From Polyangiales bacterium (GTDB lineage: Bacteria > Myxococcota_A > Polyangia > Polyangiales > Polyangiaceae), in contig JBBRLQ010000011.1 in the NCBI GenBank assembly GCA_038231275.1, positions 128,001 to 192,000 of the forward strand: a stretch of DNA of 64,000 bases, read 5' to 3'. This document shows positions 1 to 64,000 of the stretch, piece after piece; the stretch's first letter is position 1, and every line of letters begins with the position of its first letter. The notes under the pieces are model-generated. The model ran no database searches. It saw only the letters and a list, made by a program, of their open reading frames with translations, and was not told the origin of the DNA. The position numbers were made by a program, and so were the translations under genes.

Positions 1-1
1 C

Positions 2-664
2 GCCGACGAGATCAACCGCACGCCGCCGAAGACGCAGGCGGCGCTGCTCCAGGCGATGCAAGAGCGGCGCGTCACCGTCGGCACCACGACGCACGCGCTA
101 CCCGATCCCTTTCAAGTCTTCGCGACGCGCAACCCGATCGAGCAAGAAGGCACGTATCCGCTGCCCGAGGCGCAGCTGGATCGGTTCCTCCTCGAGATCC
201 ACATCGACTATCCGAGCGAAGAAGAGGAGCGCGAGATCGCGCGCAAGACGACGAGCGCCGATCTCGGCACGGTGCCGCGCGTGCTCTCGGCGGGCGACGT
301 GCGCGCGCTGCAGAGCCTGGTTCCGCGCGTGCCGGTCACCGAGCAAGCGGTGGCCCTCGCGGTGGCGCTGGGACGCGCCACGCGACCGGAGCGTCCAGGA
401 GAGCCGACGAACGGCGGCTCGCGCGTGCCCAAGGAGGTGCGCGAGTTCGTGCGCTTCGGCGCGGGCCCGCGCGGCTCGCAAGCGCTCGTGCTTGCGGCGA
501 AGGCGCGCGCGGCGCTGACCGGCCAGGCGGCCGCCGACGTCGACGACATACGCGCGATGGTCACGCCGGTCCTCCGCCACCGCCTCGTCTTGAGCTACCG
601 CGCCGAGGCCGAGGGCGTCCGCGACGTCGACGTCCTCGCCAAAGTGCTGGCCGCCTGCACGTGA
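2..664 (+). CDS. MoxR-family AAA+ ATPase (5'-truncated by window edge)
   Basis: Frame open from base 2: [57 protein letters not shown], all MoxR signature motifs. Confidence 0.93.
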
Positions 665-718
665 TGCACTTGATTTCACTGGCCGTGGGGACCGCGCGGG
701 GCGACAATTCCTAGCACG

Positions 719-2203
719 ATGGGCGAAAAGGGTTCCGCGGCCGAGAGAGCGGAGAAGGCGCTCACGCCTACGCCGAGCATCGCCGAAAAGGAGCGCCCGT
801 CGAGCCCCAAGGGCGCGAGCGGCAAAGGCCCTCCCTCCATTCCGCCGCCGGCGCTCGACGATCTCGTGCAGACTGGCGAGCGTCCGTCCTTGCCCCCGCT
901 CCCCGCGGCCGGCCCGTGGCGAAGCTACAAGGAGATCGTGAGCGGCCTCGCCGCGCGAATCGTCGAAGGTCAAAAGCCCCTGCGCGTGCTCCAGGCCATC
1001 CGGTGGGACAACGCGGTCGAGGAGCAGTTCGTCAAGTCACGCTACCGCGAGCCGCCGAAGGTGGACGCCGCCTGGTACGCGGGTGTCGATCTCGGCTTCG
1101 ATCCGCGCGCGAAGACCGAGGAGTTCGAGGGGATCGCCCGCGACATCGACGCGCTCCTCGGCGAGGAGGACGCGGTCGGCGCGATCATGACCGAGACCGC
1201 GCTCCAGTACCGCGACGTCGTGCGCATGCTCGCCGCGCGCGGAACGCCTCATTTTTACGCCTATTCGCGCAAGCTGTACGGGTCCCCGAAGGACAAGTTC
1301 CCCGACGGGAAGCACACCGTGCGCGATCTCGGGCACGTCCTCTACGAGATCTTCACGAAGATCGACGACAAGGCGCTCGGCGTGCCGGCGCCCCGCGACA
1401 TCTCGGCGGAGGACGCGGCGAAGGAGCTGAGTGGCCGCTTCGCGTCGTACTTCGGCGACAACGCCGTGCGCGTGACCGCCGACGACTCGATCATCAGCGA
1501 TGCCGCAGCCGGCAGCGACTACGTTAAGGTCCGCACGGGCGCGCGCTTCTCGACGCGCGACATCGACATCCTCGAGGCGCACGAGGGTTGGGTGCACGTC
1601 GCGACGTCGATCAACGGGCAGCAGCAGGCGGTCGCCAAGTGGCTCGCGAAGGGGCCCCCGCGGACGACTGCGGTGCAAGAGGGCCTCGCCGCGCTGCTCG
1701 AGATCTTCACCTTCCGCACCTATCCGCGCCGCGCACGCAGGCTGAACGATCGCGTCATGGCGGTCGACAAGGCGGAGGACGGCGCGAGCTTCCTCCAAGT
1801 CTTCGACTGGTTCCGGACCGAGGGCTACGACGAAGAGGAGTGCTTCCACAACACTCGCCGCATCTTCCGCGGGGGCGTCATGGACGGCGGCGCGCCGTTC
1901 ACGAAGGACGCGTGCTACTGCAAGGGAATCGTCCTCAACTACGCCTTCATCCGGAGCGCGATCGAGCACAATCACCCCGAGCTGATCCCGTTTCTCTTCG
2001 TCGGAAAGGTCGCGCACGAGGACGTTCCGGTGCTCGCGCGCCGGGTGGCCGACGGCGTCGTGAGGCCGCCAAAATACCTGCCCCCGGTGTTCCGGGACCT
2101 CAACGGCCTGGCCATCTGGATGGCCTATTCGACCTTCTTCACCCGCCTCGGGGGAGAGGCCATCAGCGATTATTACGCCAAGCTCTTCGCGCGAACGGGC
2201 TAG
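719..2203 (+). CDS. QEGLA-motif protein (DUF1704 / MATCAP-like putative metallo-carboxypeptidase)
   Basis: AHEGWVH (HExxxH), TAVQEGLA, RIFRGG, FTKDACY motifs; low-complexity Pro-rich N-terminus. Confidence 0.85.
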   Translation: MGEKGSAAERAEKALTPTPSIAEKERPSSPKGASGKGPPSIPPPALDDLVQTGERPSLPPLPAAGPWRSYKEIVSGLAARIVEGQKPLRVLQAIRWDNAVEEQFVKSRYREPPKVDAAWYAGVDLGFDPRAKTEEFEGIARDIDALLGEEDAVGAIMTETALQYRDVVRMLAARGTPHFYAYSRKLYGSPKDKFPDGKHTVRDLGHVLYEIFTKIDDKALGVPAPRDISAEDAAKELSGRFASYFGDNAVRVTADDSIISDAAAGSDYVKVRTGARFSTRDIDILEAHEGWVHVATSINGQQQAVAKWLAKGPPRTTAVQEGLAALLEIFTFRTYPRRARRLNDRVMAVDKAEDGASFLQVFDWFRTEGYDEEECFHNTRRIFRGGVMDGGAPFTKDACYCKGIVLNYAFIRSAIEHNHPELIPFLFVGKVAHEDVPVLARRVADGVVRPPKYLPPVFRDLNGLAIWMAYSTFFTRLGGEAISDYYAKLFARTG

Positions 2204-2243
2204 CACGGTAGTCTCCTCCCGAACCCCACCCAGACACGCCCAA

Positions 2244-4373
2244 ATGATCACCATCCTACGAGGCCCGCGCGCGGCCCTCGCTCGATACGGCGTACCGAGC
2301 GATCTGACCATGCGCTGGGACGTCCCGCCGGACGCGCCTGCCTGGGCGGGCATGCGCGCCGTCACCGGACAGCTGCGCGCCGCGCTTGGCGATCAGACCG
2401 TGCAGGAGGCGCTGTCGACGGGCGACGCGGCGGCTCCGGCGGTGACGGTGAGCCTCGCGCTGCGGTCCATCGAGCCGCAGCTATCGGCCGTGCAGAAGCG
2501 CGCGCGCGATCTGGTGTCGGGCGCGACGCTCACGCAGTCGCCTACCGCGCATCCGCGGGGCACGCCGGTCGGGCGCGGGTGGGCGGCGATGTTCGCGCGT
2601 CTCGTCGAAGGGCGACGCGCCCTCATCATTGCCCCCGAGCTCGAACGCATCGACGTGACCACGCTGCGCGCGGCGCGAGCGTTGGTCCGAGGATCGTCCG
2701 GCGCCCTCTCGCTCCTCATCGGCCACGACACGCTGATCGCGCCGGCGGGTCCGTTCGAGTCGTGGCTCCGCAAGCTGAAGCTCCGTGAGGTGGCGCTGCT
2801 CGAGGCCCTGCCGGGCACCCACCTCGAGCGCATCGACTTGCGCAGCGAGCCGCTGATGGCGCGTCGCGGCACCGGCTTCGACGAGCGCGATCCTCGCAAC
2901 GTGGAGACGATGCGCGCGGCGTTCCATGCCTACGCGTTCGACACCGCGCTTCGCCTCGCGCTGGAGCTCTCTCCGAAGCTGGAGGGCGCGGACCTTCGCG
3001 AGGCCCACGCCCTCGCGGCGCTGAGCGCGATGAACCTCGACCCGCACGGCCGGGGCGACGACTTCGGCGTCGGCATGATGGAAGCGGGATTCTTGGGCGC
3101 GCTGGAAGGGGAGACCGATCCCAAGAAGCGCGCGCACTGGAGCTACCAGCTCAGCGTCGTCTTCGCGCGGGCGCGCGGCGAGATCGCGTCCGCGCTCAAG
3201 TACGGCGACCAGGCGGTGAAGGAAGCCGAGGCCGCGAAATCGAGCTACCTCGACGCGTGGGCGCGGCTCGGGCGCGCGCAGGCGAAGGTGATCGCGCAAC
3301 GCCCGGAGGAGGCGAGCGCCGACCTCGAGGCCGCGCTCGTTCGCCTGGACGATCCGGCCGCGCTGCGCGAGACGCCGCAGACGGATCTGGAGACCGCGCG
3401 CGCAGTCGTCGCGAACGAGCGCGCGCGCGTAGCGGCGCTCCTCGGTCGCCGCGACGATCTGCGGCACTACCGTCGCATCGCCGAGGCGCACGCCGTCGCG
3501 GTCAGCCCCGAGGATCGCCCGGGCTACGATTGGCTTGCCCCCGTCGACGACGAGCTGATGCCAACCGCAACGCGCGTCTACCACTCCGCGGAGCTCTCTC
3601 GGGCGCAGGCCGGCTTCGAGCCCGAGGACGAGTGCGCGGCGGCGCGCGCGCTGGCCGGAGCCGAGATGTGTCTCGGGGACGCGCCGGCCGCGAAGGATCA
3701 CCTGCGCGTCGCCACGCGAATCAGCGTCCTCTTGAAGCGGAGCCCCGATGAGATCTTCGCGCTGCAGCTCGCGTCGATCGTCGCCGCCGTGCGCGCCGGC
3801 GCGCATCAGGACGCGGAGCAGGAGCTCAGCATCGTCCGGAGCGATCCCCGCTGCGAGGGCGACGCCGCGCAGGCCGAGGCGCTCGCGATGCTGGCGCTCG
3901 TCGCGGCGAGCCGAAAGGACGTCGCGCTCGTCGTCGAGCGCACGAAGGCGGCGTGCGCGCAGGCGGACCGCAGCCAATCGCCGACGGCGGCGGTGCGCGT
4001 GAAGAAGGCCTCGGCCGACGCGCTCCTTGCAGTCGGCAAACGCACCGAGGCACGCGCGCTCGTCGAAGAGGCGCGAGGTGCGCTGGCGGACACGGCGGCG
4101 GACGACGCGTTCGGGGTGCTCGTCACTTTGCTCGCGGCGGGCGTGGACGACGATGAGGTGGTGGCCGACGCCGTCGCGCACGCGTCCGCGTCGCTCCCGG
4201 AGATGAGCGCGTGGTGGGAGCTCCCGCGCCTCCTTCCGCACGTGAAGCGAACGCTCGCGCGCGCCCCCGGAAAGATCGACGCTGCGGCGCTCACGGCGCT
4301 CATGTCGGCAGCGACCCAGCGGCCTGACTGCGCGGACCTCGTCGCGCAGATCCGCGCGCTCCCGGCCGCCTAA
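2244..4373 (+). CDS. Hypothetical protein, Ala-rich helical/TPR-like, possibly with a degenerate N-terminal NTPase-like region
   Basis: 709-aa ORF following the QEGLA gene; helical repeat-like segments; no intact Walker A. Confidence 0.6.
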   Translation: MITILRGPRAALARYGVPSDLTMRWDVPPDAPAWAGMRAVTGQLRAALGDQTVQEALSTGDAAAPAVTVSLALRSIEPQLSAVQKRARDLVSGATLTQSPTAHPRGTPVGRGWAAMFARLVEGRRALIIAPELERIDVTTLRAARALVRGSSGALSLLIGHDTLIAPAGPFESWLRKLKLREVALLEALPGTHLERIDLRSEPLMARRGTGFDERDPRNVETMRAAFHAYAFDTALRLALELSPKLEGADLREAHALAALSAMNLDPHGRGDDFGVGMMEAGFLGALEGETDPKKRAHWSYQLSVVFARARGEIASALKYGDQAVKEAEAAKSSYLDAWARLGRAQAKVIAQRPEEASADLEAALVRLDDPAALRETPQTDLETARAVVANERARVAALLGRRDDLRHYRRIAEAHAVAVSPEDRPGYDWLAPVDDELMPTATRVYHSAELSRAQAGFEPEDECAAARALAGAEMCLGDAPAAKDHLRVATRISVLLKRSPDEIFALQLASIVAAVRAGAHQDAEQELSIVRSDPRCEGDAAQAEALAMLALVAASRKDVALVVERTKAACAQADRSQSPTAAVRVKKASADALLAVGKRTEARALVEEARGALADTAADDAFGVLVTLLAAGVDDDEVVADAVAHASASLPEMSAWWELPRLLPHVKRTLARAPGKIDAAALTALMSAATQRPDCADLVAQIRALPAA

Positions 4374-4467
4374 GACCCTCGCGCCGGGGGAACGGACGAT
4401 CCGCCGACTGTGGTGGTTGGCGTAGGATTTGTTGGGCTAAGTGTCTCAAACTACAAAATACACACAT

Positions 4468-4483
4468 TGGCACACCAAGTGCG
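4468..4483 (+). promoter_or_regulatory. Candidate sigma54 (-24/-12) promoter of the chitosanase gene
   Basis: TGGCAC-ACCAA-GTGCG (GG 4469-70, N10, GC 4481-82), preceded by an unusually AT-rich tract (~4425-4467). Confidence 0.55.
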
Positions 4484-4496
4484 TATCGAGCGGACC

Positions 4497-5345
4497 ATGC
4501 TTCGACACGCCCTCCTCTTGCTCGTGCCGTTCGTAGTCGCGGCCTGCAGCGGCGCTGCGAACGTGGACGCGCCGTCCGCCGAGGATGAAGCGGCGACCGC
4601 CGAAGCCGCGGCTCACCCGGGATGGCTCGCGGGCGCAAAGAAGCGACGCGCCGAACAGCTGACCAGCCTCTTCGAGAACAGCACGCTCGCGCCGCAGTAC
4701 GACTACATCGAAGCGCTTGGCGACGGGCGCGGGTACACCGCAGGCCGCGCCGGCTTCACGAGCGCCACCGGCGACATGCTCGACGTCGTGAAACGGTACA
4801 CGCACGTCGCCTCCGGCAACCCGCTCGCGCGCTACCTCCCGCGCCTGGAGGTGCTTGCCAAGAACGAGGACGCCTCGATCGTCGGGCTCGAGGGCCTGCC
4901 TGCCGCGTGGGCCGAGGCGTCGAAGGACGCGCGCTTCCGCACGGTGCAGGATCACGTCGTCGACATCACGTACTTCGTCCCTGCGATGCACCACGCGGAC
5001 GCGATCGGCGCGAAGCTGCCTCTCTCTCGAGCCGTCCTCTACGACACGATCATCCAGCACGGCGACGGCGACGATCCCGACGGGCTCCCCGCGCTGCTCG
5101 AGGCCGCGCGTGCCGACGTGAAGGGGACACCGGCCACCGGCGTCGACGAGAAGGTGTGGCTGACCGCTTTCCTGAAGGTTCGACGCGCCGACCTCGCGCA
5201 CGCCTCGGACCCGAGCACGCGCGACGTGTGGGCGGAGTCGGTCGGGCGCGTCGACGTCCTCTCCGAGATCGCCAAGGCCGGAAACTACGCCCTGACCGGG
5301 CCGCTCCACGTGGCGTCGAAGGACTGGAACGCGACGATCCCCTGA
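4497..5345 (+). CDS. csn: Chitosanase, glycoside hydrolase family 46, lipoprotein
   Basis: LTSLFENST (catalytic Glu), YIEALGDGRGYTAGRAGF (catalytic Asp), YDTIIQHG; signal peptide with lipobox VAAC. Confidence 0.9.
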   Translation: MLRHALLLLVPFVVAACSGAANVDAPSAEDEAATAEAAAHPGWLAGAKKRRAEQLTSLFENSTLAPQYDYIEALGDGRGYTAGRAGFTSATGDMLDVVKRYTHVASGNPLARYLPRLEVLAKNEDASIVGLEGLPAAWAEASKDARFRTVQDHVVDITYFVPAMHHADAIGAKLPLSRAVLYDTIIQHGDGDDPDGLPALLEAARADVKGTPATGVDEKVWLTAFLKVRRADLAHASDPSTRDVWAESVGRVDVLSEIAKAGNYALTGPLHVASKDWNATIP

Positions 5346-5381
5346 GGTGCGCGCGACGCCCCGAAAAAAGGGCCGCGTCGC

Positions 5382-6176
5382 CTACCGGCCGTAAAAGTGG
5401 GGCTTGCGCTTGGCAGTGAAGGCGACGAGCCCTTCCTTCGCGTCCGACGACGCGAAGAGCTCCGCTTGCAGCTCGCGCTCGAGGGCGAGGCCTTGCTCGA
5501 GCGGCATTTCGCCGGCCGCCTGCGTGGCGCGCTTGATCCGGCCGACGGCGGCCGCCGCGCGGTTGGGAGGCGTGAACTCGTGCGCGTACGCCATCACCGT
5601 GCGCATGAAGCCTTCGTGCGTGGTCTCCGGGATGATCCTATTCACGAGGCCGAGCTCGTGGGCGCGCTCGACGTTCACCGTCTGCCCCTCGACCATCATC
5701 TCCATCGCCCGCCCCTTGCCGAGGAGGCGCGTGAGGCGTTGGGTGCCGCCGGTCCCGGGGAGGACGCCGAGGCTCACCTCGGGCAGCCCGAGCTGGTAGG
5801 TGCCCGCGCGCGCGACGCGCAGATCACAGGCGAGCGCGACCTCGAGCCCGCCGCCCACGCAGTGACCGTTGATCGCCGCGATGCAAAGCTTGGGCGTGCT
5901 CTCGAAGCGGAGCAGCGTCTCGTTCGCGTGGAGGCAGAAGTAGTATTTGAACGTGCTGTCGGCCTCCTTCAGCATGTTGATGTTGGCGCCGGCGCAGAAG
6001 TACTTGTCGCCGTGCCCGGTGATGACGAGGACGTGCACGTCGTTGTCGAAGCGCGCGTCGAGGATGCACGCGTCGAGCTCCTTGAACATCTCGTGCGTGT
6101 ACGCGTTCACGGGAGGATCGTTCAGCGTGAGGACGGCGACCCCTTTCTCCGTCGAGTAATTGACGAGCGTACCCAT
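5382..6176 (-). CDS. Enoyl-CoA hydratase/isomerase (crotonase) family protein
   Basis: FCAGANI, AAINGHCVGGGLEVALACDLR, LPEVSLGVLPGTGGTQRL; GAGGGG RBS before ATG 6176. Confidence 0.92.
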   Translation of the reverse strand: MGTLVNYSTEKGVAVLTLNDPPVNAYTHEMFKELDACILDARFDNDVHVLVITGHGDKYFCAGANINMLKEADSTFKYYFCLHANETLLRFESTPKLCIAAINGHCVGGGLEVALACDLRVARAGTYQLGLPEVSLGVLPGTGGTQRLTRLLGKGRAMEMMVEGQTVNVERAHELGLVNRIIPETTHEGFMRTVMAYAHEFTPPNRAAAAVGRIKRATQAAGEMPLEQGLALERELQAELFASSDAKEGLVAFTAKRKPHFYGR

Positions 6177-6295
6177 GTGGCATTTCCCCTCGATCGAGCG
6201 AGACCAGAAGCGTCGTGAAGCGTGTGTGCGAGCTATACCTATAGACCCGTCCCTTTGGAATGGCGTAGCCGCCGTCCCATCGTACACTCGAGGGG

Positions 6296-6502
6296 ATGGG
6301 GCGTTCGCGTCTCGCGGGTTCGATTCTGGTCGTCGCGCCGTGGGTGCTCGCCCTCGTCGGGGCGCTGCTCCTCACGCGGGAGCTGTCGCCGCCCAAGGCC
6401 GGCTCGCAGGTCTCGCCGCCGGCGGCCGACAGCCCCAAGGCGGAGCCCCCCCGTCACAAGGAAGAGGTCGTCTTCCAGCCCTGGGAGCACGTCTCCACCT
6501 GA
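6296..6502 (+). CDS. Small single-pass membrane protein
   Basis: 68 aa; hydrophobic ILVVAPWVLALVGALLL segment; TACACT 7 nt before ATG. Confidence 0.55.
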   Translation: MGRSRLAGSILVVAPWVLALVGALLLTRELSPPKAGSQVSPPAADSPKAEPPRHKEEVVFQPWEHVST

Positions 6503-6551
6503 CGCCCCTCGCCGCCTGCGCGGCGATCTGTGCTACGTGGTCGACTCGAAC

Positions 6552-6824
6552 ATGGATCTGCGCAGCGAGATCAAGGGGCTCATCGTCACGGAGCTGAACC
6601 TGGTGGGGCGTGATCCAAGCACCATCGGCGACGACGCGCCGCTCTTCGGAGAAGGGAGCCTGGGCCTCGACTCGCTCGACGCCCTGCAGCTCGCGATGAG
6701 CCTGGAAGAGCGCTTCGGGGTCCGCGTGCCGGAGGGCGAGGAGGCGAGGCCCGTGTTCCGTTCGGTGGCCGCCCTCGCGGAGTTCGTGGAACGCGCGCGG
6801 GGGGCAGCGGCGGGCGGGACGTGA
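6552..6824 (+). CDS. Acyl carrier protein (type II PKS / aryl-polyene-like)
   Basis: LFGEGSLGLDSLDALQL with phosphopantetheine Ser; 90 aa; overlaps the downstream KS start (GTGA). Confidence 0.92.
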   Translation: MDLRSEIKGLIVTELNLVGRDPSTIGDDAPLFGEGSLGLDSLDALQLAMSLEERFGVRVPEGEEARPVFRSVAALAEFVERARGAAAGGT

Positions 6825-8965
6825 CCGCGCGCGTCGTCGTGACGGGCGTAGGTCTCCAGACCGCGCTCGGGGCCGATGTCCCTTCGACATGGGCGAGGCT
6901 CGTCCGCGGCGAGCGCGCGCTCGGGCCCGTGACGTTGTTCGACACCGAGGGCTTTCGCGCGCGCATCGGCGGCGAGGTGCGGACGCCGCTCGCGGAGGGG
7001 CACAAGGACGATCCCTCGTGGTCGCGAACGACGGCGATGGCGATGGCGGCGGCGCGCGAGGCGATCGAGGGCGCGGGGCTCACGCGTCGTCCCGAAGCGA
7101 TGCGCGTCGGCTTGGTCGTCGGCGGGACCGTCGGCGGCATGTTCGAGACCGAGGACCTCCTCGCGCGGTTCCACTCCGAGCCCGGCGCGCGTGAGGTGCT
7201 CGCGCGCATGCTCTCGCACCCGCTCACCGCCACTTCGGATCGTCTCGAGCGCGATCTCGGTCCGTTCGTGCGCGTGCGCACGCTCTCCTCGGCGTGCTCG
7301 GGCGGCGCCAACGCGCTGGTCGTCGGCGCGACCTGGCTGGTACTCGGGCTCGTGGACGCGGTGATCGCCGGCGCGAGCGACGCGTTGTGTCGGCTGACGT
7401 GGAGCGGCTTCAACGCGCTCGGCGCGATGGATCCCGAGCCGTGCCGCCCCTTCGATATGCGTCGCCGCGGCCTCTCTCTCGGAGAAGGCGCCGGCTTCGT
7501 CGTCCTCGAGCGCGATCAGGGGGCGCGCGCGCGCGGCGCGGCTGCGATCGTGGAGCTCGCGGGGTGGGCGATCGGGAGCGAGGCGCACCACGTCACGAAC
7601 CCCGAGGCCAGCGGCGCGGTGCCGGCGCGACTCTTCGGCGAGGCCCTCGCGCGCGCGCGACTGCGGCCGGCCGACGTGGACTACGTGAACGCGCACGGCA
7701 CCGGCACGCCGCTCAACGACGCGATGGAGACGCGCGCGCTCGCGACGGCCCTCGGCGCGGAGCTCAAGCGCGTGCCCGTCTCGAGCACCAAAGGACAGCT
7801 TGGGCACACGCTGGGGGCGGCGGGCGCGATCGAGGCGATCGTCGGCGCGCTGGCGATCCGCGATGGGGTGGTGCCTCCGACCGGCGGCCTGGAGACGCCC
7901 GATCCTGCGTGCGCGCTGCGTCACGTGATCGGCGCGGGGGAGGCGTGCGACGTCGGTGTGGTCGTCTCGAACTCGTTCGGGTTCGGCGGAATGGACGCGG
8001 TGCTGGTGCTCACGGCGCCCGGGCGGGCAGACGCTCCGCGCGCCACGAAGGAGCGGCGCGTCGTGGTCACCGGCGTCGCGCGCGCATCCGCCGAGCTGCC
8101 GGGCACACGCATGCTGAGCGCGGTCGAGTCGGAGCTCGATCCTGCGCGTGCGCGTCGACTCGACCGCCCCTCGCGCATCGCGACTGCGCTGTCGGTGCGC
8201 GCGCTCGGGACGGCGAGCCCCCTCGCGCCCAGCGGACGCGCCGGGATCGTCCTCGGGAGCGCGTTCGGCAGCGTCGACGGATCCTGCGCCTTCATGCACC
8301 GCCTCTTCGAGAAGGGGCCGCGCCTGGTGAGCCCCGCCGATTTTCCCAACCTGGTGCCGAGCGGGCCGGTCGGCCACGCGTCGATCTACCTCGAGCGCCG
8401 CGGCCCCGCCCTCGCCGTGGCAGATCTCGGCGCGAGCGGTGAGTCGGCGATCGCGCAAGGCCTCGAGCTGATCCAATCGGGAGACGCCGATCAAATCGTG
8501 GCCGGAGCGTTCGAGGAGGCGAGCGACATCGTCGACCGCGTCCTCATCGCGCTCTTCGCGGCGGCGCACCCGTCGTCGGCCGTGCGTACCGAGGGGGCCG
8601 GCGTGCTGGTCCTCGAGGACGAGGAGACGGCGCGCGTGGCCGGCACCACCGTCCTCGCGCGCCTCGAGTCGGTCACGGTCGGGCGTGGAGATCGCCCGTC
8701 GGTACGGCCGCCCCGCAATCCGAGCCGCGCGCGGATCGTCGCGGCGTATGCGGATGCCGCGGTCGCGAACGTCGTCGCAGGCACGCCATGGGAGCCCGTT
8801 ACGCGCATCGGGGTCGGTACCACGGCGGGCGATCACGAGGCGCTCGGAGCCATCGCCGCGTGCGTGGCGGTCGAGCTCCTGTCGAAGGGGGACGAAGTCG
8901 ACGAGGCGCTCGTCCTGTGCGCCGACCCGCCGCGAGGATACGCTCTGCTGCTGACCCGTCCGTGA
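6821..8965 (+). CDS. Beta-ketoacyl-ACP synthase (FabF-like KS) fused to a C-terminal chain-length-factor-like domain
   Basis: N-domain catalytic triad SAC*SGG, NAH*GTGT, KGQLGH*TLGAAG, SNSFGFGG; C-domain VVVTG...RRLDR...SPADFPNLV...ADLGASG with no catalytic Cys. Confidence 0.9.
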   Translation: MTARVVVTGVGLQTALGADVPSTWARLVRGERALGPVTLFDTEGFRARIGGEVRTPLAEGHKDDPSWSRTTAMAMAAAREAIEGAGLTRRPEAMRVGLVVGGTVGGMFETEDLLARFHSEPGAREVLARMLSHPLTATSDRLERDLGPFVRVRTLSSACSGGANALVVGATWLVLGLVDAVIAGASDALCRLTWSGFNALGAMDPEPCRPFDMRRRGLSLGEGAGFVVLERDQGARARGAAAIVELAGWAIGSEAHHVTNPEASGAVPARLFGEALARARLRPADVDYVNAHGTGTPLNDAMETRALATALGAELKRVPVSSTKGQLGHTLGAAGAIEAIVGALAIRDGVVPPTGGLETPDPACALRHVIGAGEACDVGVVVSNSFGFGGMDAVLVLTAPGRADAPRATKERRVVVTGVARASAELPGTRMLSAVESELDPARARRLDRPSRIATALSVRALGTASPLAPSGRAGIVLGSAFGSVDGSCAFMHRLFEKGPRLVSPADFPNLVPSGPVGHASIYLERRGPALAVADLGASGESAIAQGLELIQSGDADQIVAGAFEEASDIVDRVLIALFAAAHPSSAVRTEGAGVLVLEDEETARVAGTTVLARLESVTVGRGDRPSVRPPRNPSRARIVAAYADAAVANVVAGTPWEPVTRIGVGTTAGDHEALGAIAACVAVELLSKGDEVDEALVLCADPPRGYALLLTRP

Positions 8966-9708
8966 GCCCGTCGCCGAAGCGCCTCGCCCTTCTTCTCCTC
9001 ACCGCGCTCGCCAGCGCAGGCTGCGCCGCTCCACGCGCCGCGCCGCCGACGGTCTCGCAGAAGGATTGGTCGAGCGCCCGCGAACGCCTCGCGTGGATGC
9101 GCTCCACGGAGAGCGAGCGGCCCTACGCCGTCCAGCTTCGTGTCGCGATGCGCGAGCCGTGGACGGGGCGATCGATCGAGTCGCGCGGCGCCCTCGCCGT
9201 GCAGCCGCACCAGGCCGCGCGACTCGTCCTCCTCGGGCCTGCCGGCGGCACCGCGCTCGACATGTGGCTCACGCGCGAGAAGTGGTCGTTCAACGTGCCG
9301 GCCGCCGACTTCAAGAAGAAGGGCGGCGTCGATCCGGCGGCGGCGCACGGCCTGCCGATCGGATTCTTCCGCTGGTGGTTCCTCGATCCCCTGGAGGGGC
9401 GCCTCCTCACGGCGTCCACCGCCGGGCAGAGTCGGACCTTCGTGCTGCGCGCCGGCGACGGCACGATCACGCTGAGCGAGTCGCGAGAGCGCGGCAAAGA
9501 GCGCGTGGTGGCGCGGCGGCGCGCGGCCGACGAGCTCGAGGCGATCGAGTGGGTCGGCCGCGGCCTGTCGCCGCACGCCGGCGACCGCGCGAAATACGTG
9601 CAGGATGCAACCGGTCTCGTGGTCGAGGTGCTGGTGGAGTCGGTGTCGCCCGATGAGCCCGATCCCGCCGCGTTCCTCGATCCCGACGATCCGGGTGTCG
9701 CGCTGTGA
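8962..9708 (+). CDS. Lipoprotein, possibly LolA/LolB-like lipid-carrier fold (DUF4292-like)
   Basis: GTG overlaps the KS stop; lipobox LASAGC; beta-strand-rich mature part; fold is inference. Confidence 0.65.
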   Translation: MSPSPKRLALLLLTALASAGCAAPRAAPPTVSQKDWSSARERLAWMRSTESERPYAVQLRVAMREPWTGRSIESRGALAVQPHQAARLVLLGPAGGTALDMWLTREKWSFNVPAADFKKKGGVDPAAAHGLPIGFFRWWFLDPLEGRLLTASTAGQSRTFVLRAGDGTITLSESRERGKERVVARRRAADELEAIEWVGRGLSPHAGDRAKYVQDATGLVVEVLVESVSPDEPDPAAFLDPDDPGVAL

Positions 9709-11663
9709 GCGGTCGCGTCGGTGGCGCTGCGGTCGTGGCGTGGGGCGCAATTTCGGCGCGTGGGGAGGGGGAGGTCGCGGCGGGCGCAGGAGAGGTCGGC
9801 GAGCCTGCGCGCTGTGCGGTGTCGAGGGACGCCGAGCTCGCGGACGCCGGCCTCGCGCGACCGTTCGCGGGCCGCGCGATCGTGGACGCGTCGGACGGTG
9901 ATCGCGCGACGATCCTCCTCGCATATGCGCTCGACGCGTGCGCGAAGATGCTCGACGTGGAGCGCCCGGCGTGGCGAACGGGCACGATCGGCCTCGCGAT
10001 GGGCACGTCGAGCGGAGGCATGCGGACCGCCGAGAGGTTCTTTCGCGGCGAGCCGGTCACGCCCCACGCGGCCACGTACTTCGGTCCCCTTCACGACGCG
10101 CTCGCCCTGGCGAAGCTCACCACCTCGCCCTCCGTTCTCGTCCTAGGTGCGTGCGCGTCCGGCGCGCTCGCGATCGGGCTTGGCCTCCGCTGGATCGAAG
10201 CGGGGCGGTGCGATCTCGTCCTCGCGGGAGGCTTCGACGCGGTGAGCGTCTTCGTCGCGTCCGGCTTCGAGGCCCTCCGCGCGACCACCGCGGCTCCTCC
10301 GTCGCGCCCGTTCCGAAAGGGCCGCGACGGGCTCGCGCTGGGGGAAGGCGCGGGGATCCTCGCGCTCGCGCCGGCGTCCACTCTCCGTCGCCCTGCGCGC
10401 GCGTACGTGGCGGGGTTCGGCGCGTCGTGCGACGCGACCCACGTAACGGCTCCTGATCGCACCGGCGGCGGCCTCGCGCGCGCAGCCATCGCGGCCCTCG
10501 AGGACGCGCAAGTCGCGCCGAGCGCGATCGATCTCGTGAGCCCCCACGCCACGGCGACGCCGTTCAACGACGCCGCCGAGCACCGCGCGCTCGTCACCGC
10601 CCTCGGACCGGAGGCCGCGTTGCGCGTACCCGTCGCGCCGTTGAAGGCGGAGCTCGGGCACACCCTCGGCGCCGCGGGGGCCCTCGAGTCGCTCGCCGCG
10701 ATCGACGCCCTCGCGCGCGGCGTGGTGCCCGCGGCGGCCGGCGAAGGCGAGATCGATCCGGACGCCCCCGCGAACCTCCTCCCGCGTGCGATCGCCGCGC
10801 CCCTTGGCGCCGCGCTGAAGCTGTCGAGCGCGTTCGGTGGCGCCAACGCGGCGCTCGTCCTCACGCGCGACGCTCCAAGGCCGAGGGAGCGTGCGGTGCG
10901 ACCTGTCTACGTCACGCGCGCCGTCCGCGTGAGCGCGCCGCTCGCCGCGCTCACGGCCCGAGTCCCCGCCGCCATGCTCGCGCGCGCCGACGATCTCGTT
11001 CGCCTCGCGCTGAGCGCGCTCTGCCTGCTCGAGACCGAGATCGGCCCACTCGCTGGCGCGGGCATCGTCGTGGGTCACGCGCTCGCAACCCTCGAGACCA
11101 ACGCCACCTACGACGCGAAGATCCGCGCTCAGGGCGCGCGCGCCGCCGAGCCGCGTCGTTTCCCGTACACGTCGCCCAACGCCGTCTGCGGCGAGTGCGC
11201 GGTCGCCTTCGGTCTCACCGGTCCCGCCTTCGCCACCGGCGGCGGTCTGCACGGCGCGCTCGAGGCCCTCGCCGTCGCGTCGGATCTCGTCGCCGCTGGC
11301 GACGCGTCGCGCATCGTCGTCGTCGCGGTCGACGAGATCGGACCGGCCGCCGCGCGCCTCGGCGATCTCGGGAGCGGCCTGACGTCGGGCGCAGCGGCGC
11401 TGCTCGTGACGTCCGATCCCCACGCCGCCTTCGCGCGCGTCGCCTCGACCGTCACGACGCTCGGCCCCGCCGCGCCGACCGCGACCGTGTCTTCGCCCGG
11501 AAATTCAAGCGCGACGCCGCTCGGTCACGTCGCCCTGTCGCCGCTCGCCGATCCGAAAATCCGTTTGCCAATTTGTCTCTCCGCCGCGGCGCGCGGATCG
11601 TTTGCAGAAGTCCGCCTGATCGGTGTTAAAGCAACCGTAGTTCCTTCGGAACGGTCGCTTTAG
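9705..11663 (+). CDS. Second KS-CLF fusion (beta-ketoacyl synthase)
   Basis: LGAC*ASG, SPH*ATAT, KAELGH*TLGAAG, SSAFGG; C-domain EPRRFPYTSPNA...TGGGLHGAL lacking catalytic Cys; GTGA overlap with upstream gene. Confidence 0.88.
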   Translation: MSGRVGGAAVVAWGAISARGEGEVAAGAGEVGEPARCAVSRDAELADAGLARPFAGRAIVDASDGDRATILLAYALDACAKMLDVERPAWRTGTIGLAMGTSSGGMRTAERFFRGEPVTPHAATYFGPLHDALALAKLTTSPSVLVLGACASGALAIGLGLRWIEAGRCDLVLAGGFDAVSVFVASGFEALRATTAAPPSRPFRKGRDGLALGEGAGILALAPASTLRRPARAYVAGFGASCDATHVTAPDRTGGGLARAAIAALEDAQVAPSAIDLVSPHATATPFNDAAEHRALVTALGPEAALRVPVAPLKAELGHTLGAAGALESLAAIDALARGVVPAAAGEGEIDPDAPANLLPRAIAAPLGAALKLSSAFGGANAALVLTRDAPRPRERAVRPVYVTRAVRVSAPLAALTARVPAAMLARADDLVRLALSALCLLETEIGPLAGAGIVVGHALATLETNATYDAKIRAQGARAAEPRRFPYTSPNAVCGECAVAFGLTGPAFATGGGLHGALEALAVASDLVAAGDASRIVVVAVDEIGPAAARLGDLGSGLTSGAAALLVTSDPHAAFARVASTVTTLGPAAPTATVSSPGNSSATPLGHVALSPLADPKIRLPICLSAAARGSFAEVRLIGVKATVVPSERSL

Positions 11664-11761
11664 ACTTCTGTTGCATTCGTCGTTTGCCCGGTGCGGTCAA
11701 ACGACTTCTGCTCTAATGAGTGAGGAATGCGCCGTCGCGCGCCCAGGTTGAGCTCATAGCC

Positions 11762-12244
11762 ATGATGCGTACCCTCCTCTTCGCCTCCACTTTCGTCGTC
11801 GCCGCGACCTCCCTCGCAGGCTGCTCGCCGTCGCTCATCCCGAACACCGACGTCGAGGACAACTCGCAGAACCGCAAGGTCATCAGCTACTGCGAGACCT
11901 ACCGCCACGCCGTCGAAGAGAAGAACGTCGGCCAGCTCCTCAAGCTCGCGAGCCCGCGCTACCACGAGGACGGCGGCAACACGAACTCAGAGGACGATCT
12001 CGACTACGAGGGCCTGAAGGGCTACCTCACCGATCAGTTCCAGAAGGCGAACCAGATCCGCTACGAGATCCGGTACCGAAAGCTCACGTTCACGGAGACG
12101 AACCACGTCTTCGTCGATTACACGTACGCCGCGAGCTACAAGATCCCAGGCGTGAAGGCCGACGAGTGGAAGCACACCGTCGCCGACAATCGGCTCGATC
12201 TCGTCCCCGACGGCGACACGTTCAAGATCACCGCGGGGATGTAG
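11762..12244 (+). CDS. Lipoprotein, NTF2/SnoaL-like fold predicted
   Basis: Lipobox SLAGC; YRHAVEEKNVGQLLKLASPRY helix followed by beta strands. Confidence 0.7.
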   Translation: MMRTLLFASTFVVAATSLAGCSPSLIPNTDVEDNSQNRKVISYCETYRHAVEEKNVGQLLKLASPRYHEDGGNTNSEDDLDYEGLKGYLTDQFQKANQIRYEIRYRKLTFTETNHVFVDYTYAASYKIPGVKADEWKHTVADNRLDLVPDGDTFKITAGM

Positions 12245-12250
12245 GAGCGC

Positions 12251-13471
12251 ATGGGCGCGAAGGGCGAACGAGGCGCGTTCGTCCTCGCGCACGTCTCCGA
12301 TCTCCACACCTCGACGTTTGGCGACACGTTCCACGATCGCGCGCGCATCGTCCGGCGCAGCGCGCGGCCCGCTGAGACGAGCCCGACCAAGTTCGAGGTG
12401 TACTGGGAGGAGGCCGGGTGGCGCGTGCTCCACGAGCGCGGCGCGCGACGCGCGAAGATCGCCCTCGTGGATCCCGAGGGGTACTTGCACCCGGTCCCGA
12501 GCCCGCGCGAGGCGGGCGGCATGCCGGATCCGGTCGAGCGCGCGGCGGCGAAGGCATGCCGGCTCGAGGCGCGCCGCGCAGAGACCCTCGCGCGCGGGCT
12601 CCCGAGCGACGGCGCCGTCGGCACGATGCTCGAGAGCACGCCGAAGAACTCGAACGTTCGCTTGATACGCGCCGCGCGCGCGGTCGAGGCGAGCGGCGCG
12701 GACGCCGTGCTTATCACGGGGGACATCACCGACGACGGCGACGGGTACGCGCTCGTGGAGTCCGTCTTCGCGAAGTACCGCGACGCGGGGCGCCTCTTCG
12801 CAGTGCCGGGCAATCACGATCTCTACCTCTTCCCGCTCGCGGGCAGCGGCCGCCCGCGCCCGTCCGCCGACGCGAAGCGCGCGCGATGGCGCGATTTCGC
12901 CGCGCGCATCGGGCTCGAGCTCGATCCGTCTGGCGCGTGGCACAAAGAGCTCCCCGAGGCGGAGACGGTGCTCGTCGGCATCGACTCCTGCGCGCGCGCG
13001 CAGCGGCGTTTTTTTCGGCACAACGGCGCGATCGGCCCCGAGCAGCTCGAGTACCTCCGCGCCCTCGCCAAGACGCCGGCCTGGACACGCGCGCGCCATC
13101 GCCTCGTCGCGCTGCATCATCACGTGGTGCCGCTCCCGCACGGCGTCGGCAAGAAGCCGCCGAGCGAGATCGGGATGCGCCTCGACGACGCGAAGGGCGC
13201 CGCCGAGGTCTTCGACGAGATCGGCGCGACGCTCGTCTTGCACGGCCATCGTCACGTGAGCGAACAGCGCCAGCCGGCCGGCTCCAACTTCACGATCCTC
13301 GCGTCGCCGTCGCTCACCCTCGGTTGTCGGAGCGGGGACGGCCCGTCCTATTGGCGCGTCGAGCTCGGCGAGCACGCGCACGCGCAGCGCGTGAAGGTCC
13401 CGATGGACGCGGTCGAGCAAGAAGAGGATCCGGGTCAGCCCGTCGAGCCCGACCCCGACCCGATCGCGTAG
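12251..13471 (+). CDS. Calcineurin-like metallophosphoesterase (CpdA/Icc-like) with a large insertion
   Basis: SDLH, TGDITDD, PGNHD, LHHH, LHGHRH motifs. Confidence 0.88.
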   Translation: MGAKGERGAFVLAHVSDLHTSTFGDTFHDRARIVRRSARPAETSPTKFEVYWEEAGWRVLHERGARRAKIALVDPEGYLHPVPSPREAGGMPDPVERAAAKACRLEARRAETLARGLPSDGAVGTMLESTPKNSNVRLIRAARAVEASGADAVLITGDITDDGDGYALVESVFAKYRDAGRLFAVPGNHDLYLFPLAGSGRPRPSADAKRARWRDFAARIGLELDPSGAWHKELPEAETVLVGIDSCARAQRRFFRHNGAIGPEQLEYLRALAKTPAWTRARHRLVALHHHVVPLPHGVGKKPPSEIGMRLDDAKGAAEVFDEIGATLVLHGHRHVSEQRQPAGSNFTILASPSLTLGCRSGDGPSYWRVELGEHAHAQRVKVPMDAVEQEEDPGQPVEPDPDPIA

Positions 13472-13475
13472 GCCG

Positions 13476-13904
13476 TCAGTCGGTGCCAGCCTCTGCGGCC
13501 GTTGTCGCCGCCTCGGCAGCGTCCGCGACCGGGGTGGCTGGCGGCTTCAGCCACGCGCACGCCGGTGTGTCTTGCGGCGTCTGGACGATGTTGCAGTCGC
13601 CGGTGTTGATCGCGTCGACGCACGCCTTGGTGGCGGGTGCGCCGGGGTCCGTGTTCGTCGCGAGGCCGTGGAGGCACGCGTCGTTGTAGTAGCGAATGCA
13701 CGCGTCCACGTTCGTCTTCGGTGTGTCGCGGTGCACTGGCTGCCCGAGATCGAACGCGGGACAGTTCGGGGCCTGCCGGCAGCGCGCCTCTTCGACTTGC
13801 CGGCACGTCTCGAGGCCGATCGCGTCGGTTCCGCACGCGCTCGCCACCACCGCCGCCGGAGCCGCCAGCGCGAAGAGGCCGATTCCCATCCACTTTCGGA
13901 GCAT
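13476..13904 (-). CDS. Small Cys-rich lipoprotein
   Basis: Signal with ASAC lipobox; eight further Cys; acidic Ala-rich tail. Confidence 0.7.
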   Translation of the reverse strand: MLRKWMGIGLFALAAPAAVVASACGTDAIGLETCRQVEEARCRQAPNCPAFDLGQPVHRDTPKTNVDACIRYYNDACLHGLATNTDPGAPATKACVDAINTGDCNIVQTPQDTPACAWLKPPATPVADAAEAATTAAEAGTD

Positions 13905-13959
13905 CGAGCATGAGCCCTACTACGGACGCCAAGGTCCTACCAAACTTGATGCTGTCGAC

Positions 13960-13988
13960 TTGACAGTCATAGTGTCTAGATACATCTT
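13960..13988 (+). promoter_or_regulatory. Sigma70-type promoter with overlapping dyad operator, leaderless, for the MerR-like gene
   Basis: TTGACA (13960-65), 17-nt spacer, CATCTT (13983-88), GTG 6 nt later; dyads GACA-N7-TGTC and AGAT-AC-ATCT. Confidence 0.6.
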
Positions 13989-13994
13989 GAGGGT

Positions 13995-14483
13995 GTGAAC
14001 GACGCCGATTCCTTCAAGCTCGACGAGCTGGCGCACGCGGCGGGGACCTCGCCGCGCACCGTGCGCTACTACGTCCAGCGCGGCCTCCTCCCAGGCCCCG
14101 CGTTTCGGGGGAAGGACACGCACTACACGCGGGAGCACCTCGTTCGCCTCCGCGCGATCCGAAAGATGCAGGAGCGGTTTCTTCCGCTCGACGCCATCCA
14201 AGTCGAGCTCGCGCGGCTTGCGCCGGAAGAGATCGAGCGGATCGCGGACGGGACGTCTCTCGTCCACGCGCAGCTCGCGCACGTCGTTTCGGAGCCGAGC
14301 GCGCCGCCCTCGATCGTCCCGCCGCCCGCGTCGACCACATGGACGCGGTGGACCCGCCGCGAGCTCCTGCCCGGTCGGGAGCTCACGCTGGCCGAGGACG
14401 CGTCGCCCGAGGCGCGGGCGCTCGCAGAAGAGATCTTCAAATCGTTCGAGTCGCAGGTTCGAGAGAAAGGGAAAAAACGATGA
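13995..14483 (+). CDS. MerR-family HTH transcriptional regulator
   Basis: FKLDELAHAAGTSPRTVRYYVQRGLLP...YTREHLVRLRAIR; ATGA overlap with next gene. Confidence 0.88.
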   Translation: MNDADSFKLDELAHAAGTSPRTVRYYVQRGLLPGPAFRGKDTHYTREHLVRLRAIRKMQERFLPLDAIQVELARLAPEEIERIADGTSLVHAQLAHVVSEPSAPPSIVPPPASTTWTRWTRRELLPGRELTLAEDASPEARALAEEIFKSFESQVREKGKKR

Positions 14484-16987
14484 CGAGCAGTACGATCGCG
14501 TGTCTGAAATCGGCGGAGGGGGTCGCGATTGCGCTGGCGGGGGTGAGCGTGAAGGCGGAGGTCCTCGCGGGGCACGCCGACGTGCGCGTGCGGCAGACGT
14601 ACAGGAACACCGAGGCGAGGCCGATCGAGGCCGTCTACACGTTCCCGCTGCCCAGCGACGCGACCCTCACCGCGTTCACGATGACGTGCGACGGCCGGAC
14701 GTGCGCGGGCGAGGTGAAGGAGCGTGAAGAGGCGTTCGCGGCGTACGACGACGCGCTCACCGCAGGGCACGGCGCGGCGCTGCTCGATCAGGAGCGGCCG
14801 AACGTGTTCACTGCGAGCGTCGGCAACCTCCTGCCCGGCGAAGAGACGGTGATCGAGATCGGCTACGTCCAGAAGGTGCAAGCCGACGAGGGGACGATCC
14901 GGTGGACCATCCCGACGCTCGTCGCCCCGCGGTACATCCCGGGCACGCCGCACGGTGATCGCACCGCGCACGGAGCCGCCGGTCCGACCGATCGCGTACC
15001 CGACGCCGATCGCATCTCGCCGCCCATCGGCGACGCGACGTACGGCGTCTCGCTCGATTTGCTCTTCGACGTGGGCGCTGCGGTCGAAGTGGCGAGCCCG
15101 TCGCACGACGTCGTGGTGACACGCGAGGGGAGCGTCACGCGCGTCACGTTCGCCCGCCGCGAGGTCGCGCTCGATCGCGACGTGGTCGTGACCGCACGCA
15201 GTGCCGGGAACGAGCCCTTCGCCGCGACGTTGTCGCACAAGGACGCGACGCACCCCGAGGAGCCCGGCGTCGTCGCACTGACCGTCGTTCCCGATTTGCT
15301 CGCCCTCGGCCAGAAGGCGGAGAGGCAGGAGGTCGTCTTCGTCGTCGACGTGAGCGGCTCGATGGACGGTACGTCGATCGAGCAGGCGCGGGCCGCGCTG
15401 ATGCTGTGCACGCGGCACCTCCGCGAGGGGGATCGCTTCAACGTGCTCGCCTTCAACGATTCGCTGACGCCGTTCCAGCCCAGCCTCGTGCCGTTCACGC
15501 AGGCGACGCTGGCGCAGGTCGACGGGTGGATCGGGCGCCTCGTCGCGAGCGGAGGGACCGAGATGCTCTTCCCGCTGCTCGAGGCGACGCGGCAGGCGCC
15601 GGGCGGCGTCATCGTGCTGCTGACGGACGGGCAGGTGGGGAACGAAGAAGAGATCCTGTCGGCGGTCCTCGCGCAGCGAGGCAAGGCGCGGTTCTACGCG
15701 TTCGGCATCGGCACGAACGTGAGCGACGTGCTGCTTCGTGGCCTCGCGAAGAAGACGGGCGGCGCGGTCGAGATGATCCACCCGGGAGAGCGCATCGACG
15801 ACAAGGTGGTCGCGCAGTTCGCGCGCGCGACCGCGGCGCGCGTGACCGGCGTGACGCTCTCGTTCGAGGGGATCGACGTCGGCGAGCTCGCGCCCGCGGA
15901 GCTGCCGCCGCTGGTGGACGGTGAGCCGTGGACGGTGTTCGGGCGGTTCGAGCAGACCGGGCGTGGCCGCGCGGTTTTGCGAGGGACGCTGCGCGGCGAG
16001 ACGTTCGCGCTCGATGTGCCCTGCGAGCTCGGCGCGTCCCCGCGGCCCGCGCTCGCGAAGCTCTGGGCCCGCGAGCGGATCGCCGATCTGGAAGGCGCGG
16101 ACATGCACGGGCGCCGCGCCGTCGCGAACAAGAGCCGTATCGTGAAGCTCGCCGTCACCCATCAGATCGCGAGCGCCTTCACGTCGTTCGTCGTCGTCGA
16201 GAAGCGCACCGGAGATCGTCGCGCGAGCGGCGTGCCGGAGACCCGCGTAGTCCCGGTCAACGCGCCGGCCGGGTGGAAGATGTTCTACACCGCGAGGGTC
16301 GACGCATCGCGCATGCGCAGCACGTCCCAAGGAGCGGCGCGGCCCATGGCGTCTATGCCGATGCCGATGGCCGCGCGCATGCCTCTCTCGCCCCCGTCGG
16401 CCGACGCGCCCGCGCCGGCTCGATCCGTCGCGCCCATGCCCGGTTCGGTGAGCCTGCGCGCGCCGGCGAGCCCGCCGCCGCCAGCGGCTCAGTACAAGAG
16501 CAAGATCGCAGCGCCTGCGGAAGACGAAGAGTACACCGCGCGCAGCATCGTGCTCGGACGCCTCGACGGGGCAGAGAGCGCAGCCGCCCCGCAGGATCCT
16601 GTCGTGGCGTTGCTCTCGCGGCAGCTCGCGTCCGGCCTGTGGGACGATCCGCAAGCGCCAGGCGCGGTCCCGCATCGCGAGGCGCGCGCGACGGCGCGGG
16701 CGCTGGTCACGCTGTGGAAGCAAGGCGTCACCACCGCGCACGCGGTGTACGGAGGCCAGGTGAAGAAGGCGGTCGAGGCGCTCATGGAGCGCGCCGTGCT
16801 CGTCGCGGCGACGGAGCCCAAGCTCGCCGAGCTCGCGCTGGCGATTTCGTGGCTCATCGCGGCGGGACCCCGGACGCGCGGCGCGGTCGAGCGGCTCGTC
16901 GGGGCAAACGCGGCGCTCGGCGCGCTCGTAGGGCGCTTCGACGAGGCGGGCCTTGGCGCCGACCTCGATCGATTGGCCACCGCGTAG
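14480..16987 (+). CDS. VIT + von Willebrand factor A domain protein
   Basis: VIT motifs QTYRN...EAVYTFPLP, FTASVGNLLPG; vWA MIDAS DVSGSM, GGTE, LLTDG; Pro/Met-rich linker and helical C-terminal domain. Confidence 0.9.
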   Translation: MTSSTIACLKSAEGVAIALAGVSVKAEVLAGHADVRVRQTYRNTEARPIEAVYTFPLPSDATLTAFTMTCDGRTCAGEVKEREEAFAAYDDALTAGHGAALLDQERPNVFTASVGNLLPGEETVIEIGYVQKVQADEGTIRWTIPTLVAPRYIPGTPHGDRTAHGAAGPTDRVPDADRISPPIGDATYGVSLDLLFDVGAAVEVASPSHDVVVTREGSVTRVTFARREVALDRDVVVTARSAGNEPFAATLSHKDATHPEEPGVVALTVVPDLLALGQKAERQEVVFVVDVSGSMDGTSIEQARAALMLCTRHLREGDRFNVLAFNDSLTPFQPSLVPFTQATLAQVDGWIGRLVASGGTEMLFPLLEATRQAPGGVIVLLTDGQVGNEEEILSAVLAQRGKARFYAFGIGTNVSDVLLRGLAKKTGGAVEMIHPGERIDDKVVAQFARATAARVTGVTLSFEGIDVGELAPAELPPLVDGEPWTVFGRFEQTGRGRAVLRGTLRGETFALDVPCELGASPRPALAKLWARERIADLEGADMHGRRAVANKSRIVKLAVTHQIASAFTSFVVVEKRTGDRRASGVPETRVVPVNAPAGWKMFYTARVDASRMRSTSQGAARPMASMPMPMAARMPLSPPSADAPAPARSVAPMPGSVSLRAPASPPPPAAQYKSKIAAPAEDEEYTARSIVLGRLDGAESAAAPQDPVVALLSRQLASGLWDDPQAPGAVPHREARATARALVTLWKQGVTTAHAVYGGQVKKAVEALMERAVLVAATEPKLAELALAISWLIAAGPRTRGAVERLVGANAALGALVGRFDEAGLGADLDRLATA

Positions 16988-17008
16988 GGTCGAGGGTAGA
17001 GTCGCGCG

Positions 17009-17881
17009 GTGCTCGCCGCGATGGTGCTCTCTGCGGGGCTCGGGACGCGAATGCGTCCTCTCACCGACTGGCGCGCGAAGCCGCTCGCGCCGGTCGGTGA
17101 TCGCGCCGCGCTGGCGCACGTGATCGACGCGCTCGCCGCCGCGGGGGTCACGCGCATCGTAGCGAACGCGCACCACCACGCCGCCGACATGCGCGCGTTC
17201 GCCGTGAGGGACGGGCGGTTCGCCGTGAGCGAGGAGCTCGATCTCCTCGGCACCGCGGGCGGCGTTCACCACGCGCGCAGCCTCCTCGGCGACGGAGACG
17301 TCCTCGTCTGGAACGGCGACATCCTCGCGACGGTCGATGTCGCGGAGCTCCTCCGCGCTCACCGCGCCGACGCGACGCTCCTCGTGCGCATGGGAAAGAC
17401 CGGCACCGGAAACGTCGGGGTCGACGAGGGCGGGCGCGTGGTGAGGCTTCGGCGCGAGACGGTCGCCCCAGGCGAGGTGCAAGGGGGCGAGTTCCTCGGC
17501 GTGCACATCGTCGGTCGCGCGCTCGTTCGACGGCTACCGGAGCGAGGGTGCCTCGTAGGCGACGTGTATCTCCCGGCGATGCGCTCAGGCGCGCGCCTCG
17601 AGGCCGCTCCGTTCGCGGGCACGTTCTGGGACATCGGGACCGTCAGCGCGTACGTCGACGCGAACCTCGCGTGGCTCGCCGAACGCGGGCTCACCTCGTG
17701 GGTCGCGGATGGCGCACGCGTCGCGGACGGCGTGGAGCTCGACGGCGCGCTCGTCCACGCAGGCGCCCGCATCACGGGTCACGGTCGCCTGAGGCGTTCC
17801 ATCGTGTGGGACGACGCGACGTGCGAGGCGCCCGCAGACGGCGTCGTCGTCGCGAAGGAAGGCCGCGCCGTCGTCCCGTGA
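17009..17881 (+). CDS. Sugar-phosphate nucleotidyltransferase (MurU / mannose-1-phosphate guanylyltransferase-like)
   Basis: AMVLSAGLGTRMRPLTDWRAKPL, ELDLLGTAGG, WNGD, WDIGT. Confidence 0.88.
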   Translation: MLAAMVLSAGLGTRMRPLTDWRAKPLAPVGDRAALAHVIDALAAAGVTRIVANAHHHAADMRAFAVRDGRFAVSEELDLLGTAGGVHHARSLLGDGDVLVWNGDILATVDVAELLRAHRADATLLVRMGKTGTGNVGVDEGGRVVRLRRETVAPGEVQGGEFLGVHIVGRALVRRLPERGCLVGDVYLPAMRSGARLEAAPFAGTFWDIGTVSAYVDANLAWLAERGLTSWVADGARVADGVELDGALVHAGARITGHGRLRRSIVWDDATCEAPADGVVVAKEGRAVVP

Positions 17882-17887
17882 TTTTCT

Positions 17888-19195
17888 CTACGGGATGAAC
17901 TGCTCCATCGTCGCGCTCCCGCCGACGATCGCGATAGCTCCAGTCGGCAGCCGGATCGCGCGCGCGCCGCGGCGGGGGATGCGGAGCGGGATCTCTTTCA
18001 CGACCGCGCCGTCCCACGTGAAGGCGCAGCTCGGGCCGTCCTCGGCGACGACCAGCGCGGTCTTGGCGTCGAGCGCAAGGACGTCGAGGTGCTTGGCGGA
18101 GCAGGGGAGGCTGGCGGTGACGGCAGTGATCGCGGGATCGGGATGCGCGAGATCCAGCGTCAGAAACGAGCCCATCGTGCCGGTCGCCCACGCGAAGAGG
18201 ACACGATCGCCGTCGAGCGCGGCGCCTGCCGAGCCGGTCACGTTCATCGCCGGGAACGCGGCCACCGTCGTCGACGTCGCGCCGGGCGCAAGGATCTCGA
18301 CGGCCGGTGCCTTCCCGTCGCCGCCGAAGACGACGAGCCCGCGCCCCGCGACGTACGCGGCGCCTGCCCCCACGCGCGGGTTCGCGATCGACGCGAACGC
18401 GAGCGCGCCGTTCACGTCGAGGCTGAGGAGCTTTTCCGACGTTCCGCCGGTCCGCGTCGGACCCACGACGTACGCTGTGCCGTCCGGGCCCATCACCGTT
18501 GCGCCGCCGACCACGTCCGCGAACGATGCGCCGGCAGGCGGCGTCAGGTTCCCTGTCGAGGAGTCGCCGAGGTTCAGGTAGCTCGCACCTTGCTCGTCGA
18601 TGGCGACGGCGTACGTGTACGCGACGGCGAGCGAGCGGGGAACGCGCGGCAACGTCGGCGTCGACGCGAGGGTCTTGTACCCGAGCAAATCGTAGATCCC
18701 CGTCGCGCGCGCCTGTGCGGGGTCGCTGCCGCCCGAGAGAAAGAGGTACTGGCTCGACGCGATCGCAAGCAGCGGCGCCTCGCGCGCGTCGACGAGGGTG
18801 CCCGGCATGCGCGCCGCTTCGCCGTTTCGCTGGACGAAGACCTGGAGCGTGCCACCCGCGATCGACGCGAACGAAATCGGCAGCGTGGCCCCCCATACGC
18901 GCGGCGCCCCGGTCCCGTCCTTCCCGGTGATCCGAACGCTGCCGTTCTTGTCGGCGGAGAGGTTCCCGAGATCGGCGTGATCGGTCGGCAAGGTAACGGT
19001 GGCCAGCGTGCTCGCCCCGCCGTCGAGATCGAGCGCCTCCACGACCAGGCTCGTGGGGGCGGGCCCGCGAGTGAGGGCGTCGGCCTCACCGCCGAGGGTG
19101 ATGGCGATCGTGGCGTCTTGTGTGCTGCTCGAGCAGGCCGCCGCCACGAGCGCGGCGAGCCCGACGGCGGAGACGCAAGGCAGCGGCGAGCGCAC
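17888..19195 (-). CDS. Lipoprotein with Kelch-like beta-propeller
   Basis: GTG start, lipobox AAAC; repeated hydrophobic-GG motifs (LFLSGG, VVFGG, AIVGG). Confidence 0.7.
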   Translation of the reverse strand: MRSPLPCVSAVGLAALVAAACSSSTQDATIAITLGGEADALTRGPAPTSLVVEALDLDGGASTLATVTLPTDHADLGNLSADKNGSVRITGKDGTGAPRVWGATLPISFASIAGGTLQVFVQRNGEAARMPGTLVDAREAPLLAIASSQYLFLSGGSDPAQARATGIYDLLGYKTLASTPTLPRVPRSLAVAYTYAVAIDEQGASYLNLGDSSTGNLTPPAGASFADVVGGATVMGPDGTAYVVGPTRTGGTSEKLLSLDVNGALAFASIANPRVGAGAAYVAGRGLVVFGGDGKAPAVEILAPGATSTTVAAFPAMNVTGSAGAALDGDRVLFAWATGTMGSFLTLDLAHPDPAITAVTASLPCSAKHLDVLALDAKTALVVAEDGPSCAFTWDGAVVKEIPLRIPRRGARAIRLPTGAIAIVGGSATMEQFIP

Positions 19196-19240
19196 GCCCA
19201 GGGTGTAGCAAACGGGGAGCGGCAGGTGTAGGAAACCCGC

Positions 19241-20596
19241 GTGACCGTTCGAGAGATCCCGGCCCCGCCCGACGTGTTCGCGCTCGCGCGCCGCGTGGCG
19301 GATCGTCCCGGCCTCGCCGTCCTCGCGAGCGATCGCCGCGGCGCGCTTCGTGACGAGGACGCGCGCTTCGGGTTCGTTGCCTGCGATCCTGTCGACGTCA
19401 GCGACGCGTGGGTCCCCGAGGTCGGCTCGCCGGACGCGCTCGGATGGGCGGGCTTCCCGAGCGCGCCGCGATGGATCGGCGCGATCCCGTACGAGGCGGG
19501 ACGCGGCCTCGAGCGCGCGGCGTGGCGTCCCGCAGAGACGCGCCCAGCGCCGCCGATGGTTCGGCCGCGATGGCACCGGTATGACGCGGTCGCGCGCGTC
19601 GACGCATTGACCGGCGCGGTCGCGATCGAGGCCGACTCGTCCTCGGCGGCCGATCGTCTCGCGCGCCAGCTCGCGCGGTCGCCTACGCGCGCGTCCGTGC
19701 CGTCGCTCCACGTCGAACGCGAAGACGACGCACAGACCGGCGCCGCACACGTCGCGCGCGTGCGCGAGATCCTGCGCCTCATCGGTGAAGGGGATGTCTA
19801 CCAGGTGAACCTCGCGCGCTGCGTCGCGCTGCGGGCCGTCGGTGCGCCGCTCGACGTCTTCGCGTTTCTCTTTAGAGGTGCACCTTCTCCTTACGGCTTC
19901 TTTGTAGATTTCGGCGAGCTCTCGGTCTGCGGAACCAGTCCGGAGCTCGCCCTCGAGGTCCGCGGCGATTGTCTACGGACCGCGCCGATCAAGGGGACCC
20001 GCCCGCGCGGCGCCGACGCCGAGCCCGACGCTTCGCTCGCGCGCGAGCTCGATCGCGATCCGAAGGAGCGCGCCGAGCTCACCATGGCGATCGACCTTCA
20101 TCGCAACGATCTCGGCAAGGTCGCGACGTTGGGATCGGTCCGTCTCCTCGCCGCGCCGCGCGTGATGGGCGGCGCGACGGTGTGGAGCCGCGTCGCCGAG
20201 ATCGTCGCGCGTCGTGCTCCTGGCACGTCCCTCGACACGATCGCGCGCGCGATGATCCCGTGCGGGAGCGTCACCGGCGCGCCGAAGATCCGCGCCATGG
20301 AAATCATCGCGACCCTCGAGCCCTTCCGACGCGGTCTCTACACCGGAACCTGCGGCTACGTCGGACGCGACGGCGCGCTCGTCCTCGCGATGGCGATCCG
20401 CACGCTCGAGATCGAGACCGGCGGCCGCGCGCGCTATTGCACGGGCGGCGGCATCGTCGAGGGCAGCGATCCGCGGCGCGAGCTGGAAGAGACGCGCTGG
20501 AAGGCCGCGCAGCTCGACCGCCTCATCGCGGGAAGCCCCAAAGACGGTGCGAAAGTTGGCCGAGGGGTGGAGGTGGGAGTAGCGGTCGAGGGGTAG
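19241..20596 (+). CDS. pabB: Chorismate-binding enzyme, aminodeoxychorismate synthase component I / anthranilate synthase I family
   Basis: GDVYQVNL, TSPEL, PIKGTRPRG, KERAELTM, PCGSVTGAPKIRAM, GGGIV. Confidence 0.82.
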   Translation: MTVREIPAPPDVFALARRVADRPGLAVLASDRRGALRDEDARFGFVACDPVDVSDAWVPEVGSPDALGWAGFPSAPRWIGAIPYEAGRGLERAAWRPAETRPAPPMVRPRWHRYDAVARVDALTGAVAIEADSSSAADRLARQLARSPTRASVPSLHVEREDDAQTGAAHVARVREILRLIGEGDVYQVNLARCVALRAVGAPLDVFAFLFRGAPSPYGFFVDFGELSVCGTSPELALEVRGDCLRTAPIKGTRPRGADAEPDASLARELDRDPKERAELTMAIDLHRNDLGKVATLGSVRLLAAPRVMGGATVWSRVAEIVARRAPGTSLDTIARAMIPCGSVTGAPKIRAMEIIATLEPFRRGLYTGTCGYVGRDGALVLAMAIRTLEIETGGRARYCTGGGIVEGSDPRRELEETRWKAAQLDRLIAGSPKDGAKVGRGVEVGVAVEG

Positions 20597-20606
20597 GAGC
20601 CAGTGG

Positions 20607-21449
20607 ATGATGGACCAAGGCGCAGTCCGGAACCTCGAGCAGATCCAGGAGACCGACGAACAACCGCGGACGCCGCGCATCGTGAGCGTCGCGCTCGTGG
20701 TGCTCTGTGGCGCGTGCGTGACGTTCGGCGCGCTCGCGTTGAAGGGGCGCACCGCGGCGCCGCAGACGACGAAGGTCGATCCCCTCGGCGACCTCGTCGC
20801 CGCGCACAAAGGGGCCGCCGCCGGCGCTGCCGCGAAGGCGACCGATCTGCAGCCGAAGGACGTGACCTTCCCAGCAATGCTCAGCGACGATCAATCGCCG
20901 ACCACGGCGCTCGCCGCCGTCAAGGGTGGGCAGAAGCCCAACGCGCAAGCGCCGATGATCTCGCCGCAGATCGCCGCCGCCATGCCGCCGTCGACGCCCG
21001 ACACGGTGTCGATCGGTCAGGTCGTCGTGCCGCCGCCGCCTCCCACCGATCGACTGCCCGTCGTCCCGCTCCCCGCGCAGAACGTCCTCGAGGCGTCGCC
21101 GATCGTCACGCGTCCGCGCGACTCGCTCACGCGCGCCGCGACCGATCAGGGACAGATCACCACCGCGGCGGCTCCGTCGGCGCCGTCCGGCCACGAGGGC
21201 GGCTACCAGCTCCAGGTGAGCTCGTTCCGCACGCAGGCCGAGGCGAACCAGTTTGCCGATCAGCTCCGCGCGCGCAGCCACAAGGCGTACGTCGTCGAGG
21301 CGCACGTCGCGGGTCGCGGCACATGGTACCGCGTGCGCGTCGGTCCGTTCGCGTCGAAGCAGGCCGCCGCCGCGTACCGCTCCTCCTTCGAAACGCGCGA
21401 GCACGTCGTACCTTTTATCGTCCTGCCGCACGGCGAGACCGAGCACTGA
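20607..21449 (+). CDS. SPOR-domain membrane protein (FtsN/DedD-like)
   Basis: N-terminal TM segment, Pro-rich linker, C-terminal YQLQVSSF...WYRVRVGPF. Confidence 0.85.
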   Translation: MMDQGAVRNLEQIQETDEQPRTPRIVSVALVVLCGACVTFGALALKGRTAAPQTTKVDPLGDLVAAHKGAAAGAAAKATDLQPKDVTFPAMLSDDQSPTTALAAVKGGQKPNAQAPMISPQIAAAMPPSTPDTVSIGQVVVPPPPPTDRLPVVPLPAQNVLEASPIVTRPRDSLTRAATDQGQITTAAAPSAPSGHEGGYQLQVSSFRTQAEANQFADQLRARSHKAYVVEAHVAGRGTWYRVRVGPFASKQAAAAYRSSFETREHVVPFIVLPHGETEH

Positions 21450-21764
21450 CGCCACCACGTCCACGCCGCCACCTCGGCGCGGGTCCCACGGATGGGGTCC
21501 TTGGCGGAGGCAGCGTGAGCCCGTCGGAGCTCGACGCGCTCGAGCCATTCGTTCGATCGCCATGAGACGCACGCCCTGATCGCGATGTCGCGGGCGTCGC
21601 CCGTCGCACCTCTGCGCACGTTCGAGAAGTGCCGTTGGAATCGTCAAGGATCTGGCGCACGACTCGCCGCGTCGCGCGCGCTCATTGCGAGAATTTTGCG
21701 ACGTGCTGCAGCAATCGTGCGGCTCTGCTCGCGCGCGCGCGGCCGATGTGGCAAATATTAAGCA

Positions 21765-21935
21765 ATGCTCGATTCGATCCGGAACGTGCTTCCGTTGTGG
21801 GCCGCCGCGCTCGTCCTTGCTGCCGCCGCGCCGTGGCTCGTGCGCGCCTTTGCCGATGCGATGGAGCGCCGTGTTCGACATCGAGCCGTGCGCATCGTGG
21901 CAGGCGCGACCGCGCGCCGAAGGCCGCGCCCTTGA
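21765..21935 (+). CDS. Putative 56-aa membrane peptide (not in the ORF track)
   Basis: ATG 21765 to TGA 21935: MLDSIRNVLPLWAAALVLAAAAPWLVRAFADAMERRVRHRAVRIVAGATARRRPRP; one hydrophobic helix then a basic tail; AT-rich box just upstream. Confidence 0.5.
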   Translation: MLDSIRNVLPLWAAALVLAAAAPWLVRAFADAMERRVRHRAVRIVAGATARRRPRP

Positions 21936-22097
21936 TGCTGCCGCGCGCAGCCCTATTGGTATGGACGGTGCACTGATCCGGTGAGGGCGGCACCCCGCCC
22001 GCGAAGGACATGCGAGAAGGTACGACCGACCTTCACGCAAAAGTAGCTCCCCCGAGCGTCGCGTACGTAGTCTCTCAAGGAGAGCGAGAAGGACCAC

Positions 22098-22958
22098 ATG
22101 GCACGTCTATTCGGGCTCATTGGCAACCGGGCGGACCTCGCGGGTCGCGTGCTCGGATCCGAGGCGGAGGCGCTCCGCGTGCGGACGCGCCCGGGCACGC
22201 AGCTCGGCTGGGGCGTCGGCTTTTACCAAGGAGGCGAGGTGCTCATGCGCCGCCGCCCGATCGACGGGGACGAGGTCGACGTCGCCAAGATCGCCACCGA
22301 CGTCCGCGCCGACGTGCTCATCGGTCACGTTCGCTCCGCCACAGTCGGCACGCTGCGCACCGAGAACACGCACCCGTTCCGCTCGCGCCAGTGGCTCTTC
22401 GCGCAGACCGGCACCGTCTCCGAGTTCGACGCCGTCCGCGATCGCCTCGTGCAGAGCGTCCCCGAGTTCTTGCGCGGCGGCATCCGCGGCGAGACCGACA
22501 GCGAGATCTTCTTCCACGTGTTCCTCTCGTTCCTCCACGACGCCGGTCGCCTGAACGACATCGTCGTCGAGCCGCCGGTCATCATCGAGGCGCTGCGCTC
22601 GTCGCTCGCCGTCGTCGACGGCATGAGCGCGGAGGTCGGTGGCAAGGCGAGCGAGGTGAACATCCTCGTCACCAACGGCGACACGATCGTGTGCCTCCAC
22701 CGCGGTCGGCCGATGGCGTACCGCCTCTTCAGCGGCAAGGGCGACGCCGAGCAGATCATCGGCGACGACGCGCAGCTGCGCCGCAAGACCCCTGAGCTGT
22801 CGCAGATGCACTTCGTGCTCGTGGCGAGCGACTTCGACAACGAGACGACGAGCGGATCGATGCGCGCGGAGGCACAGCCGACGCGGTGGAAGAACGTGGG
22901 CGATCGTTCGATCGTGATCCTGGCGCGTGGTACGGATCCGCAAATCGAAGCGCTCTGA
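22098..22958 (+). CDS. Class II (Ntn) glutamine amidotransferase-like protein (YafJ/EgtC family), catalytic Cys absent
   Basis: MARLFG (vs MCRLFG), GWGVG, HVRSAT, ENTHPF, GETDSE; AGAAGGA RBS fixes the start. Confidence 0.85.
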   Translation: MARLFGLIGNRADLAGRVLGSEAEALRVRTRPGTQLGWGVGFYQGGEVLMRRRPIDGDEVDVAKIATDVRADVLIGHVRSATVGTLRTENTHPFRSRQWLFAQTGTVSEFDAVRDRLVQSVPEFLRGGIRGETDSEIFFHVFLSFLHDAGRLNDIVVEPPVIIEALRSSLAVVDGMSAEVGGKASEVNILVTNGDTIVCLHRGRPMAYRLFSGKGDAEQIIGDDAQLRRKTPELSQMHFVLVASDFDNETTSGSMRAEAQPTRWKNVGDRSIVILARGTDPQIEAL

Positions 22959-23583
22959 GGCGTTCGCGCTCTGCGTGATCGCCGCGATCTGTGGGGGCAG
23001 CCTCGTCGCGTGCCCCGCGCCGGCGCCGCCGCCCGAGTCGCCGGTGGACGTGCCTCCCGCGGTGCGTCACCCCGACGGCGTCCTGATCGAGCCGCCCGCG
23101 CCGCTCCCCACCGCCGCCGATCGCGCAGAGGCCCGGGGCGTCGTCGCGCTCCGTGAACCGCTCCCCGACGAGGCGGTGCAGTCGGTGGTCACGCAGTTTC
23201 TCCGCGGGTGGACGACGGAGAGCCTCGACGCGCTGGACCAGCTCCTCACGGTCGACGCCGTGTCCCTCGACGCCGCGCACCACACGCGCGCGCAGCTCCG
23301 TGAGGCGTGGCGCACGCGGATGCAGAACCTCGACTTCAAGCGCCTCGCCGGAGTGCAGGTTGCGCGCCTGGATCGCATCGAGCGCTTCGAGTTCGCCGAC
23401 CTCGGAATCCCCGGCGCGCCGCCGCGTCCGACGGAGATGCGCCACGGCGACGTGCTCGTGCGCGTCCCCATCGCGACGCCGCGCGTGGGCGCGGAGCAGC
23501 TCTTCCCTGACGTGCTGGTGCTGCTTTTGCGACGGGAGGAGTCGCGGTATCGAGTCGCGGGCGTCGGCGAAAACGGAACTTAG
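22927..23583 (+). CDS. Lipoprotein, hypothetical
   Basis: Lipobox SLVAC then Pro-rich linker; overlaps upstream gene. Confidence 0.65.
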   Translation: MVRIRKSKRSEAFALCVIAAICGGSLVACPAPAPPPESPVDVPPAVRHPDGVLIEPPAPLPTAADRAEARGVVALREPLPDEAVQSVVTQFLRGWTTESLDALDQLLTVDAVSLDAAHHTRAQLREAWRTRMQNLDFKRLAGVQVARLDRIERFEFADLGIPGAPPRPTEMRHGDVLVRVPIATPRVGAEQLFPDVLVLLLRREESRYRVAGVGENGT

Positions 23584-23975
23584 GTGCGCGCGACGTCGCG
23601 CCGTGAGCCGATGCGCCAGCGAAAATACGACCACACGGCGTTGAATCCGCCGAAGACGAGCACGAGCGCCCAGCCGATGAGCGGCCCGCCCTCCAGCTGA
23701 GACCACAAGAGGCCGACCGTCGCGAACGCCGACCAGATGATCTTGAGGTTCAGCGTGGCGCGGAACGCATCCACACCCTCATTTCGTCCTAGGAGTGACT
23801 GGATTCCGATCCCGAAGAGCGCGGCCGCTACCAGCCGCGTCGCGAGCGGATCGACCGACGACCACCCGAGGAAGCCGAGAAACGCGCGCGGCGCGAAAAA
23901 GAGCGGCACGGCGAACGCGACGTCGGCGACGAAGTGAACGACGAACCAAGTCCTGAGCGCCTTCGGAGGTTGCAT
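23580..23975 (-). CDS. Four-TM small membrane protein
   Basis: Four hydrophobic segments in 131 aa. Confidence 0.7.
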   Translation of the reverse strand: MQPPKALRTWFVVHFVADVAFAVPLFFAPRAFLGFLGWSSVDPLATRLVAAALFGIGIQSLLGRNEGVDAFRATLNLKIIWSAFATVGLLWSQLEGGPLIGWALVLVFGGFNAVWSYFRWRIGSRRDVART

Positions 23976-24081
23976 ACGTAGGGCGCGCCTTTTGCCGCGA
24001 CGGTCCAGCCTACACCGCGGAGTCGCGATCGCGATCCCTGAACGCGACGCCACGGCTTGGCGCGGAGCAGCCGATTCTGGC

Positions 24082-24609
24082 TCAGCGAGCGCGGTGGGTC
24101 ACGTCGAGCAGCCCGTCGAAGGTGTCACGCATCGCCCACGCCTGATCGCTCGGCGAGCCGAGCTTCGACGCGCCGCTCTGGCCAGCGGCGAGCGCGCTCT
24201 TGGGACCTGCGCACGTGCTCGAGAGCTTCCTCCCCAGGTCCGACGCGGCGCCGTCGTACATGTGGTAGCAGCCCGCGAAGTCGCCGGTATTGTAGAGCGG
24301 CGCACCGACGTCGATCGCCCGGCCGATGTCGCCTTCGATGAGGCTCACATCGTCCGCGGAGCAGCCGGCGAGCACCGCGGTCGAGTGCTTCGGGACGTGT
24401 CGCTCGACCGGGGGAAGCGCCGCGCCGCGTGTCGGTCCTCCGTGAGTCGCGCGACGGACGCCGAAGAAAATTCCCACCACGAAGGCGACGGCGATCACCA
24501 GGAACGCGACGAGGCCCACGGCCATCAGTACCTTGAGCGCGGCGGGCATCCCCTGCTTCGGCGCGCCCTGCTGCGGAGGCGGGGAATTCGAAGAGCTCAC
24601 GTTTTCCAC
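24082..24609 (-). CDS. Membrane-anchored hypothetical protein
   Basis: N-terminal TM; soluble helical domain AIDVGAPLYNTGDFAGCYHMY...AWAMRDTFD. Confidence 0.7.
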   Translation of the reverse strand: MENVSSSNSPPPQQGAPKQGMPAALKVLMAVGLVAFLVIAVAFVVGIFFGVRRATHGGPTRGAALPPVERHVPKHSTAVLAGCSADDVSLIEGDIGRAIDVGAPLYNTGDFAGCYHMYDGAASDLGRKLSSTCAGPKSALAAGQSGASKLGSPSDQAWAMRDTFDGLLDVTHRAR

Positions 24610-24646
24610 CTCTCACGAAAGGACCCGCGCGTCTACGCTCGACCTC

Positions 24647-25351
24647 ATGACCGCGCCGCCGCTAGCGCCCACCGCCTACGAGCCCGTTCCTCTCGTGTTC
24701 GAACGCCTCACCCGCGCCCAGCAGCTCCAACGCTCGCGCGCGTTTCTCGATACGATGACGGCACGCCGTAGCTGCCGGTTCTTCCGCGACGAGGCCGTCG
24801 ACGAGGAGCTCATCGTCAACGCCATTCGCGCCGCCGGCAGCGCGCCGAGCGGCGCGAACCAACAGCCGTGGACCTTCGTCGTCGTAAGGGATGCCGAGAC
24901 CAAGGCGCACATCCGAGCCGCCGCCGAAGAGGAAGAGCGGGCCTTCTACGAGAGCGGTCCGGCGGAGTGGCGGAGGGCCCTCGCGCCGCTCGGCACCGAC
25001 GCCGTCAAATCGCACATCACCGACGCGCCATACGTCATCGTCGTCTTCGCGCAGACGTTCGGCCTCTTTCTCGACGCCGAGACCGGCGCGCACGTGAAGC
25101 AGAAGCATTACTACGTTCGCGAGTCGGTCGGCATCGCGTGCGGCCTCTTGATCGCGAGCCTCACGCACGCCGGCCTCGCGACCTTGCCGCACACGCCGAG
25201 CCCGATGGGTTTCCTCGCGTCCCTCCTAGGGCGCCCTGACAGCGAACGCGCCGAGCTGCTCTTGCCGGTCGGCCTTCCCGCGGAGGGCGCCACGGTGCCC
25301 AAGCATGCCCTCGCGAAGAAGAGCCTGGAGGAGATCCTCGTCTGGCGCTGA
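24647..25351 (+). CDS. Nitroreductase superfamily, iodotyrosine deiodinase (IYD)-like
   Basis: RRSCRFF, APSGANQQPWTF, EEERAFYE...W...LGT...K, YYVRESVGIACG, HTPSPMGFL. Confidence 0.85.
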   Translation: MTAPPLAPTAYEPVPLVFERLTRAQQLQRSRAFLDTMTARRSCRFFRDEAVDEELIVNAIRAAGSAPSGANQQPWTFVVVRDAETKAHIRAAAEEEERAFYESGPAEWRRALAPLGTDAVKSHITDAPYVIVVFAQTFGLFLDAETGAHVKQKHYYVRESVGIACGLLIASLTHAGLATLPHTPSPMGFLASLLGRPDSERAELLLPVGLPAEGATVPKHALAKKSLEEILVWR

Positions 25352-25360
25352 GTTGTTCGC

Positions 25361-26278
25361 CTAGAGGACGATCGTCCTCCGCCCTTCCACCAGCACGCGC
25401 CGCTCCAAATGCGCCCGTACTGCGCGCGCGAGGACGACGCGCTCGACGTCGCGGCCCACGCGCGTGAGCTCGTCGGGGCACATCGCGTGTGTCACGCGCG
25501 CCACGTCTTGCTCGATGATCGGGCCCTGATCGAGATCGCGCGTCGCGTAGTGCGCGGTCGCGCCGATGAGCTTCACGCCGCGATCGTGCGCCTGGTGGTA
25601 CGGCTTCGCCCCCTGGAACGCCGGCAAGAAGCCGTGGTGGATGTTGATGACCGGCGGCGCCTCGCGCAAGAACTCCTCACTGAGGATTTGCATGTATCGT
25701 GCAAGTACCACGAGGTCGACGTGGTGACGGCGTAAGAGCTCCACGACCTTGGTCTCCTGCTCGCGCTTCGTGGCGGCGGTGACGGGGAGCGCGAAGAAGG
25801 GAATGCGGAAGCTCTCCGCGACCGGCTCGAGCGTCGGGTGGTTGCTGACGATGAGCGGGATCTCGCAGCCCAGCTCGCCCTGGCGCTGGCGGAGGATCAG
25901 ATCGTAGAGGCACGCCGGATCTTTGGTGACGAGGAGCGCGACGCGCGGGACGACGTCGCTGTAGCCGACGGACCACGTGCCCGTGAGCTTCTTCACCACT
26001 CGCTCGGAGAAGGCGGCCTCCATCGTGCGGCGCGTCGCCGAGCCACCGAGTGCCGCGTCCGCGCGCGGCGAGCCGAGGCCGCCGAGATCGACGACGAGGC
26101 GCATGAAGAAGCGTGGGGCCGTGACGCCGTCGCTGCCGTGGGCGAGCGGATCGGTGTGGTTGCTCGCGTCGACGATGTTCAGGCCGAGCTCGAAGAAGAA
26201 CCCCGCGACCTGCGCGACGAGGCCTGGTTGATCGAGCGACGAGAAGAGGAACGTGGCGCGCGGCGCGTCGGTGGCCAT
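25361..26278 (-). CDS. purU: Formyltetrahydrofolate deformylase
   Basis: ACT-like N-terminus DQPGLVA; VVLARYMQIL, INIHHGFLPAFQGAKPYHQA, GATAHY, DQGPIIEQDV. Confidence 0.95.
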   Translation of the reverse strand: MATDAPRATFLFSSLDQPGLVAQVAGFFFELGLNIVDASNHTDPLAHGSDGVTAPRFFMRLVVDLGGLGSPRADAALGGSATRRTMEAAFSERVVKKLTGTWSVGYSDVVPRVALLVTKDPACLYDLILRQRQGELGCEIPLIVSNHPTLEPVAESFRIPFFALPVTAATKREQETKVVELLRRHHVDLVVLARYMQILSEEFLREAPPVINIHHGFLPAFQGAKPYHQAHDRGVKLIGATAHYATRDLDQGPIIEQDVARVTHAMCPDELTRVGRDVERVVLARAVRAHLERRVLVEGRRTIVL

Positions 26279-26313
26279 CGCGCCAGACTACCAGCGCGTA
26301 GTGCGAAGGACGC

Positions 26314-27789
26314 TCAGTCTTGCCGGTAGTCCTCGAGGTTGATGCCGTATTTCTTCAGCCAGCGGTGCACCTGCATGCGCTCTTTCCCTAGCTCGCGTCC
26401 GACCGCGGCGACGTTGCCGCGGTGGCGCGCGAGCATCTCGCGCAGCTCGGGCTCGGTCGGCGCGGCGCGGCGCGGCGCCATCGGCGGGGCGAAGACATTG
26501 ACGGGCTCGGGCGGCAGGACGCTCGGACCGGAGACGCGGTTTCGCTGGCCGTACGTCTTCATGTGCTCGGCGATCGCGTCGGGCAGCTGCTGCGTGTCGA
26601 GCGGCGCGTTCTCTGTCAGGGCGACGCCGCGCTTGATGCAGCTCTCGAGCTCGCGCACGTTGTACGGCCAGTCGTAGTGCAAGAGCGCGACGAGGAACGA
26701 GAAGGTGAAGCCGAGCTGCGGGCTCCCGTACCGCGCCGAGAACGCACGAGCGAGCTGGTAGATGTCCTCTTTGCGCTCGCGGAGGGGAGGCAGGCGCACG
26801 ACGTGCTCGTTGAGGCGCGCGAAGAGATCGCCGCGGAATTTGCTCTCCTTCACGTACTGGTGGAGGTCGCGGTGGGTCGCGCAGATGACGCGGATGTCGA
26901 CGCGCTCCGGCGTCGTCGCGCCGAGCGGGAAGACCTCGCGCGCCTGGAGCACGCGCAGGAGCTTGGCCTGCGCCTCGAGCGGCATGTCGCCGATCTCGTC
27001 GAGGAAGAGCGTGCCGCCGTCGGCGAGCTTGATGAGGCCGGGCTTGTCGCGGTCGGCACCGCTGAACGCGCCGCGCCGGAACCCGAAGAGCTCGCTCTCG
27101 AGGAGGTTCGGCGGGATGGCCGCGCAGTTGATCGCTTGGAACGATCCGCGCCGAGCCGATACGCGATGCAGCCCCTTCGCAGCGACCTCTTTGCCGGTGC
27201 CGGTCTCGCCGAGGATGACGCACGACAGCTCCGTCGGCGCGATGCGCTCGAGATCGGCGGCGATCGAGTCCATCTGCGCGCCGCCCACCAGCTCGGCGAG
27301 GGCGCGGGCCCTTCGCGCGTCGGCGACGAAGCCGTCGATGCGGTACGGCACGAAGCGCTCGGCGCCGGTCTCGATGAACTTGAAGATGGCGTCGCCGATC
27401 CGGATCTCGTGCCCGTGGACGAGATCGATCTCCGTCACGAACTGCCCGTCGACCATCGTGCCGTTGCGGCTCCCGAGATCGGTGAGCACCCAGCGCCCGG
27501 ACGTGTACGCGATTCGCGCGTGCTGGCGGCTCACCGCCTGCTCGGGGACGCACACGGGGTTGGTCGGCTCGCGACCGATGATCAGCTCCGGCGCCGCGAA
27601 GACGTAGGTGGTCTGGAAGTTCTCGAAATTCGGGGCATACAAGAGGACGAGGCCGGGCTTCGACGGGGCCTGGGGGCTGCCCATCGAGGCTTCACGGGGC
27701 TTGTCCTCGGCCCCTGTGTACGAGGAGGAGACCCCCGTCCGGTGCTTCGTCATCGCGTACAGCGAGCTTACAGCATTCTGCACGGGCAT
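26314..27789 (-). CDS. FHA-domain sigma54-dependent enhancer-binding protein
   Basis: FHA (IGR, SRQHA, GSRNGT), GETGTGKE, ESELFG, GAFSGA, FLDEIG, WPYNVREL, Fis-type HTH; exact start uncertain (27789 or 27753). Confidence 0.92.
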   Translation of the reverse strand: MPVQNAVSSLYAMTKHRTGVSSSYTGAEDKPREASMGSPQAPSKPGLVLLYAPNFENFQTTYVFAAPELIIGREPTNPVCVPEQAVSRQHARIAYTSGRWVLTDLGSRNGTMVDGQFVTEIDLVHGHEIRIGDAIFKFIETGAERFVPYRIDGFVADARRARALAELVGGAQMDSIAADLERIAPTELSCVILGETGTGKEVAAKGLHRVSARRGSFQAINCAAIPPNLLESELFGFRRGAFSGADRDKPGLIKLADGGTLFLDEIGDMPLEAQAKLLRVLQAREVFPLGATTPERVDIRVICATHRDLHQYVKESKFRGDLFARLNEHVVRLPPLRERKEDIYQLARAFSARYGSPQLGFTFSFLVALLHYDWPYNVRELESCIKRGVALTENAPLDTQQLPDAIAEHMKTYGQRNRVSGPSVLPPEPVNVFAPPMAPRRAAPTEPELREMLARHRGNVAAVGRELGKERMQVHRWLKKYGINLEDYRQD

Positions 27790-27793
27790 GGGA

Positions 27794-28417
27794 TCAGCGA
27801 TAGCGGGAGACGTCGACGCCGACGCGCGCGCAGATGGCTTCGAGAGTGCGATCGGTCGCGGCGCGGAGATCGTCGAGCGATCCGGTGTTGTCGATGACGA
27901 AGTCGGCGAGCATCACCTTCGCGTCGAGCGGCATCTGCGCGCGGATGCGTGCGCGCGCTTCGTCCTCGGTCGCCGCGTCGCGCGCCGCGGTCCGCGCGAT
28001 TTGGACGGCCTCGGGTGCGCTCACGACGACGAGCGGTCGGAACGCGTCTGCGACACCGTTCTCGACGAGCAGCGCGGCCTCGTAGCACCCGAGCGGCTCG
28101 CCTTTCTGACGAAGCTCCTCGGCGCGCGTGAGCGTCAGGGCGGTGATGCGGGGGTGAAGGATCGCGTTCAGGCGCTTTCGTTGCGCGTCGTCGCCGAAGA
28201 CGCGCGCGGCGACGGCCTTGCGATCGAGCGTGCCGTCGGGGAGCACGACGTCGGAGCCGAACGCGCGGGCGACCTCCGCGAGCCCTTCCGTGCCGGGCGC
28301 CACGACTTCGCGCGCGAGCTGATCCGCGTCGATGACGGGGACTCCGCGCTCGCGGAGGCGGGCGGCGACGGCGCTCTTGCCGGATGCGATGCCGCCGGTG
28401 AGGCCGAAGAGGTGCAC
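27794..28417 (-). CDS. coaE: Dephospho-CoA kinase
   Basis: FGLTGGIASGKS, IDADQLAREVV, LNAILHP, RIRAQMP, VIDNTG; TATGCT 6 nt before GTG. Confidence 0.95.
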   Translation of the reverse strand: MHLFGLTGGIASGKSAVAARLRERGVPVIDADQLAREVVAPGTEGLAEVARAFGSDVVLPDGTLDRKAVAARVFGDDAQRKRLNAILHPRITALTLTRAEELRQKGEPLGCYEAALLVENGVADAFRPLVVVSAPEAVQIARTAARDAATEDEARARIRAQMPLDAKVMLADFVIDNTGSLDDLRAATDRTLEAICARVGVDVSRYR

Positions 28418-28450
28418 GGGGGGAGCATACACCGGGGTCGGGCATGGGCA

Positions 28451-28466
28451 CGGCACGGGAGATGCT
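28451..28466 (+). promoter_or_regulatory. Candidate sigma54 promoter
   Basis: CGGCAC-GGGAG-ATGCT (GG-N10-GC), followed by GGAGG RBS and ATG 28490. Confidence 0.55.
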
Positions 28467-28489
28467 CTGGGAGGGGTGGAGGTTCGGTC

Positions 28490-29011
28490 ATGAGCGAGAG
28501 GCACACCATCCGTTGCTACGAGTACGTCACCCATCCGTACGAGGAGGTTCGTGACGCGCTCCGCCGCGATCCGGCGGCCTTCTTCCAGCGCGCGACGACC
28601 GAGGCCGCGAGCCGGGCGAAGGGGCTCGTGTTGAGCTTGCGCGTGCGTGTCGGCAGCGTCGACATCGGGTCCGACGCCGTGGTCGTGGTGAGATCGGTCG
28701 TGGAGGAGCTCTCCGCACCGGGAATTCACGGGCCGCGCACGAGTTTGGCGATCGCATGGCAAGCCGCGCAGAACCCCTCTCTCTTCCCGGCGATGGAAGC
28801 CGAGCTGTCGGTGTACGCGCTCGGGAAGGACGAGACGCAGATCGATTTTTGCGGGACCTACACCCCGCCGCTTGGGCTCCTCGGCGACGCCGTGGACGTC
28901 GTCGTCGGCCATCGCATCGCCGAGGCCTCCGTGCACCGCTTCGTCGAGGACGTCGCCGCGAACGTTCGCCAGGAGCTGGCCGCGAGGCGCAAAGGCCGCG
29001 CGTCGGCGTAA
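28490..29011 (+). CDS. Hypothetical protein, SRPBCC/START-like fold suspected
   Basis: GGAGG RBS; LFPAMEAEL...GTYTPPLGLLG...HRIAEASV pattern. Confidence 0.7.
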   Translation: MSERHTIRCYEYVTHPYEEVRDALRRDPAAFFQRATTEAASRAKGLVLSLRVRVGSVDIGSDAVVVVRSVVEELSAPGIHGPRTSLAIAWQAAQNPSLFPAMEAELSVYALGKDETQIDFCGTYTPPLGLLGDAVDVVVGHRIAEASVHRFVEDVAANVRQELAARRKGRASA

Positions 29012-29024
29012 GGCTTGCGCCTGC

Positions 29025-31007
29025 TCAGTGCTTGCACCACGCCGCGGGCGTCGCAGGTAGGCCACCGCTGACGCCGCCTTGCAGCGCGGCGTGGTCGATG
29101 AACTGATGGTTCACGTAGTTGTACTGGTACGGCGCCGGCGTAGTGTTCGCGGTGGAGTCAACGCACACCGAGCCGTCGCGCGCGGGATCGACGTGGTGCG
29201 GGGACACCGCCGCGACGTCGCACGACGTGATCTGGCCGGCCGTCACGTGCGTTCGCACCGTCGCGACCGTCCACCAGTCGCCGCTCGCCTCGTTGCCGGG
29301 CGTCGACAGCACCGGGAACGACTGCCCGGTCACCGGGTTGTACCCCGACGAGAGCACGCGCTCGCCGTTGCAGTAGATGTTGACGTGGCTCTTCGCGGCC
29401 GACGTGCCTGAGTTGTTGCCGTAGTGATTCACGCCCACGACGAAGGCGTCGCCGTCCTTGGGGTTGTCGAGGTTGATGTTCTCGGGCCCGCAGAACGCGC
29501 CGCTCGCCGGATCGTCGATGCCGCGATCGCAGGTGACGTTGTCCCGGTCGAGGCGCGGGTTGGTGCAGCCCTGCGTTCCCGCCGCGCGCCGCGAGGACCA
29601 GCCCAGGCACGCCGTGCTCGCAGAGTCCGTGTAGCCCCAGCCGGGCGGGTTCCCGCTTCCGTCACGGCAGCCGGATGCGCCGGAGTACCAGCAGTCCTGG
29701 TACGTGTTGCCGGCCGAGCAGATCGTGTCCCAGCCTTGCTTCGCGCAGCTCACGCCTTGCAGACGCGCGAAGTGGAGATCGATGTCGTTGCCCTGCGAGC
29801 CGTTGTCACCGCCGACGGTGTCCCAGCAAAGCTCGGCGCGTACGCCGGGCGCGCGGACCTGGACCTTTTGTGTGCAGACGTAGTGCTGCCCGCCCATGTC
29901 CCACTCGCCTTGGACGAGGTAGTCGCCGCTGAGGCCGAACGCCGGGTAGATCTGGCCGCCGGGGATGCCGTTGCCGTACGCCACGGCCTGGATCGACATG
30001 AGCGGCTGACCGGCGGTCGCGACGTAGCGCGGCGGGTTCTGGAGGTTGTCGAGGCTCACCGCCGTCCGCGTGCCCTTGCGCGCGCCTACGGTGGTCGAGT
30101 CTTTGTTGTTGTAGAGTGCATACGTCGGATGCGGCAGGACGTTGTCGCAGTCGCCGCCGATGACGGTCCACGTCCAGTTCGTCGTGGTCGTGCGCGACGC
30201 GGGGTTGGTGATCCACTGCGTGCCGTCGAGGAGCGCGAGGTTCTGCGGGTTCGGGTACGGTTGGTACGTCACCGCCGCCGTCGGGCACTGGACCTGGCCG
30301 ATCTTGCACTGGCAGTCCTGGACGTCGCTGTTCTCCTGCAGGCCGTCGCAGTTGAAGTCGCCGGTCGCGCACACGTCGTGTCGGTACGGAGGCTGCGCGC
30401 CGCGGCAGGTGCCGCTCCACTTGGGGAACTCGTTGCCCGCGCAGTCGAGCGAGCCCTTGGCGTTCGTCGCGCACCAGCCCACGGCCGCCTTGGTCGCCGG
30501 ATCGATCTGCGACGCCGGGACGAGATAACAGTCCCTCGTCGTGCCGGAGCCGGGGCACGTGCATCCCTCGTCGACGAGGCCGTCGCAGTCGTCGTCGTAG
30601 CCGTTGCCGCTCGTGCCGTTCAAGAGCGCCGCCGAGACGCCGAGCCCCTGCAGCGAGGTGTCGGTGACGCCGTCGCATTCGTTGGCGGTCGGTCCCGTGC
30701 ATTTCTGCGGGTAGGGCGGGGGGCCGGCCTCGCCCGCGACGCAGCCGTCGGTCGAGACGTCGGGGCTCGCGTCGCTGAAGAGCGAGCCGTCGCCGGGGCC
30801 GGGGCCCGTGCCGCTGTCGAAGTCGCCGAGTGTTGCGTCGGGCTGATCGCCGGGTCCCATCGCATCGTTGGCGGTCGCGTCGCCGCCGGCGTTGCCGCTA
30901 TCCGCGTCGGTGAACCCGTCTTTCGTGGCCCCCGAGCAGGCGATGAGGAACGAGATCGCCGCGAACAACGCAGCGGCGAGGCAAGCGAGGCGAACTGCGC
31001 GAATCAT
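29025..31007 (-). CDS. Large Cys-rich surface lipoprotein with putative metal-binding repeats
   Basis: Lipobox LIAC; DAG/DSG linker; NGYDDDCDGLVDEG and DFNCDG repeats; C-terminal DIDLH...PRLDRDN...GPENINL. Confidence 0.8.
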   Translation of the reverse strand: MIRAVRLACLAAALFAAISFLIACSGATKDGFTDADSGNAGGDATANDAMGPGDQPDATLGDFDSGTGPGPGDGSLFSDASPDVSTDGCVAGEAGPPPYPQKCTGPTANECDGVTDTSLQGLGVSAALLNGTSGNGYDDDCDGLVDEGCTCPGSGTTRDCYLVPASQIDPATKAAVGWCATNAKGSLDCAGNEFPKWSGTCRGAQPPYRHDVCATGDFNCDGLQENSDVQDCQCKIGQVQCPTAAVTYQPYPNPQNLALLDGTQWITNPASRTTTTNWTWTVIGGDCDNVLPHPTYALYNNKDSTTVGARKGTRTAVSLDNLQNPPRYVATAGQPLMSIQAVAYGNGIPGGQIYPAFGLSGDYLVQGEWDMGGQHYVCTQKVQVRAPGVRAELCWDTVGGDNGSQGNDIDLHFARLQGVSCAKQGWDTICSAGNTYQDCWYSGASGCRDGSGNPPGWGYTDSASTACLGWSSRRAAGTQGCTNPRLDRDNVTCDRGIDDPASGAFCGPENINLDNPKDGDAFVVGVNHYGNNSGTSAAKSHVNIYCNGERVLSSGYNPVTGQSFPVLSTPGNEASGDWWTVATVRTHVTAGQITSCDVAAVSPHHVDPARDGSVCVDSTANTTPAPYQYNYVNHQFIDHAALQGGVSGGLPATPAAWCKH

Positions 31008-31094
31008 GAGACCCCCAACCGACAAAGGAGGAAGGATTAAGCGCCGAGGGCCCCTTGCGGAGCCCTCGAACGCGACGAGAAACAGATCCGATGC

Positions 31095-32213
31095 TTACTC
31101 GGCCGCTGAGTCCTTCGGCGGTGCCGTGTCGGCGCTCGCGTCGTCCGGCGGAACGCCGCCGTCCGCGCACTTGTCGGGCGCCGGGGTGCCGAGGTCGGCC
31201 ACCGTCGACGGGGCCGCGATCTCCTTCGCGGTGAAGCCGATGCCGATCGAGATCGCGGTGCAGTCGGCGCCCGCGGCGTTGGTGCCGTCGCTCATGATGT
31301 CCGACGCCTGCTGGATCTGCTGCGCGATGCTATCGAACGCGCTGCCGGAGCAGAGCGAGTCGGAGATACGGCCGGCGACCGAGCGGAGGCCGTCGATCAG
31401 CTCCTTGGTGTTGATGACGCCGGCGATCGTGCCGTTGAGCGCGTCGGTGCCGCTGTGATCGAAGGCGATCGTCGAGCGGTGGACGGTGATGTCGAGCGCG
31501 ACGCCGCCGAACGCGAGGCTCAGCTTGACGTCGCTGCCGACGCCGTTGACCCAGGTGCCGCCGACGACGAACGCGTCGCCGAACTTCACCTTGGAGCCGC
31601 CCGCGACCGTCTTGCCGTCGGCGAGGAGCTCGGGGCGGACCGGCCAGTTGTCGGCCTTGGTGAAGGTCGGGTTGTCGAGCTTGCCGCCCGCGAAGAGCTG
31701 GCCGGTTAGGCCGGTGTTGGTCTGCTTCGCTTCGTCCGACAGACCGACGGTGTCGATCAGGATCGTGAAGCCGCCCTTGACGATCGAGTCGGTCAGCTGC
31801 TTCGAGATGTCGTGGCTGAACGTCTGGATGATCGGGACGATGATGCTGCCGAACGCGTTGTCGATGCCGTTGTCGCCGTCGATCTGGGTGTTCTTGCTGG
31901 CGCCCGCGGCGCCCTTGCACACGTCGGCGGAGGTCTTGTCGCTGACCTTGCCGTCGATGTTGTAGCCGAACTTCTTCCACGCGGTGGTGCTCGGGTTGCC
32001 CCCGCGATCGGTGTCGCCGAGGAGCAGAGCGTTGAGGGCGTAGGTGTGCTGCGTCGTCGACGTGGTCGCGGGCGCGGCGGGCTTCGCCGGCGGACCGCCG
32101 ACCGAGCCGGTGGTGCCGCCGCCTGAGCTGCTGCTCGAGCATGCCGTCACCCCGAGGTAGCCGACCGCAAGCAAACCGAGACCAACCAGCGTAACCGTGC
32201 GTGCAAGCTTCAT
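31095..32213 (-). CDS. Lipoprotein, hypothetical (myxobacterial type)
   Basis: GGAGG RBS; lipobox VTAC + poly-Ser; GYNIDG, DGDNGIDN acidic motifs. Confidence 0.8.
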   Translation of the reverse strand: MKLARTVTLVGLGLLAVGYLGVTACSSSSSGGGTTGSVGGPPAKPAAPATTSTTQHTYALNALLLGDTDRGGNPSTTAWKKFGYNIDGKVSDKTSADVCKGAAGASKNTQIDGDNGIDNAFGSIIVPIIQTFSHDISKQLTDSIVKGGFTILIDTVGLSDEAKQTNTGLTGQLFAGGKLDNPTFTKADNWPVRPELLADGKTVAGGSKVKFGDAFVVGGTWVNGVGSDVKLSLAFGGVALDITVHRSTIAFDHSGTDALNGTIAGVINTKELIDGLRSVAGRISDSLCSGSAFDSIAQQIQQASDIMSDGTNAAGADCTAISIGIGFTAKEIAAPSTVADLGTPAPDKCADGGVPPDDASADTAPPKDSAAE

Positions 32214-32256
32214 ATTCTGCCTCCTCCGACAACCCAAGGAAAAAACTATTGCGCTG

Positions 32257-32272
32257 GGCATGGTAGGCGCCA
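32257..32272 (-). promoter_or_regulatory. Candidate sigma54 promoter of the 32213 lipoprotein gene
   Basis: Minus strand TGGCGC-CTACC-ATGCC (GG-N10-GC). Confidence 0.4.
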
Positions 32273-32335
32273 GCGCACGCCGTCGCAAGCGAAGAGGCAC
32301 GCGACGCTCGCGATACTTTCCCTCCCGCGAGTGAC

Positions 32336-34822
32336 TCACTGCGTCAAGGCGGCCGTGTGCTCGCCCGGTGAGAGCTTCACGAACGCCGCGTTTCCTTCGA
32401 AGGCGACGCCCTGCGCGGCGGCGTCGAGCGCGGCCCGTGAGGAGAGGATCGGCGCTGCGACTCCGTCGACGATCGCGGACGATGGCGCGCCGGCAAGCCC
32501 GAGGACCTCGACGAGCATTCCGCCGCGCAGCTCGGCGCCGTCGTTCACGTGGAGCGACGTCGTCCGGGGCGAGGAGCGGAGCTCGACGAGCGCGCCGTCG
32601 AAGAGGACGAAGGTGCCGTCGGCCCCCGCCGCGACGCGCGGGTAGAGGACGCCGGGTGTGGTCGCATACGAGTCGACCGTGGCGGGGCTCGTCGTCGGGC
32701 TCAACGTGTCGATGGTCGGCCGGAGGAGCGGCACGATCCCGCCGCGCCGCAGGTACAAGGGGAGAGTTCCGAGCGGCGCGTCGACCGTCGCCGTGACGCC
32801 GCCCGCGTGGACAGCGCCGGTCCACCAGTCGATCCACTCGCCGGGCGGGAAGACGACGCTCCGCGTGCGCGCACCGCGTGCCAGCACCGGCGCGACGAGC
32901 AGATCGTCGCCGAACATGTACGCGTCGTTGGGGTGCACGCCGAGCGACGGGTACGCGAGGCCGAGGGCGCGCGTGATCGGCCGGCCCGTCGTCGCCAGCG
33001 CCTGCGCGTACGTCCACTCGTACGGGAACAGCCGCAAGTGAAGCCGCGTGTACGTGCGGTACGCGTCGAGGAGCTCCTGATCGACACCGGTCTGCGGATC
33101 GGCCTCCCACGCGACGGTGCTCGCCGAGTTGCCGATTTGCATCACGCTGGAGAGTGCCGTCTGCTGAAACCACCGCATGAAGAGCTCTTTGTCCGGCGGC
33201 GAGTGGCGATAGCCGCCGGTGTCGGCGCCATAGAACGGAAAGCCGCTCGGGCCGAGCGTCAGCCCCGCGATCACCGACGCCGGGAGGCCGCCGACCGACA
33301 CGTACGTCCCCGCGCTCTCGCCGTGCTGCGCGAACGTCGCGTCGAGATCGCCGGGCCACACGATGCAGCCGTTCGCGCCTTCTCCCCACGTGCCGGCGCG
33401 GCAGAGGAGGAAGCCGCCCTCCTTCGGCAACGTCTCGGCGTACACGCGGTGGTAGAGGACGCGGTAGAGGGAGTGCATCGTGCGCTCGTCGCTCCCGTCG
33501 GCGAAGCGCCAGACGTTGCGCCCCTTGCCAACCGTCGGCGCGATGTCCTCGGCGTAGTCGAGCTTGAACCCCTCGACGCCGAGATCCGTGTAGCGGTGAA
33601 TCAGCGCTTGCCACCACGCGTAGGCGGCGCCGTTCGTGAGATCGATCGGCGCGCTCCACGGGTTCAGGGAGAGGCTGACGGCCTTCGGGAAGAATCCGCC
33701 TTTCTCCGCCTCGGCGAAGAGCGCGGCAGTGGAGGGATCTTTGTGATCGACGTAAGGCGCGTGCCAGAGCCCGAAACGGAAGCCGAGGCCCTGCACCTTC
33801 TGGATCATCGCCGGGGCATCCGTGAACTTCTTGGGGTTCCAGTCGAAGCTGTTGATGCCGGTCGCGTACGGCTCGTCGATCCAGAGCGCCGTATGGGGCA
33901 GATCGAGATCGCGCATCGTCTTCGCGTCGGACTCGACCTGCGCTTGGTCGCGGTTTTCGTCGCGCCAGAGCCACGGCCCGAGGGCCCAGCGCGCGGGCAG
34001 GTGCGGCGCGCCGGTGACGTCGTAGAAGTGCTTGGTCACGTCGAGCGGGTGATCGGCGGAGAAGAGATGGAAGGCGAGTCCCTGCTGGGACGCGGCGCCG
34101 GTGCCGAAGGTGACCTCGACGAGATCGGCCTCCTTGGCGGCGACGTCGAAGAGCCCGGTCGCGCGCGATGCGACGAAGAGGCCCCATCCTTCTGTGCCGA
34201 TGACGAACGGGACAGGCACGTGCGCCTCGTTGTAGCCGCTCTCGGTGCGACCGCCGTCGGCCTCGAGCTGCATCGCGCGCACGTGGCCGCGCTGGTTCAC
34301 GTCGTCCAGGTACTCGCCGAGGCCGTAAAATCCCTCGGTGGCGCTCACGCGGGCGCGCAGCTTGAAGAGGGCGACAGGCGGACCTGCATCCGCGGGCGTG
34401 AGCGTGAGAGCGAAGCGCCCGGGCGCGGCGCTCACGACGTCGAGCGTCGCGTGTTTTCCCTCGTCGTACGTGAGATCGAGCGTCATCTTCGACGCATCCT
34501 GTCCGACGACGTGCGCGCTCGTCACGGCGAGCCAGCGGAGGCCATCGGGCGCGCTCGGCGGCGTACCGTCGGGGTACGGATCGTAGTCGGTGCCGTCTTC
34601 GATCGCGCTGACGACGCCGAGCGAGAGGCCGTCGGCAGGGAAGGTGAGGAGCGTCTTCGTGCCGCGCCCGAACACGAGGCTCTTGGTGTCACCGTGGAGG
34701 ACGATCCCCGCCCTTCCATCGAACAGCACCGCGTTCTCGGCGGGCGGGCTAGTGCGTTTGCTGGAGCACGCGCCGAGGCTGGCGGAGAGGGCGAGCAGCC
34801 AGGGAACGATGACGGATCGCAT
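32336..34822 (-). CDS. Glycoside hydrolase family 31 (alpha-glucosidase/xylosidase-like), lipoprotein
   Basis: FYGLGE, GFKLDYAE (nucleophile Asp), VWPGD (acid/base Asp), DTGGY, YMFGDDLLVAPV; lipobox LGAC. Confidence 0.92.
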   Translation of the reverse strand: MRSVIVPWLLALSASLGACSSKRTSPPAENAVLFDGRAGIVLHGDTKSLVFGRGTKTLLTFPADGLSLGVVSAIEDGTDYDPYPDGTPPSAPDGLRWLAVTSAHVVGQDASKMTLDLTYDEGKHATLDVVSAAPGRFALTLTPADAGPPVALFKLRARVSATEGFYGLGEYLDDVNQRGHVRAMQLEADGGRTESGYNEAHVPVPFVIGTEGWGLFVASRATGLFDVAAKEADLVEVTFGTGAASQQGLAFHLFSADHPLDVTKHFYDVTGAPHLPARWALGPWLWRDENRDQAQVESDAKTMRDLDLPHTALWIDEPYATGINSFDWNPKKFTDAPAMIQKVQGLGFRFGLWHAPYVDHKDPSTAALFAEAEKGGFFPKAVSLSLNPWSAPIDLTNGAAYAWWQALIHRYTDLGVEGFKLDYAEDIAPTVGKGRNVWRFADGSDERTMHSLYRVLYHRVYAETLPKEGGFLLCRAGTWGEGANGCIVWPGDLDATFAQHGESAGTYVSVGGLPASVIAGLTLGPSGFPFYGADTGGYRHSPPDKELFMRWFQQTALSSVMQIGNSASTVAWEADPQTGVDQELLDAYRTYTRLHLRLFPYEWTYAQALATTGRPITRALGLAYPSLGVHPNDAYMFGDDLLVAPVLARGARTRSVVFPPGEWIDWWTGAVHAGGVTATVDAPLGTLPLYLRRGGIVPLLRPTIDTLSPTTSPATVDSYATTPGVLYPRVAAGADGTFVLFDGALVELRSSPRTTSLHVNDGAELRGGMLVEVLGLAGAPSSAIVDGVAAPILSSRAALDAAAQGVAFEGNAAFVKLSPGEHTAALTQ

Positions 34823-34982
34823 GCCCGGCGCAGCCTACTACGCGATTCGCCCACACGGGTCCTCACGCGCGGTCGAGGTGTCAACCGCCGCGTGCGTGAC
34901 TTCCGGCACATGAACCGGCCCGCGATCGGTCTATCGTGAAATTTCTCCGCCGCCTCGTCCGACACCTCGAAACCCCCGCTCA

Positions 34983-37502
34983 ATGCTCCCCATCGCGCTC
35001 CTCGCCGCCGTCACAGCCGGTCCGCCCCCGCACCTGACTGCCATGCACGTGACCGAGGCCCCGGTCCTCGACGGCAAGCTCGACGAGCCGGTGTGGAAGC
35101 GTGCGGGGGCGACCGGTGCGTTCACCCAAAAGCTCCCGGTCGACGGCGCGGCGGCGTCGGAGGCAACGAGCGTTCGCATCCTCTACGACGACGACGCGAT
35201 CTACGTCGGGATCCACTGCGATCAAATGCGCGCGCCGATCGTCCCGCGCCTCACGCGGCGCGACAGGCAGGTCGAGTCGGACTGGGTGTCCATCAACCTC
35301 GACACGCGCGGCGACGGAAAGAGCGCGCTCGAGTTCCTCGTCAACGCGTCGGGAGTCCTGGTCGACGGGGCGCGCTCCAACGACGTCGACTACTCGTCTG
35401 ACTGGGACGAGAACTGGGAGGCGAAGACCGCGATCCAGGGCGAGGCCGGGTGGAGCGCCGAGATCCGCATCCCGCTCCGCATCCTTCGCTTCGCGAAACG
35501 CGACGAGCAGTCGTGGGGCCTGCAAGCGCGCAGGTACATCTCGGCGAAGCAAGAGCTCGACGAGTGGTCGTACACGCCGCGCAGTGTGACCGCGGAGGTG
35601 TCGCGGTACGGAAAGCTCGATGGTCTACGCGGCCTCGAGCCACGCACCGCCTTCGAGCTCCGCCCGTTCGCGCTGCTCCGCGTACGCAGCCGCGAGGCGA
35701 CCGCCGACACGACCGGGCACGGCGTCGACGTCATGCCTTCGGGCGGCCTCGACCTGAAGTGGCACCCGAGCCAAGATCTCACCGTCGACGCGACGGTGAA
35801 CCCCGACTTCGCGCAGGTCGAGGCCGATCAGGTCGTCTTGAACCTCTCGACCTTCGAGGTCTACAAGCCCGAGAAGCGCCCATTTTTCCTCGAGGGAGCG
35901 GAGCTCGTCGCGCCGCGCACGAATTTTCAGCTCGTCTACACCAAGCGAATCGGCCGTGCGCCTGATCTTCCGCAGCTCCGTGCGTCGGAGCGCTTCACCG
36001 AGCAGCTCGTCGATCTGCCGGAGCCGGGGACGATCTACGGCGCCACCAAGCTCACCGGACGCCTCAGCGAGAAGGTCTCGATCGGCACGCTCTCCGCGCT
36101 CGTCGGAGAAAACACGGTAAAAATCCAAGGGCCCGACGGGGGCCGCACCAAGCGCGTCGTCGAGCCGCTCACCGCCTACAACGTCGTGCGCGTGAAGCGC
36201 GACGTCGGCGACAACGCGCACGTCGGCATGCTCCTCACCGGCGTCACCCGCGCCGAGGACACGTCGGCGTACGTGCCGAGCCTCGACACGCCCGGCCGGT
36301 TCGTATGCCCCAATCGCTCGTCCACGGTGAGCTTCGGACAACGCTGCTTCCACGACGCGTATTCGATGGGGGTCGACGCGCGCCTCCGCCGGGGCGACTG
36401 GGTGACGGCGGGCCAGATCGTGGCCACCGCGATCGAGCGCGGCCCGGCGCGTACCCTGGTCGACGGCAGCGTCGTCGGCGCGGGCGACGTGGCCCCCGCC
36501 GCCGAGGGCTACTTCGGCAAGGAGGGCGGCAAGCACATCACCACCTGGACGTGGTTCGGCAACGCCGCGCGCAAAGTCGACTTCAACGATCTGGGCTTCA
36601 TGTGGCGTCAGAACGTGCGGTACGCGGGCGGCGGAATGGAATTCAAGACGCTCGAGCCGTGGTGGGAGACGCTCGAGACGCACCACGGCTTCGAGATCGC
36701 CGGCGCCGACAACCTCTCGGGCCTCAACATCGGCCGCGACGCGAACGTCTACACGGGCTGGAAGTTCACGAACTTCTGGGAGGCGCGCGCGGCCGTCGGC
36801 GTCCGCGCGCGAAGGTTCGACGATCGCGAGGTGGGCGATGGCACCGCGCTCGAGCGCGACGCGACCGCGTGGGTGCGCGCGCGCCTCATCTCCGATCCGC
36901 GCGCAAAGGTCGCGTTCACCGCCGGCGGCCAGTACGCCACCATCGCGGGCGGCGTCAGCGCCAACGCCGACGCGACGGTCACGTGGCGCGTGCTGCCGCA
37001 GCTCGACGTCGAGCTCACGCCGCAGATGTCGATCGCCAAAGGCGAGCCGCGCTACGCCGTCGACGGCGCGATCTCCGGCGCGCACCTCTACGCGCCGCTC
37101 GATGCGTCCAACGTGAGCGCGACGGTGCGCACCATCTACACCTTCACGCCGCGCCTCTCGCTCCAGGGCTATGCGCAAGCGTTCCTCGCCAGCGGCCACT
37201 ACGGCCCGCTGTCGGTCGGCCCGGTCTCGGGCCTAGGCAGCGTCGTGCGACGGAGCGATCTCGTTCCGACGACCGAGGGACCGTCGTCGAACCCGGATTT
37301 TCAGCAAGGCGCGATGAACATCAACGCGCTCGTGCGTTGGGAGTACCGCCTCGGGTCGATCGTCTCGCTCGTCTACGCGCGGACGCAGTACCCGAAGGTG
37401 GTCCTCGGCCCGCAGGAGAACGGCGCGCTGGATTTCCGATCCATCGGCCGCGCGCCGTCGGTCGACCTCTTCTACTTGAAGCTCTCGTATTTTTGGGGCT
37501 AA
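34983..37502 (+). CDS. CBM9-like + DUF5916 domain exported/outer-membrane protein
   Basis: PVLDGKLDEPVW, WSAEIRIP, TVNPDFAQVEADQ, EKRPFFLEG; C-terminal beta-signal-like YLKLSYFW. Confidence 0.85.
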   Translation: MLPIALLAAVTAGPPPHLTAMHVTEAPVLDGKLDEPVWKRAGATGAFTQKLPVDGAAASEATSVRILYDDDAIYVGIHCDQMRAPIVPRLTRRDRQVESDWVSINLDTRGDGKSALEFLVNASGVLVDGARSNDVDYSSDWDENWEAKTAIQGEAGWSAEIRIPLRILRFAKRDEQSWGLQARRYISAKQELDEWSYTPRSVTAEVSRYGKLDGLRGLEPRTAFELRPFALLRVRSREATADTTGHGVDVMPSGGLDLKWHPSQDLTVDATVNPDFAQVEADQVVLNLSTFEVYKPEKRPFFLEGAELVAPRTNFQLVYTKRIGRAPDLPQLRASERFTEQLVDLPEPGTIYGATKLTGRLSEKVSIGTLSALVGENTVKIQGPDGGRTKRVVEPLTAYNVVRVKRDVGDNAHVGMLLTGVTRAEDTSAYVPSLDTPGRFVCPNRSSTVSFGQRCFHDAYSMGVDARLRRGDWVTAGQIVATAIERGPARTLVDGSVVGAGDVAPAAEGYFGKEGGKHITTWTWFGNAARKVDFNDLGFMWRQNVRYAGGGMEFKTLEPWWETLETHHGFEIAGADNLSGLNIGRDANVYTGWKFTNFWEARAAVGVRARRFDDREVGDGTALERDATAWVRARLISDPRAKVAFTAGGQYATIAGGVSANADATVTWRVLPQLDVELTPQMSIAKGEPRYAVDGAISGAHLYAPLDASNVSATVRTIYTFTPRLSLQGYAQAFLASGHYGPLSVGPVSGLGSVVRRSDLVPTTEGPSSNPDFQQGAMNINALVRWEYRLGSIVSLVYARTQYPKVVLGPQENGALDFRSIGRAPSVDLFYLKLSYFWG

Positions 37503-37610
37503 CCAAGACGGATGCGGCGCTCGCGAGACGTCGCGGGGCTCGCGCGTCGTCGCGACGGACAGCGGTGTGACCGATCCGTGCACTCGGGCGGGATGTTGTG
37601 CGTTTCGTAC

Positions 37611-37626
37611 GGGCATGCGGTGTGCA
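37611..37626 (+). promoter_or_regulatory. Candidate sigma54 promoter
   Basis: GGGCAT-GCGGT-GTGCA (GG 37612-13, GC 37624-25); ATG at 37640. Confidence 0.45.
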
Positions 37627-37639
37627 CATGTGCGCGTGC

Positions 37640-39226
37640 ATGAAGGCCGCTCGACGTCGCACCTGGATCGCCGTTGCCCTGGGCCTCGCCGCGGGCGGGC
37701 TTTCCACGGGCGCCCTCCTCGACGAGGCGCACGCGGCGGACACCGTCACCAAGATCGCCGACGGCGTGACGATGACGAGGCGGACCACCGCGACGCCGTG
37801 GGTCATCCACCTCCTCAAGGTGGATCTGACGACGCCGGGAGTTCACCTCGGATCGACGACGTCGGCCGAACGCCAGCGCACGACGTCAAGCTTCGCGAAG
37901 CTCGTCGGCGCGGCGGCGGCGACCAACGGCGATTTTTTCTCCTACAGCACGTACGGCGTCGTCGGTCTCGCCGCCGGCGGCGGCGCGGCGTGGGCAGACA
38001 CGAAGGACTCGTCGCTCTCCGCGAACCTCGCGTTCGACGATCACGGGCGCGTCGAGTTCCATGACGCGTCCCAGGTCCTGAAATTCGATCCCACGTGGAT
38101 GCGCGGCGTCGTCTCCGGCCATCCTCAGGTCGTCAACGCTGGCGTCGCGATCACCGCCAACCCCGGCAACCAGGCGGCGTGCACGACGCGCAACCCGCGG
38201 ACGAGCGCCGGCATGTCGCAGGACGGCAAGACGCTCTTTCTCATGGTCGTCGACGGTCGCTCGAGCGCCAGCGCCGGCATGACGTGCGTAGAGGTCGCCG
38301 CCGAGATGAAGTCGTTCGGCGCGTACGACGCCGTGAACTTCGACGGCGGCGGCTCGACGACGATGTACCTGCGCGGCACCGGCATCGTGAACACGCCGTC
38401 GGATGGCGCCGAGCGCACCGTCGGCAACCACCTCGGCATCTTCGCGCCGCGCCTCGGCTCGGTCGGCACCGTCCAAGGCATCGTGCACGACGCAGCGGAC
38501 GCGAAGGCCGTCCTCAAGAGCGCGAGCGTCACGATCGCGGGCGGCGGCACCGACACGACCGATGCTGCTGGCGTCTATGCGCTCGACACGCTTCCCGGCA
38601 CGTTTGCCGTCACTGCGAAGAAGCCCGGTTACTCGCCGAAGGTCCTCAAGGTGACCGTACCGGTCGGCGGCACCGTGAAGCTCGACGTGCCGATGGACAA
38701 GGATCCCAACGCGGACTTCGATGGCGACGGCGTGCCCGATCTCAAGGACAACTGCCCCGAGATCAAAAACCCCGACCAGTCCGATCGCGATCACGACGGC
38801 CTGGGCGACGCGTGCGACATGGACGACGACGGCGATGGCGTGGCCGACGAGGACGACAACTGTCCGACGGTGCCCAACCCCGATCAGGCCGACAGCAACA
38901 ACGACGGCGTCGGCGACGCGTGCGAGGGCGCGGACGGCGGCGTGGGATCGGGCGATGGAGGCGGCGGGGTCGGCGGGGTCGGCGGCGGTGGCGCGGGCGG
39001 CAACGGCGCCGGACCGGGCGGCGACCCTACGGCGTCCGGCGACGGTGGAAGCTCACCGCACGCAGGCTGCGGCGTCGCATCGCACGCGCCCGGCGAGGCA
39101 GGCAGTGGCCTCGCTCTGGGCGTGCTCGCGGCAGCGGCGTTCGCGCGACGGCGTTCGCGCGCGAGCAGGTTGGTTGGGTCGGGAGTGGGTCAGGGGCCGC
39201 AGAAGACTTCCGAGACGACGTCGTAG
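37640..39226 (+). CDS. Secreted phosphodiester glycosidase (NAGPA/DUF2233) + carboxypeptidase-regulatory-like domain + thrombospondin type-3 repeats + MYXO-CTERM-like tail
   Basis: [37 protein letters not shown] / [10 protein letters not shown] repeats; GCGVA...[13 protein letters not shown] tail. Confidence 0.88.
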
Positions 39227-40080
39227 CCGCTCGAGAAGTCGGCCTGCAGGCACTTCGACGCCCCGTGGTCGGGGCCGGTGAAGAGCTCCACGCACGCCGC
39301 CTTCTGCGTGTACGCGGCGCACCCGCAGCCGCTCGCCGCCGACTCGCACGCGTTGATGTCGGTCGTCGTCGAGTTGGTGTCCTTCGCGCACGCGTCGCAC
39401 GCGGCCACGCGGCACTCGGTCGCCGCGAGGAAATCGTGCGCGCAGCTCTCGTTGCACGGCTCGAGGAGCGCGATGCAGCCGGCCGTGTTGGGGCTGACGA
39501 ATCCGCCCGTCGCGACGAGCGCGCCGAGCGCGGTGCCGGTCGTCGGGAGGAGGCATTCTTGGCACGCCTTGCCGTCCGCGGTTCCCGTGAACGCCTTGCA
39601 CGCGGCGCCGCCGTCGGTCTGTGTGCCGAGGCACACACTCTTGAACGTGCTGCGTTGCGCGGCGGAGCACTTGCCCTGGTGGTACGCGGTCGGCGCGATC
39701 CACTTCGGCGTGAAGGTCACGGTTCCCGGTGGCGAGCAGATCCCGCCGGCGTCGTTCGGCGTGCAGGTCACGCCCGCGTCGGGCACCGCGGTACCGATCG
39801 CGACGCACGCGGGAAGGGGCCCGCTGTCCTTGCCGCTGCTTCCACTGGTGCCACTGGTGCCACTGGTGCCACTGGTGCCACTGGTGCCACTGGTGCCACT
39901 GGTGCCACTGGTGCCGCTGGTGCCGCTGGTTCCACTGGTTCCACTGGTACCGCGGGTGCCGCTAGTGCCGCTGGTTCCGCTGCTGCCGCCATCGCTGATC
40001 GTGGTGGTGGTCGTCGTCGTGCACGCGAAGACGGAGACGAGAAAGGGCAAGGTCACAAGGGAGGCTTGGATGAGCTTCAT
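39190..40080 (-). CDS. Cys-rich lipoprotein with (GTS)n linker
   Basis: Lipobox VFAC, poly-Thr, Gly-Thr-Ser repeat, Cys-rich C-terminal domain. Confidence 0.8.
39842..39985. repeat. 9-bp tandem repeat (CCACTGGTG)n, 16 units, encoding GTS on the minus strand
   Basis: 8 perfect copies at 39842-39913 followed by 8 variant copies. Confidence 0.95.
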
Positions 40081-40213
40081 GCTTGACGGGGTAGCCGGCA
40101 CGCCCCTCGGGCAAACGTCCCCAGGTTTCCCACAGCCCATCGGCTCGTTTCCGGCGCCCGAACGCCTCGCGCGCTCCCTTCGCGGTGCTCCTCGTGCTAG
40201 CGAATCGAGACCG

Positions 40214-43837
<3,624 letters not shown>

Positions 43838-43852
43838 GCGCGAGCGCGAGCT

Positions 43853-44335
43853 TCAGGGCCGCCACGCGCGGAACGCGAAGTGGCCGAGCGGGTAGGTCTG
43901 GAAGCCGACGCGTGCGAGATCGATCGTGAGCTCGCCGCCGCGCCCGATGGCCAAGGCCCGATCGACGGGCGCGATCGTGTACCACCACGCCGCCGCACCC
44001 TCGACGCGCGCGGTGAAGGGCGTCTCAGCTCCTCGCGCGTCCACGTGGATGGCCGTCAGGGTGAGATCGCGCGCGCCGGGGACTGGGGCGTCGAGCCTCA
44101 CGGCCCAGCGCCCACCTTCGCCATCTGCCGCGCACGCGAACCGCCCGTCGTCCGCGTCACCCCGCAGTATGCCGCACGGACCCTCGTTCTCCGCGGCCGG
44201 CGCGGGGAGGCTCGGACCCGAGACGATCTGCTCGTGCACCGCGGCGGTCGCCGGCGTCTCGCGCGCGGTCGCCGCGAAGAGCGGCAAGCTCAACGCGAGG
44301 GCGACGGCGGCGATGCGGGGGCTCAGGAAGCGCAC
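43853..44335 (-). CDS. Secreted hypothetical protein
   Basis: Signal-like RIAAVALALSLPLFAA from GTG 44335; strong sigma54 motif immediately upstream. Confidence 0.6.
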   Translation of the reverse strand: MRFLSPRIAAVALALSLPLFAATARETPATAAVHEQIVSGPSLPAPAAENEGPCGILRGDADDGRFACAADGEGGRWAVRLDAPVPGARDLTLTAIHVDARGAETPFTARVEGAAAWWYTIAPVDRALAIGRGGELTIDLARVGFQTYPLGHFAFRAWRP

Positions 44336-44347
44336 AGCAAGACACTT

Positions 44348-44363
44348 TGCAACGGGCGTGCCG
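44348..44363 (-). promoter_or_regulatory. Sigma54 (-24/-12) promoter, near consensus
   Basis: Minus strand CGGCAC-GCCCG-TTGCA vs consensus TGGCAC-N5-TTGCW. Confidence 0.7.
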
Positions 44364-44450
44364 ACGTGAAATCGCGCAGATCCGGCACGACCGTTAGCGA
44401 AACGTGTGTTGCGCCGGCCACACGTCGTCACACGAAGGGCCGGGCGTGCG

Positions 44451-45353
44451 TCAGGTACCGAGCTTGGCGATCTCCGCCTCCGCGCGCGCGCGATCCTCTT
44501 CGTGCTTCACGAGGACGCCGAGCGTCTGCCGCGCGAGCTCCGGATCGAGCGCGCTCGCGCCGAGCGCCACGAGCGCGCGCGCCCAGTCGATCGTCTCTGC
44601 GATCGATGGCGCCTTTCGGAGACCGAGCCCACGCAGGCTCGTCGCGAACCGCGCCAGCTCCGCGGCGAGCGTCTTCGACAGCCCAGGGACGCGCAGCTCG
44701 AGGATGGCGAGCTCACGCGACGGGGGAGGGTAGTCGAGGAACAAGTGCAGACATCTTCGCCTCAGCGCGTCGGTCATGTCGCGCGTGGCGTTGGTCGTGA
44801 GGAGCACGAGCGCCGGGCTCTTCGCGCGGATCGTCCCGAGCTCGGGGATCGTGACCTGACGTTCGGCGAGGATCTCGAGGAGGAACGCCTCGAACTCGGG
44901 ATCGGCGCGATCGACCTCGTCGATGAGCAGCACGACCGGAACGTCGCTCGTCAGCGCCTGCAGGAGCGGGCGGGGCACGAGGAAGCGCTCGTTGAAGAAG
45001 GCGTCGCTCACCCCGGCGATGCGCTCCGCCGCCTCGATGAGCGAGCCCGCGCCGGTCACTTGGGTCGCCACCGCGTCACGGAGCAGCTGCGTGTAGAGCA
45101 TCTGCTTGGCGTAGTCCCACTCGTACAGGGCCCTACCCTCGTCGAGCCCCTCGTAGCACTGCAGACGGATGAGCGGCCGACCGAGCGATTCGGCGAGGGC
45201 GCGGGCGAGATCGGTCTTGCCGACGCCGGGCGGCCCCTCGACGAGGAGCGGACGCTCGAGCGTCAGCCCCAGCCAGGCGACGAGAACCGTTTTCGGGTCG
45301 GCGAGGTAGGTCGCCGAGAGGGCCTTCTCGAGAGCCGCGACGGTCGGGACCAC
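44451..45353 (-). CDS. MoxR-family AAA+ ATPase (CoxD-like subgroup)
   Basis: VEGPPGVGKT, RLQCYEGLD, LYEWDY, LIDEVDRAD, DALRRRC. Confidence 0.92.
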   Translation of the reverse strand: MVPTVAALEKALSATYLADPKTVLVAWLGLTLERPLLVEGPPGVGKTDLARALAESLGRPLIRLQCYEGLDEGRALYEWDYAKQMLYTQLLRDAVATQVTGAGSLIEAAERIAGVSDAFFNERFLVPRPLLQALTSDVPVVLLIDEVDRADPEFEAFLLEILAERQVTIPELGTIRAKSPALVLLTTNATRDMTDALRRRCLHLFLDYPPPSRELAILELRVPGLSKTLAAELARFATSLRGLGLRKAPSIAETIDWARALVALGASALDPELARQTLGVLVKHEEDRARAEAEIAKLGT

Positions 45354-45412
45354 GACCCCGACTTTCGCACATCTTTCGCGGTATTGCTCGCTGGTTGTGT
45401 ATCCTTCCCGGG

Positions 45413-46675
45413 ATGAGTGATCGGGATGACCTGCTGCGCGTCGACGCGACGGGCACCGTTCATCCGGTAGGACGCGTAGCGAGCCAGTTCCTGCGCGCGA
45501 GGGCCGGCGAGTGGCGTGTCCTTCGGGCGCCGAACGACGTCGTCCTCATGCGCCCGAGCGCGATGGACGGCTCGGTGCTCAAGCTCGCCGGCGAGATGCG
45601 CACCCCCGGCGCGCTGTGTGACATCGTGGCGCTCGCCTCGCAGTCCGGTTGGCGCGGCGAGCTCACGGTCCTCTGCGACCAAGGGCAGCGCTCGTTCTAT
45701 TTCGACGCCGGCAACGTCGTCGGCGCCTCCACCACCGTCCCCGACGAGCGAATCGGCGAGACCCTCTACCGCTTCGGCGTCATTACGCGCGAGCAGCTCG
45801 AGGCCATCGTGCGCAGCGCCGAGTCCACCGGCAAGCGCGTCGGCGAGGCCGCCATCGAGCTCGAGTTCGTCACCGCCGAAGAACTCTACCCGATGATGGC
45901 GCGCCAAGTGGAAGAGGTCTTCTACGCCGCCATCCACGTCACCGAGGGCAGCTTCTATTTCTACGATCGCTTCGACGAGAAGGTCCTCATCCGGCGCCAC
46001 AGCCTGAACGCGGGCGCGCTCCTCCTCGAGGCGGCGCGGCGCATGGACGAGATGAAATATTTCCGGGAGAAGATCCCGAACGACACGTTCATCCCGGTAC
46101 CGACCGCGTCAGGCAAGAAGCCCCCGGACGAGCTCGCCGAGGTCCTCGCGCAGTGCGACGGCAAGCGCAACATCGCCGACATCGGGCGCCGCATCGGACA
46201 GCTCGAGTTCGAGATCACGCGGTCGCTTTTCCAGCTGAGCAACGCCGGCTTGGTGATGATGACGGCTGCCCGTCCCCAGGGGCCCGAGGCCATCGTCGAG
46301 GTCTTCAACCCTGCGCTCGCGGCCATCCACACGGCCTGCGACGAAGAGGGGAAGGGGGCCGACCTGCGCGAGGGCCTTTCGCGGTTCGCGACCGGCGGAG
46401 GGGTGTACGATCCGCTCTTCATGATGGCGGGGCCGCTCGACGATGGGACGTTCAAGCCGGAGCGCGTCGCCAAGAACCTGGCGGCGCTCGCGGGCGACGA
46501 TCCGGACGCGTGGCTCGTGCAGCTCATGCAAGAGTACGTCGGCTTCGCGACGTTCCAGGCCGAGTCGCTCGTGCCGCGCGAGGTGCTGTCGCAGCTGTCC
46601 GCGAAGGTGTCGGAGCTGCTGAAGCCGCTCCGTCAGCTCGAAACGGTGCAACCGGGATCGAGGAGGGGGGAATGA
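45413..46675 (+). CDS. DUF4388-domain protein
   Basis: LAGEM...DIV...SGWRGELTV...FDAGNVVGA...ERIGETL pattern; TATCCT 7 nt before ATG. Confidence 0.75.
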   Translation: MSDRDDLLRVDATGTVHPVGRVASQFLRARAGEWRVLRAPNDVVLMRPSAMDGSVLKLAGEMRTPGALCDIVALASQSGWRGELTVLCDQGQRSFYFDAGNVVGASTTVPDERIGETLYRFGVITREQLEAIVRSAESTGKRVGEAAIELEFVTAEELYPMMARQVEEVFYAAIHVTEGSFYFYDRFDEKVLIRRHSLNAGALLLEAARRMDEMKYFREKIPNDTFIPVPTASGKKPPDELAEVLAQCDGKRNIADIGRRIGQLEFEITRSLFQLSNAGLVMMTAARPQGPEAIVEVFNPALAAIHTACDEEGKGADLREGLSRFATGGGVYDPLFMMAGPLDDGTFKPERVAKNLAALAGDDPDAWLVQLMQEYVGFATFQAESLVPREVLSQLSAKVSELLKPLRQLETVQPGSRRGE

Positions 46676-47340
46676 TGACGAGTGAAAACCCGAGGCCGAA
46701 GTCGACGCCACCAGACGAAAAGGTCGGCGGCGCGGCGAGCGGCAAACGTCTGCGCCGCGACGAGATCGTCGTCGAGGCGACCCGGCTGTTCGCGGAGCGC
46801 GGCTACGAGGGGGCCAGCATGGCCGATTTGGCGGAGCGCGTCGGACTCCGGAAGGCCTCCTTGTTTCATCACTTCGCGAGCAAGGACGTGCTGTACGCCG
46901 CCGTCTTGGAGCGGCTCATCATCCCAGTGAGCGGCGCCATCCAGAGCGCGATGCTGACCGAGGGCTCCCTCGAGCATCGCCTCGACGCGCTCAGCGACGC
47001 GATCACGCAGGTCCTCCACGGCCAGCCATTCGCGGCACGCCTCCTCGTGCGCGAGGCGATGGACTGGGGGCCGGTCATGCGCGACCACCTGGCGAGCTCG
47101 CTCCAGGCCGTCCTTCATGCGGCGGCGCAGTTCGCGAAGGTGGGTCAAGAGGCGGGCGTCTTCGTCGAAGGCGACACAGGCCAGCTCATCATGACGATCG
47201 TGGGCGTCCACTTCATGCCCTTCGCGATCCCCCAGGTGACCGAGGGCTTTCTCCAGATGAGCCCGTACGACGCGCCGTTCCTCGAAGCCCGCAAGATCGC
47301 CGTCCGCGCGCACATCCGCGGCATCGCCCTGAAGAAATAG
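46672..47340 (+). CDS. TetR/AcrR-family transcriptional regulator
   Basis: ATRLFAERGYEGASMADLAERVGLRKASLFHHFASK; ATGA overlap with upstream gene. Confidence 0.92.
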   Translation: MMTSENPRPKSTPPDEKVGGAASGKRLRRDEIVVEATRLFAERGYEGASMADLAERVGLRKASLFHHFASKDVLYAAVLERLIIPVSGAIQSAMLTEGSLEHRLDALSDAITQVLHGQPFAARLLVREAMDWGPVMRDHLASSLQAVLHAAAQFAKVGQEAGVFVEGDTGQLIMTIVGVHFMPFAIPQVTEGFLQMSPYDAPFLEARKIAVRAHIRGIALKK

Positions 47341-47368
47341 TCGAGCGGAAGTCGTAAGGACGGTTGCT

Positions 47369-48130
47369 CTAGGTCGCCCCGTGGCGTCCGGCGCCCTTCG
47401 CGAAGCGCGTCGCGCCGGAGCTCGCTTCGCCGCTGGCGAGCGGCTCGAGGCCGTGACGTAGCTCGTTCGAGAGGGCCTGCGCGACGGGGAGCTCGTGCTG
47501 CTCGTACGCGCTCATGCGATCGGAGCGGAGGCAGGTCTGCGGGAGTGCGGCGAGCTCGCCGGCGAGCGCCTCGGCGGCGGCGCGCGCGCAGCCCTTGGGG
47601 ACGACGCGGTTGACGAGGCCCATCGCCAGCGCCTCGTCGGCGCGAACGCCGCGGCCGGTGAGGATGAGATCCATCGCGCGCGAGAGGCCGATCAGGCGAG
47701 GGAGGCGCACGGTGCCGCCGTCGATGAGCGGCACCCCCCAGCGGCGGCAAAAAACGCCGAGCACTGCGTCTTCCTCGGCGACGCGCAGGTCGCAGAAGAG
47801 CGCGAGCTCGAGGCCGCCGGCGACCGCGTACCCGCTGATCGCCGCGACGACGGGCTTTCCGAGGACCATCCGCGTCGGGCCCATCGGTCCGTCTCCGTCG
47901 GGCGCGACGCGGTTGCCTCGGCCGGCCGCGATCCCTTTCAGGTCCGCGCCCGCACAGAAGGTGCCGCCTTCGCCCCAGAGGACCGCGACGTGCGCGCGGT
48001 CGTCGGCGTCGAACGCGCGAAACGCGTCGGCGAGGGCCTGCGCGGTTGGGCCGTCGACGGCGTTCTTCACCTCCGGACGGGACAGGACGATGGTGCGGAC
48101 GGGCCCCTCGTTTTCGACGCGGACGCTCAT
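47369..48130 (-). CDS. Enoyl-CoA hydratase/isomerase (crotonase) family protein
   Basis: FCAGADL, AISGYAVAGGLELALFCDLR, FCRRWGVPLIDGGT. Confidence 0.92.
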   Translation of the reverse strand: MSVRVENEGPVRTIVLSRPEVKNAVDGPTAQALADAFRAFDADDRAHVAVLWGEGGTFCAGADLKGIAAGRGNRVAPDGDGPMGPTRMVLGKPVVAAISGYAVAGGLELALFCDLRVAEEDAVLGVFCRRWGVPLIDGGTVRLPRLIGLSRAMDLILTGRGVRADEALAMGLVNRVVPKGCARAAAEALAGELAALPQTCLRSDRMSAYEQHELPVAQALSNELRHGLEPLASGEASSGATRFAKGAGRHGAT

Positions 48131-48178
48131 CGCGCACGAGGGTACGGCGAGCGTGCGCAGTTTGGTAGGCTCTCCGCG

Positions 48179-48970
48179 ATGGGCTTCGCCGAAGACGCCG
48201 AGCGCGCGAGCGCGTACCTCGTCGATCGCGTGCGCGCTGCGGCCGGAGCGCGATGGGCACAAGGTCAGCACGCGCCGTCCCTCGCCGTGGTCGGCGCCGG
48301 GCCATCGCTGGAGACGCTCGCGCGTGTGAGGCTCTGGCGCGTGCCCTTGCACGTCGCGCTCGGCGTCGTCGCGTGGAGCCACGGCGAGCGCGACGTGGAG
48401 CTCTTGTCCACCGTCCCGGCGCCGCGCCACGTCCTCGCGCTACAGGCGCGCGGGCGACGGTGCGTCTCGCTTCTCCCTGACGATGCCGTGCCGAGCGGGC
48501 AAACCGGGCTCGACTTCGCGCTCCACGATCTCTGCCACCTGGAGAAATTCGTGGAGCCGGCTCACCACGCCGAGCAGATCGGATTCTTCCGGCGCGTCGA
48601 CGCGGCGATCGACACCGCGGGTTGGCGCGCGTTCGACAGGCGCTTCGACGTCGCATGGACGCAGGACGTCGAGCACGTCGTCGCCGACATGAACGGGTCG
48701 GCGATCTTCCTCTTCGCCGCGCTCAAGATGAAGTTGAAGATGGCGGTCCGGCGCGAGCTCGCGCGCGCGGAAGGCCGACCCGCTCCCACCGGCGGTCCAT
48801 TGAGCACGGGAGAAGCATCGGCGTTCGACCGCGCGCAAGAAGAGCTGCTCGCTCTCCTCGGCCTCGACGGAGACGCCGCGGGCGCGGCGCGCGCGGTCTC
48901 GACGAAAAGGGACGCGCCGGACGCGGCGACGCGCCTGCAAGGGTATTTCGCGTCTATGCTGACCGGATGA
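48179..48970 (+). CDS. Hypothetical protein with HDxxH motif
   Basis: LDFALHDLCHLEKF...EQIGFF...DMN; TAGGCT 7 nt before ATG. Confidence 0.65.
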   Translation: MGFAEDAERASAYLVDRVRAAAGARWAQGQHAPSLAVVGAGPSLETLARVRLWRVPLHVALGVVAWSHGERDVELLSTVPAPRHVLALQARGRRCVSLLPDDAVPSGQTGLDFALHDLCHLEKFVEPAHHAEQIGFFRRVDAAIDTAGWRAFDRRFDVAWTQDVEHVVADMNGSAIFLFAALKMKLKMAVRRELARAEGRPAPTGGPLSTGEASAFDRAQEELLALLGLDGDAAGAARAVSTKRDAPDAATRLQGYFASMLTG

Positions 48971-49380
48971 CGCGCGCGATCCTCTCCGCAGTGGTGCTCT
49001 CCGCCGGCATGCTCTGGGCGCCGCTCGCCGTTGCCGATGTCGCGCCGGCAAAGCCGCCGGACGACTGCTCCGTCGAGAAGCTTTGCAAGGCGGATGGCCA
49101 GACGTGCCCGGCGCTCGGCGGCATCGTCGACGAGAGCTGCGCGGCCGGCATGACGCAGCGCGGGATGGTCCAGAAGTGCATCCAGGGGGCGAGCGTCGGC
49201 AAAGCCATCTATTGCCCGGGCACGGCCGCGAGCGCGAGCGCGAGCAAGAAGAGCTGCGGAAAATCGGAGATCGCCCCGACGACGCCCTTCGAAGGGGCGA
49301 GCGCGCTTGGCCTCGTCGCTACAGCGCTCGCTGTCGCCGGGCTTCGTAGAGCGCGATCGCGGCGCTCACCGACGCGTTGA
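48967..49380 (+). CDS. Small secreted Cys-rich protein with MYXO-CTERM-like tail
   Basis: Signal ending AVA-DVA; six Cys; SCG...ALGLVATALAVAGLRRARSRR. Confidence 0.7.
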   Translation: MTRAILSAVVLSAGMLWAPLAVADVAPAKPPDDCSVEKLCKADGQTCPALGGIVDESCAAGMTQRGMVQKCIQGASVGKAIYCPGTAASASASKKSCGKSEIAPTTPFEGASALGLVATALAVAGLRRARSRRSPTR

Positions 49381-50038
49381 GCGACGACATCGGTCCGTGC
49401 ATCGGCAGGCGCGCGAGCGCCCCGCATACCTTCTTCACGCCGCGCCGCAGGCCTTTGCCCTCGGCGCCCACGACGAGCACCACCGGACCTTTGAGATCCA
49501 CGCGATCGATCGCGAGCTCCGCTCCCGCGTCGAGCCCCACGACCGTGCAGCCTGCGTCGGCGAGGCGCGTGAGCGCTTCGGCGAGGTTGGTCACGCGGCA
49601 CAGCGTCGCGTGCTCGATGGCCCCCGCCGACGCGCGGAACGTCGCCGGGCTCAGCGGCGCCGAGTGGTGCTCGGGCCACACCACCGCCGTCGCGCCCATC
49701 GCGACCGCCGACCGCACGATCGCCCCGAAATTCTGCGGATCCTCGAGCTCGTCGAGCGCGACGACGAGGCCGTTCTCCATCGCCGCGACGTCTGCGAGCG
49801 CCACGAGCGCGAGCTCCGGCGCGAGCGCGATGGCGCCTTGATGCCGAGCCCCCTTCGCCATGCGATCGAGTTGGCTCCGCGACGCGCGCTCGACGGTGGC
49901 CCCCTGATCCGTGGCGAAGCGCGCGAGCGCTTCGAGCTGCGGCGCGTCCTTCTGCGCTTCGACGAGCACCTTGCCCAGCGCCGCGCCGTGCGCGCGAATG
50001 GCCTCGCGCACCGGCTGCATTCCGCAGATGAGCCTCAC
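49319..50038 (-). CDS. rlmB: 23S rRNA 2'-O-ribose methyltransferase (SPOUT, RlmB/TrmH family)
   Basis: HQGAIA, LDELEDPQNFGAIVRSA, VGAEGKG, SLNASVSAAIALYE. Confidence 0.9.
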   Translation of the reverse strand: MRLICGMQPVREAIRAHGAALGKVLVEAQKDAPQLEALARFATDQGATVERASRSQLDRMAKGARHQGAIALAPELALVALADVAAMENGLVVALDELEDPQNFGAIVRSAVAMGATAVVWPEHHSAPLSPATFRASAGAIEHATLCRVTNLAEALTRLADAGCTVVGLDAGAELAIDRVDLKGPVVLVVGAEGKGLRRGVKKVCGALARLPMHGPMSSLNASVSAAIALYEARRQRAL

Positions 50039-50766
50039 GGCGCGCGCCGGCTCTGCGCGAGACGCGCTTCCGCTTCGATCGCGCGCGCCGCGGCGAGCGG
50101 ATCGGCGGCATCACGGATCGGACGCCCGACGACGAGCCAGTCCGCGCCGTCCTCGATCGCGCGCGCCGCGGTCGCGACGCGCTTCTGATCGTCCTTGCCC
50201 GCCGCGTCCGACGCGCGCACGCCGGGCGTGATGAGTGTCGCCTCCGGCCCCAGCGCGGCACGCATTGCCCGGGCCTCGTGCGGCGAGCAGACGAACGCGC
50301 GCACTCCTTCGCCCCACGCCACCTTGGCGAGTCGTGCGGCGTGCGTCGCCACGTCTCCATCAACACCCATCTTGCCGAGGTCCGCCGCGTCGAGTGAGGT
50401 CAGCACGGTCACCGCGACGACCTCGAGCCCCGTCGCCGACGCGCGCGCGCGCTCCACGGCCCGCCGCAGCATCGTTGGACCACCCTGCGCATGCACGGTC
50501 GCGTATCGAACGCCGAGATCGGCTGCGCGCCCGATGGCCCGTTCGACGGTCTCCGGAATGTCGTGGAGCTTCAGATCGAGGAAGACCGGACGCCCGACCT
50601 CTTCGCCGAGCCGCGCGGCCGCAGGGCCTGCGTGGACGAAGAGCTCGAGCCCGACTTTGACCATACCAATCGCATCGCGCACCGCGAGCGCCGCGCGCCG
50701 TGCAGCATCGAGCTCCGGAAAATCCAGCGCAAAAACAATCGGCGACCCGGCGCTCATCGGGGGCAC
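50035..50766 (-). CDS. pyrF: Orotidine-5'-phosphate decarboxylase
   Basis: ALDF, KVGLEL, FLDLKLHDIPETV, VTVLTS, TPGVR, DQKR, VGRPI; start 50766 or 50757. Confidence 0.97.
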   Translation of the reverse strand: MPPMSAGSPIVFALDFPELDAARRAALAVRDAIGMVKVGLELFVHAGPAAARLGEEVGRPVFLDLKLHDIPETVERAIGRAADLGVRYATVHAQGGPTMLRRAVERARASATGLEVVAVTVLTSLDAADLGKMGVDGDVATHAARLAKVAWGEGVRAFVCSPHEARAMRAALGPEATLITPGVRASDAAGKDDQKRVATAARAIEDGADWLVVGRPIRDAADPLAAARAIEAEARLAQSRRAP

Positions 50767-50904
50767 TAAAGCACAAAGTGGTCTGGGACGCGCGAGGCTT
50801 GGTTTGGTCGGTCACGCCCGGACACTCACGAGCCGCGCCGCCGCCCGGGGAGGTGCGAGGGGAGCCTCCGCCGCCGCCCGCTTCTCTCATCTGCTCCCGC
50901 TCCG

Positions 50905-50992
50905 GTCGTGCGTCCGCACGACTTCGCGAAGCGATTGCGCCCGGGGGGAGGCTCGCTCGCCACGCGAGCGAGGGGGGACCTCCTGGTCCCCC
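50905..50992. repeat. Cluster of three perfect GC-rich hairpins (REP-like or terminator-like)
   Basis: GTCGTGCG/CGCACGAC (50905-922), CTCGCTCGC/GCGAGCGAG (50952-972), GGGGGACC/GGTCCCCC (50973-992). Confidence 0.6.
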
Positions 50993-51050
50993 ACCAGGGT
51001 TGGCCGCCAGTCTTGCCCGACCGCCCCCTACCGCCCGCGCCGCCCGCCCG

Positions 51051-51818
51051 TCACTGAATGCAAGAGCACAGCGGATCGCCCGGCTGGCAGTTGCACGCAG
51101 GCTTGTTGATCGGCTTGTTGACCGGCGCCGCCGCGCCCGTGTTCACGCGTCCGAGTGCTTGCCGTGCGGCCTGCTGCCTCTGCTGCGCGGCGAGGAGCGC
51201 CTTTTGCGCGTCCTGCTTGGCAGCCTCGTCCTTCGCGTTCTTCACCGCGTCCTCGAGCTGCGAGACGGCCTGGTTCTGCTCGTTGACCTCGCGCTGGAGC
51301 TTCTCGACCTGGGCCTTTTGCTCGGCGAGTTCCTTCTCGTGCTTCACGCGCTCGGCGTCCGCCGATTGACTCTTTTGGTAGAAGGCGTAGCCGCCGCCGA
51401 CGCCGCCGATGACGAGGAACGCCGCCGCCGCGACCGCGATGATCACGGCCTGCTTCTTCCCCTTGCTCTCCTTGATAGCGGTCATCTGCCGCTCGTGCTC
51501 TTGATGCCGGCGCATCGCCTCCATGCGGGCGGCGTTCTCGGCGTCGATGCGCGCGCGCTCGACCTCGCCGTGGCGGATGGCCTCGAGCCGCGCGGTCTCC
51601 TCGCGCTGGCGCTGCTCCTCTCCGCGACGTCGATCGTCCTCCTGACGGATGCGGGCCTCTTCGGCCTCGCGCGCGCGACGCTCGAGATCGCTCCGTGCGC
51701 TCTGCTCCGCCTGAGCGACGCGCTGCCGCTCGGCTTCCTCTTGTCGGATCCGATCCTCCTCGAGGTTCATGAGCTCTTTGAGGGAGAAAAGGACTGAGCT
51801 TTCTTTCTGTTCCGCCAT
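51051..51818 (-). CDS. Coiled-coil single-pass membrane protein with C-terminal Cys motif
   Basis: SVLFSLKEL, E/R-rich coil, TM, second coil, CNCQPGDPLCSC. Confidence 0.82.
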   Translation of the reverse strand: MAEQKESSVLFSLKELMNLEEDRIRQEEAERQRVAQAEQSARSDLERRAREAEEARIRQEDDRRRGEEQRQREETARLEAIRHGEVERARIDAENAARMEAMRRHQEHERQMTAIKESKGKKQAVIIAVAAAAFLVIGGVGGGYAFYQKSQSADAERVKHEKELAEQKAQVEKLQREVNEQNQAVSQLEDAVKNAKDEAAKQDAQKALLAAQQRQQAARQALGRVNTGAAAPVNKPINKPACNCQPGDPLCSCIQ

Positions 51819-52003
51819 GATGGTGTGTTTCTCTTCGGTACTATCCAAAAAGCTACAAGCAAGCGCGAGGGTTCGCAAACCCTCCTGTGCCTTCTAGCCG
51901 GCTTTGTAACGGGTCTGTGGGGAAAAAAGGTCCGAAAAAAGCGCGCAGGCTCCCGCCCACGAGCTGTGACAAGTGAGCGAAACCTTTGTACGGTGCTCGA
52001 GAA

Positions 52004-52219
52004 ATGGCCAGCACCGTCAACGCGCACATCACGGGCACCGTCTGGAAGATCGAGGTCAAGGAGGGCGACAACGTCCTCGAAGGGCAGACCTGCGTGATCC
52101 TCGAGTCGATGAAGATGGAGATGCCGGTCGAGGCCTCCACCAACGGCAAGGTGGAGAAGATCCACTGCGCCGAGGGGCAAGCGGTCAACGAGGGCGACGT
52201 CCTCATCACGCTCGCCTGA
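52004..52219 (+). CDS. Stand-alone biotin carboxyl carrier protein
   Basis: GTVWKIEV, ILESMKMEM (biotinylated Lys), EGQAVNEGD; 71 aa. Confidence 0.92.
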   Translation: MASTVNAHITGTVWKIEVKEGDNVLEGQTCVILESMKMEMPVEASTNGKVEKIHCAEGQAVNEGDVLITLA

Positions 52220-52256
52220 AACCGCCGCTCGCGCGCTGCGTGGTACGCTTCTCCCC

Positions 52257-52601
52257 GTGAGGCCGCTCGTGAAGCCGCTCGTCTTCGCCGCGGTCGGTGT
52301 CACCGTGGCCGTGCTCGCGGCCTGCTCGACGAAGGCGAAGCTCATCGCGCAAGGGGGGGAGTGCCTCCAGGCGACGGACTGCGCGGACGGCCTCGTGTGC
52401 GTCCCGCAGAAGGACGGCCGGCGCCTCTGCGACAACGATCTCTCGCTCGTTCAATCCACGGAGGACGCCGCGGCGCCAGCACCCACCGACGCCGGTCGTC
52501 GCGACGGCTCCGCAGACGCCGCCTCCGACGCGCCGACGCCGCCCCCCGACTCCGGGACCGACGCCGACGATGGCGCGGTCGCCGACTCCGCTACCGAGTA
52601 A
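52257..52601 (+). CDS. Small Cys-rich lipoprotein
   Basis: Lipobox LAAC; GGECLQATDCADGLVC; DAG/DSG acidic tail. Confidence 0.75.
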   Translation: MRPLVKPLVFAAVGVTVAVLAACSTKAKLIAQGGECLQATDCADGLVCVPQKDGRRLCDNDLSLVQSTEDAAAPAPTDAGRRDGSADAASDAPTPPPDSGTDADDGAVADSATE

Positions 52602-52604
52602 CCG

Positions 52605-53627
52605 TCACTCGCGCCAGAAGAACTTCCAAGGGTTGTGCTTCAGGTCGCGGACCATCTCCTGGAGATCGTCGTAGACCTGCTCGTCCATCAGGAGCGAGCC
52701 GACCGTCCCGTCCCCCTTCTTGATGTGCGCGACGATCGCCTGCGCGTCCGCCGCCGTCGCGTTGGCCCGCGCCGCGAGCTGCGCCACGTCCTCGAGCGCC
52801 TTCTTCAGCTTGGCTTGCTCGTCCGCGCCGCCGACGGTCGCCGAGACGCGGTTCAAGTTCGCCAGCGCCTCGCGCGCGTCCTTGAGCATCGGCCCGCTGT
52901 CCTTCTGAAGGTCAGTGGAGATGCGATCGATGTTGTCGATGGTATGGGCGATCTTGGGGTTGTCGACGTACTTCATCCGCGCGTCGTGCGTGAGCGTGTT
53001 CGCTTCCGCCGACAGCGCTTCGAGGTTCGCCATCGTGCGGTTGATGCGCTCGCGGTTGTCGGTGATGACGCCGTTCAGCCCCTTCAAGAGCCCCGCGGTG
53101 TTGACGGCGATGTCGCTGATCAGCTCGCGGTTGTTCTTGATGCCGGTGACCGTCGTGTCGAGCAGCTCGAACGCCTTCGCGAGGAACAGGTCGAGGCGCG
53201 GCGGATCGATCCCCTTCACGATCGCGCCGTCCTTCAGCACCGGCTTCTGGATGCTCCCCGGTTCGATCGCGAGGAACTGCTCGCCGAGCACGCCTTGCGT
53301 CGTCACGTAGAAATCCGCATCCTCGTGGACCGCCTCGCGCACGCGCTCTTCGACGGACAGCTTCGCGCGCACGAGGGTGCGCCGGTTGGTCTTCGGATCG
53401 ACCGCGCCGTTCATGAAGCGCAGCTCCGACACCTTGCCGACCTTCACGCCGGCGATGCGCACCGGCGCGCCGGACTGGAGGCCGCCCGGGTTGTCGAAGT
53501 CGACGTAGACGGTGTACGTCTTCTCGAAATTCATGCCGCCCATGATGAGGATGAAGGCGGCCAGGATCCCGAGCGACACCAGGATCAAGACGCCGACCTT
53601 GACCTCGATCGATTTCTCTTGGGCCAT
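52605..53627 (-). CDS. mlaD: MCE/MlaD-family protein with long helical extension
   Basis: EVKVG + TM, GGLQSGAPVRIAGVKVGKV, GVLGEQFLAIEPG, ~190-aa helical region, C-terminal DLKHNPW. Confidence 0.92.
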   Translation of the reverse strand: MAQEKSIEVKVGVLILVSLGILAAFILIMGGMNFEKTYTVYVDFDNPGGLQSGAPVRIAGVKVGKVSELRFMNGAVDPKTNRRTLVRAKLSVEERVREAVHEDADFYVTTQGVLGEQFLAIEPGSIQKPVLKDGAIVKGIDPPRLDLFLAKAFELLDTTVTGIKNNRELISDIAVNTAGLLKGLNGVITDNRERINRTMANLEALSAEANTLTHDARMKYVDNPKIAHTIDNIDRISTDLQKDSGPMLKDAREALANLNRVSATVGGADEQAKLKKALEDVAQLAARANATAADAQAIVAHIKKGDGTVGSLLMDEQVYDDLQEMVRDLKHNPWKFFWRE

Positions 53628-53653
53628 GTCCGGCTAGCTTACGGCAAGAGGCG

Positions 53654-54397
53654 TCACGCCTCCATCGGTCCCTGCGCGCGGCCGTGGATGAATTGCTGGA
53701 CGACCCCGTCGTCGGTCGCCTTGAATTCGGCGGGCGTGCCGATCATCTTCACGAGGCCCTGGTAGAGCATGACGATCCGATCGGCGATCGTGAAGATGCT
53801 GACCAGATCGTGGCTCACGACGATGGACGTCACCCCCAGCTTGGTCGACAGCTCCCGAATGAGCTTGTCGACGCGGCGCGCGCTCACCGGATCGAGCGAG
53901 GTGGTGGGCTCGTCGAAGAGGACGTATTTCGGGTCGAGCGTGAGGGCGCGCGCGATGGCGACGCGCTTGCGCATGCCGTCGCCGAGCGCCGGCGGGTAGT
54001 GGTCGCCGAACTCCTGCATGTGCACGATCGCTAGCCGGCGTCGCGCCTCGGCGAGCGCGTCCTTCTGGCTGAGGCCCTTGTGCTTGCGGAGAGGCAGCGC
54101 CACGTTCTCGGCGCAGGTCATCGAGTCGAAGAGCGTCGAGTGCTGGAACACCATCGCGCATTTCTTTCGGATGGGATCCATCTGCTTCTCGCTGAACTGG
54201 CTGATCTCCTCGCCGTCGAGCCAAATTTGACCGTCATCCGGGTAGAGGAGGCCGACGAGGTGCTTGATGAGCACGCTCTTGCCGACGCCCGACGCGCCGA
54301 TGATGAAGAACACCTCGCCCGGCTTCACGTCGAAGCTCACGTCGGTCAGGACCGGCTTGGGGCCGAAGGACTTCTTGATGTTGCGAAACTGGATCAT
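53654..54397 (-). CDS. mlaF: MlaF/Mkl-type ABC ATPase with degenerate signature
   Basis: GASGVGKS, FQ, signature LGDGM, LFDEPTTSLDP, VSHD. Confidence 0.92.
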   Translation of the reverse strand: MIQFRNIKKSFGPKPVLTDVSFDVKPGEVFFIIGASGVGKSVLIKHLVGLLYPDDGQIWLDGEEISQFSEKQMDPIRKKCAMVFQHSTLFDSMTCAENVALPLRKHKGLSQKDALAEARRRLAIVHMQEFGDHYPPALGDGMRKRVAIARALTLDPKYVLFDEPTTSLDPVSARRVDKLIRELSTKLGVTSIVVSHDLVSIFTIADRIVMLYQGLVKMIGTPAEFKATDDGVVQQFIHGRAQGPMEA

Positions 54398-54412
54398 CAA
54401 AGTTGGGCGCCG

Positions 54413-55246
54413 TCAGTTCGGGAAGATCAGGAACGCGGCGCCCGAGATGAAGAAGTTCAAGATGATGATGGCGAGGGACGAGTTGACGACGGCGCGCGTC
54501 GTGGCCCAGCCGACGCCCTCCGAGCCGCCGAAAGTGGAGAGGCCGCAGTAGCCGCTCACGATCGGGATCGCGGCGCCGTACGCGATGCACTTCGTGAGGC
54601 CCGTCGTCAGATCGCCCGCGTCGACGAGGCGCGCGTTGAAGAACGTCTCGGGTGACACGCCGAACGCCACGTACGCGGTGCCGGCGCCCGCGCAGAACGC
54701 CACCGTGCCGGCGAGGACGATGAGCATCGTCGTCATCACGAGGCTGGCGAGGAAACGGGGGACGATCAAAAAATCGATGGGATCGGCCGCGCACATGCGG
54801 AGCGCGTCGACCTGCTCGGTGACGACCATCGAGCCAATTTCGGCGGCGATCCCGGCGCCCACGCGCGTGGCGAGCATGAGCGCGCCGATCGACGCGGCGA
54901 AATCGCGGACGAGGAGCTCGAGGTACGTCGCGCCGAGCAGCGTGAAGTCGGGGACGATGCGCTTGGACTGCAGGCCCGCCTGGTACACCAGGATCATCCC
55001 GATGAAGCCCATCGTGATGCAGAGGAAGAAGAGCGATTTGTTGCCGATCTCGTACATCTGCTGGACGAGCGCGCCCTTCTCGCGCTTGCCGCGGAAGACG
55101 TAATAGAGCGTCCGCACGAAGACCGAGTACATCTCGCGACCGCCGAGGATGAGATCGATCGCGGCGGCGCCGAGGGTGGCGACGAAGCCCGGTTCGGGCG
55201 GCTCCTCCTTCAGGTCGAGGGAGGACGGGGGCGCGGCGTCGGTCAT
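54413..55246 (-). CDS. mlaE: MlaE-family ABC permease
   Basis: ATRVGAGIAAEIGSMVVTEQVDAL, LIVPR, GVGWATTRAVV. Confidence 0.93.
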   Translation of the reverse strand: MTDAAPPSSLDLKEEPPEPGFVATLGAAAIDLILGGREMYSVFVRTLYYVFRGKREKGALVQQMYEIGNKSLFFLCITMGFIGMILVYQAGLQSKRIVPDFTLLGATYLELLVRDFAASIGALMLATRVGAGIAAEIGSMVVTEQVDALRMCAADPIDFLIVPRFLASLVMTTMLIVLAGTVAFCAGAGTAYVAFGVSPETFFNARLVDAGDLTTGLTKCIAYGAAIPIVSGYCGLSTFGGSEGVGWATTRAVVNSSLAIIILNFFISGAAFLIFPN

Positions 55247-55250
55247 CGCG

Positions 55251-56081
55251 TCATCCGAGTAGGAAGCTCACGAGGTAGTCGATCACGAAGACGCCCGCGG
55301 CGCTGGCGACGACCTGCGCGTTGACGGCGCGGCCGACGCCGGGGGCGCCGCCCTTGGTGGCGAGGCCGAAGTAACAGCTCGCGAGCGCGATGAGCAGGCC
55401 GAAGAGGAAGCTCTTGAAGAGGCCGTTCGCGACGTCGCCGAAGCCGAGGTTGAAGATGCCGGTGGTGAGGCCGTTGTAGAAGGTCTGCGGGTCGACCCTG
55501 AGGAGGCCCTGCGCGGTGTACGCGGCGCCGATGAGCGCGATGGCGTCGGCGAAGAGCGTCATCATGAAGAGCGTCATCGTGATCGCGATGAAGCGCGGGA
55601 GGATGAGGAACGAGATGGAGTCGATCGCGAGGACGCGCAGCGCGTCGAGCTGCTCGGTCACCACCATCGTACCGAGCTCGGCCGTGTTGTTTGCGCCGAC
55701 GCGGCCGCTGATCATGAGCGCCGTGAGGAGAGGGGCGATCTCGCGGAGCGTCCCGAAGCCGGCGCCGCCGCCGATCATCGACTCGGCGTTGTAGCGCTTC
55801 ACGATGACCGCGGCTTGGATGACCATGATCGCGCCGGTGAAGACGGCGGTGACCGCGACGATCGGCAGGGATTTTACCCCCATCTTGTAGAGGTTCTTCC
55901 AGAGCTCCTGACCGTCGAACCGGCCGCGCACGAGGCGCGAGAGGCAGCGGCCGAAGAGGATGCCCATGCCGCCCGTCGTCGTCGCGATGCCGAGGAACGC
56001 GGCGCCGACCCGCGCGGCCGTGACCTGGCCGAAGGGGACCTTCCGCTCTTTCGGCTCTTGGGGCGTGCTCGCGGCGGTCAC
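55251..56081 (-). CDS. mlaE: MlaE-family ABC permease (second paralog)
   Basis: REIAPLLTALMISGRVGA, AELGTMVVTEQLDAL, GGAPGVGRAV. Confidence 0.93.
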   Translation of the reverse strand: MTAASTPQEPKERKVPFGQVTAARVGAAFLGIATTTGGMGILFGRCLSRLVRGRFDGQELWKNLYKMGVKSLPIVAVTAVFTGAIMVIQAAVIVKRYNAESMIGGGAGFGTLREIAPLLTALMISGRVGANNTAELGTMVVTEQLDALRVLAIDSISFLILPRFIAITMTLFMMTLFADAIALIGAAYTAQGLLRVDPQTFYNGLTTGIFNLGFGDVANGLFKSFLFGLLIALASCYFGLATKGGAPGVGRAVNAQVVASAAGVFVIDYLVSFLLG

Positions 56082-56094
56082 GGAGGCGGCGATC

Positions 56095-56409
56095 CTACTC
56101 GTCCCGCAGAAGCGCGTCGATCGCCACGAGGGGAGCGCTCGTCGCGACCACGAACGCGACGCTCCACAGGAGGCCGAGGCCCACGCCCGCGAAGCTGCGC
56201 CGCGTGCGCCAGAAGTGCAGCACGATGCCGATCTCCGGGAAGAGGACCATCGCCGAGAGCTTCGTCGACGACGGCCACGCGCGATCGAGCTGCTCGGGGG
56301 CGCGCGCGAAAAGGCGCCGTTCGTCCCACGAGAGAAGCATCAGAGCCGCGGGGATCTTGATCGCCATCGCGAGCACGAGCTCCAGCGCGTCGAGCGTCCC
56401 GTTCTCCAC
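56095..56409 (-). CDS. Small membrane protein (about 3 TM) within the mla/mce operon
   Basis: 104 aa, hydrophobic; 4-nt and 13-nt gaps to its neighbours. Confidence 0.65.
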   Translation of the reverse strand: MENGTLDALELVLAMAIKIPAALMLLSWDERRLFARAPEQLDRAWPSSTKLSAMVLFPEIGIVLHFWRTRRSFAGVGLGLLWSVAFVVATSAPLVAIDALLRDE

Positions 56410-56413
56410 CGAC

Positions 56414-57169
56414 TCAGAGCGGCCCCTCCGTGAGGCCGTGCACGAACTGCTTCACGCGAGGCTCGATGCTCTCGACCGCCTCCTTCGTGGTCCCGTCGAA
56501 GATCAGCTCGCCGCGGTACATCATGCCGACGCGATCGGTGACGGTGACGAGGCGGTCGAGGTCGGACGACACCATGATGACGGTGGCGTTCGCGGCGCGC
56601 TGCTCGGCGCGGAGGAGCTCGAAGATCTTTTGCGACGTCACCGGATCGAGGCCGGCCGCGGGCTCGTCGTAGAGCACGATGGGCGCGTTCGTGATGGTGG
56701 CGCGCGCGACGCCGACGCGCTTCTTCTGTCCGCCGGAGAGGCCGGCAGGCATGCGCGACTCGAAGCCGGACAAGGCGACGCACGCGAGGCGCTCGGCGAC
56801 GCGCGCCTGCACCTCGGTCTCGGGCGGCGCGTAGAGGCGACGGAGCGGGAACGCGATGTTGTCGCCGACGGTGAGGTGATCGAAGAGCGCGTTGTTCTGG
56901 AAGAGCATGCCGAGGCGCTTACGGAGCTCTTGGAGCTTGAGATCGGTCAGCGTCGTCACCTCCTCGCCGGCCACGACGACCGAGCCGGCGTCGGGCCGCA
57001 TCAGGCCCGTCACCATCTTGAGGAGGACGCTCTTGCCGGAGGCGCCGGGGCCGATCAGGCCGTAGAGGCAGCCTTCGGGGACGTGCAGGTTCACGTCGCG
57101 GAGGACGTGCGCGACGCGCTGCGGGCCGCTCACTGGAAACGACTTGGAGACGCCGCGCAGCGTGATCAC
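56414..57169 (-). CDS. mlaF: MlaF/Mkl-type ABC ATPase lacking the switch His
   Basis: GPGASGKS, FQ, LSGGQ, LYDEPAAGLDP, H-loop VSSD; C-terminal QFVHG..EGP. Confidence 0.92.
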   Translation of the reverse strand: MITLRGVSKSFPVSGPQRVAHVLRDVNLHVPEGCLYGLIGPGASGKSVLLKMVTGLMRPDAGSVVVAGEEVTTLTDLKLQELRKRLGMLFQNNALFDHLTVGDNIAFPLRRLYAPPETEVQARVAERLACVALSGFESRMPAGLSGGQKKRVGVARATITNAPIVLYDEPAAGLDPVTSQKIFELLRAEQRAANATVIMVSSDLDRLVTVTDRVGMMYRGELIFDGTTKEAVESIEPRVKQFVHGLTEGPL

Positions 57170-57176
57170 GTGACGA

Positions 57177-57926
57177 TCACCGCGCCGGTTCGGCGCTCCT
57201 GGCACGGAGGAGACGCGTGTAGACTGCAAGTAGCGCCCCGGCCAGGACCGCGATGAGGACGACCATCCCCACGAGGGAGAGCTGGAGCGATCGCAACGAG
57301 CCGCGCGCCACCGTGATGGGGCCGACGTGGGCGAGATCCGCTTCGCCAACGCGCGCGGGGGCGGCGCGCGGCACCGTCACCACCGCCACGTCGACCGGCG
57401 AGAGGCCTCCCACGCCCCCCGCGACGAGACGCTGGATCGCGTCGCTCGTGAGCGGCGGCGTCGAGCCTCGATGCTCGACGAGGACGCTCGCCGACGATTT
57501 CCCGACCGGCGCGTCGCGGAGCGGATCGCGCGTCGGCAGGTTGAGGTGCACGCGCGCCGCCAGCACCCCGTCGACCCCCTCGAGCGTGCGCTCCAGATCT
57601 CCGGCCAGTCCCGCGACCAGCTGCGCGTGCTCTTGCGCCTGGCTGGGCACGAGCGCGCCCTTGTCCATCGTGTCGAGCACGCCGCGCGGCCTCGGGCGGG
57701 GGAGGCCTTCGCCCTGCATCGCGACGAGCGCGCGCGGGACGTCGTCGCGCGCCACGGTCACGCGGATCTGTCCCTCACCGCCCGGATCGATCTCCTTGGT
57801 GGCGTCGATCTTCGCGTGGTCGAGCGCCACGACGATCCTGTTTGCGTCGGTCTCGTCGAGCCCCGCGCCGACCGGCACGCCGCAGCCGGCGAGGAGGACG
57901 GCCAAGAGGAGAGCGCGCGCGCGCAC
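57177..57926 (-). CDS. sctJ: SctJ/YscJ-family (T3SS inner-ring / FliF-like) lipoprotein, orphan
   Basis: Lipobox LAGC; GLDETDANRIV, GLPRP, LVPS, LERTLEGVDGVLAARVHL, SASVL, LVAGGVGGL, C-terminal TM + basic tail. Confidence 0.88.
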   Translation of the reverse strand: MRARALLLAVLLAGCGVPVGAGLDETDANRIVVALDHAKIDATKEIDPGGEGQIRVTVARDDVPRALVAMQGEGLPRPRPRGVLDTMDKGALVPSQAQEHAQLVAGLAGDLERTLEGVDGVLAARVHLNLPTRDPLRDAPVGKSSASVLVEHRGSTPPLTSDAIQRLVAGGVGGLSPVDVAVVTVPRAAPARVGEADLAHVGPITVARGSLRSLQLSLVGMVVLIAVLAGALLAVYTRLLRARSAEPAR

Positions 57927-57927
57927 G

Positions 57928-59811
57928 TCAGTTCCGCCCGTCCAGCACCGCCGGCGCCGGCTTCGGCGTGGGGGGCTTCGTGGCCGGGGGCTTCGGCGTC
58001 GTGGTCGGGGGCTTCGGCGTCGTGGTCGGGGGCTTCGGTGTCGCGGTGCCCTTCGGTCCGGGCGGCGCGGGCGTCGGCGGAGGCGTCGGTCCGGCGGCGG
58101 CCTTCTGGCGCTTCACGACGACGCGCTTCATCTCCTTCATCCAGCGCTCCATGTCGCTGCCCGGCGCGTGGTCCTTGCGGATCGCGGCCTCCATCGGCCA
58201 CCACGCGACGGGGCGATCGTTGATCGCGAAGACGATGTCGTACTGACCTTCTTTGTTCGCGAGCGGCGGCGGCGCCATGCCGTTGGACCCCAGGCACGAC
58301 CACGTGTGCTCGGGGCGGAGCTCCGGCTTGAAGCAGCCGTCGCTGCGGCCGACGATGTTGCCGGCGTCATCGAGGACGAAAGCGCTGATGCTCACGTTGG
58401 TGCCCGACCACCCGCGGGTGCCGCGCGCGAACCAGGTGTAACCGACGCGGCGCGGGTAGCTCCGCTCGGCCCACGCCGCGCGGATGCCCATGAGCGTGAG
58501 CGGATCGTCGTTGCCCATCATCGCCACAACGATGTCGACGTCGGGATCGCCGTCGTCGACCACGTCGGCGGAGTGCTCGTCGGCGAGCTCGTCGTCGTCG
58601 TCCTCGAGCTGCAGCGAGACCTGCGACTGGCCGATCTCTTTCCCGCCGCTTTTCAAAGTCACGAGGTACTTTCCGTGCGTCTTGGCAGTGAAGCGGAGGT
58701 TGCCGCTCACGAACGCGACGCGCTGGTGCTCGCCCACGCGAACGGTGGACGGCCACGACGCGACTACGTTTCCGTTCGGATCCTTCGCCTCGAACTCGAC
58801 GTCGGTCGGGCCCTTCGGAAGCCCGAAGACCATCGCCACCGCGGGGATGCGCGTGCCGTCCTGCTTGGCCTCGATGAGGTGGGCGTTGCCCATGATGTGG
58901 GCGACCTGCTGATCGTTCGGATCGCGCGAGACGCTCAGGCGGTCGGTGATGAAGAGATCCGCGTACACCTTGCCGCGGTGCTTCTGCGCGTAATCGGCGA
59001 GCACCTTCTGGACGGCCGGCGGGTGGCCGGCCTGCACTTCGCGCACCTCCGACGCGGCGACCGCGCTCGAGATGGGGGCGATGCCGCCGCTGCCGGTGAA
59101 GAGGATGGCGTGGTTGACGCCGACGACGTGCGGCTTGCCGGAGGCGTCCATGGTCACGACCGGCCCGCCCGAGAAGCCCGGGTACACGGCGCCGTCGAAC
59201 AGCACGAGGCGCGCGCCGAACATGTCGACCTGTCCCGACGCGATGCCCTCGCTCATGCCCCACGACAGCGCCCAGTAGCCGTGCCCGGTGTGGCCGAGCG
59301 CCCAAACCGGCTCGCCGACGCGGATCTCTTTGGCGTCGATCGGCAATGGAGGCACGCCCGTGAGCGGCTGCTTCGGCCTGAGGATGGCGACGTCACGCAC
59401 TTCGTCGATGCGCACGACCTCGGCGTCGACGGTCTGGCCGGTGCGCGTGGTGACCTTCAGCCGATCGGGACGGAAGACGACGTGCGCGGCGGTGACGATC
59501 TGTCCGCCCTCGACCATGAAGCCGGTGCCGTGCGGCGTCGGATCTTTGCGGAGCGAGACGTCGATGACGCGCTTGGGCGCCTTGGCCTCGTCGCCCAGCG
59601 TCCGTTCGATCTCCTTGATCTCCTCCTCCCGATCGGCGCGATCGTCGTTCAGGATCGCGACGACCGACGGCGCGGTGGCCTCGAAGACGGCGAGAGCGGT
59701 CGGCTTGGGAGGCGAAGCAGGCACGCTCGGCGCTCCTCCGCATGAAATGCCGACGAGTCCAGTCAGCACGAACGAAAGCAGCTTGGCGGTACTAAGATGC
59801 GGGGATTTCAT
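57928..59811 (-). CDS. Trypsin-like (S1C) serine protease lipoprotein with uncharacterised C-terminal domains
   Basis: GTGF, TAAHV, DVAIL, PGFSGGP triad; lipobox GISC; no PDZ motif seen; Pro/Thr/Lys tail. Confidence 0.88.
   Translation of the reverse strand: MKSPHLSTAKLLSFVLTGLVGISCGGAPSVPASPPKPTALAVFEATAPSVVAILNDDRADREEEIKEIERTLGDEAKAPKRVIDVSLRKDPTPHGTGFMVEGGQIVTAAHVVFRPDRLKVTTRTGQTVDAEVVRIDEVRDVAILRPKQPLTGVPPLPIDAKEIRVGEPVWALGHTGHGYWALSWGMSEGIASGQVDMFGARLVLFDGAVYPGFSGGPVVTMDASGKPHVVGVNHAILFTGSGGIAPISSAVAASEVREVQAGHPPAVQKVLADYAQKHRGKVYADLFITDRLSVSRDPNDQQVAHIMGNAHLIEAKQDGTRIPAVAMVFGLPKGPTDVEFEAKDPNGNVVASWPSTVRVGEHQRVAFVSGNLRFTAKTHGKYLVTLKSGGKEIGQSQVSLQLEDDDDELADEHSADVVDDGDPDVDIVVAMMGNDDPLTLMGIRAAWAERSYPRRVGYTWFARGTRGWSGTNVSISAFVLDDAGNIVGRSDGCFKPELRPEHTWSCLGSNGMAPPPLANKEGQYDIVFAINDRPVAWWPMEAAIRKDHAPGSDMERWMKEMKRVVVKRQKAAAGPTPPPTPAPPGPKGTATPKPPTTTPKPPTTTPKPPATKPPTPKPAPAVLDGRN
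57986..58040. repeat. 21-bp tandem repeat encoding PKPPTTT in the protease tail
   Basis: GGGGGCTTCGGCGTCGTGGTC x2 plus a partial third copy. Confidence 0.85.
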
Positions 59812-60223
59812 GGCGCGCCCACTTGGGTAGCCGAGATCGCGGCCTTTTCGCAACGCGCCTTTGTCGGGAAGACCAGGGTGGCATAGACTTCATGCGGAGG
59901 GGGGCGACGACCGGACCAGGCCCCCCGACGACGAGCCGCCGCCCCCCCGGGCGCGCCGAAGTTGGGGCCTCCCGGGGCCGCCGATCGCGGAGAAAGCCGC
60001 CCGGTGTTGCGGCCGGCCCCGACGGGTGTTATCAGGCTTAATAGGGCTGGCGCTCAACTGAGCCCGTCCGCGCGCCCTGTCGGGTGCGCTCGGCGGCCCC
60101 ACCGCCCCAGCCGACTGCTCTTTTGCCAGCCCTGGGCCAGCCTTTGGCCCCCCTCGTACTTCCCATTGCGCGTTTTTCTGGCGCAAGGAAAGGCGCGCGG
60201 ACTCCGCGTAGCACCCCCACCTC

Positions 60224-63200
60224 TTGGCGACACCCTTTCAGGACGCGCTCTCGACGCTGAACGACCGCTCCCTGCGGCGCTTGCTGGGCGCGCGCGCGTT
60301 TTTGCGCGGCTACGACTACGTCCGAAGGCACGCGGTGGACGGGGTGTCCCTCGAGGAGACCAGCGCCAAGGCGCTCGTGCGGGGCAGCGAACCGGAGCCG
60401 TATCAGGTCGGGCTTCAGCTGACCCCCAGCGGGTTCTCGTCGACCTGCACGTGCCCGGCGTTCTCGAAGATCAACGGGCACTGCAAGCACGTCGCGGCGC
60501 TGCTCATCGCGCTGCGCGACCAGTCGCGTGGTCCTTCGCCACGCCCACAAACGCCACAGCACCCCGCGCCATTGCCGCCGGGCTTTTCGGGTTTTTCGGA
60601 CGGCGCGCGCGCGCGCTCGCACGTGCAAGGGGAAGGATCGGGCTCACCGATGCAGAACGGGTACTCCGCGGGAGGGGACATGGACGGCGCAGGCGGCAGC
60701 AGCCGGCGCAAGCGTCGCGCGCAGCGGGCGATGAAGATGCTCCAGCAGCGCGGCGGATCGCAGGGCGGCCACGGCGGGGGCCAAGGAGGCCAAGGAGGGC
60801 ACGGAGGCCAGCAAGGCGGTCACGGGCCGCGCCCCTACGTGCCTGGCACCGTGCCCACGGGCGTCGATGCGTGGCTCCCCGAGCCGCTCCCGAAGGTCCC
60901 CAAGCAGATCGAATACCGCCTCCAAGCCAAGTCCGGCGCGCTCACGATCACGCTGCTCGATCCCGACAACCGCACGCCGCTGCTCCCGAGCGCGCTGCTC
61001 GCGTCGCAAGGCGAGAAGCCCAGCGCCGATCGCGAGGCCATCCGCCTCCTCGCGCGTTTGGAGAACGAGGGCCCGCGCCGCGTCGGCATCGAGGTACGCG
61101 GAGAGGACGCCGCGGATCTGCTCCCGCACCTGAAGGGTCGCCGTGTCATCGTCGAGCCCCAGATGATGGAGCTCCGCTTCGGCGACGAGCCGCTTCGTCC
61201 GCGCTTCGATCTCGAGCTCTCGCCCGACGGCCAGCACGTGATGGTCAAGTCGAGCTTCCAGCGCGCCGGCGATCCGCGAAAATTCACGATGGCGCACGGC
61301 GCGTGGTTCGAGGGAAGCCCCGGCTGGTACGTCGATCCGCAAGAGGGCGTCGCGCGTCCGATCGATCGCCGCGTCTCTCCCGCCGCCGTTCGGCGCTTGT
61401 CGCGCGCGCCGTTCATCCACGAGCCGATCGACAACCTCCCCGCGCTCATCGCGTCGGGTCTCCCGAAGGTGGCCCTCGAGGTCGGCGCCGAGCTGCCCGA
61501 GCTCTCGCAGGTCGCGGACGTCGTCGATCTCGTGCCGACCTTCCGCATGCGCGCCGGCGGCACGCTCACCGAAGCCCGCGTCGCCCTCCGCGCCGCGTAC
61601 GAGGACATCGAGCTCGACGTCCGCGCCGATGGCATGACGCCCCCGGTCATCGTGAAGCCCCCCGAGGAGGGCTCGACGAAGCGCGCACGATGCATCCGTT
61701 GCGACATCGCCGCCCAACAAGAAGCGGCCGGCAAGCTCCGCGACCTGGGGCTCGTCCCCGACGAGGACGGCAACAACTTCCTGGCGCGCGGCGACGACGC
61801 GATCCAGTTCTGGACGGAGGGCATCGGCGAGCTGCCGGAGGACTGGGATCTCTTCGTCCCCGACGATCTCGTCGACGTGCAGGTCCGCGGCGAGGCGCTG
61901 AACGCCAACGCGCGCGTATCGAGCGGCATGGACTGGCTGAGCCTCCGCCTCTCGTTCGAGAGCGAGGGCATCGCCGTCACGCAAGAGGAGCTCGGCAAAT
62001 GCCTCGCCGAGGGGCGCCGCTACGTGCGCCTCGCCGACGGGAGCTTCGCGCGACTCGACGCCGCGAAGGTCCGCGAGGTGCTCAATCGCCAGGCGGAGAT
62101 CCTGGCGACCGGCGGAGGGCTGGGGAGCAAGCTGCCGCTCTCGCAGGCGGGGCGCCTCCAGGAATTGCTCGAGGCGGTCGGCCGCGCCACCGTCTCCGAC
62201 AGCGCCAAGGAGCTCTTCACGAAGCTCCGCGACATCGACGAGATCAAGGGCATCAAAAAGCCGCGGAACCTGAAGGCCACCCTACGCCCCTATCAGGAGC
62301 AGGGCTTCCAATGGCTCTGGTTTTTGAACGAAATCGGCTCCGGCGGAATCCTCGCCGACGACATGGGTCTCGGAAAGACCGTGCAGACCCTCGCGCTCCT
62401 CCTCGCGATCAAGAACGCGGAGAAGGACGGCGCGCCGAAGGACAAGAACGGTCTACCCCGCAAATTCCAGGCGCTCATCGTCGCGCCCACGTCGGTCGTC
62501 ACCAACTGGCTGCGCGAGATGGATAAGTTCGCGCCGTCGCTCAAGCACGCGCTCTGGCACGGCGCGGAGCGCAAAGAGCGGCAGGACGAGCTCGAGGACG
62601 CGGACGTCATCGTCACGAGCTACGCGCTCCTCCGCCGCGACGAGGAGCTGCTCGCCAAACTGGACTTGCGGTACGCGATCCTCGACGAGGCGCAGAACAT
62701 CAAGAACCCGCTCTCGGCCACCGCGCGCGCCGCCAAGCGTCTCAAGGCGGACCGAAGGCTCGCCCTCTCGGGCACTCCTATCGAAAATCGCCTGAGCGAG
62801 ATCTGGTCGATCTTCGACTTCGTGAGCCCCGGCCTCCTCGGCCCGCTCGACAAGTTCGAGGAGCGCTACGCGCGTCCCATCGACAACGGCGATCAGAAGG
62901 CCGCCACGCGCCTCCGCGCGACGATCCATCCGTTCATCTTGCGCCGCACGAAGAGCGAGGTCGCCAAGGATCTCCCGGAGAAGATCGAGACCGATCAGTT
63001 CTGCGAGCTCGCGGGCGAGCAAGGCGCGCTCTACGCCGCCGTCCTCAAGGAGGTCCGCGCGCAGGTCCTGGGCGAGGTCGAGCGGCAGGGCATCGGTAAG
63101 AGCCACATCCAGATTCTGGCCGGCCTCACGCGCCTTCGTCAGGCGGCGTGCGATCCGCGCCTCCTCGGCCTGCCGCGCCAGTTCGGCGACGACGACAGCG

Positions 63201-63712
63201 GGAAGCTACAAGCGTTTCGCGAGCTCATCGCCACCAGCGTCGCCGGTGGCCACAAGGTCCTCGTCTTCAGCCAGTTCGTCTCGATGCTGACGATCATCCG
63301 GCGCGCGATGGAAGAGGACAAGGTCGCCTACGAGTACTTGGACGGCTCCACCAAGGATCGCCAGGAGCGCGTCGAGAATTTCCAGAGCGACGACGGGCCT
63401 CCCGTCTTCCTCATTTCGCTCAAAGCGGGAGGCAGCGGACTCAACCTGACCGCCGCCGACACGGTCATCCACTTCGACCCGTGGTGGAACCCGGCGGTCG
63501 AGGACCAGGCGACCGATCGCGCGCACCGCATCGGCCAGACCAAGGTCGTCACCACCTACCGCCTCATCGCCAAGGGCACGATCGAGGAGAAGATCATCGA
63601 GCTCGGCGGCAAGAAGCGGGAGCTCGTGGGGGCGGTTCTCAGCGAGGATCTCGGCGGCGCCAAGAAGCTCACGCGCCAGGATCTCGACGATCTTTTCAAG
63701 TTCGACGATTGA
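60224..63712 (+). CDS. SWIM zinc-finger SNF2-family helicase/ATPase
   Basis: CTC...CKH SWIM; LRPYQ, LADDMGLGKT, LDEAQ, SGTPIEN, FSQF, SLKAGGSGLNLT, QATDRAHRIGQ. Confidence 0.95.
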   Translation: MATPFQDALSTLNDRSLRRLLGARAFLRGYDYVRRHAVDGVSLEETSAKALVRGSEPEPYQVGLQLTPSGFSSTCTCPAFSKINGHCKHVAALLIALRDQSRGPSPRPQTPQHPAPLPPGFSGFSDGARARSHVQGEGSGSPMQNGYSAGGDMDGAGGSSRRKRRAQRAMKMLQQRGGSQGGHGGGQGGQGGHGGQQGGHGPRPYVPGTVPTGVDAWLPEPLPKVPKQIEYRLQAKSGALTITLLDPDNRTPLLPSALLASQGEKPSADREAIRLLARLENEGPRRVGIEVRGEDAADLLPHLKGRRVIVEPQMMELRFGDEPLRPRFDLELSPDGQHVMVKSSFQRAGDPRKFTMAHGAWFEGSPGWYVDPQEGVARPIDRRVSPAAVRRLSRAPFIHEPIDNLPALIASGLPKVALEVGAELPELSQVADVVDLVPTFRMRAGGTLTEARVALRAAYEDIELDVRADGMTPPVIVKPPEEGSTKRARCIRCDIAAQQEAAGKLRDLGLVPDEDGNNFLARGDDAIQFWTEGIGELPEDWDLFVPDDLVDVQVRGEALNANARVSSGMDWLSLRLSFESEGIAVTQEELGKCLAEGRRYVRLADGSFARLDAAKVREVLNRQAEILATGGGLGSKLPLSQAGRLQELLEAVGRATVSDSAKELFTKLRDIDEIKGIKKPRNLKATLRPYQEQGFQWLWFLNEIGSGGILADDMGLGKTVQTLALLLAIKNAEKDGAPKDKNGLPRKFQALIVAPTSVVTNWLREMDKFAPSLKHALWHGAERKERQDELEDADVIVTSYALLRRDEELLAKLDLRYAILDEAQNIKNPLSATARAAKRLKADRRLALSGTPIENRLSEIWSIFDFVSPGLLGPLDKFEERYARPIDNGDQKAATRLRATIHPFILRRTKSEVAKDLPEKIETDQFCELAGEQGALYAAVLKEVRAQVLGEVERQGIGKSHIQILAGLTRLRQAACDPRLLGLPRQFGDDDSGKLQAFRELIATSVAGGHKVLVFSQFVSMLTIIRRAMEEDKVAYEYLDGSTKDRQERVENFQSDDGPPVFLISLKAGGSGLNLTAADTVIHFDPWWNPAVEDQATDRAHRIGQTKVVTTYRLIAKGTIEEKIIELGGKKRELVGAVLSEDLGGAKKLTRQDLDDLFKFDD

Positions 63713-63744
63713 GTGGAGCGCGGGCAAGCGTGTAGTCTGCCGGG

Positions 63745-64000
63745 ATGATTTGGCTGTCCAACTCCACGCTCGCGCGCCTCCGTGATCAGCTCCGCACGAA
63801 GGGGCAGCGCCCAAGCGTCGTCGCGCCCTCGCCCGCGATGTCGCCCGACGCGGTCGAGATGATGCAGATCCTCGCCGAGTACGGGCCGCTGTGCGAGGCG
63901 ATGTACCTGATGATGAGCGCCGACGGGAAGGTCACCAACGACGAGCGCGAGGTCCTGAAGGGCGCGCTTCGCAACTTGTCGGCGGACGGCCTTCGCTCCG
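63745..64000 (+). CDS. TerB-family (tellurite-resistance-like) protein, 3'-truncated by window edge
   Basis: MIWLSNST...EAMYLMMSADGKVTNDEREVL (ADG...E motif); TAGTCT 6 nt before ATG. Confidence 0.7.
   Translation, partial: MIWLSNSTLARLRDQLRTKGQRPSVVAPSPAMSPDAVEMMQILAEYGPLCEAMYLMMSADGKVTNDEREVLKGALRNLSADGLRS

Follow-up and report, generated by a model that had tools for sequence, protein, structure and literature searches.

Two MlaF-family ATPases with complementary motif deviations in a probable heteromeric MCE/Mla-type transporter of Myxococcota

The window, a stretch of 64,000 nucleotides from one contig of a Polyangiales bacterium, carries a minus-strand operon that encodes, from 5' to 3', an SctJ-like lipoprotein, the ATPase MlaF-B (FB), a 104-amino-acid ORF, the permeases MlaE1 (E1) and MlaE2 (E2), the ATPase MlaF-A (FA), and an MlaD-like protein. 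Both MlaE genes are situated between the two ATPase genes, and the MlaD gene lies 3' of FA. The genes are as follows.

57177..57926, minus strand: SctJ/YscJ-family lipoprotein (PF01514, 84.6 bits)
56414..57169, minus strand: MlaF-B (FB), 251 aa, GTG start (PF00005, 107.9 bits)
56095..56409, minus strand: small hydrophobic ORF, 104 aa, between FB and E1 (ORF call)
55251..56081, minus strand: MlaE1, 276 aa, permease adjoining FB (PF02405, 217.8 bits; TIGR00056, 192.9 bits)
54413..55246, minus strand: MlaE2, 277 aa, permease adjoining FA (PF02405, 180.5 bits)
53654..54397, minus strand: MlaF-A (FA), 247 aa, ATG start (PF00005, 116.4 bits)
52605..53627, minus strand: MlaD-like MCE protein, 340 aa (PF02470, 61.7 bits)

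With an MlaE permease, an MCE protein, and an ATPase of the MlaF/MceG branch all present, this is an MCE/Mla-type (type VIII) ABC transporter. Both permeases exceed the PF02405 cut-off of 22.5 bits. The MlaD-like protein exceeds the PF02470 cut-off of 25.1 bits through an MCE domain at residues 36 to 124, which is followed by about 215 more residues, and its NCBIfam matches to TIGR00996 (87 bits) and TIGR04430 (81.5 bits) each fall under the respective cut-off. A second D-like gene, weaker than the first, is present in some relatives. No member of the STAS family was found in the 10 ORFs scanned at and around the operon.

Two further genes adjoin FB. The SctJ/YscJ lipoprotein gene ends 7 nt before the FB start and looks co-transcribed with the operon, and its product scores 129.7 bits against TIGR02544 (cut-off 161.95). 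This gene is outside the conserved core, as it stands beside FB in 28 of 83 FB loci, all from nearer relatives. The 104-aa ORF begins right after the FB stop codon, and 13 nt separate its end from the E1 start. It has no Pfam or NCBIfam family match; with tblastn, 13 of 80 close loci show it (35 to 78% identity) and none of 40 more distant loci does. The ORF possibly encodes a lineage-specific accessory membrane subunit, although its membership in the system is uncertain.

The preliminary description had placed the two ATPases at 54397-53654 and 57169-56414 on the minus strand, and had assigned to FA intact Walker motifs and switch His with the aberrant signature LGDGM, and to FB a canonical LSGGQ with no switch His. 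Translation of the motif coordinates agrees with each of these assignments, with FA reading as 247 aa from ATG and FB as 251 aa from GTG. An alternative TTG at 54400 in the ORF list would add a single Met to FA, and it is the 247-aa form that the public protein collection contains (P0001). The motifs are located as follows.

54275-54298, minus strand: FA Walker A, GASGVGKS (translated)
53972-53986, minus strand: FA signature LGDGM, Asp for second Gly; consensus LSGG[QM] (translated, PDB alignment)
53906-53923, minus strand: FA Walker B, VLFDEP (translated)
53807-53818, minus strand: FA switch region, VSHD (translated)
57029-57052, minus strand: FB Walker A, GPGASGKS (translated)
56726-56740, minus strand: FB signature LSGGQ, canonical (translated)
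56660-56677, minus strand: FB Walker B, VLYDEP (translated)
56561-56572, minus strand: FB switch (H-loop) region VSSD, His replaced by Ser (translated, PDB alignment)

Structural homologs place the deviations at the same positions. In a phmmer comparison with the Acinetobacter baumannii MlaF (7d06), the FA residues "lgdgm" align to "lsggm" and "vshd" aligns to "vshd". For FB, "vssd" aligns to "vthn" in an 8fed chain and to "ithe" in MetN (3dhw), and the Q-loop is intact, as are Walker A and Walker B. The best PDB matches of FA are MlaF chains (E = 4e-49), whereas FB matches best an 8fed chain (E = 2e-47), which we take to be MceG. The best NCBIfam match of FA is NF008809 (MlaF) at 186 bits; FB scores 164.4 bits against the same model, and both miss its equivalog cut-off of 441.

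Both motif states hold throughout the close relatives. LGDGM together with VSHD is present in 80 of 80 close MlaF-A loci, and LSGGQ together with VSSD in 23 of 23 linked FB copies with readable motif columns, a 24th match (L085) having been left out as a fragment that lacks them. We then tallied the motifs in distinct sequences only (143 for FA and 92 for FB), with orthologues defined by score alone. Every FA orthologue keeps the Walker A GK, the Q-loop Gln, DEP, and the switch His (143 of 143), and the signature is non-canonical in all but one. At position 3 of the signature, 137 sequences have Asp, 3 have Pro, and single sequences have Glu, Ser, and Gly; in our FA alignment (A1), G141 is invariant and D140 is at least 90% conserved. 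The one exception (genome G139, locus L133) has LSGGV and stands beside an FB with VSSD. The near-invariance of the Asp looks like selection for a role, as opposed to the drift that is usual in degenerate signatures.

The pattern in FB is complementary. All 92 distinct orthologues keep xSGGx, the Walker A GK, the Q-loop Gln, and the Walker B Asp, and none has both the catalytic Glu and the switch His. The lesion is His to Ser in 74 (DEP with Ser), Glu to Asp in 12 (DDP with His kept), and both in 6 (DDP with Ser), such that Ser occupies the switch position in 80 of the 92. In the FB alignment (A2), the signature residues S145, G146, and G147 are invariant, as are the Walker A Gly and Lys, the Q-loop Gln, and the D-loop. 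Outside the host lineage, FB orthologues frequently have LSGGM, and such Met-ending signatures are described as typical of Mla systems in one report (PMC7367683).

Co-conservation of the two deviations in orthologues had been set beforehand as the check on this proposal, and the phylum-wide comparison supports it more strongly than was proposed. Both genes are present in 35 of 40 fetched regions from the host's class; in all 35, Ser replaces the FB switch His, and the FA signature is non-canonical in 34. In 12 loci from other classes of the phylum, FA has [IF]GDG[LM] and the His, and FB keeps the His and carries DDP instead of DEP in Walker B. Judged from the motifs, this DDP is an alternative lesion of what would be the same composite site. 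Every defect would then belong to a single composite ATP site, leaving the second site canonical in every case. Because these motif states are conserved across loci, chance is excluded as their origin. The FB lesions vary in kind (His to Ser, Glu to Asp, or the two combined) and always affect the same predicted site, a clean example of a site, and not a residue, being under selection.

Counter-examples were sought among 14 genomes that have an FA match and no FB match at the chosen threshold. FB was found within the locus in 8 of these and elsewhere in the genome in 4, and the contig end was reached first in 2. Thus, no genome among those tested has one ATPase without the other, apart from the two contig ends, and FB is intact in every genome examined.

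The two ATPases also persist together where the operon is rearranged. Among the 75 loci with both ATPases, 68 have the order FB, E1, E2, FA, with FB at the operon head, and 43 have MlaD after FA, in the order FB, E1, E2, FA, D. The two ATPase genes are unlinked in Sorangium, Polyangium, and Chondromyces, where both are kept in 5 of 5 genomes; in Sorangium, FB lies apart from the other genes, with about 338 kb between FA and FB in strain So ce56. Both are likewise kept in a family (f7) with FB-E1 on one contig and E2-FA-D on another (3 of 3 genomes), and in another (f15) that is split into FB-E1-E2 and FA (5 of 5 genomes). Five loci have the order FB, FA, D with the MlaE genes elsewhere, and one locus (L116) has a single MlaE between FB and FA.

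Phylogenetic trees separate the paralogues cleanly. E1 (79 rows) and E2 (75 rows) each form one clade with SH-like support of 100, and FA (63 rows) and FB (66 rows) each form one clade with support of 99. On the ATPase tree, the FB state changes once between His and Ser and three times between Glu and Asp. Each of FA, FB, E1, and E2 is a single old clade. The old separation of E1 from E2 makes a fully heteromeric E1E2-FAFB core the simplest interpretation.

The preliminary description had also predicted that both defects would lie in one site of an FA/FB dimer, and a structural model of the complex places them there. The model of FA and FB with two ATP and two Mg scores 0.69 (0.72, 0.68, and 0.69 in three runs), a pass that may stem from likeness to solved MlaF dimers and does not separate a heterodimer from homodimers. 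Controls reached 0.00 as the best of 3, and 116 of 157 solved complexes attain the 0.69 mark, as do 2 of 215 mismatched pairs. The runs share at least 80% of their contacts, with partner pLDDT of at least 89. FA residues 33 to 41 contact FB residues 143 to 148, and FB residues 39 to 47 contact FA residues 137 to 142.

We consider it probable (roughly 0.8) that the operon encodes a heteromeric MCE/Mla-type (type VIII) ABC transporter in which FA and FB form a heterodimer with one canonical and one degenerate ATP site. The earlier proposal of such a heterodimer is supported by sequence comparison, both through the co-conservation of motifs and through the persistence of the pair when unlinked. 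The core would consist of one copy each of MlaE1, MlaE2, MlaF-B, and MlaF-A in a presumed 1:1:1:1 ratio under an MlaD ring, and gene adjacency suggests that FB sits on E1 and FA on E2. FA and FB would pair head-to-tail, giving two dissimilar ATP sites. Site 1 would combine the FA Walker A, Walker B Glu, and switch His with the FB LSGG; it would be fully canonical and the probable place of hydrolysis. Site 2 would combine the FB Walker A and B with the FA xGDGx. All residues for ATP binding would be kept in this site, which would have no switch His (host lineage) or no catalytic Glu (other classes) and would face an Asp in place of the signature Gly. Its motifs suggest that nucleotide is bound and that hydrolysis is slow or absent. 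By analogy with TM287/288, site 2 might act as a latch that keeps the ATPases in contact between cycles. Some activity may be retained at this site in the host lineage, because FB there keeps the catalytic Glu (DEP with Ser). The FA with LSGGV, the f7 split, and the single-MlaE locus count against the heterodimer.

The f7 split also fits a different arrangement, in which two homodimeric half-systems, FB2-E1(2) and FA2-E2(2), work in parallel or share an MlaD ring and the motif deviations are tolerated quirks. In Francisella there are two independent Mla pathways, each with its own mlaF gene (PMC3312209). We consider such half-systems quite unlikely, because pairing FB with itself would leave both sites without His or without Glu, and pairing FA with itself would put xGDGx in both. 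Furthermore, no MCE gene was seen with FB-E1 of f7 in the 3.6-kb loci fetched, the other splits cut the operon elsewhere (f15, FB alone in Sorangium, and the five loci with FB, FA, D), and neither ATPase was found alone in the genomes tested, the two contig ends aside. FB might instead be a decaying or regulatory pseudo-ATPase with no fixed place, with FA acting as a homodimer like the E. coli MlaF. FB does evolve faster than FA (mean column identity of 60% versus 70% across the same 57 loci), but it is intact in all genomes examined with its invariant Walker A, Q-loop, SGG, and D-loop residues, it heads the operon in 68 of 75 loci, and its canonical signature supplies exactly what FA is without. 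Therefore, we regard this explanation as highly improbable.

A third alternative accepts the FA-FB heterodimer and disputes only that site 2 is a crippled ATP site. Site 2 could be catalytic by compensation, for example through the signature Asp substituting in trans for the missing His or Glu, or it could be nucleotide-free, with the Asp holding the interface closed in place of the gamma-phosphate. Conservation of the acid (Asp in 137 of 143, with Glu in 1 more) is tighter than expected of a decaying motif, and this Asp stays while the FB lesion varies. The near-invariant Asp means that "degenerate" may under-describe site 2. All 92 FB sequences retain Walker A, the Q-loop, and the Walker B Asp, which indicates that nucleotide and Mg binding is still under selection and favors a catalytic or ATP-binding form over a nucleotide-free one. 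However, a negative charge by the gamma-phosphate would more simply weaken site closure, three FA proteins of f7 have Pro and no acid at this position, and we know of no precedent for a signature-motif carboxylate as a catalytic base. This third alternative is unlikely. More tentatively, the FB-E1-E2-FA arrangement could be the ancestral architecture of an MCE transporter branch that spans Myxococcota, with the FA Asp selected and not a product of decay. The Asp would then make site 2 either a catalytic site complemented in trans or a permanent, nucleotide-dependent latch that takes over from MlaB and the handshake and leaves a single site to fire. This broader proposal is possible, though we do not favor it as a whole.

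In double-membraned bacteria, Mla/MCE transporters carry lipids from one membrane to the other, and both the mechanism and the direction of this transport are under debate. To our knowledge, the ATPase is homodimeric in the other solved Mla systems and in mycobacterial MceG, just as in E. coli, and no report of an ATPase pair with complementary defects was found for MCE transporters in the literature searched. If our reading is correct, a natural, phylum-wide version with two ATPases would permit each site to be mutated separately without artificial concatemers, and would show whether one hydrolysis event per cycle suffices for an MCE system. It would also carry the principle of consensus and degenerate sites beyond type IV exporters, to a type VIII machine built of separate subunits. 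An asymmetric MCE motor joined to an asymmetric E1/E2 permease would help to probe the coupling of ATP use to lipid movement, and the direction of that movement.

The MlaFEDB complexes of E. coli, A. baumannii, and Pseudomonas aeruginosa (PDB 6xbd, 7d06, 7ch8) share their three protein families with the system described here. In E. coli, according to PMC7367683, one MlaF and one MlaE are each used twice together with the STAS protein MlaB, and a C-terminal handshake of about 25 aa and MlaB stabilize the ATPase dimer. The same source agrees with the preliminary description that the E. coli MlaF is homodimeric. Aligned to the 269-aa E. coli MlaF, both FA and FB run out at its residue 252. Unlike E. 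coli MlaFEDB, the system here has no C-terminal handshake, no STAS gene in the operon, and an MlaD of 340 aa, and both its ATPase and its permease come as two paralogues, the ATPase pair with complementary defects. The NF008809 scores (186 and 164.4 versus 441), the lack of the handshake and of a STAS gene among the ORFs scanned, and the paralogue pairs argue against an E. coli-type MlaFEDB. MlaA has no match in the genome (94% complete). MlaC has one match elsewhere in it (61.5 bits), and three other MlaE loci could own this MlaC.

The mycobacterial Mce1 and Mce4 systems (YrbEA/YrbEB, MceG; PDB 8fed-8fef) resemble the present one in having two different MlaE-family permeases. Mycobacterial Mce systems use one ATPase, MceG, as a homodimer together with six different MCE proteins, whereas the operon here has two ATPases and one MCE gene. 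A mycobacterial Mce system with six MCE proteins and a shared MceG is ruled out on these grounds.

TAP1/2 and CFTR are further ABC systems with one degenerate ATP site. The heterodimeric exporters TM287/288 and BmrCD follow the same logic as FA and FB, in that deviations of Walker B or the switch region and of the partner signature lie in one composite site. The degenerate site of TM287/288 has a non-canonical Walker B Asp and a deviating signature, and its stated role is to keep the NBDs from coming fully apart (PMC5216877). The Glu to Asp change in Walker B recurs in the FB orthologues of other classes. In type IV exporters the membrane domain is fused to the NBD, whereas the NBDs here stand alone (247 and 251 aa) among four separate core polypeptides with a periplasmic MCE ring. 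A type IV heterodimeric exporter is ruled out, since the NBDs are unfused and the permeases belong to the MlaE family. The signature lesion also differs, being a conserved Asp here and a variable residue in heterodimeric exporters. As in the class with one consensus and one degenerate site, the two NBDs have their deviations in one composite site, given the motif tallies and a geometry taken from the model and from general head-to-tail NBD architecture.

The window has a G+C content of approximately 70% and includes a cluster of seven minus-strand genes (52605-57926) separated by intergenic gaps of 4 to 26 nt:

57926-57177, minus strand: SctJ/YscJ-family lipoprotein
57169-56414, minus strand: MlaF-B (FB), ABC ATPase of 251 aa (Pfam ABC_tran)
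56409-56095, minus strand: hydrophobic ORF of 104 aa without a family
56081-55251, minus strand: MlaE1 (E1), permease (Pfam MlaE)
55246-54413, minus strand: MlaE2 (E2), permease (Pfam MlaE)
54397-53654, minus strand: MlaF-A (FA), ABC ATPase of 247 aa (Pfam ABC_tran)
53627-52605, minus strand: MlaD-like MCE protein (D), 340 aa (Pfam MlaD)

The top NCBIfam match for FA is MlaF, at 186 bits versus an equivalog cut-off of 441. The host genome also carries three further MlaE loci and canonical MlaF-like paralogues. The FB-E1-E2-FA-D operon is therefore an additional system and not the sole one in this cell.

Other genes lie beside or among the transporter genes. The SctJ/YscJ-family gene, an orphan that encodes an inner-membrane-ring lipoprotein, stops 7 nt short of the FB start and is apparently co-transcribed with the transporter; it adjoins FB in 28 of 83 FB loci, all from nearer relatives. 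Directly upstream (57928-59853, minus strand) is a gene for a 641-aa trypsin-like peptidase (PF13365) whose C-terminal tail is repetitive and rich in Pro, Thr, and Lys. The 104-aa ORF between FB and E1 has a tblastn match in 13 of 80 close loci (35-78% identity) and no match in the 40 more distant loci fetched, and it might represent a small membrane subunit restricted to this lineage. The operon in the window has one MCE gene only. Many relatives have a second MCE gene beside the main MlaD gene (L120, L122-L125, L127-L129, L136, L144, L179, L180, L184, L185, and L188-L190, among other loci), and it is far more divergent, with 21-31% identity to D.

The preliminary description had read complementary motif defects in the two ATPases and predicted an asymmetric heterodimer in which both defects fall in one ATP site. 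Translation of the exact coordinates yields GASGVGKS, LGDGM, VLFDEP, and VSHD for FA, and GPGASGKS, LSGGQ, VLYDEP, and VSSD for FB. When these proteins were aligned to solved structures using phmmer, LGDGM and VSHD of FA were matched to LSGGM and VSHD of Acinetobacter baumannii MlaF, and VSSD of FB was matched to VTHN of a chain in 8fed and to ITHE of MetN. The motif reading is therefore correct: FA has an altered signature and retains the switch His, and FB has a canonical signature with Ser at the His position.

Relatives were then compared using one genome per species. The best 80 of 229 FA relatives, which include Labilithrix, Sorangium, Polyangium, Chondromyces, and Polyangiaceae MAGs, all carry LGDGM, VLFDEP, and VSHD. 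In 24 of these 80, an FB is located no more than 6 kb from FA, with LSGGQ and VSSD present in 23 and the 24th being a fragment. Whole-genome searches recovered an unlinked FB elsewhere in five of five genomes (Sorangium, Polyangium, Chondromyces, and one MAG), in So ce56 approximately 338 kb from FA, and all five copies have LSGGQ and VSSD. The depth of the FA comparison comes from such whole-genome searches, as the matches listed from the protein collection were all above 80% identity.

For a class-wide comparison, 251 genomes were searched with FA and FB each, and 40 regions with 45-82% identity were fetched. Both ATPases are present in 35 of these regions. Ser occupies the FB His position and the FA His is retained in all 35, and the FA signature is non-canonical in 34 (LGDGM, LGEGM, IGDGM, LSDGM, LSSGM, VGDGI, and others), the sole exception being LSGGV at one locus (L133). 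The defects of the two proteins are thus conserved together in orthologues, which was the check proposed in the preliminary description. Twelve loci from other classes of the phylum, presumably Myxococcota, have the same operon and an FA signature of the form [IF]GDG[LM]. In these, FB keeps the His but its Walker B reads DDP, and the catalytic Glu is therefore replaced by Asp. Six FB proteins from Polyangia carry both lesions together.

A tally of distinct sequences, with orthologues defined by score alone, included 143 FA and 92 FB proteins. Walker A GK, Q-loop Gln, DEP, and the His are conserved in all 143 FA sequences. The signature is non-canonical in 142 of them; at its third position, 137 sequences have Asp, 3 have Pro, and Glu, Ser, and Gly occur once each. 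Likewise, all 92 FB sequences have xSGGx, GK, and Gln. Their catalytic state is DEP with Ser (74 sequences), DDP with His (12), or DDP with Ser (6), and none of the 92 has both the Glu and the His.

Genomes that appear to have only one of the ATPases would speak against a heterodimer. In family f7, the locus consists of E2-FA-D alone, with the FA signature LGPGL. A search with MlaE located [FB-E1] on other contigs in three of three f7 genomes, with LSGGQ, DDP, and Ser, which rules out this family as a single-ATPase case. Many genomes also seem to have FA without FB, but this is a threshold effect: only 83 of 251 genomes match FB at E ≤ 1e-62 because FB diverges faster. Among fourteen genomes with an FA match and no FB at this threshold, FB is inside the fetched locus in eight, [FB-E1-E2] is elsewhere in the genome in four (family f15), and the contig ends before FB is reached in two. 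A fifth f15 genome, tested alongside, likewise has [FB-E1-E2] elsewhere.

Two individual loci depart from the common pattern. The FA orthologue with the canonical-looking LSGGV (L133:2860-3594, genome G139) adjoins an FB that still has VSSD, and the signature looks like a reversion because the sister locus L134 has LGDGM. At L116:3259-5551 (genome G076), a single MlaE gene lies between FB and FA, giving the order FB>E1>FA>D.

A FastTree phylogeny of 142 distinct ATPase rows places FA (63 rows) and FB (66 rows) in one clade each with SH-like support of 99, apart from 13 canonical paralogues; this tree omits two long-branch non-Mla rows, both of which fell inside the FB group in a first tree. 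The ATPase tree calls for a single change in the FB His/Ser state and three in the Glu/Asp state. E1 (79 rows) and E2 (75 rows) also form one clade each with support of 100, although part of this clean split is expected, since each row was labelled by its best tblastn hit. Of the 75 fetched loci that contain both ATPases, some of which cover overlapping positions, 68 have the order FB>E1>E2>FA. Conservation is stronger in FA than in FB, with mean column identities of 70% versus 60% over the same 57 loci.

Alignments of the orthologues of each protein were used to model a complex of FA, FB, two ATP, and two Mg. The complex scored 0.69 (runs of 0.72, 0.68, and 0.69) versus 0.00 for the best control; for comparison, 116 of 157 solved complexes attain that mark, as do 2 of 215 mismatched pairs. 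Contact agreement between runs was at least 80%, and partner pLDDT was at least 89. The modelled interface is the usual head-to-tail sandwich, in which Walker A (33-41), Glu163, and His196 of FA lie opposite FB residues 143-148, and Walker A (39-47), Glu169, and Ser202 of FB lie opposite FA residues 137-142. Since the FB catalytic face is opposite the FA signature, the model contacts bear out the prediction that both defects would fall in one composite site. The favorable score may reflect likeness to known dimers, because MlaF dimers have already been solved, and the model does not discriminate between hetero- and homodimers.

We propose a transporter core of the form E1E2-FBFA. It would have one hydrolytic site, formed by the FA catalytic face and the FB signature, and one degenerate site, formed by the FB catalytic face and the FA signature. 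To judge from the FB motifs, the degenerate site would still bind ATP, because Walker A, the Q-loop, and the Walker B Asp of FB are fully conserved. In the split operons, [FB-E1] and [E2-FA-D], each ATPase gene is next to a different permease gene, which suggests that E1 is the docking partner of FB and E2 that of FA. Degenerate signatures typically drift. Unlike these, the FA signature tightly conserves Asp at position 3, which hints at a specific role for this residue. Passages of PMC7367683 attribute the stability of the E. coli dimer to an approximately 25-aa C-terminal handshake and to MlaB. Unlike E. coli MlaF, neither FA nor FB has the C-terminal extension, and unlike E. coli Mla, the operon in the window has no STAS gene. 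For these reasons, it is reasonable to suppose that the degenerate site might serve as a latch.

We searched representative proteins, among which the FA family is reduced to a few fragmentary cluster heads, and the best 150 were listed. Motifs could be parsed in 122 (28 were unparsed): 103 are canonical, and in 19 the signature of one or more domains is non-canonical. Four of the 19 are fused proteins, five are FA-family fragments, and ten are other proteins. Each fused MlaF-MlaF protein (P0121-P0124) is approximately 550 aa long, with LSGGM in the first nucleotide-binding domain, a degenerate signature (ISSGQ, VSAGE, or ISNGE) in the second, and Glu and His kept in both. At one metagenome locus (L178:5947-7599), the fused gene adjoins PBP2, RodA, and MscS genes, not MlaE. 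The ten others (P0132, P0154, P0159, P0167, P0196, P0225, P0236, P0239, P0255, and P0261) have signatures such as IGDSI, LSIGE, LSYGM, LSFAV, LSYGE, LSAGE, and LSAGQ; nine of them are MlaF-like, have a single domain, and are substituted at position 3. MlaF pairs of this asymmetric kind may therefore occur widely outside this phylum. Other classes of the phylum also have a different paralogous system (L155:3811-6021 and L161:4432-6643). It consists of two divergent MlaE-like genes, approximately 30% identical to E1, and after them one fully canonical ATPase (LSGGM, DEP, and His), an arrangement of a heteromeric permease and a presumably homodimeric ATPase.

The proposed Mla transporter with two unlike ATPases is well supported by sequence comparison. 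Both heterodimeric ABC transporters that have a degenerate site and MCE systems that have two different permeases, such as mycobacterial YrbEA/B, are well known. Full-text searches of freely accessible papers yielded no report of an MCE transporter with a degenerate site, two unlike MlaF subunits, or a heteromeric MlaF. Sections of a phylogenomic Mla survey describe MlaDE duplications in Gracilicutes and do not include the two-ATPase arrangement (PMC10665443). In Francisella, according to portions of PMC3312209, mlaF1 and mlaF2 represent two independent pathways.
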